Assembly: GCA_900553785.1 (NCBI GenBank)
Contig: USES01000003.1
Coordinates: 53 to 64,052 of the forward strand
Reading direction: 5' to 3'
Origin: an uncultured Clostridium sp.
GTDB taxonomy: Bacteria; Bacillota; Clostridia; TANB77; CAG-465
DNA length: 64,000 bases
Both the position numbers and the translations under genes were made by a program. The first letter of the stretch is position 1, and each line of letters begins with the position of its first letter. A model generated the notes under the pieces. It saw nothing but the letters and a program-made list of their open reading frames with translations. It was not told the origin of the DNA and did not search any database. Shown here piece by piece: positions 1 through 64,000 of the stretch.

Positions 1-7
1 AATCTAA

Positions 8-39
8 AGAACACGGTTATATTATGACTGTGTTCTTTT
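8..39 (+). terminator. Rho-independent terminator of a gene ending upstream of the window
   Basis: Stem AGAACAC/GTGTTCT with a ~15-nt loop, followed by TTTT. Hand-derived coordinates. Confidence 0.45.
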
Positions 40-84
40 AACATGGTCAAACTTTGAGGAATACTATACATTAGGTGATTTAAT

Positions 85-351
85 ATGTCTATTTTAGCAG
101 AAGTATGTTTATATTTATTAGTGGTTTTGGGAATCGTGTGTGCAACTATAGCTGCATGTAGTAGCGAGGATAATATAAGGCCACGTTATGTAAGAGAAAA
201 AGAAAATGACAGCAAGGTACTTTTAGAAATGAAATTTAGTGGTGTTAGCGATAATGTTCTTCAAGATACATCATATGCGTTAGCTAATGGTGAGTTTGAC
301 AGCATCTATGATTTGGTAGATGAATTTAAGGTATACAAAAAGGACGATTAG
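85..351 (+). CDS. Small hypothetical membrane-anchored protein (88 aa)
   Basis: AGGTGA SD-like sequence about 7 nt before the ATG. Hydrophobic N-terminal helix (ILAEVCLYLLVVLGIVCATIAA) followed by an acidic tail. No family recognised. Confidence 0.4.
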   Translation: MSILAEVCLYLLVVLGIVCATIAACSSEDNIRPRYVREKENDSKVLLEMKFSGVSDNVLQDTSYALANGEFDSIYDLVDEFKVYKKDD

Positions 352-407
352 TTTGACAAACTTATCTTTTGTTGATATAGTTATAGCCAAGAAAAAGAGG
401 TTATATT

Positions 408-1001
408 ATGTTTGCATATTTAAAAGGTGAGATAACAGAAAAGTCTAGAGAAAAAATAATAATAGATGTTAATGGTGTGGGGTATGAAGTATACATGTCT
501 AGCGGTGATGCGGATAAGTTAGAACTTGGGGGTATACAGAAGATCCACACATATACAGATATAAAAGAGGGAAGTGTCCAAATATTTGGTTTTGTACAAA
601 AAGAATCTCAGAGTATATTTGAAAAGTTGAAAAAAGTATCCGGAATAGGCAGTAAGACGGCATTAAATATTTTGTCATATATGGCTCCTGGCGAGCTTTG
701 CGTTGCCATCGCAAATGAAGATACTGCACTTCTTTCAAAAGTTCCTGGTCTAGGTGCAAAAACGGCAGCAAGAATTGTATTGGAATTAAAAGATAAGATT
801 TTGAAAGAAGTTCCGGATATAATTGATTCACCTAAAAAATCTGTCAAAGCTAAGACCAATACAGCTGTAAATGAAGCTATACTTGCTTTAAAGGTACTTG
901 GATATTCTACGTATCAAATAGAACAGGTAATAAATTCATTAGATATTGATGGAAAAACAGTAGAACAAATCATTAAAATGGTATTAGCAAGTATTAAGTA
1001 A
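408..1001 (+). CDS. ruvA: Holliday junction branch-migration complex subunit RuvA
   Basis: 197 aa. N-terminus MFAYLKGEI...VNGVGYEV is typical of the RuvA OB domain. Two helix-hairpin-helix motifs (VSGIGSKTA, VPGLGAKTA) and a small C-terminal domain III. Confidence 0.9.
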   Translation: MFAYLKGEITEKSREKIIIDVNGVGYEVYMSSGDADKLELGGIQKIHTYTDIKEGSVQIFGFVQKESQSIFEKLKKVSGIGSKTALNILSYMAPGELCVAIANEDTALLSKVPGLGAKTAARIVLELKDKILKEVPDIIDSPKKSVKAKTNTAVNEAILALKVLGYSTYQIEQVINSLDIDGKTVEQIIKMVLASIK

Positions 1002-1083
1002 ATTTAATATTATGGTAAAAAATTATAATTGATATTTGTGTATATATGTGATATTATTTTGACGTAAGGAGAACAAGAGAAAA

Positions 1084-1767
1084 ATGATTAAATTTGAAAA
1101 TGTTACTAAAAGCTACGATCATGGGGTAATAGCTTTAAGTGATGTAAATATTGATATAAACAATGGGGAGTTTATATTTTTTGTTGGACCTTCTGGGTCT
1201 GGTAAATCTACGCTTTTAAAATTACTACTTAAAGAAGAAGTGCCAAGCGATGGTAAGATTATAGTGGATGGTAGAGATTTGGCAACTATACGTGAAAAAG
1301 ATATTCCGTATTTAAGAAGAAAAATGGGATGTGTTTTTCAGGATTTTAGATTGTTATATGATAGAACTGTCTATGAAAATATTGTATTTGCTCTAAGAGT
1401 AATAGAAGCTTCGGATAGAGAGATAAAGTCTGAAGTTGCTCATGTGTTGGAGTTGGTAGGACTTACAGGTCAAGAAGATAAATATCCAAACCAATTATCT
1501 GGAGGAGAACAACAGCGTGTAGGTCTTGCAAGAGCTTTGGTTACACGTCCACCTATTGTAATAGCAGATGAACCTACTGGAAACTTGGATAATGAGACTG
1601 CAGATGAAATAATGAAGATTCTTTATGAGGTTAATGCTAGAGGTACTACTGTCCTTATGGTTACACATAGCAAAGAAATAGTTGAGAAAAGCCATAAGAG
1701 AGTTATTACTTTGAGTAAAGGGAAGATTGTTTCAGATACCAAAGGGGGTGTGACTTATGGGGACTAG
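1084..1767 (+). CDS. ftsE: Cell division ABC transporter ATP-binding protein FtsE
   Basis: Walker A GPSGSGKST, signature LSGGEQQRV, Walker B IVIADEPTGNLD. Overlaps the start of the downstream ftsX-like gene. Confidence 0.9.
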   Translation: MIKFENVTKSYDHGVIALSDVNIDINNGEFIFFVGPSGSGKSTLLKLLLKEEVPSDGKIIVDGRDLATIREKDIPYLRRKMGCVFQDFRLLYDRTVYENIVFALRVIEASDREIKSEVAHVLELVGLTGQEDKYPNQLSGGEQQRVGLARALVTRPPIVIADEPTGNLDNETADEIMKILYEVNARGTTVLMVTHSKEIVEKSHKRVITLSKGKIVSDTKGGVTYGD

Positions 1768-2989
1768 AGCATATTTGGTAGGACAAGGATACAGTAACTT
1801 GAGAAAACATGGTGGAAAAACTTTTGCTACTATGCTAATAATTTGTGCAACTATGTTAGTGTTATCATTGTTTATAATTGCGTACGTGAATATTGAAACG
1901 AACGCTCGTGTTATAACTGAAAACCAAGGTCTTAAAGCTTTAATTTCAGATGATGTTGATGAAACGGATGTGGAAGCTATTGGTGAAAAGATAAAACAGA
2001 TATCCAACGTAAAATCTGTAACGTACTTGGACAAGGATGCAGCACTTCAGGACGCAAAAGAAATCCTTAAAGAGTATGCATATCTGTTAGATGGCTATGA
2101 AGCATTCAATCCATTTCCTAGGTCATATATTGTAGTGTTTGAAAATTTAAAATCTACAACAAATGTAAAAGAAGCAGTAGAATCTGTTGATGGAATATAT
2201 AAGGTTGCATATAACGATACTATAATTAACACAGTAATTAAAATATCTGATGTTGGAAGTATTATTGTTATTGCACTTGGTATAATTATGCTTTTGGTTT
2301 CTGTATTCATAATATCTAATACAATAAAACTTGCGGTATATTCAAATAAAAGAGAGATATATATAATGAAATATATAGGAGCAACTTCTAAGTTTATTCG
2401 TTATCCGTTTGTTGTGTCTGGTGTACTTATGGGTATAGGTTCAGCACTATTTACGTGGGTAGTTGTTTCACTTGCATATATACTTTTATATTCCAAAATG
2501 CCACAGATGAACTCGGATTTAGGTTCATTTGGACTTGTACCATATAGTTCATTTTGGTATATAGTATTAGGTATTTCTGTTTTGGTTGGAATAATACTTG
2601 GTGGTATAGGAAGTAGCATAGCAATAAAAAAATACTTAAAAGATTTTAAGCCAAGCAAAGTGGCAATCAAAGATGAAAAAGCGAAAGCAAAGAATGATAT
2701 GAAAGAACAGAAAGAGAAAGAAAGACAAGAAAGAGAAAATCAAAAAAGAGCTGAAAAAGATGCTAGGTGGGCAAAAAAGCAGGAAGAAAAAGAAAAGGAA
2801 ATAGAAAGAAAGAAAAAAGAACAAGAAGCAAAGCAAATCCAAGAAAAGCCAGAAGAAAATCAGAAAATTGAAGAGGCAAAAAAAGAACTTCCAAAAGTAG
2901 ATAAGCCTAAATTCAAAAAGCAGATGAGTGAGCTTGAAGAAGCAAAAGAATTAAGAAGGGCAGGGAGAAGAAATGCTTGGAAAAAATAA
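1757..2989 (+). CDS. ftsX: Cell division permease-like protein FtsX with a long K/E-rich C-terminal tail
   Basis: One N-terminal TM, an extracytoplasmic domain of about 110 aa and three C-terminal TMs (FtsX fold). Translationally coupled to ftsE. About 110 extra residues of KEKERQERENQKRAEK-type low complexity follow the last TM. Confidence 0.85.
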   Translation: MGTRAYLVGQGYSNLRKHGGKTFATMLIICATMLVLSLFIIAYVNIETNARVITENQGLKALISDDVDETDVEAIGEKIKQISNVKSVTYLDKDAALQDAKEILKEYAYLLDGYEAFNPFPRSYIVVFENLKSTTNVKEAVESVDGIYKVAYNDTIINTVIKISDVGSIIVIALGIIMLLVSVFIISNTIKLAVYSNKREIYIMKYIGATSKFIRYPFVVSGVLMGIGSALFTWVVVSLAYILLYSKMPQMNSDLGSFGLVPYSSFWYIVLGISVLVGIILGGIGSSIAIKKYLKDFKPSKVAIKDEKAKAKNDMKEQKEKERQERENQKRAEKDARWAKKQEEKEKEIERKKKEQEAKQIQEKPEENQKIEEAKKELPKVDKPKFKKQMSELEEAKELRRAGRRNAWKK

Positions 2990-4250
2990 ATATGTAATTA
3001 TTATATTTTTATTTGTAATATGTATTTTTAGCATTCCTAAACTAGAAGCTACAGAAACATTGGAACAGCTTCAAAAAGAACTTCAAAATATCAAAAACTC
3101 TCAAATGTCTGTAAAAGATCAGTATAGCTCTATAGAGACAGATATTTCTGTATATCAAGAACAAATAGATTCTTTAGAAGAAAAGATAAGTACATATAAT
3201 ACTAAGATTAAAGATATTGATGTAAAAATTAAACAATCGACGGAAAAAGTTGCTGAACTTGAAAAAGAACTACAAGAAACCGCTTCTAACTATGAGAGTA
3301 CAAAGGATTTATTAAATACAAGACTTAGAGCTCTTTATGAGAATGATTTCGTAAATATATGGGAAGTTTTATTTACTTCGTCTTCAGTGTTAGACTTTTT
3401 ATCTAAATATAGTGTGTTAACTCAGTTAATAGAATATGATACATCTAAACTTAAAGCAATGAATAATCAAAAAGAATATTTAAACAATTTAAAAGAAGAT
3501 GCAGATATCACTAAAACTCAAGTAGCGCAAGCAAAATATGATTTGGAAAAGACAAAAGAGGCATTAGAAATTTCTAAAACTAACAAGCAAACAGCTATTG
3601 TTAATTTAGAAAAGACTAAATTACAACTTGAGTCTAAACAAAAAGAACTAGAGAAGTTGTCTATTGAAATTGAAAAAAAATATGAGAGGTTACGTGCAGA
3701 GCAAGGTTATTCAGGTGACTTTATATGGCCTATTAGAACTTATGGATATATAACAAGTTACTATGGGTATTGGAGACCAGATATAGGACAATTCTATGGC
3801 CATAGCGGAATAGATATTGTTCCTACTGGAGACAAGCCATATAACAAGTATTATACAGGGTCATATGTTAGAGCTTCTTGTGCAGGTACAGTAGTTGATA
3901 TGTTTAAAGAGACTCCAAGAGACAAAGGAAATAAAAACAGCAGATGTCCAGATACCGCTCAGGGTGCTAATTATACTTGTGGAGGAGTAAGTTCTTATGG
4001 CAGATATATTAAGATTTATAGTGCTTCCAACGGATATTCAATAGTTTATGGACATTTATATGAAATAATGGATGACATTAAAGTAGGAAGTTATATAAGT
4101 CAAGGTCAGATAATAGGTGTAATGGGAACTACGGGTAGTTCTACAGGTGTTCACTTACACTTTGAAGTAAGAAAATCTCCTGGATATTATGCAAACGCTG
4201 TTGACCCACTTTTGATCCAAAGCTTGGTTAATTCAAGAAACCTTTTGTAA
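2973..4250 (+). CDS. Coiled-coil M23/LytM family peptidoglycan endopeptidase (EnvC/PcsB-like FtsEX partner)
   Basis: Signal anchor, then about 220 aa of heptad-rich coiled coil. C-terminal M23 motifs HSGIDI and GTTGSSTGVHLHFEV. Overlaps the ftsX stop by 17 nt. Confidence 0.8.
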   Translation: MLGKNKYVIIIFLFVICIFSIPKLEATETLEQLQKELQNIKNSQMSVKDQYSSIETDISVYQEQIDSLEEKISTYNTKIKDIDVKIKQSTEKVAELEKELQETASNYESTKDLLNTRLRALYENDFVNIWEVLFTSSSVLDFLSKYSVLTQLIEYDTSKLKAMNNQKEYLNNLKEDADITKTQVAQAKYDLEKTKEALEISKTNKQTAIVNLEKTKLQLESKQKELEKLSIEIEKKYERLRAEQGYSGDFIWPIRTYGYITSYYGYWRPDIGQFYGHSGIDIVPTGDKPYNKYYTGSYVRASCAGTVVDMFKETPRDKGNKNSRCPDTAQGANYTCGGVSSYGRYIKIYSASNGYSIVYGHLYEIMDDIKVGSYISQGQIIGVMGTTGSSTGVHLHFEVRKSPGYYANAVDPLLIQSLVNSRNLL

Positions 4251-4263
4251 AATAATAAAATAT

Positions 4264-4304
4264 AAAAGAATGAGAACCTATAAAGTTTTTCATTCTTTTT
4301 ATTT
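4264..4304 (+). terminator. Rho-independent terminator after the ftsEX-M23 operon
   Basis: 10-bp stem AAAAGAATGA/TCATTCTTTT followed by a T-run. Confidence 0.6.
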
Positions 4305-4391
4305 TGTTAAATATAGTCAAAAAAACTAATAAGTACACTTGATTTTGTACATCTGCAACTATTTTTGTCGAAGTTGGTCGTACGATTTTTC

Positions 4392-4420
4392 TTGACAAAC
4401 AATATATCTAGTGGTAAATT
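4392..4420 (+). promoter_or_regulatory. Candidate sigma-A promoter of the Tad-like cluster
   Basis: TTGACA, a 17-nt spacer ending in TG, then TAAATT. Confidence 0.4.
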
Positions 4421-4436
4421 CTGTTTAGGAGAGGCG

Positions 4437-5249
4437 GTGAATAAAATTTATGTCGCAATATTAGTCTTAATCTTTTTTATTATAAATTATATTTTCATCA
4501 TAACTAATTTTAAAAGTAAATCTATAAATGCGCTAGGTAGCATAGTTGCTGGTAATAAAAGAAGCTTTTTATCTGATTATATTTATTCAAAAAGAGAAAT
4601 TCTAGAAAATTTAAATTTACCATTTGGGTTGACTGTAAAAAAGTATATTGGCATAAAATATGGATTATCTATATTAGTGTTTATAATTTCTATAATTAAT
4701 TACAAGAGTTTATTTGTTCCATCAGTTTTATTTTTAATTGTATTTTTTATTCCAAATGTAATAATTAAGAGTCATGTAAAATTCCAAAATATAAAACTTA
4801 TAAAAGAATTAAAAATAATAAATTTTAATTTAATGTTACAAATTTCTGCCTATGTTCCCTTTAAAGATGCATTAAAAGGAGCAATTAATCAAATAGATGA
4901 TAAGGATATACGAAAACATTTTAATAAATTTGTTTATGATTATGAAGTTATGGGTTATAGCATAAAAAAACCGTCTGAAAAACTCATGACTAAGTTCAGA
5001 AGTGAAGAATTGGCAAGTTTTATCCAAGTACTAATACAGTGTGAAAATGAGGGAAGTATAGTTGAAAATTTAGAAAGATTTAATACAACATTAGAAATGA
5101 GTTATTTTAAGTATTTAAATAGTCAAGCAGTAAAGCGAACAACATACATGATTGTTGGGACTATAATTATGCTAATAAATGTAACCATTTTATGTATGTA
5201 TCCAATGTTAGTGCAAATGAATAACAATTTGCAAATGATATTTTCATAA
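4437..5249 (+). CDS. T2SS-F domain inner-membrane platform protein, TadB/TadC-like
   Basis: The ORF track starts at a TTG (4365). I prefer the in-frame GTG at 4437, which lies just after AGGAGAGG. TM-rich, with a cytoplasmic helical block (ELKIINFNLMLQISAYVPFKDALKGAI...EELASFIQVLIQCENEGSIVENLERF) matching the T2SSF/TadC pattern, then C-terminal TMs. Confidence 0.55.
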   Translation: MNKIYVAILVLIFFIINYIFIITNFKSKSINALGSIVAGNKRSFLSDYIYSKREILENLNLPFGLTVKKYIGIKYGLSILVFIISIINYKSLFVPSVLFLIVFFIPNVIIKSHVKFQNIKLIKELKIINFNLMLQISAYVPFKDALKGAINQIDDKDIRKHFNKFVYDYEVMGYSIKKPSEKLMTKFRSEELASFIQVLIQCENEGSIVENLERFNTTLEMSYFKYLNSQAVKRTTYMIVGTIIMLINVTILCMYPMLVQMNNNLQMIFS

Positions 5250-5263
5250 AAAGGAGGAATAAA

Positions 5264-5449
5264 ATGAAAAAAGAAAAAAATAATGTATTGTCTAAGAAAA
5301 GAGGCTCTGAGTTAGCTCAAACAATTTTAATAACAGCTATAATGATAATGTTAATTGCAACAATATTTTTTCCACAAATACAATCAATATTTTCTACTGC
5401 GATGACAAAAGTATCTGGTTGGTTTAATACAGCTCTAGGAGTATTATAA
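5264..5449 (+). CDS. Flp/Tad-type (class III signal peptide) pilin-like protein, 61 aa
   Basis: Charged leader ending in KRG, followed by SELAQTILITAIMIMLIATIFF (Gly, then Glu near +2, then a hydrophobic helix). Size and position next to T2SSF and CpaB-like genes. SD AAGGAGG upstream. Confidence 0.45.
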   Translation: MKKEKNNVLSKKRGSELAQTILITAIMIMLIATIFFPQIQSIFSTAMTKVSGWFNTALGVL

Positions 5450-5451
5450 CA

Positions 5452-6096
5452 ATGAGTAAAAACAAAAGAATTTTATTATCTTTATGCATTTCTTTGATAT
5501 TATTAATAATATTTAACGTTGTATATTCAAAATTAAAAAAAGGAAAAGAAATAAAGGCATATGTTGTTACAAAAAGTATTGCTACTGGAGAAAATATAAA
5601 TGATGAAAATACAACTAGAGTTACTATTATTTTAGATAAGCCAAATGAAAATATACTTAATAATTTAAATGAAAATGAGTATGCACAAAAAGCCTTAAGT
5701 GTTGGACAAATACTAACAGTTGATTTAATTGATAACAAAAGTAAAGAAAGTGATAAAGAGTACGAAAATATATCTCTACCAATAACTAGCGCGGATGATG
5801 CTGCTTCGTATAAATTAAAAAAAGGAAGCATAGTAAACGTATATTATACTGCAAAGTATTCAAACGTTTCAGAAGTACTGAAAAGTAGTGATGAATTAGT
5901 GTATAGTTCTAAATCTTTAGATGGTGTAGTTACTGCAAAATTATATGAAAACATCGAGGTTATATCTCTAGCTGATAGTGCAGGTCAAGGAGAAAGTATT
6001 TATACTCAAATACAAATTAGAGTTAAAAAAAGTGAGATAGCAAGATTAGTTTGTCTTAAACAGTTTGGAACATTTACATTAACTTTATCAGAATAG
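5452..6096 (+). CDS. CpaB/RcpC-like pilus assembly protein (SAF domain)
   Basis: N-terminal TM. SAF-like segment (AYVVTKSIATGENINDEN...ALSVGQILTVDLI). C-terminal RcpC-like segment (LPITSADDAASYKLKKGSIVNVYYT). Confidence 0.55.
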   Translation: MSKNKRILLSLCISLILLIIFNVVYSKLKKGKEIKAYVVTKSIATGENINDENTTRVTIILDKPNENILNNLNENEYAQKALSVGQILTVDLIDNKSKESDKEYENISLPITSADDAASYKLKKGSIVNVYYTAKYSNVSEVLKSSDELVYSSKSLDGVVTAKLYENIEVISLADSAGQGESIYTQIQIRVKKSEIARLVCLKQFGTFTLTLSE

Positions 6097-6105
6097 GAGG
6101 AGAAA

Positions 6106-6396
6106 ATGGCTGTAAATTATGTATATGATGATGAAAACAAGGAATTTGTGAATGTAATAAAACCAATGTTTTCAAAATATACAAGAGGTTTAAATTTAAC
6201 TTTGTATATTACTGATGATATAAAACTATTACCAAACAAAGAAGAATTTAATCATCAAATTATAATTATAACATGCAATTGTTCTAAAGAGTTTGTGAAT
6301 AAAGCAGTTAATATAACTGATTATTTGTTATACAAGTGTGATTCTGAATTGTTAGTAAATAAACTAAAAACGTTGTTAGGAAAATCACAAAGATGA
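6106..6396 (+). CDS. Hypothetical protein (96 aa), possibly a receiver-like/TadZ N-terminal-like fold
   Basis: SD GGAGGAG upstream. Stop overlaps the next start (ATGA). Alternating beta/alpha hydrophobic pattern. No ATPase motif. Confidence 0.35.
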   Translation: MAVNYVYDDENKEFVNVIKPMFSKYTRGLNLTLYITDDIKLLPNKEEFNHQIIIITCNCSKEFVNKAVNITDYLLYKCDSELLVNKLKTLLGKSQR

Positions 6397-6893
6397 AAAA
6401 AGTAATAATTTTAATTTTTTTAATATTAGTTATATTAGCAGCATTTAAATACATAAGTAATCATACTATCGAAAGAAGTATAGGTAATGAATTTAAAGTA
6501 AATTGCATGGATGATAGATGCTGCGTGTATACCAATGATACAATTTCTATCGGCAATAATGAAAAAGAACTTAATAATGGTTTTTATGATGTATTATTTG
6601 AAAGGGAAGACACAGGACTAGTTATACACGTAAATAAACTTTGGAAAGATGTTTTTAATGAAAACCTTTATGAAGAAGAATATGTAAATTTTGTTGAAAA
6701 AAATATTTTACAATTTGTTGGTAATAAGAGTGATAATAAAGACACGAGCGGTTTGTTAGAAGGATATGTTGTTGATGGATATAAAGCTAGCAAAAACGGT
6801 TTGGAATATATCAAGGAGATTAAACTAAATAATTATAGCATTTTATTTGAGAGCAAAAATCACGAATTATTGATAGAGGTGAAAAATAGTTGA
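6393..6893 (+). CDS. Hypothetical membrane-anchored protein (166 aa)
   Basis: N-terminal signal anchor KKVIILIFLILVILAAF. Translationally coupled on both sides. Confidence 0.4.
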   Translation: MKKVIILIFLILVILAAFKYISNHTIERSIGNEFKVNCMDDRCCVYTNDTISIGNNEKELNNGFYDVLFEREDTGLVIHVNKLWKDVFNENLYEEEYVNFVEKNILQFVGNKSDNKDTSGLLEGYVVDGYKASKNGLEYIKEIKLNNYSILFESKNHELLIEVKNS

Positions 6894-8461
6894 AAAAATT
6901 TTTAAGAATTATAGTTGTATTTGTTTTTATCGCGTATATTTCTAGAGTGTATGGAATGTCATCAGAGTTTAAATGTACTATAAATGAATTGGGCGTGCCA
7001 GAGTACAATGTTAAGAATATGCAACTAAATGAGGATATATATTTAAAATATAACATATTTGTATACGGAAAACCGGAAAATGTTAATTCAAGTGAGCAAA
7101 GGTGGAAAAATTTATCTAATGGTAATATGACAAAGAACGGAAAAAAAGGAGAATATGCAGTTCTTGGATATGATTATGCTTCAAATTTAATATACAATTA
7201 TTATTTTCCTCTAGATAGAGTCACTTCTACTCCAGTAGAAAAATGGCAATTCTTAATTATTCCTGGGGCTGATAAATCGTGGAATGAGGCGTACAAATAT
7301 TATACAGAAGAACAGGTTGATTATATGAAGAGGTCTAGATGGTGGTTTCAAAATATAAAGGATGGAAAAAATGATCCATACGATCAGATTAAATATAATT
7401 TGAATTCAATAAAAGTAGGACTGAATAAGTGTAGGTTAGAAACACCGGCAACGTGGAAAACTAAAGGAAGTATTTTCACAAAAAGAAGGACTGAGTCTGG
7501 CGGAGTAGGATGGGCAAATTTTGCCATAGAACCTATGTCAGCAGATGCAAAAGTTAAAAGTAATATTTCATTTAAAAAGGAATATACACTTGATGAATTA
7601 TCTGACCAAGTTGCAATACCTATAAAATATGGAGCTGTATTGGATAATTTGAGTGAATATGCAAAAGCAAAACATGTTAAAGGATTTACATCTGAACTGT
7701 TTATAGATGGCAAGAAAGCAACCAGTGTAAGTGGCAGTAAAATTACAAGTGTGGGCAGTGAGTATATACTTGTAATTTCCCGTAATCAAATTCCCCAAAA
7801 TAAAGATTACAAAATTAAAATTAATGTATTTAGTTTCGTTAAAACTGAGTTTTTAGCAGATGGATTGTTACAAGATAATATAGAAGTAACTTTAACAATT
7901 CACGTTGAACCCAAAAAAGTCATCCCTATTGAAGAAAGTGTTATTAAAATACTGAGTAAAGATAAAAATAATTGGGTTGTAAGTCCACTTGCCCAAAATT
8001 TAAATACTGTAAAAAGTAATAGCTCAGGAATTACTGAGGCTGGAAGGTGTTTAATGCTTAGATGTAAGTTAAATTGCAATAAGGAAGATATACAAAATAT
8101 AGCAGTTAACATAGATGGAGTTAAAGTAAGTGATACAAAGGTATTAAATAGTATTACAAAAGATTTATTAGTTTCTTTCACTGTTCCAAATGATACAAGT
8201 CCTACTGTATACGGATGGAAAAGTTTAAGGGATAAAACAGGAAATTTTTTTGATATCAATAGTAATGAAGTGCTTACAAGAAAATCTAATCCTCATACCA
8301 TTATTATGAAATATGAATTACATGGCAATGTTTATGAAGAGAAAATATTATTTGATACAATTGATGATTACATTAGCAATATGAATAACAACATTCTAAG
8401 TAAACTTAATATTACTAGATATGGACATTCAGAAATTTTACGAGAGGTTATTTGTGAATAG
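6890..8461 (+). CDS. Hypothetical secreted protein (523 aa) within the Tad-like cluster
   Basis: TTG start overlaps the upstream TGA. Signal peptide MKKFLRIIVVFVFIAYISRVYG. Beta-rich sequence with no recognised domain. Confidence 0.45.
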   Translation: MKKFLRIIVVFVFIAYISRVYGMSSEFKCTINELGVPEYNVKNMQLNEDIYLKYNIFVYGKPENVNSSEQRWKNLSNGNMTKNGKKGEYAVLGYDYASNLIYNYYFPLDRVTSTPVEKWQFLIIPGADKSWNEAYKYYTEEQVDYMKRSRWWFQNIKDGKNDPYDQIKYNLNSIKVGLNKCRLETPATWKTKGSIFTKRRTESGGVGWANFAIEPMSADAKVKSNISFKKEYTLDELSDQVAIPIKYGAVLDNLSEYAKAKHVKGFTSELFIDGKKATSVSGSKITSVGSEYILVISRNQIPQNKDYKIKINVFSFVKTEFLADGLLQDNIEVTLTIHVEPKKVIPIEESVIKILSKDKNNWVVSPLAQNLNTVKSNSSGITEAGRCLMLRCKLNCNKEDIQNIAVNIDGVKVSDTKVLNSITKDLLVSFTVPNDTSPTVYGWKSLRDKTGNFFDINSNEVLTRKSNPHTIIMKYELHGNVYEEKILFDTIDDYISNMNNNILSKLNITRYGHSEILREVICE

Positions 8462-8924
8462 AAAAAAAGGAGAACTTCTTGTTGTAGTAGTTATTGTAAC
8501 AGCTCTTGTTTTAATTTTATGTTTAGTTGCAGTTTCTATGCAATATTTTCAGATAAACAATATGCTTACAGATTTAAAATACAATTTGTTTTATATATGC
8601 CAAAATTCAATTTTGGCGTATGGTGATGAATTAAATTTAGATGTTTATAAGATAGATTCACAGACACTGAAAAGTACAATATGTGATTTACTGGTAAAAA
8701 ATTATATTGAAACAAGGAAGGATATTAGTTACATAACAGTAGAGGAATTACAACTTTTTGTAAATAAAGATGAATGCATAAATCATACAAAAGGACAGTA
8801 TGAAGAACCTTATGTACACATAGTCGTAAATGTTGGGTTTATACCTGTTATTAAAATTGGTGATGTAGATAAGAAAAAAGTGACAATACATCAAGATGTG
8901 AAGTTGTCACTTATGAAATATTGA
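8454..8924 (+). CDS. TadE-like pseudopilin candidate
   Basis: The ORF track starts at 8421. The in-frame GTG at 8454 gives VNRKKG-ELLVVVVIVTALVLILCLVAV, that is a basic leader, Gly, Glu, then a hydrophobic helix as in TadE/TadF. Confidence 0.4.
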   Translation: MNRKKGELLVVVVIVTALVLILCLVAVSMQYFQINNMLTDLKYNLFYICQNSILAYGDELNLDVYKIDSQTLKSTICDLLVKNYIETRKDISYITVEELQLFVNKDECINHTKGQYEEPYVHIVVNVGFIPVIKIGDVDKKKVTIHQDVKLSLMKY

Positions 8925-8936
8925 TTTGGAGGAAAT

Positions 8937-9320
8937 ATGAAAAAAGCTGGGAGTACAGCTATAAGTGTTGCGTTAATAACAATAGTAGGAATAGTAGCAA
9001 TATGCGTGTTTATTGCATGTATATTAAATTTTATTACACCGCTTATATTACAACAAAAGCTTCAAGCTGTTGTAAATAAATACATGTATATTATAGAAAG
9101 GTATGGATATCTTACTGTGGCGGAAAAAGATGCCTTGGTAGATGAGCTTGAGAAAGACGGTTTTGATATATCTAGAATATATATAAGTTATCCATCTTCG
9201 AAACAGGCTTATGGCGAAAGGTTGGAGTTAAGTATTTCATATAAATATAATCCCATACCTGTTTTGGGCATGGAAGAAAGAAATATTAAGATATTTAAAA
9301 TGAGTTACTCTAAAACATAA
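8937..9320 (+). CDS. Small pilin-like protein (127 aa), Firmicute Tad-accessory type
   Basis: MKKAG-STAISVALITIVGIVAICVFIA N-terminus (a Gly followed by a hydrophobic helix). SD GGAGGA upstream. Last gene of the co-directional cluster. Confidence 0.4.
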   Translation: MKKAGSTAISVALITIVGIVAICVFIACILNFITPLILQQKLQAVVNKYMYIIERYGYLTVAEKDALVDELEKDGFDISRIYISYPSSKQAYGERLELSISYKYNPIPVLGMEERNIKIFKMSYSKT

Positions 9321-9892
9321 GAACATATACTACCAATAGCATCCTTTTCAAATAATAAATCTGCATTTTCTTTAATTATGCTTATTAAGGAATTTTTAGA
9401 GGAATACTTATCTGAGTATTCTGTTAAGGTGTAAAAAGTTTTTTTAAACTTTTCTTGGTATACTGTTTGTTTTGAGAAGTTTAGAAAGTAAACATTATTA
9501 TATATATAAAGTGTATTGTTTCCAACAAATAAGTCCTCATTATTACTTTGAATGGCAAAGTTAATTAGTTTTTCTACGTCGTAGAATGCGTATAGTTGAT
9601 ATGATGTACAAGAAAATTTAGATGTTACATTTAAATTTGAAACTTTATTATGTATTTTTGTTATAGTTACAATTAGTTTATCATCATGATTTACATATGC
9701 TTCTACTAGTAATTTTGTGTTATCCTGTAAAAATTCAGATGCAAAGTTTGAATTTTCTATTATATCAAAAAAGAAATTTTGTGCTTTCTTTTTCCCTGAT
9801 TCTATATCTCTAATAGTTATGTCTTTTAAACTCAGTTCTTCAACTGTTAATATGATTTTTAATGTATTTAGATTCAGCTTTTCAATTTTCAC
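9305..9892 (-). CDS. mecA: Adaptor protein MecA
   Basis: N-terminus MKIEKLNLNTLKIILTVEELSLKDI matches the MecA pattern M-IE-IN--T-KI. C-terminal LYIYNNVYFLNF...LTEYS block resembles the MecA ClpC-binding domain. 195 aa. Confidence 0.65.
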   Translation of the reverse strand: MKIEKLNLNTLKIILTVEELSLKDITIRDIESGKKKAQNFFFDIIENSNFASEFLQDNTKLLVEAYVNHDDKLIVTITKIHNKVSNLNVTSKFSCTSYQLYAFYDVEKLINFAIQSNNEDLFVGNNTLYIYNNVYFLNFSKQTVYQEKFKKTFYTLTEYSDKYSSKNSLISIIKENADLLFEKDAIGSICSYVLE

Positions 9893-9998
9893 GTCAAAAC
9901 TCCTTTCGATTTATATATTTTATGAAATATAATTTGTATAGGTTACATGTATATTATCTGCAATTTATTTGACATTTAACATAATTTTTGCATTTTTC

Positions 9999-10027
9999 TT
10001 GAAAAAAACAAGTCATTGTGTTATAAT
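9999..10027 (+). promoter_or_regulatory. Sigma-A promoter of the rpsF-ssb-rpsR operon
   Basis: TTGAAA-N17-TATAAT, followed by a leader of about 65 nt containing a 7-bp hairpin (CTCTTAA...TTAAGGG). Confidence 0.6.
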
Positions 10028-10095
10028 TTTTGTGTTAGATTCCTTGCTCTTAACTTTAGATTAAGGGCCATAAGACCAAGAGGAGGTGAAGAAAC

Positions 10096-10374
10096 ATGAA
10101 TTCATACGAAGCGGTTGTAATTTTAACAAGCAAGCTTTCTGAGGAAGAAACTCAAGAAACTATGAACAAAATTAAGGAACTTATTTCTTCAAATGGAGAA
10201 GTTGTAAGTGTAGATGAATGGGGAAAAAGAAAATTAGCTTATGAGATTAAACACGAAGAAGAAGGACAATATTTCTTATTCACATTTAATGCAGAAGCTA
10301 AGTTTATAAGTGAATTTGAAAGAGTTTTGAGAATTAATTCTCAAGTATTAAAACATATGGTAATAAAAAAATAA
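10096..10374 (+). CDS. rpsF: 30S ribosomal protein S6
   Basis: MNSYEAVVIL...VDEWGKRKLAYEI signature. Conserved rpsF-ssb-rpsR order. Confidence 0.95.
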   Translation: MNSYEAVVILTSKLSEEETQETMNKIKELISSNGEVVSVDEWGKRKLAYEIKHEEEGQYFLFTFNAEAKFISEFERVLRINSQVLKHMVIKK

Positions 10375-10431
10375 TTATATAAGAATATTTAAACAACCAA
10401 AGATAGGAAATAATAATAGGAGGTTGTAATT

Positions 10432-10851
10432 ATGAATAAATTTCAATTTTTAGGAAGACTAACAAAAGACCCAGAAACTAGGGTGATAGCAACAACAGGA
10501 AGCCAAGTGGCATCATTTAGTATTGCTGTAAATAGAAGATTTGTTGGACAAAATGGTGAAAGACAAGCAGACTTTTTTAACTTAACAGCTTTTGGAAAGA
10601 CTGCAGAGTTTTGTTCAAAATATTTTAAGAAAGGTCAACAAGTTTTAGTTGAAGGTAGAATTCAGAATAGAACTTGGGAAGACCAAACTGGTGCAAAAAG
10701 ATATTCTACAGATTTCATAGTAGAAAATGCTTATTTTGCAGACTCTAGAAGAGATGGTACAGATGCAGCTCAAATGGCACCACAAGTACCTCAATCTACT
10801 GATGCAGGAGATTTTATAACTATTGAGGAAACTGAAGAATTACCATTCTAG
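10432..10851 (+). CDS. ssb: Single-stranded DNA-binding protein
   Basis: OB-fold N-terminus (NKFQFLGRLTKDPE) and an acidic C-terminal tip ending EELPF. Confidence 0.95.
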   Translation: MNKFQFLGRLTKDPETRVIATTGSQVASFSIAVNRRFVGQNGERQADFFNLTAFGKTAEFCSKYFKKGQQVLVEGRIQNRTWEDQTGAKRYSTDFIVENAYFADSRRDGTDAAQMAPQVPQSTDAGDFITIEETEELPF

Positions 10852-10881
10852 TTTACTTTATAGAAAGGAGATTAAAATAAA

Positions 10882-11139
10882 ATGGCAGATAATAGAAAAA
10901 AATCAGCAGCAAAAGATAAACCTTTTAGAAGACCTAAAAAGAAGGTTTGCCAATTCTGCGCAGATAAAACTCAAGAAATAGATTACAAAGATTACGAAAA
11001 AATTAAAAAATTCGTAAGTGAGAAAGGTAAAATATTACCTAGAAGAGTTACTGGTACATGTGCTTTACACCAAAGAAAAGTAACAGAAGCAGTAAAAAGA
11101 GCTAGAACAATAGCAATATTGCCTTACACAGCTGAATAA
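10882..11139 (+). CDS. rpsR: 30S ribosomal protein S18
   Basis: KKKVCQFC...IDYKD...[17 protein letters not shown]...[10 protein letters not shown] signature. Confidence 0.95.
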
Positions 11140-11147
11140 TAATTTGA

Positions 11148-11178
11148 AAATAGATGGTAGTAGTATCATCTATTTTTT
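11148..11178 (+). terminator. Rho-independent terminator after rpsR
   Basis: Stem AAATAGATG/CATCTATTT followed by a T-run. Confidence 0.6.
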
Positions 11179-11334
11179 ATATATAAAAGCGGAGATTAAC
11201 TGCGAAAGCAAATGGTTTAAAATATATTGTTTGTGTAAAGTAATTTTACTAAGTAAGTCGCTTTTAATAAGTACTGCAACATTGACAAAATCTAGTGATT
11301 ATAGTAAAATATATGAGTATAAAAGGGTGAGATT

Positions 11335-13299
11335 ATGAGTAAAAAAATAGGAAAAAACAATAGATTATTTCGTGTAATAATTAATCCTATAGTTTATTTA
11401 CTAACAATAACTGCAATTGTAATAATGATGACAAATGGAATGAACAATATGATAGTTGCATTCGTAGCAATATTTGTTGCATTAGTTTATACTTTGTTCG
11501 TTATTTTTTACGATTTAAAACTAAGAAATATTCGCCTGCAGGAATATGAAATTGGCTTTAATGAATCTTTTGGAAAAACTGTAAAGCGTTTGGACATACC
11601 GGCTTTGTTTATAACAAAACAGGGTAAACTTATATGGGAAAATACTAAAAGCTCAGAGTTAGGACTTAAAGAATATTTGTCTGATATTGCTTATGAAGTG
11701 ACAAAGACAAGTAAAAAAGATATAACAATATTAACGGCAGGAGAAAACAAATATGCTATTCATGCTACGGAACTTGTAGTAGAAGATGAAGTTGGAATAT
11801 TTATAGTGCTAGTAGATGTAACACGCGAAAAAGATTTGGCTAGAGAGTTAGATGATACAAGAGCAACAATTGGTTGTATAGTAATAGATAGCTTTGAAGA
11901 GATAATGCAAGGATTGGAAGATATAGACAAATTTAATACAACATCTAAAATAGATAAAGAAATTGTAGAGTGGATATCAAAATATAACGGCGTTGTAAGC
12001 AAGATAGAAAAAGATAGATACGTTTATATAATAGATAAAAAGTATGTTAAAGATTTAGAAGATAATTCATTTGAAATATTAGAAAAGATGAATCATATAT
12101 CTGAAGATGTAGTAAACGTTCCTATTACTATAAGTATTGGTTTATCTTTTGATGATGAAACATTATATGGTAGATATAAGTCTGCTTTAACTTCATTAGA
12201 TATTGCTATGGGTAGAGGCGGAAATCAGGCAGTTATTAAAAATAATAAAAAATTTGATATATATGATGGTTCGGATATGCATATGGACAAAACAAATAAA
12301 GTACGAGCAAGAACTATTTCTCAAGCACTTAAGGACTTAATTGTAAAAAGCGAAAATGTGTATATAATGGGACACAAAAATTCTGACCTTGATTGTATAG
12401 CAGGTGCACTTGGAGTATATAAAATAGCTAGAACATATGGTAAAAGTGCAAAAATAATCCTTGATATAAAACACAATAATTCTGCAAAGGTGGTTATAGA
12501 TAGGCTAAAAGAAGATGCGGAGTACGAAGATGTTTTTATCGGGAAGGATGAATGTAAAAAGCTTGATACAGAAAATGCATTGCTTGTTGTAGTTGATACA
12601 CATAAGGAAAGCTATTTAGCTGTGCCAGACATATTTGGCGAATTTGATAAAGTTGTTGTAATTGATCATCATAGACGTGGACCAGAGTTTATAACTAATG
12701 CAATAGTGACGTACCACGAAGTATATGCATCCTCTACTGCAGAATTGGTTACAGAGCTTCTTATGTATTTAGATGATGTAAAGCTTACTGCAAAAGAGGC
12801 TGAAACAATATTTTCTGGTATTTTGATAGATACTAAAAACTTTACTTTTAAGACTGGCGTTAGAACATTTGAAGTGGCTGCTTACCTTAAAAAGATGGGC
12901 GTAGATATGACAGAAATTAAACAATTATTCCAAAACGATTTTGAAACATATATGGCTAGAGTAAATATTGTGAAAAATGCGGAAATAATAGACGGAAAGA
13001 TAGCTATTTCTTGTACTGATGAGCAAATGAAAGATATTTCTGTTATTGCAGCTCAGGCTGCCGATGAGTTGCTATCTATAACTGGTATACTTGCTTCTTT
13101 TGTACTTTGTGAAATGGACGGAGTTGTTATGATATCTGGACGCTCATTAGGCGATATAAATGTGCAATTAATACTAGAAAAATTAGGTGGCGGGGGACAT
13201 TTAACTTTTGCAGGTGCACAGATAGCAGGAGTGACTCTTGATGAAGCTCGTCAAAAATTATTAGAGGAAATAAAAGAATATTTCAGTAAGACAGAATAA
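11335..13299 (+). CDS. gdpP: Cyclic-di-AMP phosphodiesterase GdpP (YybT family)
   Basis: Two N-terminal TMs, a PAS-like region, a degenerate GGDEF region, a DHH motif (VVVIDHHRRG) and a DHHA1 motif (GGGGH). Conserved position between rpsR and rplI. Confidence 0.85.
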   Translation: MSKKIGKNNRLFRVIINPIVYLLTITAIVIMMTNGMNNMIVAFVAIFVALVYTLFVIFYDLKLRNIRLQEYEIGFNESFGKTVKRLDIPALFITKQGKLIWENTKSSELGLKEYLSDIAYEVTKTSKKDITILTAGENKYAIHATELVVEDEVGIFIVLVDVTREKDLARELDDTRATIGCIVIDSFEEIMQGLEDIDKFNTTSKIDKEIVEWISKYNGVVSKIEKDRYVYIIDKKYVKDLEDNSFEILEKMNHISEDVVNVPITISIGLSFDDETLYGRYKSALTSLDIAMGRGGNQAVIKNNKKFDIYDGSDMHMDKTNKVRARTISQALKDLIVKSENVYIMGHKNSDLDCIAGALGVYKIARTYGKSAKIILDIKHNNSAKVVIDRLKEDAEYEDVFIGKDECKKLDTENALLVVVDTHKESYLAVPDIFGEFDKVVVIDHHRRGPEFITNAIVTYHEVYASSTAELVTELLMYLDDVKLTAKEAETIFSGILIDTKNFTFKTGVRTFEVAAYLKKMGVDMTEIKQLFQNDFETYMARVNIVKNAEIIDGKIAISCTDEQMKDISVIAAQAADELLSITGILASFVLCEMDGVVMISGRSLGDINVQLILEKLGGGGHLTFAGAQIAGVTLDEARQKLLEEIKEYFSKTE

Positions 13300-13314
13300 T
13301 GAGGTGAATATATT

Positions 13315-13758
13315 ATGAAAGTTGTATTATTACAAAATGTAAAAGGTGTGGGTAGAGCATTAGATACAGTGGATGTGAGCGACGGATATGCAAAAAACTA
13401 TTTAATACCAAGAAAACTTGCAAAAGTAGCAAGTAATCAGGTGATTGCTGAAGCTAGTGGCCAAAAGTCTGCTATAGCATTTAAGAAACAGACTCAAAAA
13501 GAAGAGGCTATAGAGATAAAAAATAAAATTGAAGAAACTAGTTTAGTATTTAAATTAAAGGCAAAAAACGGAAAGTTTTTTGGTAGTATAACTTCTAAAG
13601 AAATATCTGAAGAATTATCTAAAAAAATAGGAACAAATATAGATAAGAAAAAAGTAGAGTTGGAAGAGCAGATTAAAACAGCTGGTGTATATAAAGCTCA
13701 AATTAAATTATACGAAGGAGTAATTGCTACGGCAAAGGTTAGGGTAGAAGAAGAATAG
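13315..13758 (+). CDS. rplI: 50S ribosomal protein L9
   Basis: MKVVLLQNVKGVG...GYAKNYLIPRKLA signature. Confidence 0.95.
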   Translation: MKVVLLQNVKGVGRALDTVDVSDGYAKNYLIPRKLAKVASNQVIAEASGQKSAIAFKKQTQKEEAIEIKNKIEETSLVFKLKAKNGKFFGSITSKEISEELSKKIGTNIDKKKVELEEQIKTAGVYKAQIKLYEGVIATAKVRVEEE

Positions 13759-13761
13759 TAG

Positions 13762-15108
13762 GTGTATAAAGTGGAAGAGGAAAAAGTAGTATTATCTAAA
13801 ATACCACCAAACGATATAGTAGCAGAACAAGCTGTTTTAGGTTCGATGTTAGTGGATACAGAGGCCGTTATTAAAGCTATAGAAGTTTTGCAGCCAGCAG
13901 ATTTTTATAGGGAAGATAATAGGGAAATATATGCTACTATGTTAGAACTATACGGTAGGGGTAAGCCTATAGACTTTTTAACTGTAAAAGAAAATCTAAA
14001 GCTTAGGGGGATGCTTGAAAAAGTTGGTGCAGAAGAATACTTATCCTCTTTGATAGACATGGTGCCTACAACATCTAATATAGAGGCATATGCAAAAATA
14101 GTTGAAGAAAAGTCTGTCTTACGTTCACTAATTAAAGCTGCAAATGATGTTATTGCTTATGGTTATGCAGAAACGGAAGAAGTAGATAAAATTGTGGACA
14201 TGACAGAAAAAAGGATTTTTGACGTTTTACAAAAAAGAAACACAAAAGGTTATCAATCAATTAAAGATGTATTGGTTGAATCTTTTGAAGAAATAGAAGA
14301 ATTGTATAAGTCAAAATCTAATGTATCTGGTATGGAAAGTGGCTTTAAAGATTTGGACTTAAAAACATCGGGACTTAATAATTCGGATCTTATACTTGTA
14401 GCAGCACGTCCTGCAATGGGAAAATCTGCTTTTGCATTAAATATTGCAACATATGTTGCAAAAACACAAAAAGTCCCTGTTATGATATTTAGTCTTGAGA
14501 TGTCTAAAAAGCAAATGGTAAACAGAATTTTGTGTTCAGAAGCGGCAGTAGATAGTATGAAAGTAAGAACTGGTAAACTAGATAGCGAAGACTGGATAAA
14601 ACTTGGAAAAGCAAGTTCAGAACTTGCCGAACTTCAAATATATATTGATGATACACCAGGTCTTTCTTCAGCGGAGCTTAGAGCAAAATGTAGAAAAGCT
14701 AAACTTGAAAAAGGAATTGGTATGGTAGTTATAGATTACCTTCAGTTAATGGAATCAAAGTCTAATACAGCATCAAGACAACAAGAAATTTCAGAGATAA
14801 GTAGGTCTTTAAAGATACTTGCAAAGGAACTTAATATTCCAGTTATTGCTTTGTCACAGTTAAGCCGTGCTCCAGAGCAACGTCCAGATCATAGACCTAT
14901 TTTGTCAGACTTGAGAGAGTCTGGTTCTATAGAGCAGGATGCAGATATAGTAATGTTTTTATATAGAGATGATTATTATAACCCTGAAACAGAAAAGAAA
15001 AATGTCGCAGAAGTAATAATTGCTAAAAACAGACAAGGTTCTACTGGTACTGTTGAACTTGCTTGGCTTGGCCAATATACAAGATTTGCTAACTTATATA
15101 ATGCATAG
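13762..15108 (+). CDS. dnaB: Replicative DNA helicase (DnaB family)
   Basis: IPPNDIVAEQAVLGSML N-terminal motif, Walker A ARPAMGKSAF, RecA-like core (VVIDYLQLM, ALSQLSR). Confidence 0.95.
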   Translation: MYKVEEEKVVLSKIPPNDIVAEQAVLGSMLVDTEAVIKAIEVLQPADFYREDNREIYATMLELYGRGKPIDFLTVKENLKLRGMLEKVGAEEYLSSLIDMVPTTSNIEAYAKIVEEKSVLRSLIKAANDVIAYGYAETEEVDKIVDMTEKRIFDVLQKRNTKGYQSIKDVLVESFEEIEELYKSKSNVSGMESGFKDLDLKTSGLNNSDLILVAARPAMGKSAFALNIATYVAKTQKVPVMIFSLEMSKKQMVNRILCSEAAVDSMKVRTGKLDSEDWIKLGKASSELAELQIYIDDTPGLSSAELRAKCRKAKLEKGIGMVVIDYLQLMESKSNTASRQQEISEISRSLKILAKELNIPVIALSQLSRAPEQRPDHRPILSDLRESGSIEQDADIVMFLYRDDYYNPETEKKNVAEVIIAKNRQGSTGTVELAWLGQYTRFANLYNA

Positions 15109-15122
15109 GAAGGAATATAGAT

Positions 15123-16124
15123 TTGAATTTAGTAGAAAAAGTTAAGAAAAACATACAAGATTATGATTTAATAAACGAAAAAGATAGCATAGTTGTAGGA
15201 GTCTCAGGTGGCCCTGACTCTATGCTCCTTTTGCATGTATTAAATATGTTAAAAGATGATATGAATTTTAAAATTCAAGTTGCGCATATAAATCATATGA
15301 TTAGGAAAGAAGCATGCTTTGATGAAGAACTTGTAAAAAAGTATTGCAATAAATATGATATTCCGTGTCATGTTTTAACAGCTGATGTATTAAATGAAGC
15401 ACGTATGCTAAAAATATCTACTGAGGAATGTGGCAGAAATATTAGATATGACTTTTTTAATAAAATATTGAACGATACTCATTCAAATAAAATTGCAGTT
15501 GCACATAATCTTGGAGATAATGCCGAAACTATGCTTCTAAACTTAATACGCGGAGCTGGACTAAATGGAATTTGCGGGATGAAGTTTAAATCTCAAAATT
15601 TAATTAGACCACTACTTAATATAGACAAAGAGAGTATAATAGAATATTTAAAAGAAAATAATATTGAGTATGCAATAGATAAAACAAATTTTGAAAACGA
15701 TTATACTAGAAATTATATAAGAAATGTTTTAGTGCCAGATTTAAAAAAAGTTAACCCAAATATTTTAAATACAATGTTTAGAATGTCGGATATATTAAAA
15801 AAAGATGAAGCTGCTCTTAAGAGTATTACGGATAGTAAAACATGTGATATTATTATTTCAGAGTGTAATGACAGTATACTTATTGACGTTAAAAAATTCA
15901 AAGAGTTAGACCACAATTTAAAAGGAAGAGTAGTAATGTGTATTTTGTCAAAACTACTTAATACTACTCAAGGAATTGAACAAATACATATTAAAGATAT
16001 AGTAAAGCTTTTAGATAATTGTATAACTGGTAAAAAGTATATAATAGCAAACAAGTTCTATGTGGAAATTGTGAAAAACAAGAAAGCAAAATATGTAAAA
16101 GCTACCACAATTGTTGAAAAATAG
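15123..16124 (+). CDS. tilS: tRNA(Ile)-lysidine synthase
   Basis: PP-loop motif VGVSGGPDSMLL. TTG start. Confidence 0.85.
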   Translation: MNLVEKVKKNIQDYDLINEKDSIVVGVSGGPDSMLLLHVLNMLKDDMNFKIQVAHINHMIRKEACFDEELVKKYCNKYDIPCHVLTADVLNEARMLKISTEECGRNIRYDFFNKILNDTHSNKIAVAHNLGDNAETMLLNLIRGAGLNGICGMKFKSQNLIRPLLNIDKESIIEYLKENNIEYAIDKTNFENDYTRNYIRNVLVPDLKKVNPNILNTMFRMSDILKKDEAALKSITDSKTCDIIISECNDSILIDVKKFKELDHNLKGRVVMCILSKLLNTTQGIEQIHIKDIVKLLDNCITGKKYIIANKFYVEIVKNKKAKYVKATTIVEK

Positions 16125-16170
16125 GCAATTGTATGTTAAATTATAATGGTTATTGGAGGAGACAAAATTG

Positions 16171-18033
16171 ATGAAGAAAACAGGACTAATAAGAAGCATA
16201 TTAAGTTATTTAATATTTATTGGAATAATAGCTTTGATACTATCTTATTTACAAACGAGTGTTACAAAAGAAATATCTTACACAACATTAATGAGTAAAA
16301 TTAGTGCAGGAGAAGTAAAAAGCATTGCTTTGTCTTATGATAAAACGAGTGCTAAGGTATTATATAAAGATGATCAAGTTGTAAGAGTGGTAGATATACC
16401 ATCTGCATCAGCTTTTATGGAGGCGGTAACAGATAAAATATCTTCTGGTGAATTTGATTTAACAGTTGAGGAAGAATCTGGTTGGGCAATATTTTTTGCA
16501 GCACTTCCTACAATATGTACAATTGTACTAATGTTAATAATTTTATTTGTATTAACTCAACAGTTGGGTGCAAGTAACGGAAAAATCAATAATTTTGGGA
16601 AAAATAGAGCAAAACTTTCAGACCCAAATTCTAAAAAGGTTACGTTTGATAACGTAGCGGGTCTTAAAGAAGAAAAAGAAGAGTTAGTCGAGGTAGTAGA
16701 TTTCCTAAAAGAACCTAAAAAATATAGAGATATGGGAGCAAGAATACCTAAGGGAATACTTTTAGTTGGTGGACCTGGATGTGGTAAAACCCTTCTTGCA
16801 AAAGCTGTTGCAGGAGAAGCTAAAGTACCATTTTTCTCAATAAGTGGTTCAGACTTTGTTGAGATGTTTGTTGGTGTTGGTGCGTCTCGTGTAAGAGATT
16901 TGTTTGATGAAGCTAAAAAAGTTAATCCATGTATCGTGTTCATAGATGAAATTGATGCCGTTGGACGTCAAAGAGGAACTGGTTTAGGTGGAGGACATGA
17001 CGAAAGAGAACAGACTTTAAACCAATTACTTGTTGAAATGGATGGATTTGGAACAAACGAAAATATAATAGTAATGGCTGCAACAAACAGACCAGATATT
17101 TTGGATCCAGCTTTGCTTAGACCTGGTCGTTTCGACAGACAAATAGTAGTAAGTGAGCCAGATGTAAAAGCAAGAGAAGAGATAATAAAACTTCATTCTA
17201 AAGGAAAACCATTTGCTTCAGATATAGACTTTAAAGTAATAGCTAAAAATACAGTTGGTTTTTCAGGAGCAGATCTTGAAAATATGACAAATGAAGCAGC
17301 ATTACTTGCAGCAAGAAAAAACAAGAAAACAATTGAAATGCCAGATGTAGAGGAAGCTTTAGTTAAAGTTATGATGGGACCGGAAAAACGTAGTAAAGTT
17401 ATTTCAGATAAAGATAAGAGACTTACTGCTTACCATGAAGCAGGACACGCAATTGTATCTAGATTTTTACAAAATCACGATACAGTACATCAAATCTCTA
17501 TAATACCTCGTGGTATGGCTGGTGGATATACAATGTATAAACCAAATGAAGATAAATCATACGCTTCAAAATTGGAAATGAAAGAACACATTGTATCACT
17601 ACTAGGTGGTCGTGTAGCAGAACAACTTGTATTAGACGATATAAGTACAGGTGCTTCTAACGATATAGAGCGTGCAACAAAGATTGCAAGAAATATGGTT
17701 ACACGTTATGGTATGTCAGAAAAACTAGGACCTGTAACGTATGGCGCAAATCAAGAAGAAGTATTCCTTGGCCGTGACTTTAATTCGCAGAAAAATTATA
17801 GTGAAGAAACAGCTGCTTTAATTGATGAAGAAGTTAAGTTAATAATCACAGAGGCATATTATAAAGCTGAAAAAATATTAAAAGAAAATATAGATAAACT
17901 ACATGAAACAGCTAAAGTCTTGATAGAAAAAGAAAAAATCAATAGTGAGGAATTTGATGCTATATTTGAAGGCAAGACAATTGAAAGCGTAAATGAGGAA
18001 AACAAATCAAACAAAGAAGATGAAAATAAATAA
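16171..18033 (+). CDS. ftsH: ATP-dependent zinc metalloprotease FtsH
   Basis: The ORF track begins at TTG 16153. The ATG at 16171 is better spaced from GGAGGAG. Two TMs, Walker A GPGCGKT, an SRH region and the zinc motif HEAGHA. Confidence 0.95.
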
Positions 18034-18042
18034 AAAGCATAA

Positions 18043-18077
18043 AATATTCCTGTGCAATAAGCACAGGAATATTTATT
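18043..18077 (+). terminator. Terminator hairpin after ftsH
   Basis: 13-bp perfect stem AATATTCCTGTGC/GCACAGGAATATT. Confidence 0.6.
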
Positions 18078-18108
18078 GGCTTTTGACAGTGAATAGATTA
18101 CATAACAA

Positions 18109-18137
18109 TTGACATCGGTAGCATTGTGTAATATAAT
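18109..18137 (+). promoter_or_regulatory. Consensus sigma-A promoter of paralog 1
   Basis: Exact TTGACA-N17-TATAAT. Confidence 0.65.
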
Positions 18138-18186
18138 ACTTATGTTAAAAATTTAATTCCACCAATATTTTGAGAGGAGAACTAAA

Positions 18187-19095
18187 ATGGGAAATTTATA
18201 TTTACCGATGAAAGCAAACGAAAAACGGGAAATTATTGCAGCATACAATGATGGCATAGTAACAAAGAAGAGTAAAATTAGTTCTCATAAAGAAGTAATT
18301 GGGAGGTATAATGATAAAGAAATAGTAGACGCCTACTCTTCTTCCAATAAGCTTGTTGGAAGAATATACTTAAATAAAGGGTACATAGGAAATGCAGAAG
18401 TGCCGTTTGTTTTTGGTGATAGCTGTGGCAAGTTATATGTGAATGGTTATCATGTTGCAGATTTTGATGGTGACATGAAAGGCGCTATAGCTGCATATAT
18501 ATCCAATTATTGTTATGATGGCAAGAATGTTCAAAAGGAGCCAGTAAGACAAGTCAAAGAGCCAAAACCACCCTTAAAAGAGAAGCCGATGCCAGTACAT
18601 AAGGAGGAGCCAAAGTATCAAAAGAAAAGAATAGAAGAGATTCCTAGTATTTCAGAATCAGATACTTCAGCTGCTGGCGTTGGCATGATTTTTGTAGGAA
18701 TAGTATTTGCAGTTTTGTTCGTAGTTGCTTCTATTGGTGCCTCGATTATGTATTGGAAAGAAACAATTTTGTTTCTCATTACTTTTGGCCAAGCAAATCC
18801 GGACTATTTAGTGGACTTCCCTGATTTTTTTGTAGGAATATTCCCTATTATCGCAGCAATTATTGCTTATCAACTTTTAAAAGCTATAAAAACAGATGAT
18901 AAAAGCAAAACAAATAAGTATTGCTTAGGAATATTTTTGACATATTTAGCAGCTATTATAATTGAGGCAATTATGAATAAAGGAGACATTGGTGATATAA
19001 TCAGGGCTACAGTCGGCATCATAGTTATTTCCATTGTTCCGTTTGGAGTAATGTTTATTGTTTACTTGATAAATAGTAAACGTACCAGTAAGTAA
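18187..19095 (+). CDS. Hypothetical membrane protein, paralog 1 (302 aa)
   Basis: SD GAGGAGA. Soluble N-terminal domain of about 115 aa, a K/E/P-rich linker and four predicted TMs. Shares conserved blocks with the next gene. Confidence 0.6.
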   Translation: MGNLYLPMKANEKREIIAAYNDGIVTKKSKISSHKEVIGRYNDKEIVDAYSSSNKLVGRIYLNKGYIGNAEVPFVFGDSCGKLYVNGYHVADFDGDMKGAIAAYISNYCYDGKNVQKEPVRQVKEPKPPLKEKPMPVHKEEPKYQKKRIEEIPSISESDTSAAGVGMIFVGIVFAVLFVVASIGASIMYWKETILFLITFGQANPDYLVDFPDFFVGIFPIIAAIIAYQLLKAIKTDDKSKTNKYCLGIFLTYLAAIIIEAIMNKGDIGDIIRATVGIIVISIVPFGVMFIVYLINSKRTSK

Positions 19096-19102
19096 TTTAA
19101 AT

Positions 19103-19136
19103 ACACCCTGTACAATGTGTACAGGGTGTGTTTTTT
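19103..19136 (+). terminator. Rho-independent terminator after paralog 1
   Basis: Stem ACACCCTGTACA/TGTACAGGGTGT followed by TTTTTT. Confidence 0.7.
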
Positions 19137-19186
19137 ATATATAAGTTCATAATATAGTGAAAATAATGATATTGAACTTGTTTTGG

Positions 19187-19215
19187 TTGACAATAATCTT
19201 GAGTTGTAGTATAAT
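19187..19215 (+). promoter_or_regulatory. Consensus sigma-A promoter of paralog 2
   Basis: Exact TTGACA-N17-TATAAT. Confidence 0.65.
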
Positions 19216-19267
19216 CTTAGTATGTGAAGTTTAAATCCAAAGATAATTCTTGCAAGGAGGACTAATT

Positions 19268-28703: not shown

Positions 28704-29270
28704 CTAGAATTGAACTTTTACATTCTTTCTTTCTTCTTCGTTATCAATTTCAAAGAATTTTGCTTCTTCAAATTTGCCAGCTCCAAATATTGAAACTACA
28801 ATGTTATTTGGGAAAACCATTAAGGCTTCGTTGTACATTGTAACAGTATCATTGTAAAATTGTCTTGAATAAGCAATTTTATCTTCTGTTCCAGATAGTT
28901 CAACTTGTAATGCTGTGAAATTTTCGTTAGCTTTTAATTCAGGGTAAGCTTCTGCTAGAGCAAATAATTGTTTTAAAGATGCATTTAAAGTTTTTTCAGC
29001 TTCTGCAGAGCCTTCTACACTTCCTGATGCTGCAACGTATTTGTTTCTTGCTTCGATTACTTTTGTAAGTGTTTCCTCTTCATGTTTAGTATAACCCTTT
29101 ACTGTTTCTACTAAGTTAGGAATCAAATCAAATCTTCTTTTTAGTTGAGTATCAATTTGTGCCCAAGCATTTTTAACTCTCATTTTAAGAGATACTAATT
29201 TGTTGTATACGCCTACTATCCATAGAGCAAGTATTAAAACAACAGCAATTAAAATATATAACCATGTCAT
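28704..29270 (-). CDS. lemA: LemA family protein
   Basis: The ORF track starts at TTG 29291. An internal ATG (residue 8, [10 protein letters not shown]) follows GAGGAGG. One TM followed by a LemA helical domain (YNKLV...[20 protein letters not shown]). Stop abuts the htpX start. Confidence 0.8.
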
Positions 29271-29408
29271 GATGATTACCTCCTCATACAATATTTATTG
29301 TATCATCTATAGTTTTTAAAATCAATAAATATGAGAATAAAAACACAATTTTAAAGAATTTATTTTAGTAATAAAAAAAGATGAACTTTGTCTTATTTTT
29401 GTTTGGAT

Positions 29409-29437
29409 TTGACAAGCAATATATTAAGTAGTATAAT
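29409..29437 (+). promoter_or_regulatory. Consensus sigma-A promoter of the G5/SLT gene
   Basis: Exact TTGACA-N17-TATAAT. Confidence 0.6.
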
Positions 29438-29473
29438 ATATATTATCCGAGGTATTCGGAGGGAGGAATTTCT

Positions 29474-30559
29474 TTGGAAGAAAAAGAAAAAAATAACATT
29501 TATATATTAAAAAAGATATCAGTGATGATCATGTGTATGGTTGTGTTTGTTACTGTTGGTTTAGTAGTTGTTAACTTTCAATCTAAAGTAGTAACTCTTG
29601 ATTATTATGGACGCGAAATACAGATTGTTACTATGTCAAATACTGTTGAAGGAATGCTTATGCAAAATGGCATATATATAGATGAAAGAGCAGTAGTTTA
29701 TCCTAGTATAGATAACAGAATAGAAGACAATATGGTTATAAAAATATATATAGAGGATGCAAATGCAAAGTTAAATATAGACAAATATATTGAGGCTTCT
29801 AATTCTATGATAACTGAGAAAATAGTTAAAGATACTCAAATTGTAGAGTTTGGTGTGGAGAAAAAGAATAATGCTAGTGTAGCTAGAGGTCAAATTACTA
29901 CACTACAATCAGGAAGCACTGGAGAAAAAGATATAACATATACAATTCAATACTTAAATGGTAAAGAGATTGCAAAAAATATAATAAGTGATGAAATTAC
30001 AAAAGAGCCTCAAGATCAAATAATAGAAGTTGGAACTAGTGTGTCAACAGTATCAAGAAGCTCAGTAAATAGAGTTACAGCGGATGATTTTGCTGTTGAT
30101 GGAAACTTTAAACAGTATAATATTAAACTTAGTGCGGATTTACAAAGATATACTTATAACATGTGCAAAAGGTATGGAGTTCCATACGAAACAATGTTAG
30201 CACTTATGTATGTTGAAAGTGGATATAATACAAATGCTATAAGTTCTACAAATGACTATGGAATATGTCAAATCAATATGTGTAATTATTATTATCTAAA
30301 TAGAAATCTTGGAGTAACTGACCTTCTTAATGTTTATGATAATATAAAAGCAGGTACATATTGGATAGCAAGATATTATAAATCTTGGGGTAAATATTAT
30401 AGCGGTGAATTGTTGGAAAGAAATGCACTTAATGCGTATAATTTTGGCGATGGTGGATACAGAAATTATTTAAATAATGGAGGTACAGCATATTCTTGGA
30501 AATACGCAAACAAAGTGTTGGAAGTAAAAACAAAATTAGTAGAAAATGGTGGATTATAG
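29474..30559 (+). CDS. Membrane-anchored DUF348-G5-lytic transglycosylase (SLT) cell-wall hydrolase
   Basis: TTG start after GGGAGGA. One TM, a DUF348-like repeat, a G5-like segment, and a C-terminal SLT motif (LMYVESGYNTNAIS...YGICQIN). Confidence 0.75.
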   Translation: MEEKEKNNIYILKKISVMIMCMVVFVTVGLVVVNFQSKVVTLDYYGREIQIVTMSNTVEGMLMQNGIYIDERAVVYPSIDNRIEDNMVIKIYIEDANAKLNIDKYIEASNSMITEKIVKDTQIVEFGVEKKNNASVARGQITTLQSGSTGEKDITYTIQYLNGKEIAKNIISDEITKEPQDQIIEVGTSVSTVSRSSVNRVTADDFAVDGNFKQYNIKLSADLQRYTYNMCKRYGVPYETMLALMYVESGYNTNAISSTNDYGICQINMCNYYYLNRNLGVTDLLNVYDNIKAGTYWIARYYKSWGKYYSGELLERNALNAYNFGDGGYRNYLNNGGTAYSWKYANKVLEVKTKLVENGGL

Positions 30560-30601
30560 TCGCAAGAATGTCTTGCGACTTTCACCATAAAAGGGGAGTT
30601 T

Positions 30602-31447
30602 ATGAGTACGTTAAATAAAACTAAAGAATTGTTAAATAAGTATGAGTTATATGCCAAAAAAGGTTTTGGGCAAAACTTTTTAGTAGATGATTCAGTTTTG
30701 GAAAAAATAGTTGATGCAGGTAATTTATCTAGTAGCGACACTGTGATAGAAATTGGTCCAGGTCTTGGCAATTTAACAGAGTATTTGTTAAATAGAGCAG
30801 GTAAGGTAATTGCATTTGAAATAGATAAAGATATGGTGAATATACTGCAAGACAGATTTTCAAACATGGAAAATTTCGATTTAATAAATAAAGATATAAT
30901 GGAAGTTGACTTAAACGAGTACATGCCATCTTCAGTTAAAATTATTGCTAACTTGCCATATTATATTACGACTCCAATATTGTTTAAATTATTGGAATAT
31001 AGAGATAAAATATCTAGTATTGTTATTATGGTTCAACGTGAAGTTGCACAAAGATTACTTGCCAAACCGAATAGCAAGGATTATGGAGTATTAACTGTTA
31101 ATACAAGCTATATTTCAGATATGTCACTTGTGACTATTGTTCCTAATACGTCATTTGTTCCAGCACCAAACGTAACTTCAGCTGTTGTCAAAATGAATAT
31201 TAACCTAGATAAATTAAAAGATATAAAAGATGAAGAATTATTTAAGAAATTGGTAAAGGCCTCATTTTCTGCAAGAAGAAAAAAGGTTATAAACTCAATT
31301 ATGAATTCTAATCTATTTAACATTTCTAAGGAACAACTTACTGAGCATATTAAGAGCATTGGTTTTTCTGAATGTGTAAGAGCTGAAGAAATACCTGTTA
31401 ATAAATATATAGAACTTGCAAATATATTAAAAGAGAGTAACTGTTAA
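30602..31447 (+). CDS. rsmA: 16S rRNA (adenine1518/1519-N6)-dimethyltransferase
   Basis: GQNFLVD motif and the SAM-binding motif VIEIGPGLGNLT. Confidence 0.9.
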   Translation: MSTLNKTKELLNKYELYAKKGFGQNFLVDDSVLEKIVDAGNLSSSDTVIEIGPGLGNLTEYLLNRAGKVIAFEIDKDMVNILQDRFSNMENFDLINKDIMEVDLNEYMPSSVKIIANLPYYITTPILFKLLEYRDKISSIVIMVQREVAQRLLAKPNSKDYGVLTVNTSYISDMSLVTIVPNTSFVPAPNVTSAVVKMNINLDKLKDIKDEELFKKLVKASFSARRKKVINSIMNSNLFNISKEQLTEHIKSIGFSECVRAEEIPVNKYIELANILKESNC

Positions 31448-31475
31448 TAAAATAGTTACTCTCTTTAAAGTAAAA

Positions 31476-32564
31476 TTAAAATTCAAGCCATAATCCTTCT
31501 TTTATTAGCTTGTTTGTCATTTGAATATGTTCAGCATTAGTTTTTGTAAAATACAACTTACCATATTTATCTGCTACAAAGAAATAATTATCTGTTGCTT
31601 TTGGGTATATTGCGGCTTTTATAGAAGATTCTGCAACATTTGAAATTGGTCCTACTGGAAGTTTGCCTTGCATATTTGGACCTCTTGTGTTGTATGGGTT
31701 ATATGCATCTAATTCTGATTGGTATAAATCTCTTTCCCCAAGTTCAATTCCTATAGCATAATATGTTGTAACATCACTTCCTAAAGAATCACCAGATTTT
31801 AATCTGTTATAAAATACACCTGCAACTTCAGCTCTGTCTTCTGCCTTTACAGCTTCTTTTTCACAAAGAGATGCTAGTGTAAGTAATTCGTGAACTGAAT
31901 ATTTACTTTTTTCAATATCTTCTTTGTATTTTGTAAGTACTTTGTCCATTTGATTTAACATAGCTTCAAAAATTTGCTCTACAGTTACATCACGAGATTC
32001 AAAGCTATATGTATCAGGGAAAAGATATCCCTCTAATGGGTAATATATATCTTTGTTTTTAATTTCGTCTGTTATAAACCAATACTTGTCTATAATTTTG
32101 TTTATATATTCTTCATTTTTCATTAAATCATAAACGTCTTGTTCACTGTTATTAGTTACTTGAGATATGTATTTAGCAAACTTTTTCATTGATGTACCCT
32201 CTACAAACGTAACATCAAAATTTGTGTCTACAAAAACAATTCCTTTTTTTAGTGCGTCTATAATTTCATCTAGCGTCATTGATGGACTTAAGTAGTATGT
32301 ACCAGCTTGAAGCCCTTCAACTTTATTTAGTTTCAAATAAATTTTAAATGCAGTTTTGTTTTTTATAATTCCTGCCTCTTCTAATTTTTGACCTATTGAA
32401 TCATTTGAACTTCCAATTTCGATTTCAACTTTCTTTTTTTCAGTGTCATTAGACACAGGAGAAATATTTGTTCTGTACCAAATTAAAGGAGATACACCCG
32501 CAATAATTAGAATAACGATTAGTATAATAACAACTGTTAATAATTTTTTCTTTTTCATAATCAC
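31476..32564 (-). CDS. mltG: Endolytic murein transglycosylase MltG (YceG family)
   Basis: N-terminal TM. YceG-like motifs (LASLCEKEA, VFYNRL, NPYNTR...LPVGPISN). Confidence 0.85.
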   Translation of the reverse strand: MIMKKKKLLTVVIILIVILIIAGVSPLIWYRTNISPVSNDTEKKKVEIEIGSSNDSIGQKLEEAGIIKNKTAFKIYLKLNKVEGLQAGTYYLSPSMTLDEIIDALKKGIVFVDTNFDVTFVEGTSMKKFAKYISQVTNNSEQDVYDLMKNEEYINKIIDKYWFITDEIKNKDIYYPLEGYLFPDTYSFESRDVTVEQIFEAMLNQMDKVLTKYKEDIEKSKYSVHELLTLASLCEKEAVKAEDRAEVAGVFYNRLKSGDSLGSDVTTYYAIGIELGERDLYQSELDAYNPYNTRGPNMQGKLPVGPISNVAESSIKAAIYPKATDNYFFVADKYGKLYFTKTNAEHIQMTNKLIKEGLWLEF

Positions 32565-32651
32565 ACACCCTTATATGTCATAAAGTATAACAAATAAAAT
32601 GTGTAATTGCAATTAGAAATGTAAAGACGATAAAAAAATAAAAAGAAATGG

Positions 32652-32680
32652 TTGAAAACTAAAAATATTTGGTATAAAAT
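32652..32680 (+). promoter_or_regulatory. Candidate sigma-A promoter upstream of the leader mini-ORF and GLUG gene
   Basis: TTGAAA followed 15-17 nt later by TGGTATAAAAT (extended -10). Confidence 0.5.
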
Positions 32681-32704
32681 ATTGGAAAATAAAGGAGAAA
32701 ACAA

Positions 32705-32761
32705 ATGAAAATGATGGAAAATAATGTAAATGGGGGGGGGGCAAAAAAGCCTTCTAAATAG
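32705..32761 (+). CDS. Leader mini-ORF (18 codons, MKMMENNVNGGGAKKPSK) containing the G10 tract
   Basis: SD AAGGAG about 8 nt upstream of the ATG. Below the ORF-track size cutoff. Translated by hand. Confidence 0.3.
   Translation: MKMMENNVNGGGAKKPSK
32732..32741 (+). repeat. Homopolymeric G tract (10 G as displayed)
   Basis: The displayed blocks tggggggggg gc give ten consecutive G. It is the only long G/C homopolymer I noticed in this AT-rich window. Confidence 0.85.
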
Positions 32762-32785
32762 TTGTTTTCAAGGACAAGTTATATT

Positions 32786-32833
32786 GGCCTATGCTTTGCA
32801 TACAGAAAATGTATGTAAGTCATAGGTCTTTTT
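32786..32833 (+). terminator. Terminator/attenuator-like hairpin between the leader ORF and the GLUG gene
   Basis: Outer stem GGCCTATG/CATAGGTC, inner stem GCATACA/TGTATGT, GAAAA loop, then CTTTTT. Confidence 0.5.
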
Positions 32834-32886
32834 GCGTTCTATTATCATGTGTTTGCAACCTTTATTTAAAAAGAAAGAGGAGGAAT

Positions 32887-35004
32887 ATGAAAATGATAAA
32901 GAAAAATGCAATTTCGCTTATTGTGTTGGTAATTACCATAATTATTATTACAATACTTGCTGCGACTGTAGTAGTTAGTATAAGCAATTCCAATATAATA
33001 AATAAGGCTAAAGATGCAGTAAATATGAATGATTTAAAACAAGTACAGGAATTTGCTAATCTTGAATGGAATAGTGCATATTTAGAGGGTGCACGTAGTA
33101 GAGTGGAATTGGAGAGTGCCGTTCTTAAAAAAATGAAAGAAAGTAACATAAATATGGATATGTATGATGTTACAGTAACAGAAAGCGGCGTACAAGTAAA
33201 ACAAGGGTATGGCTTGGAAATAAAAGAAGAAATTAGTATCACTACAAGTGATCAAATTTATGCCCTTGGAAGGATTCTAACTACAGATGATTTAAGAAAA
33301 GAATGCTATAAAAACTATGAAAGCGTAGACAAAGGCCTAGAGGCAGATTTAAGCTTATTTAGCTTTCCAGATACTATAGCTACAATTGATGAAAAGATAG
33401 AATATTTAACAACAACATCATATAAACTTGAAAATGATGTAGAGCTTAAATTATTGAAAAATGGTTATACTTCAAATTTAGCAATAGGGAGTAGCAATAG
33501 ACCATTTAAAGGTTATTTTAATGGAAATAACAAAACTATACTAATTACTGAATCAGGTACCAGCACTCGTGAAGGATTTGGAGGAATATTTGGATATGTA
33601 GAAAATGCTACAATATCTAATGTGAATATAAAGTTTGCATCTGATATAAATATGAGTGTTGGCATAAAAGATACATTAGGTGTAGGGGAACATTACATTG
33701 GCATGCTTGTATCAAGGATGAAAAATACAGTATTGTATAACAATAATATTATTATATCAGGTAAGTCTGTAAAATTTGTTTTTGATAATGCTTCGTTTAA
33801 AAGAAGTTTGCGAATCGGAGGAGTTGCAGGGCTTGTTGAAGGAAATTCTAAAATCAAAAAATGCTCGTTTATATTAGAAAATAACGCGCAAATTTTGATT
33901 TCTGATACAGCAGATGAAGATAATTATGACTTTGCTTTTGGCGGAATTGTAGCTAAATCTAAATTAGAAACCAACGAAAGAATGGAAATATCTGATTGTA
34001 ATGTAGACTTGTCTAATTCTAAAATAGAAGTTATATCTCCTAGATTGGGTTACTGTGCAGGTGTTATTGCAGACGCAATGTATACAACTATTAGAGATAC
34101 AAATGTTACTTTAAAGAATAGTACTATGGGTACTACTTCTGCAGGAGATGGTTATTCAACATTAACCTACTACTATTCTTTGATTACAGGAGGTTTAGTT
34201 GGTTTCGCACGTCATGGCTCTAATAATGAAAATGGACCTTATGGACTTGAGGGCGTAGTGGTAGAGGGTTGCTCATTTAATTCTACTAATGATACACAAA
34301 AAGAAGTGCTATTTTCAAAAATAAACAAGGGATACTCACCTAATGTAGGTGGAATAATTGGAATAGCATTCAATAATGCAGTTATAAAAGATACAAACGT
34401 AGGTATTACTAACGGCTCATTTGTTGCAGAAAAAACTGGAGAGGATAGTTACAATGGTCCTGGATCAACTTGTGGTGGAATTATAGGAAGATTAGAACAC
34501 ACCGGAGTTGTAAAAGGTTGTCAAGTTGTTGGAAATAACTTTAACATTTTGTCTAAATCAACTAAAAGAGAAATGTATGCAGGTGGTATTGTAGGAATAG
34601 ATATAGGACCTTATCATAAAAATGTAATATCGCTAGAAAATAATAAATTTATTGGCAATAATACTTCAAGTATAACTGTTGAACTTGTTAGCGGAAATGC
34701 TGAAAACAGGTATATATATGTTGGTGGAATAGCTGGTCAATCTACATATATAATGAAGAATTGTTTTGTATCAGGTGTTACATTATATCACAATGGTGTA
34801 AATACAGGAGCCAAACAAGCTGCCGTTGGAAAACTGGCAGGAAGATTTGTAAAGTATGCAACTGAAGGAACTTTAGGAACACACTTTACTCCAAGTGAAG
34901 ATATTGGAATTATTGGTTGTCAAACAGATAATGTGAATATAGTTATAAATGATAATAACAGCGGTATTGTACAACAAGGTGAAGAGTACGGTACTAATAA
35001 TTAA
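32887..35004 (+). CDS. Pilin-like N-terminal anchor fused to a GLUG-repeat (glycine-rich beta-helix-like) surface protein
   Basis: The ORF track starts at 32791. The ATG at 32887 (residue 33) follows AAGAGGAGGA. N-terminus MKMIKKNAISLIVLVITIIIITILAATVVV. At least 8 repeats of the type GGI(F/V/A/I)G...N(C/V): GGIFGYVENATISN, IGGVAGLVEGNSKI, FGGIVAKS, GGLVGFA, VGGIIGIAFNNAVI, CGGIIGRLEHTGVV, AGGIVGID, VGGIAGQSTYIMKNC. Confidence 0.6.
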   Translation: MKMIKKNAISLIVLVITIIIITILAATVVVSISNSNIINKAKDAVNMNDLKQVQEFANLEWNSAYLEGARSRVELESAVLKKMKESNINMDMYDVTVTESGVQVKQGYGLEIKEEISITTSDQIYALGRILTTDDLRKECYKNYESVDKGLEADLSLFSFPDTIATIDEKIEYLTTTSYKLENDVELKLLKNGYTSNLAIGSSNRPFKGYFNGNNKTILITESGTSTREGFGGIFGYVENATISNVNIKFASDINMSVGIKDTLGVGEHYIGMLVSRMKNTVLYNNNIIISGKSVKFVFDNASFKRSLRIGGVAGLVEGNSKIKKCSFILENNAQILISDTADEDNYDFAFGGIVAKSKLETNERMEISDCNVDLSNSKIEVISPRLGYCAGVIADAMYTTIRDTNVTLKNSTMGTTSAGDGYSTLTYYYSLITGGLVGFARHGSNNENGPYGLEGVVVEGCSFNSTNDTQKEVLFSKINKGYSPNVGGIIGIAFNNAVIKDTNVGITNGSFVAEKTGEDSYNGPGSTCGGIIGRLEHTGVVKGCQVVGNNFNILSKSTKREMYAGGIVGIDIGPYHKNVISLENNKFIGNNTSSITVELVSGNAENRYIYVGGIAGQSTYIMKNCFVSGVTLYHNGVNTGAKQAAVGKLAGRFVKYATEGTLGTHFTPSEDIGIIGCQTDNVNIVINDNNSGIVQQGEEYGTNN

Positions 35005-35008
35005 TAGT

Positions 35009-35036
35009 AAGTGGTCATTAAAAAATGGCCACTTTT
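35009..35036 (+). terminator. Rho-independent terminator after the GLUG gene
   Basis: Stem AAGTGGTCAT/ATGGCCACTT (one mismatch) followed by TTT. Confidence 0.55.
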
Positions 35037-35149
35037 AATATTAAAAATTTTCAGATAACAAAGAGGTTTGTATATTAGTTTAAAAGTAGTTTTAAAGTTT
35101 ATCTTCGATTGAAAAAATTATTTTGAAAAAATATTGTATTTTTTTAAAA

Positions 35150-35182
35150 TGTCACTTACTTGTCACAATGGTATTGTATAAT
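35150..35182 (+). promoter_or_regulatory. ABC operon promoter with a direct-repeat candidate response-regulator box
   Basis: TGTCAC repeated with 11-nt periodicity (35150 and 35161), immediately upstream of the extended -10 TGTATAAT (35175-35182). Confidence 0.4.
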
Positions 35183-35211
35183 GTAGTTATAAAAAGAGGG
35201 GGAAACTTTGA

Positions 35212-35883
35212 ATGGAAATATTAAAAGTAGAAAATTTAAGTAAGATTTACGGAAAAGACAGTACCAAAGTAGTTGCACTAGATAATGTTTCTTTTAGTGT
35301 AAATAAAGGTGAGTTTGTTGCAATAGTTGGTGCTAGTGGTAGCGGGAAGTCAACATTGCTTCATTTGATTGGTGGAGTAGATAGACCAACTAAAGGTAAG
35401 GTGTATATAAATGACCAAGATATATATGCTTTAAATGACGATAGCCTGGCTATATTTAGAAGAAGACAAATTGGACTTATTTATCAGTTTTATAACTTAA
35501 TTCCAATATTAAATGTAGAAGAAAATATTGCATTACCATTAGAGTTAGATTCAAGGCATGCAGACAAGGAAGATATGGAACGTATGTTAAAATTACTTGG
35601 ACTTCAAAATAGAAGAACACATTTACCAAATGAATTGTCTGGTGGACAACAGCAACGTACTTCTATAGGAAGAGCGTTAATTACACGTCCAGCAATAATT
35701 TTAGCTGATGAGCCAACTGGAAACCTTGATTCTAAAGCAAGTAATGAAATAGTTGAGCTTTTAAGAAAATCTAACAAAGAGCTTAACCAAACAATTATCA
35801 TGATAACTCATAATATGGAAATAGCTAAATGTGCAAATAGAATAATTAAAATTGAAGATGGAAAAATTGTAAAGGAGGATTAG
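35212..35883 (+). CDS. ABC transporter ATP-binding protein (MacB/BceA-like)
   Basis: Walker A GASGSGKST, signature LSGGQQQR, Walker B ILADEPTGNLD. Confidence 0.9.
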   Translation: MEILKVENLSKIYGKDSTKVVALDNVSFSVNKGEFVAIVGASGSGKSTLLHLIGGVDRPTKGKVYINDQDIYALNDDSLAIFRRRQIGLIYQFYNLIPILNVEENIALPLELDSRHADKEDMERMLKLLGLQNRRTHLPNELSGGQQQRTSIGRALITRPAIILADEPTGNLDSKASNEIVELLRKSNKELNQTIIMITHNMEIAKCANRIIKIEDGKIVKED

Positions 35884-35887
35884 TCAT

Positions 35888-38572
35888 ATGAAACTCCTAA
35901 ATATATTAACATATAACAATTTAAAACTTAATAAGAAAAGAACTGTAATCGGTATAATTGGAATATTACTTGCAGTTGCACTTCTTACTGCAGTATCAAC
36001 TTTTGCAATGAGCGCCAAAGATTCACTTGTTGAATTTGAGAAAAAAGCAGAGGGAAACTTTCACTATGAGTTTGAAGGCGTAAATGCAGATGAACTTGGA
36101 ACGTTTGAAAATAACCGTAATATCGAAAGTTATTTTTATACTAAAGATTTGGGTTATGCTAAATTAGAAAACTGTCAAAATGATTACAAACCTTATGCAT
36201 ACGTTACAGCATATGATGCAAAAGGACTAGAAGAATTAAAAGTAAATTTGGTAGAAGGAAGATTACCTCAAAATGAGAATGAAATATTAATGCCAACACA
36301 TGTAGTAACGAATGGGAGACTAGATATTAAAGTCGGGGATACTATTACATTAAATATTGGAAAAAGAATGAGCGAAGATTTTGAACTTAACCAAGGGAAT
36401 CCATTTCATGATGAAAATGACGAAAGAATTATAGACACAACTACTCATACATATAAAATAGTGGGAATGATTGAAAGACCTGGTAAAATTATAGAACCAA
36501 ATTCCGCTCCTGGCTATACTTTTATAACTACTCAAAGTAAATTTGATGGTAATATTACTGTATTTGTAAGATTTACAAAAAAGGCACTTAAAGATTTAGA
36601 TAGTGTAGTTCCAGCTGTGCTTGGTGTAGATAAAGAAGCATATAAGATATACTTTAATTTCAACAAGTATTATAACTTGGAAGATTACAGCATGGAAGAG
36701 CGTACAGAGTTGCTCGAGAAGGCAGGAAAAGAAATTGAAAAGGCCAAATATGATTTTACAGATAACAATAGACTTATAGCTTTAGAAGGTATGCCACTAG
36801 ATGATGCTATGATAAAGAGCCTTTTTGCAGTAGCTGTAATAGTTACTTTAATAATTATAACGTCATCTGTATTTTGTATTAGAAACCTATTTTTAATTTC
36901 AACAACAGAAAAAGTAAAACAATATGGTGTACTTGCAAGTGTTGGAGCAACAAGAAAACAAATCAAAAAGAGTGTATTATTTGAGGCCTTACTTATGGGA
37001 CTTGTTGGAATACCACTAGGGTTAATATTAGGACTACTTGCAACATTTATACTAATAAAAGTATGTAATTGGTTTTTAGTAGATTTATCTTCAATATTTA
37101 ATTTAACTTTAATATTTAATGTATCACCATGGGCAATAATAATATCTGTGATTTTAAGCATAATTACAATATATTTATCAGCATTAAAAAGTGCACGTAT
37201 GGCAGCTCGTCTTGCTCCACTTGATGCAATAAGAAGTACGGCAGATATAAAGGTAGATTATAAAAAAGTTAAATGCCCTAAAATTATATCTAAAATATTT
37301 AAAATTGGTGGAACAATCTCATATAAAAATATGAAGAGAAATAAGAAAAAGTATAAAACCGCAATAGTATCAATATTCTTATGTGTGGCAACATTTATAC
37401 CTCTATCATATTTTGTATCGCTTACATTTAGCATTACACGTATGGCGTATAAAGAGTTTTCTTATGATATGTGTGTATTTGATAAATCTGGAGACAAAAA
37501 AGGTTTTGAAGAAAAGTTAAATGAGATAGCAAGACTTGATGAAGTAAAGGGCTATTCTATAGTTAGTAACACAGCATTTTTAATTGAAGACCAAAAATAC
37601 TTAACTGAAGACTATATAAATTTTAGAGGGCCTAATTACTCTATATCTCAAGAAGATTCGGATATAGATAAACAATACTATTCAATGGAATTTGTAGCTC
37701 TAGATGATAGAAGTTATGTGTCTTACGTAAAATCTTTGGGACTTGATGTATCTAAAACAAAAGACAAAGTAATTCTATTAAATAAGTATAGTGGAATGGC
37801 ATATAACAAAGAAAAAGGGAGTACAGATATGGCTGAAATAGACATTTTGAATGTGACTGCAAATAGTACAGTTAAAGGATACTTTATGGAAAATGGCCTG
37901 GATAAAGAGTTAGATATTACTATAGCTGCTATTACGGATAAAAAGCCTATTGCAGAAGTTAGCACAAGTTCAGCTACAATGATAGTAAACATGGAATACT
38001 TTAGTAGTTTAGTTGAAAATAACGGTGGTTATGGAAAAAAATTATATATTTCAACAGATAAAAATATGGCTTTAGGTGAAGAGATTGAAGAGATACTTAA
38101 AGGATATGACTATGGAATAGATGATATAAAAGAGCAGGCACAGGCAATGAAGTCAATATTTACTATTATTGCAATTTTCATGTATGGTTTCATAACTGTA
38201 ATTGCATTAATTGGTATTACTAATATTGTAAATACACTAAATACAAGTATGGAATTAAGAAGTAGAGAATTTGCCACTCTTAAGAGTTTGGGTATGACAT
38301 CAAATGAATTTAGTAGTATGGTAAATTTAGAGAGTATATTTATTGGAACTAAAGCGTTAGTATTTGGTGTACCAATTGGGCTGGTATTATCTTATTTGTT
38401 AAACAAAGTACTTACAAATGGTTCATTTACAATAGCATTTAACCCACCTATACTTGCTACACTTGGTGCAGTTGTATTTGTATATGCATTGCTTCTTCTA
38501 ATAATGCACTACGCAATAAAGAAAGTAAATAAGAAAAACATTATAGATACTATACGAAATGAGAATATATAA
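35888..38572 (+). CDS. ABC transporter permease with two FtsX/MacB-type modules (894 aa)
   Basis: Two copies of the same module: one TM, a large extracytoplasmic domain, then three TMs. FtsX-like segments around SVGATRKQIKKSVLFEALLMG and LKSLGMTSNEFSSMVNLESIF. Confidence 0.8.
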   Translation: MKLLNILTYNNLKLNKKRTVIGIIGILLAVALLTAVSTFAMSAKDSLVEFEKKAEGNFHYEFEGVNADELGTFENNRNIESYFYTKDLGYAKLENCQNDYKPYAYVTAYDAKGLEELKVNLVEGRLPQNENEILMPTHVVTNGRLDIKVGDTITLNIGKRMSEDFELNQGNPFHDENDERIIDTTTHTYKIVGMIERPGKIIEPNSAPGYTFITTQSKFDGNITVFVRFTKKALKDLDSVVPAVLGVDKEAYKIYFNFNKYYNLEDYSMEERTELLEKAGKEIEKAKYDFTDNNRLIALEGMPLDDAMIKSLFAVAVIVTLIIITSSVFCIRNLFLISTTEKVKQYGVLASVGATRKQIKKSVLFEALLMGLVGIPLGLILGLLATFILIKVCNWFLVDLSSIFNLTLIFNVSPWAIIISVILSIITIYLSALKSARMAARLAPLDAIRSTADIKVDYKKVKCPKIISKIFKIGGTISYKNMKRNKKKYKTAIVSIFLCVATFIPLSYFVSLTFSITRMAYKEFSYDMCVFDKSGDKKGFEEKLNEIARLDEVKGYSIVSNTAFLIEDQKYLTEDYINFRGPNYSISQEDSDIDKQYYSMEFVALDDRSYVSYVKSLGLDVSKTKDKVILLNKYSGMAYNKEKGSTDMAEIDILNVTANSTVKGYFMENGLDKELDITIAAITDKKPIAEVSTSSATMIVNMEYFSSLVENNGGYGKKLYISTDKNMALGEEIEEILKGYDYGIDDIKEQAQAMKSIFTIIAIFMYGFITVIALIGITNIVNTLNTSMELRSREFATLKSLGMTSNEFSSMVNLESIFIGTKALVFGVPIGLVLSYLLNKVLTNGSFTIAFNPPILATLGAVVFVYALLLLIMHYAIKKVNKKNIIDTIRNENI

Positions 38573-38578
38573 TAAATG

Positions 38579-38612
38579 CACGCCGTAAGGTATAAACTTG
38601 CGGTGTGTTTTT
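38579..38612 (+). terminator. Rho-independent terminator after the ABC operon
   Basis: 11-bp stem CACGCCGTAAG/CTTGCGGTGTG (two G-U pairs) followed by TTTTT. Confidence 0.6.
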
Positions 38613-38656
38613 GATTTACTCCTTAATTTATGGTAAAATATACGAGGTGAGAATAA

Positions 38657-39307
38657 ATGAGAATAATGCTTGTAGAGGACAATTCAACTATTGCTAAGGG
38701 GCTACATTATACATTTGAACAAAATGGATATGAATGTGTTATTGCTTCATGTGTAAAAGATGCAAAAGATATAATTGAAAAATACAGTATTGACCTTGTA
38801 GTACTAGATGTGTCACTTCCTGATGGCAATGGGTTTGAACTGTACAAAGAATATATAAAACCTAAAAAAATTGCAACTATATTTTTGACTGCAAAAGATA
38901 CGGAAGATGATATAGTGAAAGGATTTGAATTAGGTGCAGAAGATTATATTACAAAACCTTTTTCTACTAGAGAGCTTTTAGCAAGAATTAATAGAATTAA
39001 AGTTAATGGCAAGAAAAATATAATAAAAGTTAAGGACATTTCTTTAGATATGGATAAAATGCAGGTATATAAAAATGGAACGGAAATAACTCTCACAAGC
39101 CTTGAACTTAAAATATTGCATTTGTTATTTTTAAATTTGAACAAAGTTGTAACGCGTGATTATTTAATTGAGAGTATTTGGAATTGGACTGGAAATGATG
39201 TAAGTGATAACACTATTACGGTGTATTTAAAACGAATTAGAGAAAAGCTTGGGGAGAATATTATTGTTACAGTTAAAGGAATTGGGTATAGAATAGATGA
39301 AAGTTAA
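38657..39307 (+). CDS. OmpR/PhoB-family response regulator
   Basis: Receiver domain (MLVEDN, DLVVLDVSLPDGNG, TAKD). Winged-helix C-terminus (LTSLELKILHLLF...ITVYLKRIREKL...GIGYRI). Confidence 0.9.
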   Translation: MRIMLVEDNSTIAKGLHYTFEQNGYECVIASCVKDAKDIIEKYSIDLVVLDVSLPDGNGFELYKEYIKPKKIATIFLTAKDTEDDIVKGFELGAEDYITKPFSTRELLARINRIKVNGKKNIIKVKDISLDMDKMQVYKNGTEITLTSLELKILHLLFLNLNKVVTRDYLIESIWNWTGNDVSDNTITVYLKRIREKLGENIIVTVKGIGYRIDES

Positions 39308-40496
39308 AAAATTATTAGTAATTTTTACAATAATAATTGTGGCATATTTGGTATGTTCAAATCTTGTATATATGTCTTTCGTAAATGAATATAAAAAGAA
39401 TCAAAATGAAGTGTTAAATGCTATTTTGTATAAAGTGACTGAAAAGTATCCTGATATAACGCAAGATGAATTGATGAGTATATTGAATAGTAATGAGTTT
39501 TATGAGCCAAATGTATTAGAAAACTATGGTATAAATCTTAATGACGATTTTGTTATACTAAAAAATCATGAAAATGCTAAGATGTTTTTTGCTATAAACA
39601 ATTGCGTTATATGTGCTATGATTATAGCAATTGTGTTGCTATGGATAAGTTACTATAAAGGTGAACAAAAACGAATTACAGATGTTACTAGGTGTTTAGA
39701 GAGAATAAATAATAGAGATTATGGTATAGATATAGAGGACAATGTTGAAGATGAGTTGTCTATACTAAAAAATGAGTTGTATAAAACTGCTATCATGTTA
39801 AGAGAGCATGCTGAAAACTCTGTTAAGGATAAAAAGAATATTAAGGTATCTTTAGAGGATATCTCACACCAACTTAAAACCCCTTTAACATCAATTAATA
39901 TATTACTGGATAATATATTAGATAACCCGGAAATACCAAATGAAGTAATGCTAGATTTTATTAAAGATATAAAAAAGGAAGTTGTTAAAATAAATTTCCT
40001 TATAGGCAATTTGCTAAAACTATCTAGATTTGATGTAAATGCAGTGCATATGGTAAATGATGCAAATAATTTAAAAGATATTATAGAGACGTCAGTTAAA
40101 AATGTTGCAGTACTTTGTGATTTAAAAGGTGTAAGAATTGAATGTAATGCAAAAAACATTGTTTTAAACTGTGATTTTAATTGGCAAGTAGAAGCTTTAA
40201 CTAATATTATTAAAAATTGTGTTGAGCATTCTTTTGAAGGTGGAGTAGTTACAATTAATACGAGTGAAAATAAAATATACACATTGGTTGAGATAAAAGA
40301 CAATGGATGTGGAATAGCTAGAGAAGATTTGCCGCATATTTTTGATAGATTTTATAGGGGAAAAAATTCAGATAAAGAAAGTGTTGGAATTGGACTTGCA
40401 CTTGCAAAAAGCATTATTGAAAAAAGTGGTGGCAAAATAGATGTTAAGTCCAGTCTTGGCGAGTACACTAGGTTTGAGATAAGATACTTTAAATAG
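39297..40496 (+). CDS. Sensor histidine kinase
   Basis: Two TMs flanking a loop of about 75 aa. H-box ISHQLKTPLTSI, N-box NIIKNCVEHS, G-boxes KDNGCGI and GIGLALAKS. Overlaps the response regulator stop. Confidence 0.9.
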   Translation: MKVKKLLVIFTIIIVAYLVCSNLVYMSFVNEYKKNQNEVLNAILYKVTEKYPDITQDELMSILNSNEFYEPNVLENYGINLNDDFVILKNHENAKMFFAINNCVICAMIIAIVLLWISYYKGEQKRITDVTRCLERINNRDYGIDIEDNVEDELSILKNELYKTAIMLREHAENSVKDKKNIKVSLEDISHQLKTPLTSINILLDNILDNPEIPNEVMLDFIKDIKKEVVKINFLIGNLLKLSRFDVNAVHMVNDANNLKDIIETSVKNVAVLCDLKGVRIECNAKNIVLNCDFNWQVEALTNIIKNCVEHSFEGGVVTINTSENKIYTLVEIKDNGCGIAREDLPHIFDRFYRGKNSDKESVGIGLALAKSIIEKSGGKIDVKSSLGEYTRFEIRYFK

Positions 40497-40508
40497 GAGG
40501 TGTTTGTT

Positions 40509-40919
40509 TTGACTGACGTTGTAATGAGTATAAAGCCAGTTCATGTTGCGAGGATAAAAAGCGGTGTGAAAAACCATGAGTTTAGGAAATATGTTCCAAG
40601 TAGAGGGGTGGACAGGCTATGGGTATACACGTCTTCTCCTGTTTGCGCATTAGAATATGTAGTAGGTATAGATAAAATAGTGGCGTATCCAGACAAAATA
40701 GTAGAAGAGGGGTATGGTAATACAGAGTTTAACATGGGAGAGAAAGAGGCACCTTATGCTTACCATATTAAGAGCTTATATAGACTTAAAAAGCCAATAC
40801 ATCTTGATGAGCTTCGAGAAAAGTATAAGTTCACGGCACCACAGAGTTTCTTTTATTTAGATAGCAATGTTAAGTTAAAGGAATATTTGGAAAGTGTGGA
40901 TGTAGAAAGGGTTATATAA
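40509..40919 (+). CDS. ASCH (PUA-like) domain protein
   Basis: SIKPVHVARIKSGVKNHEFRKY matches the ASCH N-terminal pattern. The start is ambiguous: TTG 40509 lies 8 nt after AGGAGG, with ATG 40524 and GTG 40500 as alternatives. Confidence 0.55.
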   Translation: MTDVVMSIKPVHVARIKSGVKNHEFRKYVPSRGVDRLWVYTSSPVCALEYVVGIDKIVAYPDKIVEEGYGNTEFNMGEKEAPYAYHIKSLYRLKKPIHLDELREKYKFTAPQSFFYLDSNVKLKEYLESVDVERVI

Positions 40920-41235
40920 AATGGAATGCAGAGAATATTTTTTACACTTATAACCAGACGAATTTAAATAATAAAATGCATAAAAGAAAGATATATCAAG
41001 TGAGAATAGGCTCTCTTGATATTTTTTATGAATAAAAAGGACGGTTAGACAGCGGAAAATGTTATTGCAAAATATGGAAAAAGTCGAAAATGTGGTATAA
41101 TTGACACAATAAAATAAGAATGGTTAAGGAGAGAAAAAATACTGGCATAAGAAATAAAAAATCATATTGCTCGTTGGACAAAAGAAAAAACATTTATAAA
41201 CAAAGTGAAGTTAAAAATTGAGAGGTTCACAAGAT

Positions 41236-41589
41236 ATGAAGAAAACAGTTAAATATTTATTAATTGTAACAAGCATTGCTCTAATAGTTATTAATATATA
41301 TGTAATAATTAATGCAGAGCAATTATTAAGCGATGATTTTACACTATTTAAAAAAATAATCCCAGAGATTCTTTTGAAAAGAAGATTGGAATTATTTGCA
41401 AAAGGTGGCGTAAGAGGTATTTGTGTTGGAGCAGGGTTTGCTATAGTTACAAGCATATTATCAATATACATGATTGCCAAAAATCAAATCAATAGTAGGA
41501 TAAAAATTGATTTTTTAATGTTTTTAACTTTATTTTCTTTTTTGTATCAAGAAACGTTTATGCCATTATTCTATTACTTATTAATTTAA
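41236..41589 (+). CDS. Hypothetical small membrane protein
   Basis: The ATG at 41236 (residue 7 of the ORF-track product) follows GAGAGG. Three or four hydrophobic helices. Confidence 0.4.
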   Translation: MKKTVKYLLIVTSIALIVINIYVIINAEQLLSDDFTLFKKIIPEILLKRRLELFAKGGVRGICVGAGFAIVTSILSIYMIAKNQINSRIKIDFLMFLTLFSFLYQETFMPLFYYLLI

Positions 41590-41722
41590 TATTACTTTTT
41601 TTACAAGAAAAAGAGTAATATGTGAGAATGAAGAATATATTGGAGAGATTCCAAAAATAAAGAGACTAAAGCCAACTATTAAAGAGATAATTTGTAGTAT
41701 CATATTAGTAATAATTTACTTT

Positions 41723-42313
41723 GTGTTTTATTTATATCAAGTAGGCTTTCCTGAAAGTGAAATTGAAAGAAAAATGTATATTATAATTGCAATAATTGTA
41801 ACATTTATTTGGGCGATTTTTTCTTTTAAAAGAGTATTAATAAGAGATAGTAAAATATTGTTTAAAAACTTTAAAGAGTATGGTAATTGTATTTTAAAAA
41901 CAGTAAAAAAATACATACTGTTTATTGTAATAATGTCAGTTGTTGCAATAACATTAACGAATCAAGTAACAAGTGTTAATCAAGAAGGCCTTGAGGAGAT
42001 GCCATTATTAAAAGTATTTATATTAGCGGTATTTTTTGCTCCTGTTGTTGAAGAAAATATTTTTAGAGGTACTTTAAGGTATTTTGTTAAAAATAAAATT
42101 GCATTTATAATAATATCAGGAATTATATTTGTTTTTTTACATGTCCTTTCTGAAGCCAATTTAATTAATGCGATATTAATGGCATCACAATATGTATTAA
42201 TTGGATGCATGCTGGCACATTTATATGTTAGGACTAATAATTTGGCAGTTAATATGTTTTTGCATATGCTAATAAATTCCTTAGGAGTAATTATGATGGC
42301 TATGTTTAGTTAA
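41723..42313 (+). CDS. CPBP family (CAAX/Abi-type) intramembrane glutamic endopeptidase
   Basis: EENIFRG (EExxxR) motif, FVFLHV (FxxxH) and HMLINS (HxxxN) motifs. The only start in frame is a GTG with no SD. The reading frame is open for a further 46 codons upstream. Confidence 0.65.
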   Translation: MFYLYQVGFPESEIERKMYIIIAIIVTFIWAIFSFKRVLIRDSKILFKNFKEYGNCILKTVKKYILFIVIMSVVAITLTNQVTSVNQEGLEEMPLLKVFILAVFFAPVVEENIFRGTLRYFVKNKIAFIIISGIIFVFLHVLSEANLINAILMASQYVLIGCMLAHLYVRTNNLAVNMFLHMLINSLGVIMMAMFS

Positions 42314-42519
42314 AAGCCAAGTTAATAAATGAAGTATGTGACTTTAACTTTAATAATTTACAATTATTTATTAATACAATAGCTTTTTTAAAACTTTATA
42401 GTAGTAAATTAATAGATTCTTATCAAAAGGATTTTTAAGTAAAATAACTGGAAAATATAGTAAAATTTGTCGTTGTATGGTATATTAAACTTGTATTTTA
42501 CGAAAGATAAGGAGAATAT

Positions 42520-44859
42520 ATGCTAAGTTATAAAATTCAAAAACTATTGAATCAAAACAGATACATATCTAAAGCTGAAATGTATGCATATTTAGAACTT
42601 TGTGGACTAAAGACTAATGATGAACTTTGTATTTTATTAAATAAGCACAATGAAAAATATATAAAAGAAGAGTTAGATAAAAACAAAGAATATTTCGATC
42701 ATCTATATGATAATACCAACTCTAACGTTATTTTAGACGAAGAGCAAAGAAAAGCAATATTATTTGATGATAGTTATGCTTTAATTAACGCTGGTGCGGG
42801 CTCTGGGAAAAGTACTACAATTGCAGCAAAAGCAAAATATTTAGTAGATAAAAAAGGTGTGTTGCCAGAGGAAATTTGTATGTTATCATATACTAAAACT
42901 TCAGCAGATGATTTAGGAGAAAAGGTTTCTGAACTTGTTGGGGACAAAGTAAATGTTGCAACATTTCATTCACTTGGTATGAATATTCTAAGAAATCTGT
43001 ATGATTATCCAGTTAAGGTGGCATCAGAAACTATACAAAACGAAATAATAACACAGTACATTATAGATAAATTTAGAGATAAGAATGAAATTAAAAAGAT
43101 ATTGGATGCATTTCCACCACTTGAACACGGCAAAGATTATCCTGCGACATATTTCTTTTTTAAAGGATTTGTAAACAATTATGATAAATTTGATACGTTT
43201 GAGGAATATTTTGCAGATTATAAAAAGAGAAAATTTGAAAAAGAAAGTAAAAGAACTGGTGGAATAAAGGAATACATAAAATTTAGAGCAGCATCAAACA
43301 TGGAAAATATGAAAGATTTGCTAGGGAAAAAGTGTAAATCAATTGGTGAGGTTAAAATTTCAAATTATCTTTACGCAAACGGTTTAAATTATACTTATGA
43401 AGAAATGTTGGAAGAAAAAGTAGACGAGGGAAAATCCTATTCGCCAGATTTTGCGGTGTATGTGAATGGCAAGAAAATATATATTGAGTATTTCGGATTA
43501 TCTGGATGTTATAAAAACGGTGAAGAAATACCAAAAAAGATTATGCAGTATAACAAGGTTAGAAAGAAAAAAGAAAATTTTCAAAAGGTACATCCTGAAT
43601 ATAAATATATAAATTTAGACTACAGAAAAGAGAAAAATGGAGAAATTATATATTACTTAGATGATTTAAAATTACAGTTAGAGAGCCTTGGAATTAAATT
43701 AAAACCATTAGATGAAAAATATATTTTTAACGATATAATGGAACAAAATTTGAGTTCGGAGTTTTTCTTTTTTGTAAGCTTGATGGTAAAATTTGTGATG
43801 ACTGTAAAAGATATGTTATCAGATGATACTGATGCTTTATTTGAAGAAGTAAAGAAGAAAATAGATAAGGACAAGGTATATTTTAACTATTACAGTACAG
43901 ATGCTAAAGAAGAAAAAGAAAAAAGAAAGCAAGCAATTGATGTGCTAAAGGATATATATAATTATTATGAGGAATATCTTGTTAAAAATCATATGATAGA
44001 TTATTCTGATATGATAAATAAAACGTATAAGTATATTAGGACAAGTAGATGTAACGGGTACAAATTTAAGTATGTTATAGTTGATGAATATCAAGATATT
44101 ACATATCAAAGATACTTGTTTGTTAAGGCATTGGTAGATTATTATAATGCAAAATTGGTTTCTGTTGGAGATGATTGGCAATCTATATATTCTTTTCAAG
44201 GAGCAAAAGTGGATTTGTTTACAAGGTTTAATGATTATTTTGAAGATGCTAATAATACTCTTATGCTTAGTAATACACATAGATATTCGCAGGAACTTGC
44301 AGATATAACTTCAAAATTTGTTCAAAATAACAAGAAATTGAGCCGAAAAAAATTACTGTCAAATAAGCATATGGATAATCCGGTTGAGATAGTAAAGTTT
44401 GAAAAGGTATGTCAAGAATTTGAGATTATACAGGGATTAATTAAAAAATTATATACCGAAAATCCAAATAAAGAAATACTCTTGCTTGCAAGGAGAAACA
44501 GAGATATAGCAGATTTATTTGATAGTGGATTGTTTAAAAGTGGTGTAGATGATGAAGTACTTGTTAAAGAAGTACCAGACGCTAGGGTTAGGATACTTAC
44601 TATGCATAGTTCGAAGGGCGTTACGGCAGATCAAGTTATAATATATAGACTACATGAGAGAATATTTCCATCAAAGGGGTTGAAATCTCATTGGATATTC
44701 AATTATTTTAAAACGGATACTTTGGATAGAAATTCCAAAAGAGAAGAAGAGGCAAGACTTTTTTATGTTGCACTAACAAGGACAAGAACAAAAGTATATT
44801 TAGTTGTGCCAAACGGTGAGAGTGCAACGAGCTTTGTTAAAGAACTGGAAATCAAATAG
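42520..44859 (+). CDS. UvrD/Rep-family SF1 helicase (helicase IV-like) with an embedded PD-(D/E)xK-like nuclease module
   Basis: Motif I NAGAGSGKST, motif II VDEYQDI, motif III VGDDWQSIYSFQGA, motif V/VI TMHSSKGVTADQV and FYVALTRTRTKV. Between motifs Ia and II lies an insert of about 60 aa: IGEVKISNYLYANGLNYTYE...YSPDFAVYVNGKKIYIEYFG. Confidence 0.75.
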   Translation: MLSYKIQKLLNQNRYISKAEMYAYLELCGLKTNDELCILLNKHNEKYIKEELDKNKEYFDHLYDNTNSNVILDEEQRKAILFDDSYALINAGAGSGKSTTIAAKAKYLVDKKGVLPEEICMLSYTKTSADDLGEKVSELVGDKVNVATFHSLGMNILRNLYDYPVKVASETIQNEIITQYIIDKFRDKNEIKKILDAFPPLEHGKDYPATYFFFKGFVNNYDKFDTFEEYFADYKKRKFEKESKRTGGIKEYIKFRAASNMENMKDLLGKKCKSIGEVKISNYLYANGLNYTYEEMLEEKVDEGKSYSPDFAVYVNGKKIYIEYFGLSGCYKNGEEIPKKIMQYNKVRKKKENFQKVHPEYKYINLDYRKEKNGEIIYYLDDLKLQLESLGIKLKPLDEKYIFNDIMEQNLSSEFFFFVSLMVKFVMTVKDMLSDDTDALFEEVKKKIDKDKVYFNYYSTDAKEEKEKRKQAIDVLKDIYNYYEEYLVKNHMIDYSDMINKTYKYIRTSRCNGYKFKYVIVDEYQDITYQRYLFVKALVDYYNAKLVSVGDDWQSIYSFQGAKVDLFTRFNDYFEDANNTLMLSNTHRYSQELADITSKFVQNNKKLSRKKLLSNKHMDNPVEIVKFEKVCQEFEIIQGLIKKLYTENPNKEILLLARRNRDIADLFDSGLFKSGVDDEVLVKEVPDARVRILTMHSSKGVTADQVIIYRLHERIFPSKGLKSHWIFNYFKTDTLDRNSKREEEARLFYVALTRTRTKVYLVVPNGESATSFVKELEIK

Positions 44860-44961
44860 TAATTCCGTTTTGGAATAGAAAATGTATAATTAAAAACAAA
44901 ACTTTCTTTTTTGGAAATGATGTGATATAATGATATTAGAGCCAGAAAGGAGAGTTTTATT

Positions 44962-45894
44962 ATGTTAGGAGATAAAATTAAGTCATATAGAGAAAATAAA
45001 AAAATGACTCAAAACGATATTGCAGATGTATTAGATGTTAGTGCTGGTACAGTTTCAAAATATGAATCAGGTGCTTTAGAACCCAGTATTGAATCATTAA
45101 AAAGATTATCAAAATTATTTGGAATATCAATTGATGAATTATTAAATGACGCCAAAGAAAAATTTGATATTTCAAAAATAAATATATTAGACACACTTAG
45201 AGAACAAAAAGAGATGAAATTAAAAGGAAATTTATATCATCAAACGCAGGTTTCATTTGCATATAATACAAATCACATAGAGGGAAATACATTAACAGAA
45301 GATCAAACAAGATACATTTTTGAAACAAATACTATTTTATTTGAAAGTGATACAATTGCAAAAGTGGATGATATATTAGAAACATCTAATCACTTTAAAT
45401 TAGTTGATTATATGCTAGATGTAGCAGATAAAAAATTAACTGAAAAAATGATAAAGGAGTTTCATGAGATTTTGAAAGATGGGACTTCTGATAGTAGAGT
45501 CGAATGGTTCAATGTTGGAGAATACAAACAAAGATCTAATACAATAGGAAGTGGAGTTAAAACAACATCACCAAATAATGTTGAAAAAGATATGTTAAAG
45601 CTAGTGGATTGGTATAATACACTTAAACAAATAACTATAAAAGAAATAATTGAATTTCATTATAGATTTGAGAGTATACATCCGTTTCAAGATGGTAATG
45701 GCAGAATAGGAAGAATAATTATGTTTAAAGAATGTTTAAAGAATAATATTGTTCCGTTTATTATACAAGATGCAGATAAATTATTTTATTATAGAGGATT
45801 GAAAGAATACAAAAGTGAAAAGGGATATTTAACTGATACATGTTTAAATGCACAAGATCAGTACATTAAGCTGATAGAATATTATTTGAAATAA
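44962..45894 (+). CDS. XRE-type HTH domain fused to a Fic (AMPylase-type) domain
   Basis: N-terminal HTH (MTQNDIADVLDVSAGTVSKYESG). Fic motif HPFQDGNGRIGR. An upstream TNHIEGN matches the (S/T)xxxE(G/N) auto-inhibitory helix. Confidence 0.85.
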   Translation: MLGDKIKSYRENKKMTQNDIADVLDVSAGTVSKYESGALEPSIESLKRLSKLFGISIDELLNDAKEKFDISKINILDTLREQKEMKLKGNLYHQTQVSFAYNTNHIEGNTLTEDQTRYIFETNTILFESDTIAKVDDILETSNHFKLVDYMLDVADKKLTEKMIKEFHEILKDGTSDSRVEWFNVGEYKQRSNTIGSGVKTTSPNNVEKDMLKLVDWYNTLKQITIKEIIEFHYRFESIHPFQDGNGRIGRIIMFKECLKNNIVPFIIQDADKLFYYRGLKEYKSEKGYLTDTCLNAQDQYIKLIEYYLK

Positions 45895-46358
45895 AATACA
45901 GTAAAACTACAATCTCTAAATGTTATAACCAACAAAACAAATTGAAAAATGTTCTAAATAAATTAACGGTTTCAAAATGATACAATTTTAAGTATTAATA
46001 TAAATATATTAGAATGTAAAACTAAGTGGAATAATGATATACATATAGATTTGCAGAAATTAAAAATTTTATATGCATAAATGGAGAATATAAATATAAA
46101 TATGGAGATTCCATTATTTTTAAAATAAATACTATAGAAATTAGAATATTAGAGCATGGCAAAGCGGATATGTTTAAAAAAGTAGAAGTAAATAGAGTAA
46201 AAGAAAAACTAGATTTGTTTTAAAATTAATTTTTTGAAGTGATAACAGGCAAGTATGTAATGCTTAATAATACTATGTATAGTTATATGTAATGATAATA
46301 ATAAAATTGTTTACTATTGGAATGGGACGGATAAATGTTAAGAGTTTATAATATTCTA

Positions 46359-46389
46359 TTGACGAAAACTAAAAAAGTTGTGTTATAAT
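46359..46389 (+). promoter_or_regulatory. Promoter of the 1669-aa protein operon
   Basis: Extended -10 TGTTATAAT, with TTGACG 19 nt upstream. Confidence 0.5.
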
Positions 46390-46417
46390 ATAATAGAAAG
46401 AAAAAGAAGGAAAAAAG

Positions 46418-46528
46418 ATGGAATTTGAAAAAGATACAGAAAAAGAAGAATATGAAGTTTTAAGAGGCCTTAATGATAGGCTTAGAAACTTTAATAAAGA
46501 TAAGCAAAAAGAGGATGATGCAAGATAG
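46418..46528 (+). CDS. Small charged peptide (36 aa, MEFEKDTEKEEYEVLRGLNDRLRNFNKDKQKEDDAR)
   Basis: Hand-translated and below the ORF-track cutoff. SD AAGAAGGAAAAAAG. Ends 25 nt before the giant ORF. Confidence 0.3.
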   Translation: MEFEKDTEKEEYEVLRGLNDRLRNFNKDKQKEDDAR

Positions 46529-46553
46529 AATTAAAATAAATTGAGGTAAATAT

Positions 46554-49500
46554 ATGACAAAAGAACAAATTAAGTTTTTTATTGATAATCAAACAACTAT
46601 ATTTGATGAAATAGGCAAAAGAATAGAGGAATCAGAACAAGGTGCTGAGTTATTAAATAATGATATATCTGTAGAAAATATTAAAAGTTTATATGATGAG
46701 TATTATAAATATTGCCCTGATATTTTTGATAAATATGATTTAGATTATGATGCTTTTAAAGTAATTCTTTCGATTTCTGAAGGAGACAAATCCTTTAGAG
46801 AAGAAGTATTAGGAAGAGACGAAGCAAATCAATTACTTAGAGATGTTATTGATATATATGGTGATGAGGCATACAACATATTAGGTTGTAATTCTTACGG
46901 CTTTGAAATGTCTGAAATAGATGGAATATTATCAGGGGGAAATAATAAAAAATATGAAGAGTTTTATACGAAATTACTAACTCAAAAATGTGAAAAAGCT
47001 TATAATCTCGAGCAGCTTTCGAACATTTTATTAAATACAAAATCAGAATATATCAATCAAGGTCTAATTGAAAGTTTTTTGAAAAGCCCTGACAAAATAA
47101 TTTCTGATTTTGAAATAAAAGAATTTATTGATTCGGCGCCTGCTACTATTACGGATGGTTCATCCTTAAAATTATTGGTAGATAGGGTAGAGTCTATTAA
47201 TTCTAATGCATCAATACTAGAACGAATCCCACCAGAGTTATTTGATGAGCAATTTTCTAAAAGATTGTTAGAGAAATCTACATATGCTTTTACTGATGTA
47301 TTTAAATTGATTCCAGAAAAATCTAAAAGTAAAGATATATGGGAATTGGCCATATCTAAAGATAATTTCTTAGTTTCATCTTTACCTGATAAAAAAATAG
47401 ACGAAAATATGACAGATGAAGAGTATGCTAAATGGAGTGAAAATTTAGTTAAAGATGTGATAAAACGCAATCCGGATAATATTCAGGAGTTGTTTTCTGA
47501 ATTAAAAGATTCACAAAAAACTTTAGAAGTTTGTAGTGAAGGCTCAAAATTATTGAAATCAGATGGATATCATGTTCAGGACTTTTTAGAGAAAATTCCA
47601 GAATCAAGCCGTAGTAGACAGATTTATGAAACATTGTTAGGAAAATCTGAGTATATTATTAGTCATATTCCAACGGTTTCTTTTGAAGATGGACTTTCAC
47701 AAGAAGAATATAACATTTGGGTAGATGATGTAATAGTAAATAAGATTTCTCAAATGCAAGACACAGATAATTTGAATATAAGAATACCTAAAGAGAGAAT
47801 GACTGAAAGAGTTTGGAATGCGGTACTTGATAAATGTAATGAGACAAATGGAGATAAAAGCTATTTTGGACTCTCATCTGTTCCAGTTCAAAATATAACT
47901 ATTGAGATGTGTGAACGTGCACTAAAAGATATCAGTGATCTTCAAATAAAGGACATTCCATCAATAGATAGAAAAATTTATACAATCACTGACGAGGCAA
48001 CTAGAGGAGAATATGAAGAATGGATTTCAGGTTTTTCAGAAAAAGAAAAGGAATCATATAGAGAATGGTATGAAAGAAAAGTTATAGACTTCATAAAAGA
48101 AAGACAGGCAAATGTATTTGTAGATAAATTTGAAAATAGAAGAAGCCATATAGCAATTCCGCCAGAAGCTATAAGTGTTAATATTATAAATGCTTATTTA
48201 CAAGTAAATGGACCTTCTGGAATAGAGCATATTCCAGTTCCGAACGATATCACCAATTACAATGAACAATATGAAGATATTATTGTTTCGGCAATTGGTA
48301 TGTTAGAAGAAAAAAAGTATTTGGGTAGGAGAGGACCAGGTCAAGCATTAGTTGATAACTGGGATATTCTAGATAAAATTCCGAAAGAGTACAGAACAGA
48401 TAAAGTTGTATTGGAGGCAATAAAAAAGCATCCTAAATATTTAGACTATGCTGACTTTGAAAATGAAAACTTTGATAAACTTTTACAAATTGGATATAAG
48501 AATAAATTAGAAAGTATTGGAAGAACTGAACTATATGAATCAGAAATAGAGTTGATGAAGAAATTTGCTAAAAATAATTCTAGTTTGTTTTCAACACTAA
48601 ATTTAGATATTCTTAATCCGGATATTATAAATAGTATTGGTGAAAAAAATTTAGAAAGAATAGTAAGGTATAGTGATGTACAGCATTCAATAATAGAACT
48701 AGCCAAAGATAAGGATGCGTTGGCTACATTTGGTTTTGCATTGGAAAATTTAAAGCAAGATAATTTATTTATTGAACCTTTAATAGAAAAATTAAGTAAT
48801 TCAATTGTAAGAGAAGAAGTCTCAGTATATAATTCTGAAAAACAAGAGTATGAAACTAAGTCTAAAGAGTTCCTTAAATTAGCTTCTAATAGAATACAAG
48901 ATAAATCACGATTTTTAACGGAAGAGGAAAAAACTGTACTTACTTACTTAGCTATAAATCCTCAAGAAGCAAATAAAATTCAAAGTTATGATGACATATT
49001 AAACTTTGTAGTAAATAAAAATGCCGAATTGGATGGAGTTATAAATTCTAAAAATTCAACTTTGGTAGATGTAAAAGATGCATATCTTCAAAGAACAGTT
49101 GGAATGGACTATTCAAGTGCAGTTGATTTGGTAACAAAATACGGAAATGATCCGGAGAGTTTGTTAGCAAAATATGAAGGAAAAGAGTTAGAAACATATA
49201 AAGAAAAAGCGGAAAAAGAATCTTTGGAAATTGTTATTAAACTAAAATCGCTAATTCAAGAAAATGATTTAAATAAAATTCAAAAGGCGTATTTTGAGTC
49301 AGTTGAGAAAGAAGATAAAACAAAATCATTCGAAAGGTATAAATGTGTTACTACGTTAGATAATGCACTAAGAAGGTCATATGGTAGAGATATTACTAGA
49401 ACTTTAAGTGAACATGACAGGGAAAACAATGTGGAACTAGTTGAACGTACTGAAGATGGTCAAGAGTATTTAGTAAGAAAAGTGAATGGACCGTTTAATA

Positions 49501-51563
49501 GAATGATAAGTGTTATGAACGCATATAGAAAAAGTGATGAGAAAGTCGCTGGAACAGACATGTATGACAGGTGGAATACATCAGCAATGGCTGGCAATCA
49601 TGCTTTATGTTATAGCTTTATAAATGAAACAAATCCGGGAACGGCACTGCTTGGAGATAAAAAAGGCGTAGTTATATCTATAAGTGGATTTGATGCTGAG
49701 GCAGTAACTGCCGCTGCGCCATATGATTTGTGTTCTGATTCAAGGATGAATACAACTGTAACATACAGACAACAAAGATTTTACACTTCTAATAATTTAC
49801 CAGATCAAACAAGAGGCAGGTATTCTGAAGTTGATATAGAAATACAAGACGTTTCGGACGGAGGAGTCGAATATAAAAAGATACAACCATCGAGTATAAT
49901 TTGTTTTGAGGAAGTTGATGAAGATAGCATAAAGGCATCAATAGAGTTAAGCAAGAAACTTGGTAGAACTGTACCTATTGAATTGATAGATAGAAGAGAA
50001 TTAGCAAGTAAAACAAAGCAAGAAATAGATGATTTGTTTAATGAATTTAAAAACGGGGAAAGTTTGCAACCAGAACTTATAGGACAAATAATAACTAAAT
50101 TCAATAATGTTAGAAATGCTCATATGGATTCTAGTTTAGCAGATGAGCTATTAGGAGAAAATAGTGAAAAAGAGAATGCAGATGCTATGTTTAATAAATC
50201 TCATTTAAATAAAATTACTTCAGAATGTGTAGAAATTGCTAAACAAAGAATAGAAAAGGGCGAAGTTCAAGAGGGTTTACAAACAATATCACAAATTAAG
50301 CAATACATAAGAAAAGAGCGAGAAAAAAATGTGTTGATGCCAACAATGTATGAAAAGCAAATCATGGCAGGAATTGATTTGGATGTAGATTATCGTATAG
50401 ATGAAATACAAAGAATGTATGGTAGACAAGAAATAACAAAAGCTAAGACAAGAAATACGACTCTTGAAATAATGCAAGAGAGTCACGAACTAGAATCTTC
50501 TACTTATGAAACGGTGTATGGAAATAGTAAATTTATGCCTGAACAATTATCATTTTCTGAATTGCAAAACAATATAGATATTTCAGAAATATGCAATACT
50601 GTCCAAGAAATACATCAAAAAGGTTATTATAATGAAAACAAAGAATATTCAGAAGAGTATATAGCAAGAGTTGCAACGTTTTCTAGTGCTATTGCAAATT
50701 TAGAGAATGCTGATGATAGAACAAAAAAATTGTTGCAAGAAGCGGTAAAATATCATTCTAGCGGAAGAAAACTTGATACTACAAGAGAAAAACATCAAGC
50801 ATATAGCGCAAAAATTGCAGGACAAGAACTAAGTGAGAAATATTCAAAAACAGATATAGGTATAATACAGGCTGCAATAGAGTTACAGGATTTAAATTAC
50901 TCTTCATCTGTATCAAAAGAAATGGAAAGAGAGAGAAAAGAAAAAGTTGTACAATTATGTGAAAAATATGAATTAGATATAGATAACGGAGAAAAAATTG
51001 ATTGCATAGCAAAATATATAGAAGATGGAGTTAATTTAGATAAAGCTAGATTTGTGCCAAAAGTTAATAATACACCAGGGGAAAAATTTTCATTTGACTC
51101 TTTAAAAACGGATTCTGCTAGAAAACTTGTAAAAGCTAGTTATTGTATACATGATGAATTATCAGCAGAACATTTAAAAGAAATGTCTAAAGTAGCGGCT
51201 ATTGATTTTAAAGAAAAAACAGATGATATTATGAAAGAATTTTTCACAGAAAGGACGCTCGTATCAGAAAAAACAATATTTGATGAAAGTATTATAGAAT
51301 CTTCTATTGTTAGAGAAGCATATCTAAAGCATAGATTTCAAGAAATAGATTTTGAAAATTTAACAGAAGTATTACCAAAACAAGAAAAAACTAATTTGTC
51401 ACAGGATTTGCCTATTGCAAGTAGTTGTATAGAAGATGCTAGAAAAATTGCCGAATCAAGTCTTGCTAGAGATGTAAGAAAAACAAGTCAAGAAGTAGAG
51501 GCAGGATACATTGAGATGGGAAATTTAAATAAAAGTAGAGAATCTACAAAAGAACTATTTTAA
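46554..51563 (+). CDS. Giant orphan protein (1669 aa): DUF4116-like IP..E repeats, a central unknown globular block, and a C-terminal degenerate HD-like region
   Basis: SD TGAGGT. No signal peptide, TM or P-loop seen. At least 6 repeats of the type IP(E/K)xxx(S/T)xx(I/V)xxxA(I/V)...IP between about residues 220 and 640. The C-terminal EYIARVATFSSAIANL...LLQEAVKYHSSGRK...KHQAYSAKIAGQEL resembles the HD-domain pattern, with the catalytic H and D replaced. Confidence 0.7.
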   Translation: MTKEQIKFFIDNQTTIFDEIGKRIEESEQGAELLNNDISVENIKSLYDEYYKYCPDIFDKYDLDYDAFKVILSISEGDKSFREEVLGRDEANQLLRDVIDIYGDEAYNILGCNSYGFEMSEIDGILSGGNNKKYEEFYTKLLTQKCEKAYNLEQLSNILLNTKSEYINQGLIESFLKSPDKIISDFEIKEFIDSAPATITDGSSLKLLVDRVESINSNASILERIPPELFDEQFSKRLLEKSTYAFTDVFKLIPEKSKSKDIWELAISKDNFLVSSLPDKKIDENMTDEEYAKWSENLVKDVIKRNPDNIQELFSELKDSQKTLEVCSEGSKLLKSDGYHVQDFLEKIPESSRSRQIYETLLGKSEYIISHIPTVSFEDGLSQEEYNIWVDDVIVNKISQMQDTDNLNIRIPKERMTERVWNAVLDKCNETNGDKSYFGLSSVPVQNITIEMCERALKDISDLQIKDIPSIDRKIYTITDEATRGEYEEWISGFSEKEKESYREWYERKVIDFIKERQANVFVDKFENRRSHIAIPPEAISVNIINAYLQVNGPSGIEHIPVPNDITNYNEQYEDIIVSAIGMLEEKKYLGRRGPGQALVDNWDILDKIPKEYRTDKVVLEAIKKHPKYLDYADFENENFDKLLQIGYKNKLESIGRTELYESEIELMKKFAKNNSSLFSTLNLDILNPDIINSIGEKNLERIVRYSDVQHSIIELAKDKDALATFGFALENLKQDNLFIEPLIEKLSNSIVREEVSVYNSEKQEYETKSKEFLKLASNRIQDKSRFLTEEEKTVLTYLAINPQEANKIQSYDDILNFVVNKNAELDGVINSKNSTLVDVKDAYLQRTVGMDYSSAVDLVTKYGNDPESLLAKYEGKELETYKEKAEKESLEIVIKLKSLIQENDLNKIQKAYFESVEKEDKTKSFERYKCVTTLDNALRRSYGRDITRTLSEHDRENNVELVERTEDGQEYLVRKVNGPFNRMISVMNAYRKSDEKVAGTDMYDRWNTSAMAGNHALCYSFINETNPGTALLGDKKGVVISISGFDAEAVTAAAPYDLCSDSRMNTTVTYRQQRFYTSNNLPDQTRGRYSEVDIEIQDVSDGGVEYKKIQPSSIICFEEVDEDSIKASIELSKKLGRTVPIELIDRRELASKTKQEIDDLFNEFKNGESLQPELIGQIITKFNNVRNAHMDSSLADELLGENSEKENADAMFNKSHLNKITSECVEIAKQRIEKGEVQEGLQTISQIKQYIRKEREKNVLMPTMYEKQIMAGIDLDVDYRIDEIQRMYGRQEITKAKTRNTTLEIMQESHELESSTYETVYGNSKFMPEQLSFSELQNNIDISEICNTVQEIHQKGYYNENKEYSEEYIARVATFSSAIANLENADDRTKKLLQEAVKYHSSGRKLDTTREKHQAYSAKIAGQELSEKYSKTDIGIIQAAIELQDLNYSSSVSKEMERERKEKVVQLCEKYELDIDNGEKIDCIAKYIEDGVNLDKARFVPKVNNTPGEKFSFDSLKTDSARKLVKASYCIHDELSAEHLKEMSKVAAIDFKEKTDDIMKEFFTERTLVSEKTIFDESIIESSIVREAYLKHRFQEIDFENLTEVLPKQEKTNLSQDLPIASSCIEDARKIAESSLARDVRKTSQEVEAGYIEMGNLNKSRESTKELF

Positions 51564-51577
51564 AAAGGAGGATTAAT

Positions 51578-52027
51578 TTGGTTACAAATGAATTTGCTGA
51601 AGCATCAGCAGAATTAGTTGAAATATTAAATTATTTGCCTAGATCTGAAGTTGAAAAAATACCATTAAATCTAAGGAACTTTTTTGAAAAAGCAGCAAGT
51701 CCAAATTACAGTGTAAAAATTGATCCGTATAAGCCTTTAGGTCAACAGAGAATTAAGGAGAAAACTAAAGATTTAATTGCTGTTATATATAGGAATTATT
51801 GGTGTAATGGAGATGAAAAAAAGGAACTGGATAAAAAGTTAATTGAAAATGATAAAAAGTATGAAGAGATACTTCATGAGCAGTGTAGTCCAGATAATAT
51901 GTTTAAAAATAAAACTAATCAAGAGATATGTACAACTCAAACAACGCAGGAACTAGTAGAATATAGGCCGCAGAATTTTATACAAAAATTATTTACTAAA
52001 ATTAAAAGCCTATTTAATAAAAAATAA
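51578..52027 (+). CDS. Hypothetical protein (149 aa), downstream partner of the giant protein
   Basis: TTG start after AAAGGAGGA, 14 nt after the giant ORF stop. Soluble, with no recognised motif. Confidence 0.5.
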   Translation: MVTNEFAEASAELVEILNYLPRSEVEKIPLNLRNFFEKAASPNYSVKIDPYKPLGQQRIKEKTKDLIAVIYRNYWCNGDEKKELDKKLIENDKKYEEILHEQCSPDNMFKNKTNQEICTTQTTQELVEYRPQNFIQKLFTKIKSLFNKK

Positions 52028-52061
52028 TGAAGAATGTAACATTTAAAGTTATATTACACAT

Positions 52062-52092
52062 AAAAAACCTAGCAGGTGACTGCTAGGTTTAG
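52062..52092. terminator. Bidirectional terminator between the giant-protein operon and clpE
   Basis: Stem AAACCTAGCAG/CTGCTAGGTTT with a GTGA loop, flanked by A-runs and T-runs. Confidence 0.7.
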
Positions 52093-52095
52093 TTA

Positions 52096-54453
52096 TTATG
52101 CATTACTTTTTTCCTTTTTCTTTTTTGGAACAATCTCTGATGGTATCATTGTAAGAGTAACACTTCCATTTAACACGTCTAAAATGTAATTTGTATTTTC
52201 CTTAAGTTCACCTTTAATGTATTTGTATGCTATTAAATCTTCTACATTCTTTTGAATAGCACGACGAAGAGGTCTTGCACCAAATTTATCACTAAATCCT
52301 GTATTTGTAATGAACTCTACAAGAGCTTCTGTGTATTTTAAATAAATCTTTTTATTTTCTACTTCAGTAATATATTCGTTAAGAAGTAGACGAGTAATAT
52401 CCATAGCATTTTGTTTGTTTAGTTTATTAAATACTATTATATCATCAATTCTATTTAAAAACTCTGGTGAGAAATAGTCTTTCAAAGCAGCTTCTACTTT
52501 AGTACTCATATTTTCCTTATTAGACTCTTCGTTAGCAAACCCAAATCCATCACTTTTATAATTTGTACCAAGATTTGATGTCATTATTACAACAGTGTTT
52601 TTAAATGATACGGTTCTTCCTTGTGAATCAGTAAGACGTCCATCTTCTAGTATTTGAAGCAATATGTTGTAAACACTAGGATGAGCTTTTTCAATTTCAT
52701 CTAGAAGCAATATGCTATATGGATTACGTCTAACTTTTTCAGTTAAATACCCAGCATCATCAAAGCCAACATATCCAGGAGGTGCCCCAATTAGTTTAGA
52801 TACACTGTGAGATTCCATATATTCAGACATATCTAGACGAATTATAGCATCTTCTCTATCAAATAGTTCATATGCTAATGCTTTTACAAGAGCTGTTTTA
52901 CCAACACCTGTTGATCCAACAAATATAAATGAAGGTGGACGAACAGAGTCAGTGATATTACTTCTTTTACGAAGTATAGCTTGAGATAGGTTTTTAACTG
53001 CATCAGTCTGACCTATTATTTTTTTATTTAGTTCATTTTCTAAGCCTAGAAGTTTATCGCTTTCAGCAGTTGTAAGACGTGATACTGGTATTTTAGTCCA
53101 AAGTTCAACGACCTTGGCAAGGTTATCGAAAGTAACGACACTTTTCTTTACCTTTTTATTAAGTTCGTCAAGTTTAGTTTTTAATGTACATTCTGTAGCC
53201 TTAAGAGTTGCTGCTTTTTCGTAACTTGCTACATCGCTGTCAGTTATTTCACTTTCAGTATCTTTAATTTCGTTTTCTATATCTTTTAATTTATCTTCAA
53301 TAGATTCTATTTGACTTTGAACTTTATTATCTAGATATACTCTAGAGCAAGCCTCGTCAAGCAAGTCAATTGCTTTATCTGGGAAAAATCTATCAAAAAT
53401 ATATTTCTGGGCAAGACGAACAGTATCTTTTAATATTTCATCAGGGATTATTACTTTATGGTGTTTTTCATAGTAATGTTTAATTCCTCTTAAAATTTCT
53501 ACCGTTTCGTCAGAACTTGGTTCATCAACCATTATTGGCTGAAAACGTCTTTCCAAAGCAGAGTCTTTTTCGATATATTTTCTGTATTCTTTAAGAGTAG
53601 TTGCACCAATTACTTGAATTGTTCCATCTGCCAACGCTGGTTTTAACATATTTCCGGCATTCATTGAGTTATCGTGGTCAAGGCCTCCAACAATATTGTG
53701 AAGCTCATCAATTGCAAGAATTATATTTGAATACGCTTTACATTCATCAATTACGCCTTTCATACGAGCTTCAAATTGTCCTCTAAATTGAGTGCCTGCA
53801 ACCATAGCTGTCATGTCTAGAAGGTATACTTCTTTATTTGCTAGTTTTTGAGGGACTTCTTTTGCAGCAATTTTTAATGCTAAAGCATTTATTACAGCTG
53901 TTTTACCAACACCTGGTTCTCCAATTAGTGCGGGATTATTTTTTGTTCTTCTATTTAAAATTTGAATTAGACGTTCAAGTTCTTTTTCACGTCCAACTAC
54001 TTTATCTAATTTTCCTTCTTTTGCAAGACGAGTTAGATTTGTAGCGTATGTATCCAAATATTTTAGTTTTTTATTTTCTTTTTTTATCTTTTCTTTTTGG
54101 TCATTTTGAGAGTTAAACTGGATGTTACTTTCTTCTGGCTGCATTCCCTGAGAAAAAGCCTCATTCATATATTCCATATCTTCCGGTGATATTTCACCAA
54201 ACATATTTGCTAAATTCTCAAGATTAGCTCCTGAAAACATATTAGTAAATTGTTCTGTTAAATTTTTCATATCTTCTGGTGATAAATTGTTGAAGGCTTG
54301 AGTTACGTTTTTTAGAGGATCTATTCCTCTTTTTTTAGCACATTCCATACAAAGCCCTACTACTTCTTTTGATTTAGAGTTTCCATCACCATCGTCTTCT
54401 AATTTATTTATATATATAACTGCCATATTTTTTTTACAATCTGAACATAGCAT
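52096..54453 (-). CDS. clpE: ClpE-type Clp/Hsp100 AAA+ ATPase (N-terminal zinc ribbon)
   Basis: The ATG at 54453 (residue 16 of the ORF-track product) follows AAGGAGG. N-terminus MLCSDCKK...GLCMECAKK (C4 zinc ribbon, as in ClpE, rather than the ClpC repeat domain). Two AAA+ modules (GEPGVGKTA, GSTGVGKTA) with a coiled-coil linker. Confidence 0.8.
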   Translation of the reverse strand: MLCSDCKKNMAVIYINKLEDDGDGNSKSKEVVGLCMECAKKRGIDPLKNVTQAFNNLSPEDMKNLTEQFTNMFSGANLENLANMFGEISPEDMEYMNEAFSQGMQPEESNIQFNSQNDQKEKIKKENKKLKYLDTYATNLTRLAKEGKLDKVVGREKELERLIQILNRRTKNNPALIGEPGVGKTAVINALALKIAAKEVPQKLANKEVYLLDMTAMVAGTQFRGQFEARMKGVIDECKAYSNIILAIDELHNIVGGLDHDNSMNAGNMLKPALADGTIQVIGATTLKEYRKYIEKDSALERRFQPIMVDEPSSDETVEILRGIKHYYEKHHKVIIPDEILKDTVRLAQKYIFDRFFPDKAIDLLDEACSRVYLDNKVQSQIESIEDKLKDIENEIKDTESEITDSDVASYEKAATLKATECTLKTKLDELNKKVKKSVVTFDNLAKVVELWTKIPVSRLTTAESDKLLGLENELNKKIIGQTDAVKNLSQAILRKRSNITDSVRPPSFIFVGSTGVGKTALVKALAYELFDREDAIIRLDMSEYMESHSVSKLIGAPPGYVGFDDAGYLTEKVRRNPYSILLLDEIEKAHPSVYNILLQILEDGRLTDSQGRTVSFKNTVVIMTSNLGTNYKSDGFGFANEESNKENMSTKVEAALKDYFSPEFLNRIDDIIVFNKLNKQNAMDITRLLLNEYITEVENKKIYLKYTEALVEFITNTGFSDKFGARPLRRAIQKNVEDLIAYKYIKGELKENTNYILDVLNGSVTLTMIPSEIVPKKKKEKSNA

Positions 54454-54571
54454 AATGTTTACCTCCTTGAGACACAGATTATACCATAGTATTAGCAAAA
54501 AAACAATCAGGCTATGCTTAATACCGCAATTTTACACAATTAGCTTGTGGTTATAAAACTAAACATATATC

Positions 54572-54601
54572 TTGAAAATGGTATACATAATATGGTATAA
54601 T
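54572..54601 (+). promoter_or_regulatory. Strong candidate sigma-A promoter, divergent from clpE
   Basis: TTGAAA-N18-TATAAT with a TG extension (TGGTATAAT). It would give a leader of about 215 nt before the 81-aa ORF. Confidence 0.5.
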
Positions 54602-54821
54602 ATATTCACGTGATCATTTAATTTAGTTGCCTGTTAATTATACAGGTAGGTTGTGGAGGTTAAAATAATAGAAAAACTGTTATTGCATACATAGATAGGG
54701 GTGATAATTAGCTAAAAAACTTGAAAACTTGTTTTGGAGGAGGAGTGACTTTGACTCTTTGAATTTAAACTAATTAAAAATCACATTTGACTTTGTACTT
54801 AATTTGAAAGGATGAAATAAA

Positions 54822-55067
54822 ATGGAAAACAGTGGACGTTTGCCTTATTCTGATGAAAGACTTTCTATCATTATGGGAATTAACCCATGTGAATTTCAAC
54901 ACATGGCTGTTCGGGATGAAATTAAACAAATAGTTAGAGATCATAATTTTTCCTTAGATCCTCAAAAGACAGTTGAAAGTTTGAAGAAACTTTTGAATAA
55001 ACACAGCTTTGATAACATGGTTTCAGAAGCAATTAAAAAGTTAATCTTTTCTATTGAATTAAGATAA
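54822..55067 (+). CDS. Hypothetical small protein (81 aa)
   Basis: SD AAAGGA. Helical and soluble, with no recognised family. Followed by a hairpin terminator. Confidence 0.45.
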   Translation: MENSGRLPYSDERLSIIMGINPCEFQHMAVRDEIKQIVRDHNFSLDPQKTVESLKKLLNKHSFDNMVSEAIKKLIFSIELR

Positions 55068-55071
55068 AATA

Positions 55072-55104
55072 TAGACTTGGAGATTTAATCTCCAAGTCTT
55101 TTTA
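55072..55104 (+). terminator. Rho-independent terminator after the 81-aa ORF
   Basis: Stem AGACTTGGAGA/TCTCCAAGTCT followed by TTTTT. Confidence 0.7.
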
Positions 55105-55165
55105 TATCTACACTAGATTATTACAAAGTGCTATGATATAATTTCAAAAAAGAAGAGGTACAGAT

Positions 55166-64000: not shown

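Follow-up and report, generated by a model that had tools for sequence, protein, structure and literature searches.

What part, if any, does an unbroken run of ten G residues play inside a short leader reading frame, upstream of a surface-protein gene, in DNA of about 30% G+C? The run (G10) lies in a 64,000-nt stretch of an uncultured Clostridium genome, referred to here as the window, which otherwise contains G-runs of three (n = 182), four (n = 34), five (n = 8) and six (n = 1) residues. These counts agree with the original prediction that G10 (n = 1) is the sole long G/C homopolymer, as it is the only run of G or C exceeding six in the 64 kb, and under an iid model a run of at least ten G is expected 0.002 times in a window of this size. 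In ∼356 kb of related DNA, all G/C runs of seven or more were located inside copies of the same poly-G leader. Additionally, GGG is the rarest Gly codon in the window (9%), and GGG-GGG-GGG-G is thus no neutral coding choice. The run exceeds the ∼8-nt slippage length of simple-sequence-repeat contingency loci, with G10, G10, and G11 found at paralogous loci. The features of the locus are given in Table 1.

Table 1. Features predicted or located in the leader and the surface-protein gene (window coordinates).
Feature	Position	Strand	Remarks
Sigma-70-type promoter, TTGAAA-17-TAAAAT	32652..32680	+	10/12 score; 5′ edge of the repeated cassette
Mini-ORF Shine-Dalgarno (SD), AGGAG	32693..32697	+	7 nt before ATG; GGAG invariant in all copies
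Leader mini-ORF, 18 codons plus TAG (MKMMENNVNGGGAKKPSK, then stop)	32705..32761	+	ATG invariant across copies; translation predicted
G10 homopolymer	32732..32741	+	Codons 10-12 and first base of codon 13 of the mini-ORF
TAAATAG	32755..32761	+	TAA 32755-57 ends the G11/G8 frame, TAG 32759-61 ends the G10 frame (frame analysis)
Intrinsic-terminator-like hairpin (32786-32828) and T5 (32829-33)	32786..32833	+	-23.2 kcal/mol; z = -6.2 vs shuffles
TAG ending the long (G9/G12) frame, inside the hairpin 3′ arm	32823..32825	+	Stop also used by the L017 39-codon ORF
Conserved CCTTTATTTAAAAA box	32859..32872	+	5′ of the SD of the surface-protein gene; complementarity with the region around the SD of the mini-ORF
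SD of surface-protein gene, GGAGG	32879..32883	+	9 nt before ATG 32893
Surface-protein gene	32893..35004	+	703 aa from 32893 (705 aa from 32887); GLUG motif
Terminator of surface-protein gene	35009..35034	+	Predicted

The leader is part of a repeated cassette composed of the promoter, the mini-ORF, the terminator, and the N-terminal anchor coding region, extending from 32652 to about 33025, near which the homology of the window to other loci ends. In total, the cassette was recovered at seven distinct chromosomal loci from human- and pig-gut assemblies, with a pilin-like gene downstream wherever the downstream DNA is known. The flanks of the loci are unrelated (mltG, an M16 peptidase gene, addA, mscS, a HAD hydrolase gene, an S1-domain gene, and one other), and the cassette has a single orientation at all seven loci and in all samples, on which grounds an invertible switch was rejected. 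Four of the copies were found by an exact-match pattern; thus, part of the apparent conservation reflects ascertainment. The leader is absent from some members of the surface-protein family (L018, L029, L052, and L053), the nearest species (87% identity) has no cassette at the window position in a genome-collection scan with MltG, and the leader was not found in scans of viral contigs. The cassette is a dispersed repeat of ∼370 nt, and metagenome assemblies break or mis-join at these genes.

Both promoter hexamers were kept in six of six full copies, and the sequence 5′ of the -35 was unrelated between loci. A promoter-spacer role for the G tract was rejected, as the tract lies ∼50 nt 3′ of the conserved -10 and is not flanked by hexamers. 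The original prediction of an 18-codon ORF around the tract with its own SD and promoter was confirmed, and a short ORF of this kind near a promoter is the predicted arrangement of a leader-peptide attenuator. In the aligned copies, codon 2 of the mini-ORF encodes K or R without exception, codon 3 is free to vary but shows no indels, and codons 4-9 are near-invariant at the nucleotide level; TCTAAATAG, at the post-tract stops, is invariant in all copies. An earlier hand frame analysis, in which the G9 frame opens into the hairpin and the G10 and G11 frames close ahead of it, was reproduced: tracts of G10 lead to the TAG and tracts of G11 or G8 to the TAA of the TAAATAG motif, whereas G9 or G12 yields 39-40 codons ending within the hairpin 3′ arm. 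A three-frame layout of this kind arises by chance with a probability of ∼0.12 in random sequence of the same composition, so it is not rare by itself and its weight rests on conservation across copies. Frameshifting (-1) of the dnaX type at A-AAA-AAG, a site in phase with G10 only, was considered and rejected, since the -1 frame likewise halts at once at TAA.

Comparison of the copies revealed differences in both the tract and the frame. Three loci have a tract of G10 and one has G11, so that a pure run of G10-11 is kept at four of seven loci, and GAG7, GAG6, and GGGAGAGGG are found in its place at one locus each; across eight copies, the lengths are 11, 10, 10, 10, 9, 9, 8, and absent. All three frames are occupied (two copies in the long frame, three ending at TAG, and three ending at TAA), a 2:3:3 distribution that is also the expectation if frame is irrelevant. 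In six of six full-length copies, which are not independent of each other, two frames halt at the conserved TAA/TAG within 20 nt past the tract, and the remaining frame continues into the hairpin 3′ arm or farther, despite spacer indels that are not multiples of three. Two frame-shifted copies have spacers of 21 and 24 nt (vs 23 nt), and in these the TAA in the 3′ arm is changed to CAA, with the consequence that the hairpin stays readable. In L017, a 9-nt tract and an in-frame deletion of 3 nt occur together and keep the long frame, and in L003 the TGA of the long ORF overlaps the ATG of the surface-protein gene (ATGA). Both copies in the long frame carry interrupted, less slippery tracts.

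Tract-length heterogeneity among relatives, which the original prediction had proposed as a check, was thus found between loci but not within one locus. Repeat observations of the window locus (L001 and L002) and of L006 (L054) showed identical tracts and are probably not independent; L001 and L002 derive from the same sample as the window, with 100% and 99.8% nucleotide identity. The cluster to which MltG belongs counts 22 variants, among them P0125 on 34 contigs and P0126 on 10. A search for other strains of the window locus by way of KsgA returned only the same sample or contigs ending short of the leader, and the orthologs of the G11 locus form one cluster of identical sequence. The only within-species polymorphism was the presence or absence of G10C in one orthologous pair, in which L004 has G10 and L019-27 is tract-less (L004 and L019 share 96.7% identity across 2.4 kb). 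The tract-less allele is fixed in nine pig-gut samples, and this locked-short form precedes a decayed gene remnant of 93 aa.

The hairpin and T-run expected 3′ of the mini-ORF were found where they had been predicted, and the hairpin comprises 18 pairs with one bulge per arm. It is kept in five aligned copies, and in L051 by inspection, and a T4-6 run follows it in every copy. Changes between copies are mostly structure-preserving and one-sided, from G-U to G-C or A-U, and two pairs are broken, each in one copy. The upstream gene has its own terminator at L017 and is divergent in the window, which argues that the hairpin is not the terminator of the upstream genes. A predicted intrinsic terminator separates the leader ORF from the structural gene, the layout of an attenuator. 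Folding of the leader gave no antiterminator alternative, as the 5′ arm found no strong partner when the 3′ arm was blocked; thus, direct occlusion by the ribosome is the only workable route to read-through, and this requires tight transcription-translation coupling, with the ribosome right behind RNA polymerase. A ribosome close behind RNA polymerase is not the rule in Firmicutes, as known from B. subtilis. Between the hairpin and the gene, the CCTTTATTTAAAAA box is also present in the leader-less family members L018 and L029, and the complementarity of the SD region with the CCTTTATTT box amounts to only 9-10 nt.

The gene downstream more likely starts at ATG 32893 than at the ATG at 32887 originally assigned: the latter is only 3 nt past GGAGG, is replaced by ATT in two relatives, and is out of frame in a third. 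The predicted terminator that follows the gene indicates that it is monocistronic. The protein has a short basic N-terminus, one hydrophobic helix, and a variable ectodomain with a GLUG motif (Pfam Glug, 24.5 bits vs a cut-off of 20.5), and an exact look-up found no record of it. Its N-terminal ∼45 residues are conserved family-wide, and wherever the sequence 3′ of a cassette copy is known, the gene there encodes a protein anchored at its N-terminus whose ectodomain varies (for example, GLUG or DUF6273). The description “pilin-like” holds for the architecture of basic leader and long hydrophobic helix, and the best PDB profile matches were pilins (MshA and geopilin), although weak (E = 0.26-0.6); one relative is named “type II secretion system protein” by NCBI. 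However, the prepilin motif (G at -1, F/M at +1, and E at +5) is absent from KKNA-ISLIVLVITII, which has no G, F, or E, and no Pfam or NCBIfam match for such a motif (N_methyl, TIGR02532) was obtained even at permissive thresholds, so that the term denotes mere resemblance. The frameshift junctions of split family members are not at long homopolymers.

Taken together, the locus belongs to a 5′ expression cassette that exists in several copies and is linked to a family of N-terminally anchored, variable surface proteins in uncultured gut Clostridia with a G+C content near 30%. Our tentative reading, to which we give a little less than an even chance, is that the cassette acts as a hypermutable poly-G frame switch on an attenuator. 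Transcription would start at about 32685, the strongly initiated mini-ORF would be translated, and the intrinsic terminator, 25 nt past the normal mini-ORF stop, would stop transcription in most cases before RNA polymerase reaches the structural gene. The poly-G would be a hypermutable simple-sequence repeat in which slipped-strand changes, and possibly also slippage by RNA polymerase, set the frame. In the G10 and G11/G8 frames, the ribosome would be released at the conserved TAG or TAA, the hairpin would form, and the gene would be attenuated (OFF or low); in the G9/G12 frame, the ribosome would move into or through the hairpin and prevent its folding, allowing read-through (ON). Family members would switch independently, generating combinatorial surface variation. 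We infer that the mini-ORF is translated and that the hairpin terminates transcription, and further that the tract mutates at a high rate and that the ribosome antagonizes the hairpin. The phase-variable, ribosome-mediated attenuator as originally proposed is partly supported: the conserved unit, the tract and frame differences between loci, and the conserved stops speak in favor, whereas the lack of a same-locus length change and of an antiterminator among the copies compared speaks against.

Alternatively, the leader could be a cis-regulatory RNA or attenuator in which the G-run serves for recognition or structure and no frame is switched, an account that we regard as unlikely. The run might be targeted by a C/U-rich small RNA or a protein, as for RepG and tlpB, or it might be a length-dependent RNA element tuning mRNA level, as for uspA1; either way, the effect of tract length would be gradual and independent of mini-ORF translation. 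There are precedents for 5′-leader G-repeats acting on RNA (PMC8322730; PMC7302503), and the nucleotide sequence of the core surrounding the tract is conserved, the eight copies showing zero synonymous changes, although part of this conservation is the ascertainment mentioned above. The frames of the copies look random, and the G-run pairs locally with GCCUUCU within the GAAAAUAAU/GUUGUUUUC helix; however, this local hairpin was not preserved in L017 or L019 among the cassette copies compared, Rfam 15 gave no match at the gathering threshold (best weak match 18.6 bits vs a threshold of 49.9), and the 64-kb window has no C-run longer than four that could act as a partner. An RNA element also leaves unexplained the invariant SD and ATG, the paired stops, and the loss of the TAA in frame-shifted copies. 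The unit from promoter to terminator might instead be an autonomous small gene that accompanies the surface genes only through co-duplication, a reading that is distinctly unlikely; the hairpin would then be its own terminator, and its product either an sRNA of ∼145 nt or a small phase-variable protein with a length of 39 aa when the frame is G9/G12. Promoter, SD, ORF, and terminator do make a complete transcription unit, the 39-codon ORF of L017 is fixed and called as a gene by its source, and in four copies the long-frame peptides share the ending CKS before the stop. At L006, moreover, a second promoter between the terminator and the surface-protein gene, 190 nt 3′ of the leader unit, bypasses the leader. 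Against this, the unit is linked to the pilin-like gene wherever the sequence continues, the long frame of L003 and L006 passes the T-run, which in an autonomous unit would yield a non-stop message, and spacers of 21, 23, and 24 nt alter the C-terminal half of the peptide, which is therefore not conserved as a protein.

The mini-ORF might also have arisen by duplication of the 5′ end of the surface gene and subsequent decay, with a neutral or hitch-hiking tract that is homogenized by gene conversion and has no regulatory role. Its SD/start region is 70% identical to that of the surface-protein gene itself (D1), many family members are pseudogenised, the tract has been lost in one allele, and a comparison of L001 with the window indicates that family members were recombined or mis-joined at the cassette, the downstream partner differing between two assemblies of one sample. 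We nevertheless consider it improbable, because an unselected G10-11 in a genome of 30% G+C should decay fast, yet more than half of the loci have kept one, and because the most conserved columns are the promoter hexamers, SD, ATG, stops, stems, and T-run, with variation in the loops and spacers, a pattern of functional constraint. The differing downstream partner and the frequent ends of contigs at the element (L002, L004, L005, and L028) could further point to a sequencing or assembly artefact, for example two-color-chemistry poly-G or a chimeric join, but such an origin is barely conceivable. The repeated nature of the cassette accounts for the contig breaks, assemblies made independently in different studies all place the tract at one position, interrupted versions of the tract are unexpected from an artefact, and a Logan contig ends past the C that follows the G-run and not within the run.

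The frame switch that we favor resembles several known systems in part. The tpr genes of Treponema pallidum constitute a multigene family with a poly-G tract before each member, and the vlp genes of Mycoplasma hyorhinis have a conserved promoter, leader, and anchor region, a variable exposed part, and a poly-A in the promoter spacer. The cassette shares with vlp the conserved promoter, leader, and anchor region, the variable exposed part, and a homopolymer as the proposed switch, whereas its homopolymer is a poly-G located in a leader ORF 5′ of a terminator. In uspA1 of Moraxella catarrhalis, changes in the length of an upstream poly-G alter the mRNA level (PMC7302503). In uspA1, tpr, and the present locus alike, a tract of ∼8-12 G separates the promoter region from the ORF of a surface protein, and the multigene family is tpr-like; here, however, the tract is inside a leader ORF that is predicted to be translated and is followed by a terminator, the predicted read-out is reading frame (period 3) rather than promoter geometry, and the host is a Gram-positive gut commensal. 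Attenuation of transcription through uORFs and ribosomes occurs in Firmicutes, and the vmlR, msrD, and trp/his leaders likewise have a short, promoter-near ORF with a strong SD followed by an intrinsic terminator (PMC9226507; PMC10314930), but the present leader has neither an antiterminator/terminator fold pair nor an obvious metabolite or antibiotic stalling signal, and the input proposed for it is a heritable change of frame instead of a physiological signal. In Clostridioides difficile, cwpV phase-varies via terminator formation in the leader, and thus also represents a clostridial surface protein controlled between promoter and ORF by a leader terminator (PMC2784873). The cwpV switch is a recombinase-mediated DNA inversion between inverted repeats, unlike the single orientation here, and no site-specific recombinase was found among the neighboring genes in the window. 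In Helicobacter pylori, a variable G-repeat in the tlpB leader is the target of the RepG sRNA and sets the expression of an envelope protein (PMC8322730), a likeness that extends to the homopolymeric G-repeat in the leader of an envelope-protein gene. The RepG system depends on a C/U-rich, trans-acting sRNA and acts on translation; in the present leader, the repeat is in a uORF followed by a terminator, and no such sRNA partner is known. It is possible, if doubtful, that the locus represents a new contingency switch, in which a poly-G in a leader ORF frames the ribosome against an intrinsic terminator within a portable cassette and the surface is varied combinatorially, locus by locus.

In practical terms, a dispersed cassette of ∼370 nt disrupts metagenome assembly at surface-protein genes. 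Phase variation is well documented in pathogens; to our knowledge, records of it in uncultured Gram-positive gut commensals are scarce, and most of what is known there concerns invertible promoters. If the proposed switch is real, it would be a new wiring of two textbook mechanisms, slipped-strand mutation and ribosome-mediated attenuation, and abundant gut Clostridia would run a multigene, individually switchable repertoire of surface proteins, with a bearing on phage and immune escape and on the tracking of strains in metagenomes.

The principal new finding is that the leader upstream of the GLUG-motif surface-protein gene is a repeated cassette heading variable surface proteins. A search pattern made from both tract flanks retrieved four contigs of one metagenome (L003-L006; L-numbers denote related contigs from human and pig gut assemblies), in which the upstream flanks all differed and the promoter, SD, mini-ORF core, and hairpin were the same. 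Copies in L017, L019-L028, and L051 were added via homology searches with the conserved protein N-terminus and retrieval of the contigs that encode the hits, and an nhmmer profile run over 356 kb (the window plus related DNA) recovered exactly the known copies and none further. The seven distinct cassette loci neighbor mltG, an M16 peptidase gene, addA, mscS, a HAD hydrolase gene, an S1-domain gene, and one further gene. Wherever downstream DNA was known, the cassette was followed by a gene starting M(K/R)KKNAISLIVLVITIIVMAILAAT..., with ectodomains unrelated between loci (GLUG, DUF6273, or others). Homology between loci extended from the -35 hexamer (32652) to approximately codon 45 of the protein (~33025) and ended there; thus, the cassette comprises the promoter, leader, and membrane-anchor coding region, ahead of variable ectodomains. 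Because the cassette is a repeat, assemblies break within it (L002, L004, L005, and L028). The window and L001, from the same sample, have identical leaders and different pilin-like genes past the start codon (window 32887-32950, L001 1-80), and assemblies of this sample were 99.8-100% identical over 3.6-4.5 kb. This divergence represents either a mis-join at the repeat or recombination between family members, and since different members follow an identical leader in one sample, the linkage of mltG to the GLUG gene in the window needs some caution.

Features of the window locus and tract states of cassette copies
Feature	Position	Remarks
mltG/yceG	31476-32558	Upstream of leader, opposite strand; then ksgA and a DUF348-G5-SLT gene
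Promoter	32652-32680	TTGAAA-17-TAAAAT; upstream of mini-ORF
Mini-ORF SD		AGGAG; ATG 7 nt further downstream
Mini-ORF, 18 codons	32705-32761	Peptide MKMMENNVNGGGAKKPSK*
Homopolymer G10	32732-32741	Inside mini-ORF
Hairpin	32786-32828	18 bp, one bulge per arm; starts 25 nt past mini-ORF stop; T5 immediately after
Terminator of GLUG gene	35009-35034
BceAB/RS-like ABC transporter and two-component module	35212-40496	Directly downstream of GLUG gene
Tract, window, L004, L005		G10; stop at TAG
Tract, L006 = L054		G11; stop at TAA
Tract, L003		GAGGGGGGG (9 nt); long frame, 62 codons
Tract, L017		GGGAGAGGG (9 nt) and in-frame 3-nt deletion; long frame, 39 codons; annotated as gene by source
Tract, L051		GAGGGGGG (8 nt); stop at TAA
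Tract, L019-L027 (nine pig-gut samples, identical)		No tract; stop at TAA

The window locus is chromosomal and surrounded by housekeeping genes, and the divergent orientation of mltG means that the leader hairpin cannot terminate an upstream gene. The downstream module encodes an ABC ATPase, an 894-aa FtsX-type permease, an OmpR-type response regulator, and a histidine kinase. In the genome collection, uncultured Clostridium/Clostridia gut MAGs are the nearest species, and the element is absent from the corresponding position in the closest of these (MltG 87% identical). Elsewhere in the window, a TraG/VirD4-type coupling protein (25289-27259) lies amid otherwise housekeeping genes, and two neighboring ORFs of ~300 aa (18187-20146) look paralogous and match no family; this region may be a conjugative-element remnant. 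A series of small membrane proteins at 5452-9320, without family matches except a weak one to RcpC/CpaB, may be a Tad/Flp-like pilus cluster.

Re-inspection agreed with the original prediction in its description of the G10 run, mini-ORF, SD, promoter, and hairpin with T-run, and recomputing all frames reproduced its hand analysis of G9, G10, and G11: G10 leads to TAG at 32759, G11 or G8 to TAA at 32755, and G9 or G12 to 39-40 codons ending at TAG 32823 in the hairpin 3′ arm. The G10 run is the sole G or C run >6 in this 29.9% G+C window (G runs of length 3, n = 182; 4, n = 34; 5, n = 8; 6, n = 1), where 0.002 runs of G≥10 would be expected under an iid model. In the 24 long window ORFs inspected, GGG made up just 9% of glycine codons, and stop codons were TAA (15), TAG (9), and TGA (0). 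Over 44 ungapped nt, the SD and initial codons are 70% identical between the mini-ORF (32686-32729) and the surface-protein gene (32868-32911), and the mini-ORF may descend from a duplicated gene start.

Among copies, both promoter hexamers, GGAG, ATG, codons 4-9, AAAAAAG, TCTAAATAG (TAA and TAG in two frames), the hairpin stem positions, and the T-run were invariant or nearly so, and variation was found upstream of the -35, in codon 3, the tract, the hairpin loop, and the stops-to-hairpin spacer (21, 23, or 24 nt). Each of the six full-length copies has two frames that stop ≤20 nt from the tract and a third that is open into the hairpin 3′ arm or beyond. The spacers of L003 and L006 shift the frame reading the hairpin; these hairpins are still open to translation because CAA replaces the TAA of other 3′ arms, and the long ORF of L003 terminates in ATGA, overlapping the surface-protein start codon. 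The 96.7% identity of L004 and L019 over 2.4 kb marks them as orthologues, which makes the G10C present in one and missing from the other a within-species polymorphism. Tract length differed between loci (G10, G11, 9 nt, 8 nt, or none), but no length change was seen at any single locus.

The hairpin is stable (-23.2 kcal/mol; z = -6.2 against dinucleotide shuffles), and its changes across five aligned copies were mainly one-sided, from G-U to G-C or A-U, with two pairs broken, each in a single copy. Covariation support is weak because the sole pair changed on both sides falls outside the hairpin. A search for an alternative fold competing for the terminator 5′ arm found none, which rules out a trp-type attenuator, and an Rfam search matched the leader to no family. 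The whole 216-nt leader has a folding z of -6.5. Just upstream of the gene's SD lies a conserved CCUUUAUUU box (32859-32868) complementary to the mini-ORF SD region, AAAUAAAGG (32687-32696), and family members lacking the leader carry this box as well.

The GLUG-gene product (703/705 aa) has a short basic N-terminus, a single hydrophobic helix, and a GLUG motif. Its start had been placed at 32887, but that ATG is replaced by ATT in L017 and L019 and lies out of frame in L003; translation probably starts instead at 32893, 9 nt after GGAGG. The earlier label "pilin-like" should be taken to mean just an N-terminal anchor shaped like that of pilins, as the likeness to pilins is weak and the defining prepilin motif was absent on test. 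Splitting or decay is common among family members in pig-gut relatives (211+194 aa, 91+244 aa, and a remnant of 93 aa; L017 1479-2679, L051 3001-4170, L019 2501-3240, and L029-L050), with no long homopolymer at any junction, and one locus alternates between samples by A3/A2 and GAGA/GAGAGA differences. In some samples, an rve-family transposase lies just upstream of a pilin-like gene (L041 1300-2277, L048 116-1093) at a locus that is insertion-free in others.

Several explanations of the leader were weighed. An artefactual G-run is in practice excluded by independent assemblies and by diverged, interrupted tracts. The G-run may instead act at the RNA level, in a RepG/tlpB-like or uspA1-like manner (PMC8322730, PMC7302503). 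Alternatively, the promoter-to-terminator unit could be an autonomous small gene, or the leader a functionless remnant homogenized by gene conversion. Counted against a phase-variable, ribosome-mediated attenuator are, above all, that no change of tract length was seen at a single locus, and also the absence of the leader from several family members (L018, L029/L041, L052, and L053), a second promoter in L006 between terminator and gene, and a frame distribution among copies that chance would also give, the layout having a chance probability of ~0.12 in one random sequence and the copies being related.

We hold the phase-variable attenuator tentatively, at slightly less than even confidence. 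As in the original prediction, a ribosome in the long frame would physically occupy the hairpin and so prevent termination, the only translation-linked route to that end. The close ribosome-RNA polymerase coupling that this needs is not known to be general in this phylum. Such occupancy is nevertheless possible, since examples of transcription attenuation that depends on a uORF have been documented in Firmicutes (PMC9226507, PMC10314930). Each part of this design is known by itself, namely poly-G contingency tracts ahead of adhesins, attenuators with leader ORFs, terminator-based phase variation (cwpV of Clostridioides; PMC2784873), and 5′ cassettes that are conserved within variable surface-protein families. 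For a leader-ORF homopolymer combined with a terminator, full-text searches of a limited literature collection found no description. The tract-less, locked-short allele stands ahead of a decayed family member of which 93 aa remain, and this fits a silenced locus. Under the attenuator model, the consensus states would be two loci ON and six OFF, as expected for a repertoire with few members expressed at once.

Follow-up and report, generated by a model that had tools for sequence, protein, structure and literature searches.

A 64,000-nucleotide stretch of DNA from a gut Firmicute, hereafter called the window, carries three same-strand open reading frames (ORFs) that make up one compact cassette. 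On the plus strand lie the ORF of a 36-aa peptide (positions 46418 to 46528, ATG start), that of a 1669-aa protein, here termed the giant (46554 to 51563, ATG start), and that of a 149-aa protein (51578 to 52027, TTG start), with gaps of 25 nt between the peptide and giant genes and 14 nt between the giant and 149-aa genes. SD-like sites precede all three starts, reading GAAGGA, GAGGT, and AGGAGG in gene order. These ORFs, the gaps, and a separate SD site for each gene had been listed in an initial annotation, and all were verified in the sequence.

The same annotation had the three genes driven by one promoter. The elements are present, with a -35 hexamer, TTGACG, at 46359 to 46364 and an extended -10 element, TGTTATAAT, at 46381 to 46389 of the plus strand; because the spacer between them is 19 nt, the site was absent from the consensus scan. 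Since this AT-rich stretch contains no more promoter-like sites than chance predicts (34 observed versus 37.6 expected), the region 46359 to 46389 is plausible as the operon promoter, but its presence does not count as evidence. The bidirectional hairpin said to close the unit was found by a terminator scan on both strands at 52065 to 52090, in the interval separating the operon from the convergent Clp ATPase gene. It consists of an 11-bp stem with 5 GC pairs and a 4-nt loop, and terminator-like sites occurred above chance (5 observed versus 1.0 in shuffled sequence). Of the two orientations, the minus strand, which serves the convergent clp gene, has the better T-run; on the plus strand, an A-tract precedes the hairpin. 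The GC content of the operon is no different from that of its flanks.

Genomic context of the cassette

The neighbors named in the initial annotation are present. Upstream of the operon lie an HTH-Fic gene (44962 to 45894; PADLOC PDC-S04, E 3e-107) and a UvrD/helicase-IV-like gene (42520 to 44859) identified by Pfam, whose product must contain a long insertion because the match spans residues 72 to 574 against a 271-position model. Other genes of the window encode an EVE-like protein (PDC-M11B), a CAAX protease, an upstream two-component system, and the downstream Clp ATPase; the PADLOC defense-type matches around the operon comprise the PDC-S04 HTH-Fic protein, a GajB-like helicase, and PDC-M11B. 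The helicase and Fic genes, initially described as an island around the operon, belong to cassettes of their own and not to one system with it: the HTH-Fic gene recurs elsewhere without the triad, among ApeA, SLFN helicase, AAA_15/21, MazG-like, HNH, and HsdM genes. Sister genomes share the hotspot and lack the triad, and the window site is a strain-variable defense hotspot.

Two further loci place the triad among genes of this kind. An Abi_2 gene lies directly upstream of the peptide gene at locus L003 and, with one 72-aa ORF between, upstream of it at L125; the genes downstream at these two loci encode nSTAND3 with Cas3 and UvrD-PDDEXK with a methylase. Mobility genes also occur as neighbors, namely those for a Mob_Pre relaxase, serine and tyrosine recombinases, and a T4SS coupling-protein homologue. 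The flanks of the triad differ between loci, with an insertion site that is unlike in nearly every lineage, and no neighbor is conserved across 16 dereplicated giant loci. Most of the 125 neighbors at these loci are housekeeping genes, about 10 of the loci have only such neighbors, and an association with defense islands was seen in 3 of the 16 lineages (the window, L003, and L125). Curated plasmid, phage, and viral-contig collections yielded no member of the family, so mobility is argued from metagenomic contexts only. Altogether, the variable flanks and the occurrence of the HTH-Fic gene without the triad show that the unit is accessory and separable.

Family and domain architecture of the giant

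The giant is a cytoplasmic multidomain protein. As claimed initially, it has neither a transmembrane segment (the maximum of a 19-residue Kyte-Doolittle window is 1.14) nor a P-loop, with no Walker A or LPXTG motif in its sequence; its net charge is -87. Apart from a weak match to DUF4116, it is unmatched in Pfam, NCBIfam, PADLOC, PHROGs, and PDB sequences, and Foldseek returned no confident match to a described family, in agreement with the statement that no described counterpart exists. Homologues were nevertheless found, in 29 clusters at 53 to 96% identity, and a profile of the C-terminal half of the giant retrieved a superfamily of 336 representatives. As judged by these searches, the label "orphan" fits the giant only insofar as it has no match to a described family. 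Its relatives belong to no named family and come from gut metagenomes or metagenome-assembled genomes (MAGs), and their distribution is patchy, with 20 giant loci among 185,579 GTDB species genomes, all of them gut MAGs. Rearranged forms exist as well: the giant is split across three ORFs in a lineage (L028/L034-L038) seen in at least five samples, and at L033 the HD protein has its own gene, adjoining a giant with two central domains.

The N-terminal ~940 residues (46554 to 49373, plus strand) were assigned as a DUF4116-like, possibly helical repeat region from a weak Pfam match and from repeats read in the translation. DUF4116-like units of the form IP-x-E...W/Y..A[IL], partly recovered by a regular expression, lie near residues 253, 348, 410, 443, 535, and 609, and residues 603 to 636 match DUF4116 (PF13475) with an E value of 8e-4 and 19.4 bits against a gathering cut-off of 24.9. 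Precomputed DUF4116 matches are present on the homologue P0006, with a faint one on the L125 giant, and 1 of 30 distant superfamily members gave a match (E 2.9e-4).

Conservation profiles and AlphaFold2 modeling delimited a central alpha/beta domain at residues 975 to 1190 (49476 to 50123, plus strand). This is the most conserved part of the giant, with near-invariant C1019, D1058, R1087, and E1092 and the motifs AYG, WN, NHxxCxS, GF, APYDL, TRxx[HY][NS]ExxxE, and QPxxI. No Pfam family recurs for it among 37 members, and it has no profile match in the PDB. A model built from a 37-sequence alignment had a mean pLDDT of 88 and a pTM of 0.84. With an ADP-ribosyltransferase (ART) fold to be assigned at a Foldseek E value of at most 1e-3 or a TM score of at least 0.5, comparison of this model with the PDB gave nothing at E of 1e-3 or below; the best three matches were all chains of the mono-ADP-ribosyltransferase CteC (8ux2), with E values of 0.058 to 0.12, probabilities of 0.66 to 0.84, and TM scores of 0.36 to 0.40. 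CteC is thus the sole recurrent fold lead for the central domain, a weak one below significance. Nor are the ART catalytic motifs, R-[ST]-E or H-Y-E with an ExE/QxE pair, conserved in the superfamily alignment of this domain: most clades have M, L, I, or K in place of R983; H1016 is not invariant; and E1092, which is near-invariant, lies within E-x-x-x-E, with no ExE.

Farther toward the C terminus, superfamily Pfam matches and the AlphaFold2 model defined a degenerate HD-fold domain with its core at about residues 1360 to 1505 (50631 to 51068, plus strand). The giant of the window has no Pfam HD match itself, whereas 9 of 30 sampled distant superfamily members match HD (PF01966) over the aligned region, the best at 8e-9. 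The modeled region is all-helical with pLDDT values of 80 to 95, and Foldseek gave weak matches to the HD folds of PDE and GppA (probability up to 0.94, E above 0.1). Through the superfamily, these alignments indicate that the C-terminal domain of the giant is homologous to HD domains. Of the metal ligands, H1401, H1414, and D1496 are kept, and three positions are lost, the first His being replaced by Y1369, the Asp of the "HD" dyad by S1402, and a further His by an invariant Q1445, so that the intact H...HD...H...H...D set is absent from this giant. The clade consensus reads KYYSSGR and IELQ, compared to YHDSGR and DLHD in the superfamily member P0047, which has an intact H...HD...H...D set. 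The HD domain of the window giant is probably not a metal-dependent hydrolase.

The two small proteins and the C-terminal tails

The peptide is highly charged (58% charged residues), ends in Arg, and carries the motif EY-x-x-L-x-x-LN-x-(K/R)-L-x-x-F-(N/K)-K. It has no HTH, RHH, or AbrB motif and no family match in Pfam, NCBIfam, or PADLOC, of which no model matches the giant either. Its association was scored on giants with upstream DNA in the dataset. In 31 loci a peptide HMM matched the ORF that immediately precedes the giant gene, with no other match among 126 loci; the peptide was present in all 31 giant loci where it is detectable, including a clade at ~40% identity in which 3 nt separate it from the giant start codon, and in none elsewhere. 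The exception is the split-giant lineage, from which it is missing. Altogether, the peptide is an obligate private upstream partner of the giant, that lineage excepted.

The 149-aa protein has a conserved N-terminal domain followed by a C-terminal amphipathic stretch, with the highest hydrophobic moment in its last 18 residues. It belongs to a family of at least 2505 proteins with no name, and is unmatched in Pfam, NCBIfam, PADLOC, PHROG, and PDB, the single PADLOC hit being to PDC-M02B at E 0.007 and 13 bits. Homologues adjoin giants in the clade of the window in two gene orders, and at L013 and L014 the homologue is fused to the peptide. With the peptide in 31 loci and a 149-aa homologue adjacent in this clade, the three genes form a real unit, as first proposed, and a recurrent one. 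The idea of two small proteins devoted to the giant fared less evenly: the peptide is specific for it, but the 149-aa protein is not, as the gene is optional for giants, some clades having none, and the family occurs mostly apart from them (a giant in 1 of 80 sampled loci, with unrelated enzymes as the other neighbors). Co-occurrence is accordingly strict for giant and peptide outside the split lineage and optional for giant and 149-aa protein.

The giant ends in a tail of ~50 aa, termed type B and defined by a tail-B HMM (…LPIASSCIEDARKIAESSLARDVRKTSQEVEAGYIEM…; 51408 to 51560, plus strand), which was modeled as a low-confidence helix. This HMM matched only giants with a window-type 149-aa gene directly downstream, i.e., those of the window, L003, L125/126, L008/9, L028, and L034-38. 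Two pairings were found: a subtype A 149-aa gene upstream with tail A, and a subtype W gene downstream with tail B; giants without a 149-aa gene have neither tail. The phylogeny of the giant body nests the window type within the A-type clade, and the window giant shares 73% identity with L010_A versus 57% with L008_W. These comparisons indicate that tail type switches with the subtype and position of the partner, independently of the giant's own phylogeny.

Tail A extends beyond giants. Among 35 A-type loci with sufficient flanking sequence, 27 have at least one tail-bearing ORF within 6 kb; all 45 tail-A ORFs near A-type 149-aa genes share the strand, with none beyond that distance. Beside these genes we counted 23 distinct tail-bearing proteins, with up to five such genes in an array behind one 149-aa-type gene. 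They lack N-terminal signal peptides and are mutually unrelated, including HopA1-like and GH10+PHP proteins, a 497-aa protein with a weak LRR_EndoS Pfam match, and the giant. The 149-aa family travels with proteins bearing a matching C-terminal tail. A tail common to unrelated proteins holds for tail A, whereas tail B was seen among giants only; the two tails have no detectable similarity (hhalign probability 0.2%), and applying the tail-A evidence to the window is therefore an extrapolation. Because tail B and the downstream 149-aa gene are 14 nt apart, co-inheritance of the window-type pair could also be plain linkage.

Proposed role, alternatives, and likeness to known systems

We tentatively favor a horizontally mobile, self-contained conflict cassette whose products would form a complex around the giant, in which the 149-aa protein acts as adaptor or regulator specific for the tail. 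From the tail pairing, the 149-aa protein would dock on the C-terminal tail, and the peptide, bound to the giant, would serve as inhibitor or as assembly factor. The central domain, with C1019, D1058, R1087, and E1092, would be the putative catalytic effector, possibly a divergent NAD-using ADP-ribosyltransferase-like enzyme to judge by its model. The HD domain, its catalysis apparently lost in the clade of the window, may have a structural or regulatory role instead, and the DUF4116-like repeats could serve as a binding or sensing scaffold. The small partners would hold the enzyme silent until a trigger. The role at the window is most likely conflict, in the form of abortive-infection-type defense against phages or other mobile elements. 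The initial annotation had proposed an accessory conflict-type system; its accessory and separable nature stands, and the conflict role is circumstantial, most neighbors across the 16 loci being housekeeping genes. A broader version, which we consider quite unlikely, makes the 149-aa family and its cognate tails an unrecognized protein-targeting system in gut Firmicutes with the giant as its largest client, a peptide-checked, SidE-like two-step NAD-dependent enzyme. If so, a small adaptor would read a ~40-aa C-terminal address on unrelated enzymes from mobilizable elements and bring them to a common destination, be it ABC-transporter export, conjugative transfer, or a shared regulatory complex, and the giant would combine an ART-like domain with an HD/PDE-type domain, loosely analogous to SidE.

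Unlikely, in our judgment, is a delivered effector that acts beyond the producing cell, whether in a rival bacterium, in a conjugation recipient, or in a host, with the tail as export or transfer signal, the 149-aa protein as adaptor or chaperone to an ABC exporter (T1SS-like) or a T4SS coupling protein, and the peptide as intracellular inhibitor or immunity factor. Substrates of T1SSs are very acidic, and so is the giant. The arrays of tail-bearing genes and the tail shared by several unrelated enzyme types are consistent with delivery, as is the lack of N-terminal signal peptides in clients among which are a GH10 glycosidase and a protein with a HopA1-like effector domain. In four distinct contexts, the gene directly upstream of the module encodes an orthologous ABC exporter half-transporter; in another its place is taken by a MerR-fused VirD4/TraG-like coupling protein, and in several loci by a Mob_Pre relaxase. 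Xanthomonas T4SS effectors, whose XVIPCD is read by VirD4 (PMC8740702), provide an analogy. However, exporter or coupling-protein adjacency occurs in a minority of loci, and the window operon has no exporter or T4SS gene nearby, its ABC/FtsX pair being a Bce-type module with its own two-component system. The restriction of tail B to giants also argues against delivery, and the clade without a 149-aa gene has neither tail but keeps the peptide, so delivery cannot be essential to the function of the giant.

The strict peptide-giant co-occurrence may also be read as addiction, the giant being a toxin that stabilizes a mobile element and the labile peptide, with or without the 149-aa protein, its antitoxin. 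Consistent with this are the small, acidic, charged gene immediately upstream of a large enzyme gene, tight or abutting, and the presence of the module on small Mob_Pre elements with almost no other cargo; the split lineage, where the peptide is missing and the giant lies in three ORFs, fits a toxin that could not be kept without its antitoxin. Yet the giant, with its 1669 aa and a repeat scaffold of ~940 aa, far exceeds known type II toxins in size; a DNA-binding domain is absent from the peptide, and no TA family was matched in Pfam, NCBIfam, or PADLOC. We regard addiction as very unlikely, and it is compatible with defense rather than mutually exclusive. The housekeeping neighbors at many loci, the GC content no different from the flanks, the degenerate HD domain, and a catalytic role that is putative would instead suit an ordinary cellular protein, i.e., a lineage-specific housekeeping or developmental scaffold (of sporulation, envelope, or cytoskeleton, for example) with two small subunits and no conflict role. 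This appears highly improbable given the patchy distribution, insertion sites that differ in nearly every lineage and include Mob_Pre elements and defense islands, sister genomes with the same hotspot and no triad, pseudogenized or split copies, and tails and partners swapped as modules.

Compared to HD phosphohydrolases (PF01966), the giant has a confidently modeled all-helical domain that is homologous via the superfamily, but with Y1369, S1402, and Q1445 at ligand positions. The spacing of S1021, D1058, and E1092 resembles that of S97, D134, and E220 in CteC (PDB 8ux2; PMC10810742) minus the CteC insertion domain; unlike CteC/ARTC, the superfamily does not conserve the beta-1 Arg, has no ExE, and has a near-invariant Cys with no ART counterpart. 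Fusion of a putative ART-like domain to an HD/PDE-type fold would be shared with SidE (mART and phosphodiesterase in SidE), but the domain order is reversed in the giant and the HD ligands are degenerate in the clade of the window.

Two further known classes were compared. A type II TA module has no toxin or antitoxin family match here, and the peptide lacks HTH, RHH, and AbrB motifs. Classical polymorphic toxins (LXG, CDI, Rhs, and MuF), which join a constant trafficking domain at the N terminus to a C-terminal toxin that varies and have a cognate variable immunity gene downstream, differ in that the constant element here is C-terminal and the adjacent small protein is conserved, not variable; no match to LXG, Rhs, MuF, or another trafficking domain was found. 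The Eag/DUF4123/DUF2169 adaptors of T6SSs, LXG-Lap of T7SSb, and Legionella IcmS-IcmW resemble the 149-aa protein as small conserved proteins beside polymorphic effectors, specific for a shared region; they bind N-terminal or internal regions, however, and adjoin recognizable secretion genes, and none of these families was matched here.

In Xanthomonas and Stenotrophomonas, T4SS effectors carry a C-terminal domain, XVIPCD, that is recognized by VirD4 (PMC8740702, PMC6759196). Both there and here, unrelated enzymatic domains share one conserved C-terminal region read, or possibly read, by a conserved partner, and the genes are clustered and encode no N-terminal signal peptides. XVIPCD, however, is ~120 aa, folded, and read directly by the coupling protein, whereas the tail here is ~40 to 50 aa, with a small protein of 150 aa as its candidate reader; the present hosts are Gram-positive, with no T4SS beside the window operon and no 1:1 variable immunity gene. 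Lamassu, Avs, retrons, and CBASS differ in that the present cassette lacks an NTPase, SMC, reverse-transcriptase, or cyclase component, fits no PADLOC model with its three genes, and lies in defense islands in 3 of 16 lineages, but they are alike in pairing a constant partner with interchangeable enzymatic effectors, in their large cytoplasmic multidomain products, and in their occurrence in defense islands and mobilizable elements.

The operon and its surroundings in the window

The three open reading frames (ORFs) were confirmed at 46418-46528 (36-aa peptide), 46554-51563 on the forward strand (1669-aa protein, here called the giant) and 51578-52027 (149-aa protein, TTG start), with intergenic gaps of 25 nt and 14 nt and an SD-like site before each of the three starts, all in agreement with the initial annotation. 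The promoter described there held in part: TTGACG and TGTTATAAT were found at 46359-46389, separated by a spacer of 19 nt. Promoter-like sites in this AT-rich stretch are no commoner than in shuffles (34 vs 37.6), and an operon promoter at 46359-46389 is no more than plausible. The closing hairpin (52065-52090) is real, and terminator-like sites outnumber the chance expectation (5 vs 1.0); its T-run is better placed to terminate the convergent Clp ATPase gene than to terminate the operon. When the 520-nt leader was searched for noncoding RNAs and riboswitches, no Rfam match was found there. As described before, neither a transmembrane segment nor a Walker A motif was found in the giant; LPXTG is also absent, and the net charge of the protein is -87.

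The neighbors also match the earlier description. An HTH-Fic protein (44962-45894; PADLOC PDC-S04, E 3e-107) and a helicase-IV/UvrD-like protein with a long insertion (42520-44859; Pfam UvrD-helicase) lie upstream, together with a 139-aa EVE-like protein (40500-40919; PADLOC candidate PDC-M11B, E 4e-18) whose gene is followed, at 41218-42313, by one for a hydrophobic protein of 123 aa and one for a CAAX/Rce1-like protease; the latter three genes may constitute another small cassette in the island. Upstream of the island lies an ABC module of the Bce type together with its two-component system, and Clp, ScpB and AddB lie downstream. The operon does not stand out in GC content, and a search for att-like direct repeats around 40.0-52.4 kb gave just short AT-rich chance repeats. 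In the helicase, the 271-position UvrD-helicase model is spread over residues 72-574 (503 residues), giving an insertion of about 230 residues; the best NCBIfam match was 'DNA helicase IV', far under the cut-off, and PADLOC GajB models were matched as well. A sub-threshold match to RF03531 ('Clostridioides difficile sRNA included into helicase gene'; E 0.0045, 37.5 bits vs a gathering score of 65.2) is located at 44719-44813 (+), within the 3'-terminal part of the helicase ORF. Elsewhere in the window, ORFs 32791-35004, 59103-59576 and 59708-60868 (737, 157 and 386 aa) had no Pfam match at E<=1e-5.

The giant protein, its relatives and its domains

None of the three proteins had a usable match in Pfam, NCBIfam, PADLOC or PHROGs, and PDB sequences, searched with the giant and the 149-aa family, gave none either, whether the queries were single sequences or profiles; the sole family match of the giant was DUF4116, sub-threshold. 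The giant had been called an orphan, which stands in that no described family matches it, but relatives exist and it is not a singleton. Among 5.8 billion proteins, 29 clusters of full-length relatives were found (53-96% identity), all from metagenomes and all unnamed, and 185,579 species genomes yielded 20 loci (39-68% identity), every one in a gut metagenome-assembled genome (MAG) of uncultured Clostridia, Bacilli or Erysipelotrichaceae. An exhaustive search with a trimmed profile (giant residues 940-1669) revealed a superfamily with 336 representatives at E<=1e-3 and 207 at E<=1e-10, mostly 1000-3200 aa long and having the central and C-terminal regions in common. None of ten clusters checked carried a functional name, the single named member being a 'hypothetical protein'. 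A phage or plasmid origin was rejected, as neither the giant nor an A-type 149-aa protein had a match in PLSDB and INPHARED (tblastn), and IMG/VR pattern scans were likewise without a match for either family.

Six or more DUF4116-like repeats are found in the N-terminal ~940 residues. The most conserved stretch, residues ~975-1190, is a central domain with near-invariant C1019, D1058, R1087 and E1092. With close homologues only, AlphaFold2 modeled the central domain at pLDDT <50 (residues 850-1669), and Foldseek on this model gave helical-repeat noise and weak HD/PDE hints only; with a diverse 37-sequence superfamily alignment, the central domain reached pLDDT 88 (pTM 0.84). No Pfam model recurs across the 37 central domains, even at E<=10, the central-domain profile had no match among PDB sequences, and Foldseek found no PDB match at E<=1e-3 and nothing in BFVD (viral folds). 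The top three PDB matches, weak as they are (E 0.06-0.12, TM 0.36-0.40), are all chains of the mono-ADP-ribosyltransferase CteC, an R-S-E enzyme in which D134 is essential (PMC10810742). The spacing of S1021-D1058-E1092 in the giant resembles that of S97-D134-E220 in CteC once the CteC insertion is taken out; unlike CteC, the giant has no conserved beta-1 arginine and no ExE. That the central domain is divergent ADP-ribosyltransferase-like is a tentative lead, on balance doubtful, and would, if correct, provide a new catalytic family for conflict biology. In the proposed mechanism, the central domain would be the catalytic effector.

Other readings of this domain were rejected from the alignment: a Cys-His protease/deamidase by the lack of a conserved His in the window's clade (TRGRYSE vs TRHTHNE), a PD-(D/E)xK nuclease by the absence of the (D/E)xK lysine, and a cytidine deaminase by the wrong motif order. 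NUDIX hydrolases are encoded repeatedly in the vicinity of giants (4 of 125 neighbors), and an ADP-ribosylglycohydrolase gene lies about 6 kb from one superfamily member (genes at L003 5318-5857 and 15681-17258, L031 5921-6385 and L032 18460-19398; L numbers denote compared loci from other assemblies); these neighbors may fit ADP-ribose chemistry or may be due to chance.

The C-terminal domain gave a confident all-helical AlphaFold2 model. PF01966 (HD) is matched by 9 of 30 distant superfamily members, and one homologue, P0047, retains the H...HD...H...D set intact; as judged from sequence, the domain is homologous to true HD domains. Since the window giant carries Y1369, H1401-S1402, H1414, Q1445 and D1496 at the ligand positions, HD catalysis has probably been lost in this protein, and the domain may be regulatory in the window's clade. 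The domains are split across genes in L033 (4042-14915), where a superfamily member of 3240 aa has the central domain twice but lacks HD; next to it come a 42-aa ORF and then a gene of its own for an HD protein of 283 aa. This arrangement argues that the central and HD domains work together.

The subtype of the 149-aa partner tracks the tail of the giant

The peptide-giant pair is recurrent. In 31 loci, a peptide HMM matched the ORF that directly precedes the giant; these loci include the clade of ~40% identity, in which the peptide is 62-79 aa long and its ORF stops 3 nt short of the start codon of the giant. No other match was found in 126 loci. The peptide is the giant's obligate partner, and we propose that it would bind the giant. 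All peptide homologues, of any length or clade, end in Arg (...DDAR, ...EEER, ...TIRR). The sole peptide-less lineage is that of 'Clostridium sp. UMGS1640' (L028 9995-14932; L034-L038 2039-6985), in which three ORFs of 1333, 148 and 137 aa take the place of the single giant gene, with the same split in at least five independent samples; this is either a decaying copy or a natural split variant. In two independent MAGs, the 149-aa homologue and the peptide are fused in one 197-aa ORF (L013 6771-7364; L014 265-858), which suggests joint action of these small proteins.

The 149-aa protein is an optional partner of the giant, drawn from a much larger family of at least 2505 members. In the window's clade, its homologue always adjoins the giant or the peptide, being downstream of the giant in the window, L003, L008, L025, L028 and L125 and upstream of the peptide in L001-L018 and L045, whereas the distant giant clade is without it. 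Its subtype tracks the C-terminal end (tail) of the giant: with an A-subtype gene upstream of the peptide, the giant carries tail A; with a W-subtype gene downstream, as in the window, it carries an unrelated tail B (IAESRIARNV.KTSQEV..GY.E); and with no 149-aa gene, it has neither. The phylogeny of the giant bodies is discordant with this split, as the W-type giants of the window, L003 and L125 fall within the A-type bodies, with 73-77% body identity to the A-type giant of L010, while the W-type giants of L008 and L028 are only 57% and 42% identical to that of the window. Hence the upstream A gene was lost, the 3' tail exchanged and a downstream W gene acquired together. Tail-partner interaction predicts such joint switching, and the 149-aa protein may therefore be pictured as binding the giant's tail; tail B abuts the W gene, and linkage could contribute as well. 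Homology between the two tails is not supported (no detectable similarity, hhalign probability 0.2%), nor is a B-like tail on a 474-aa protein of L008, the tail-B HMM matching giants only. By eye, the N terminus of this protein resembles that of a 497-aa tail-A protein of L040, a likeness not counted as evidence.

Beyond the giant, the 149-aa family is generally associated with a C-terminal tail on unrelated enzymes. Only 1 of 80 metagenomic loci retrieved with the A subtype contains a giant; the neighbors of the A-subtype genes are instead diverse proteins of 71-1672 aa with tail A (F[ST]EQEIGK[AST]T[IV]N..T..KD.A......DEQ) as their common C-terminal motif. At least one tail-A ORF lies within 6 kb in 27 of the 35 A-type loci with enough flank; all 45 tail-A ORFs are on the same strand and none is further than 6 kb away. 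Among these clients are a HopA1-like protein, a GH10+PHP protein and one of 497 aa that matches the Pfam family LRR_EndoS weakly and has, by eye, a transglutaminase-like Cys/His motif in its C-terminal half. A search of the 5.8-billion-protein database with the tail-A profile returned short ORF fragments only; since its word index favors short proteins, this is no census of clients. Short ORFs upstream of the A-type 149-aa gene at L040 6457-7000 (also in L039, L041-L044 and L053) appear to be relics of a giant-like gene that has decayed: one ends in '...FNIPIVNIDR', matching the end of the central domain, and another bears tail A.

Genomic context, possible roles and likeness to known systems

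The contexts of giant modules are variable, partly mobile and partly defense-type. The module directly follows HTH_36 and Mob_Pre genes in L001, L002 and L045; Abi_2 directly precedes the peptide gene in L003 and is close upstream of it in L125, with one 72-aa ORF between, and nSTAND3 with Cas3 and UvrD-PDDEXK with a methylase lie near these two modules. Serine recombinases and tyrosine integrases also recur near 149-aa arrays. The window's HTH-Fic gene (516 members in its 90% cluster) occurs at >=90% identity in other genomes downstream of a histidine kinase, in a variable hotspot with ApeA (ApeA_NTD1), an SLFN-g3 helicase, AAA_15/21, MazG-like, HNH_2 and HsdM, and never with the three-gene cassette. 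In those genomes (L127-L134), the next gene encodes a 308-aa protein of no known family, absent from the window, in 7 of 8 cases and a 136-aa ORF in L132. Because HTH-Fic is found elsewhere among defense genes and never with the cassette, the window site is a strain-variable defense hotspot, of which the cassette is one separable element.

The initial proposal of an accessory conflict system is partly supported, by a recurrent, separable cassette in a defense hotspot. Speaking against enrichment next to defense genes, the 125 neighbors of 16 dereplicated giant loci are mostly housekeeping genes; the aggregated neighborhood scan brought out no conserved neighbor, and several of its PADLOC matches were housekeeping homologues such as PolA. 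For the window, we rank a role in defense or abortive-infection-type conflict first, as possible though short of an even chance; a housekeeping role comes fourth, with a slim chance. Ranked second, and unlikely, is a delivered effector with the tail as its address. In four different flanking contexts (L072, L087, L103, L107 and related), 149-aa/tail modules are directly preceded by an orthologous half-transporter of the ABC exporter type (532-607 aa), and in another context the neighbor is a MerR-HTH fused to a VirD4/TraG-like (T4SS) coupling protein (L080 6586-8469); either could hint at the destination of tail-bearing proteins, and no tail-A client has a signal peptide. Addiction of the toxin-antitoxin type is third and very unlikely, the remaining probability falling to something else.

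The cassette is built entirely from undescribed families (peptide, central domain, 149-aa protein and tail), together encoded by hundreds to thousands of genes from the gut metagenomes of humans and animals. Being ~5.7 kb, self-contained and equipped with a putative promoter and terminator of its own, it is directly clonable. It is quite unlikely that tail and adaptor make up a new protein-targeting system; if the pairing is real, the tail would be a searchable tag for a class of mobile-element cargo in uncultured Firmicutes and would point to a candidate route for regulating or routing cargo proteins.

The view that the system has no described counterpart is upheld by the lack of a family match for any part, and the cassette showed the full defining set of none of the known systems compared, but its architecture resembles tail/adaptor and modular defense systems. 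Like XVIPCD with VirD4, it would combine polymorphic effectors, a common recognition region and a conserved partner that reads this region; as with secretion adaptors, a conserved partner would read a region common to polymorphic effectors; and as in modular defense systems, the effectors are swappable.
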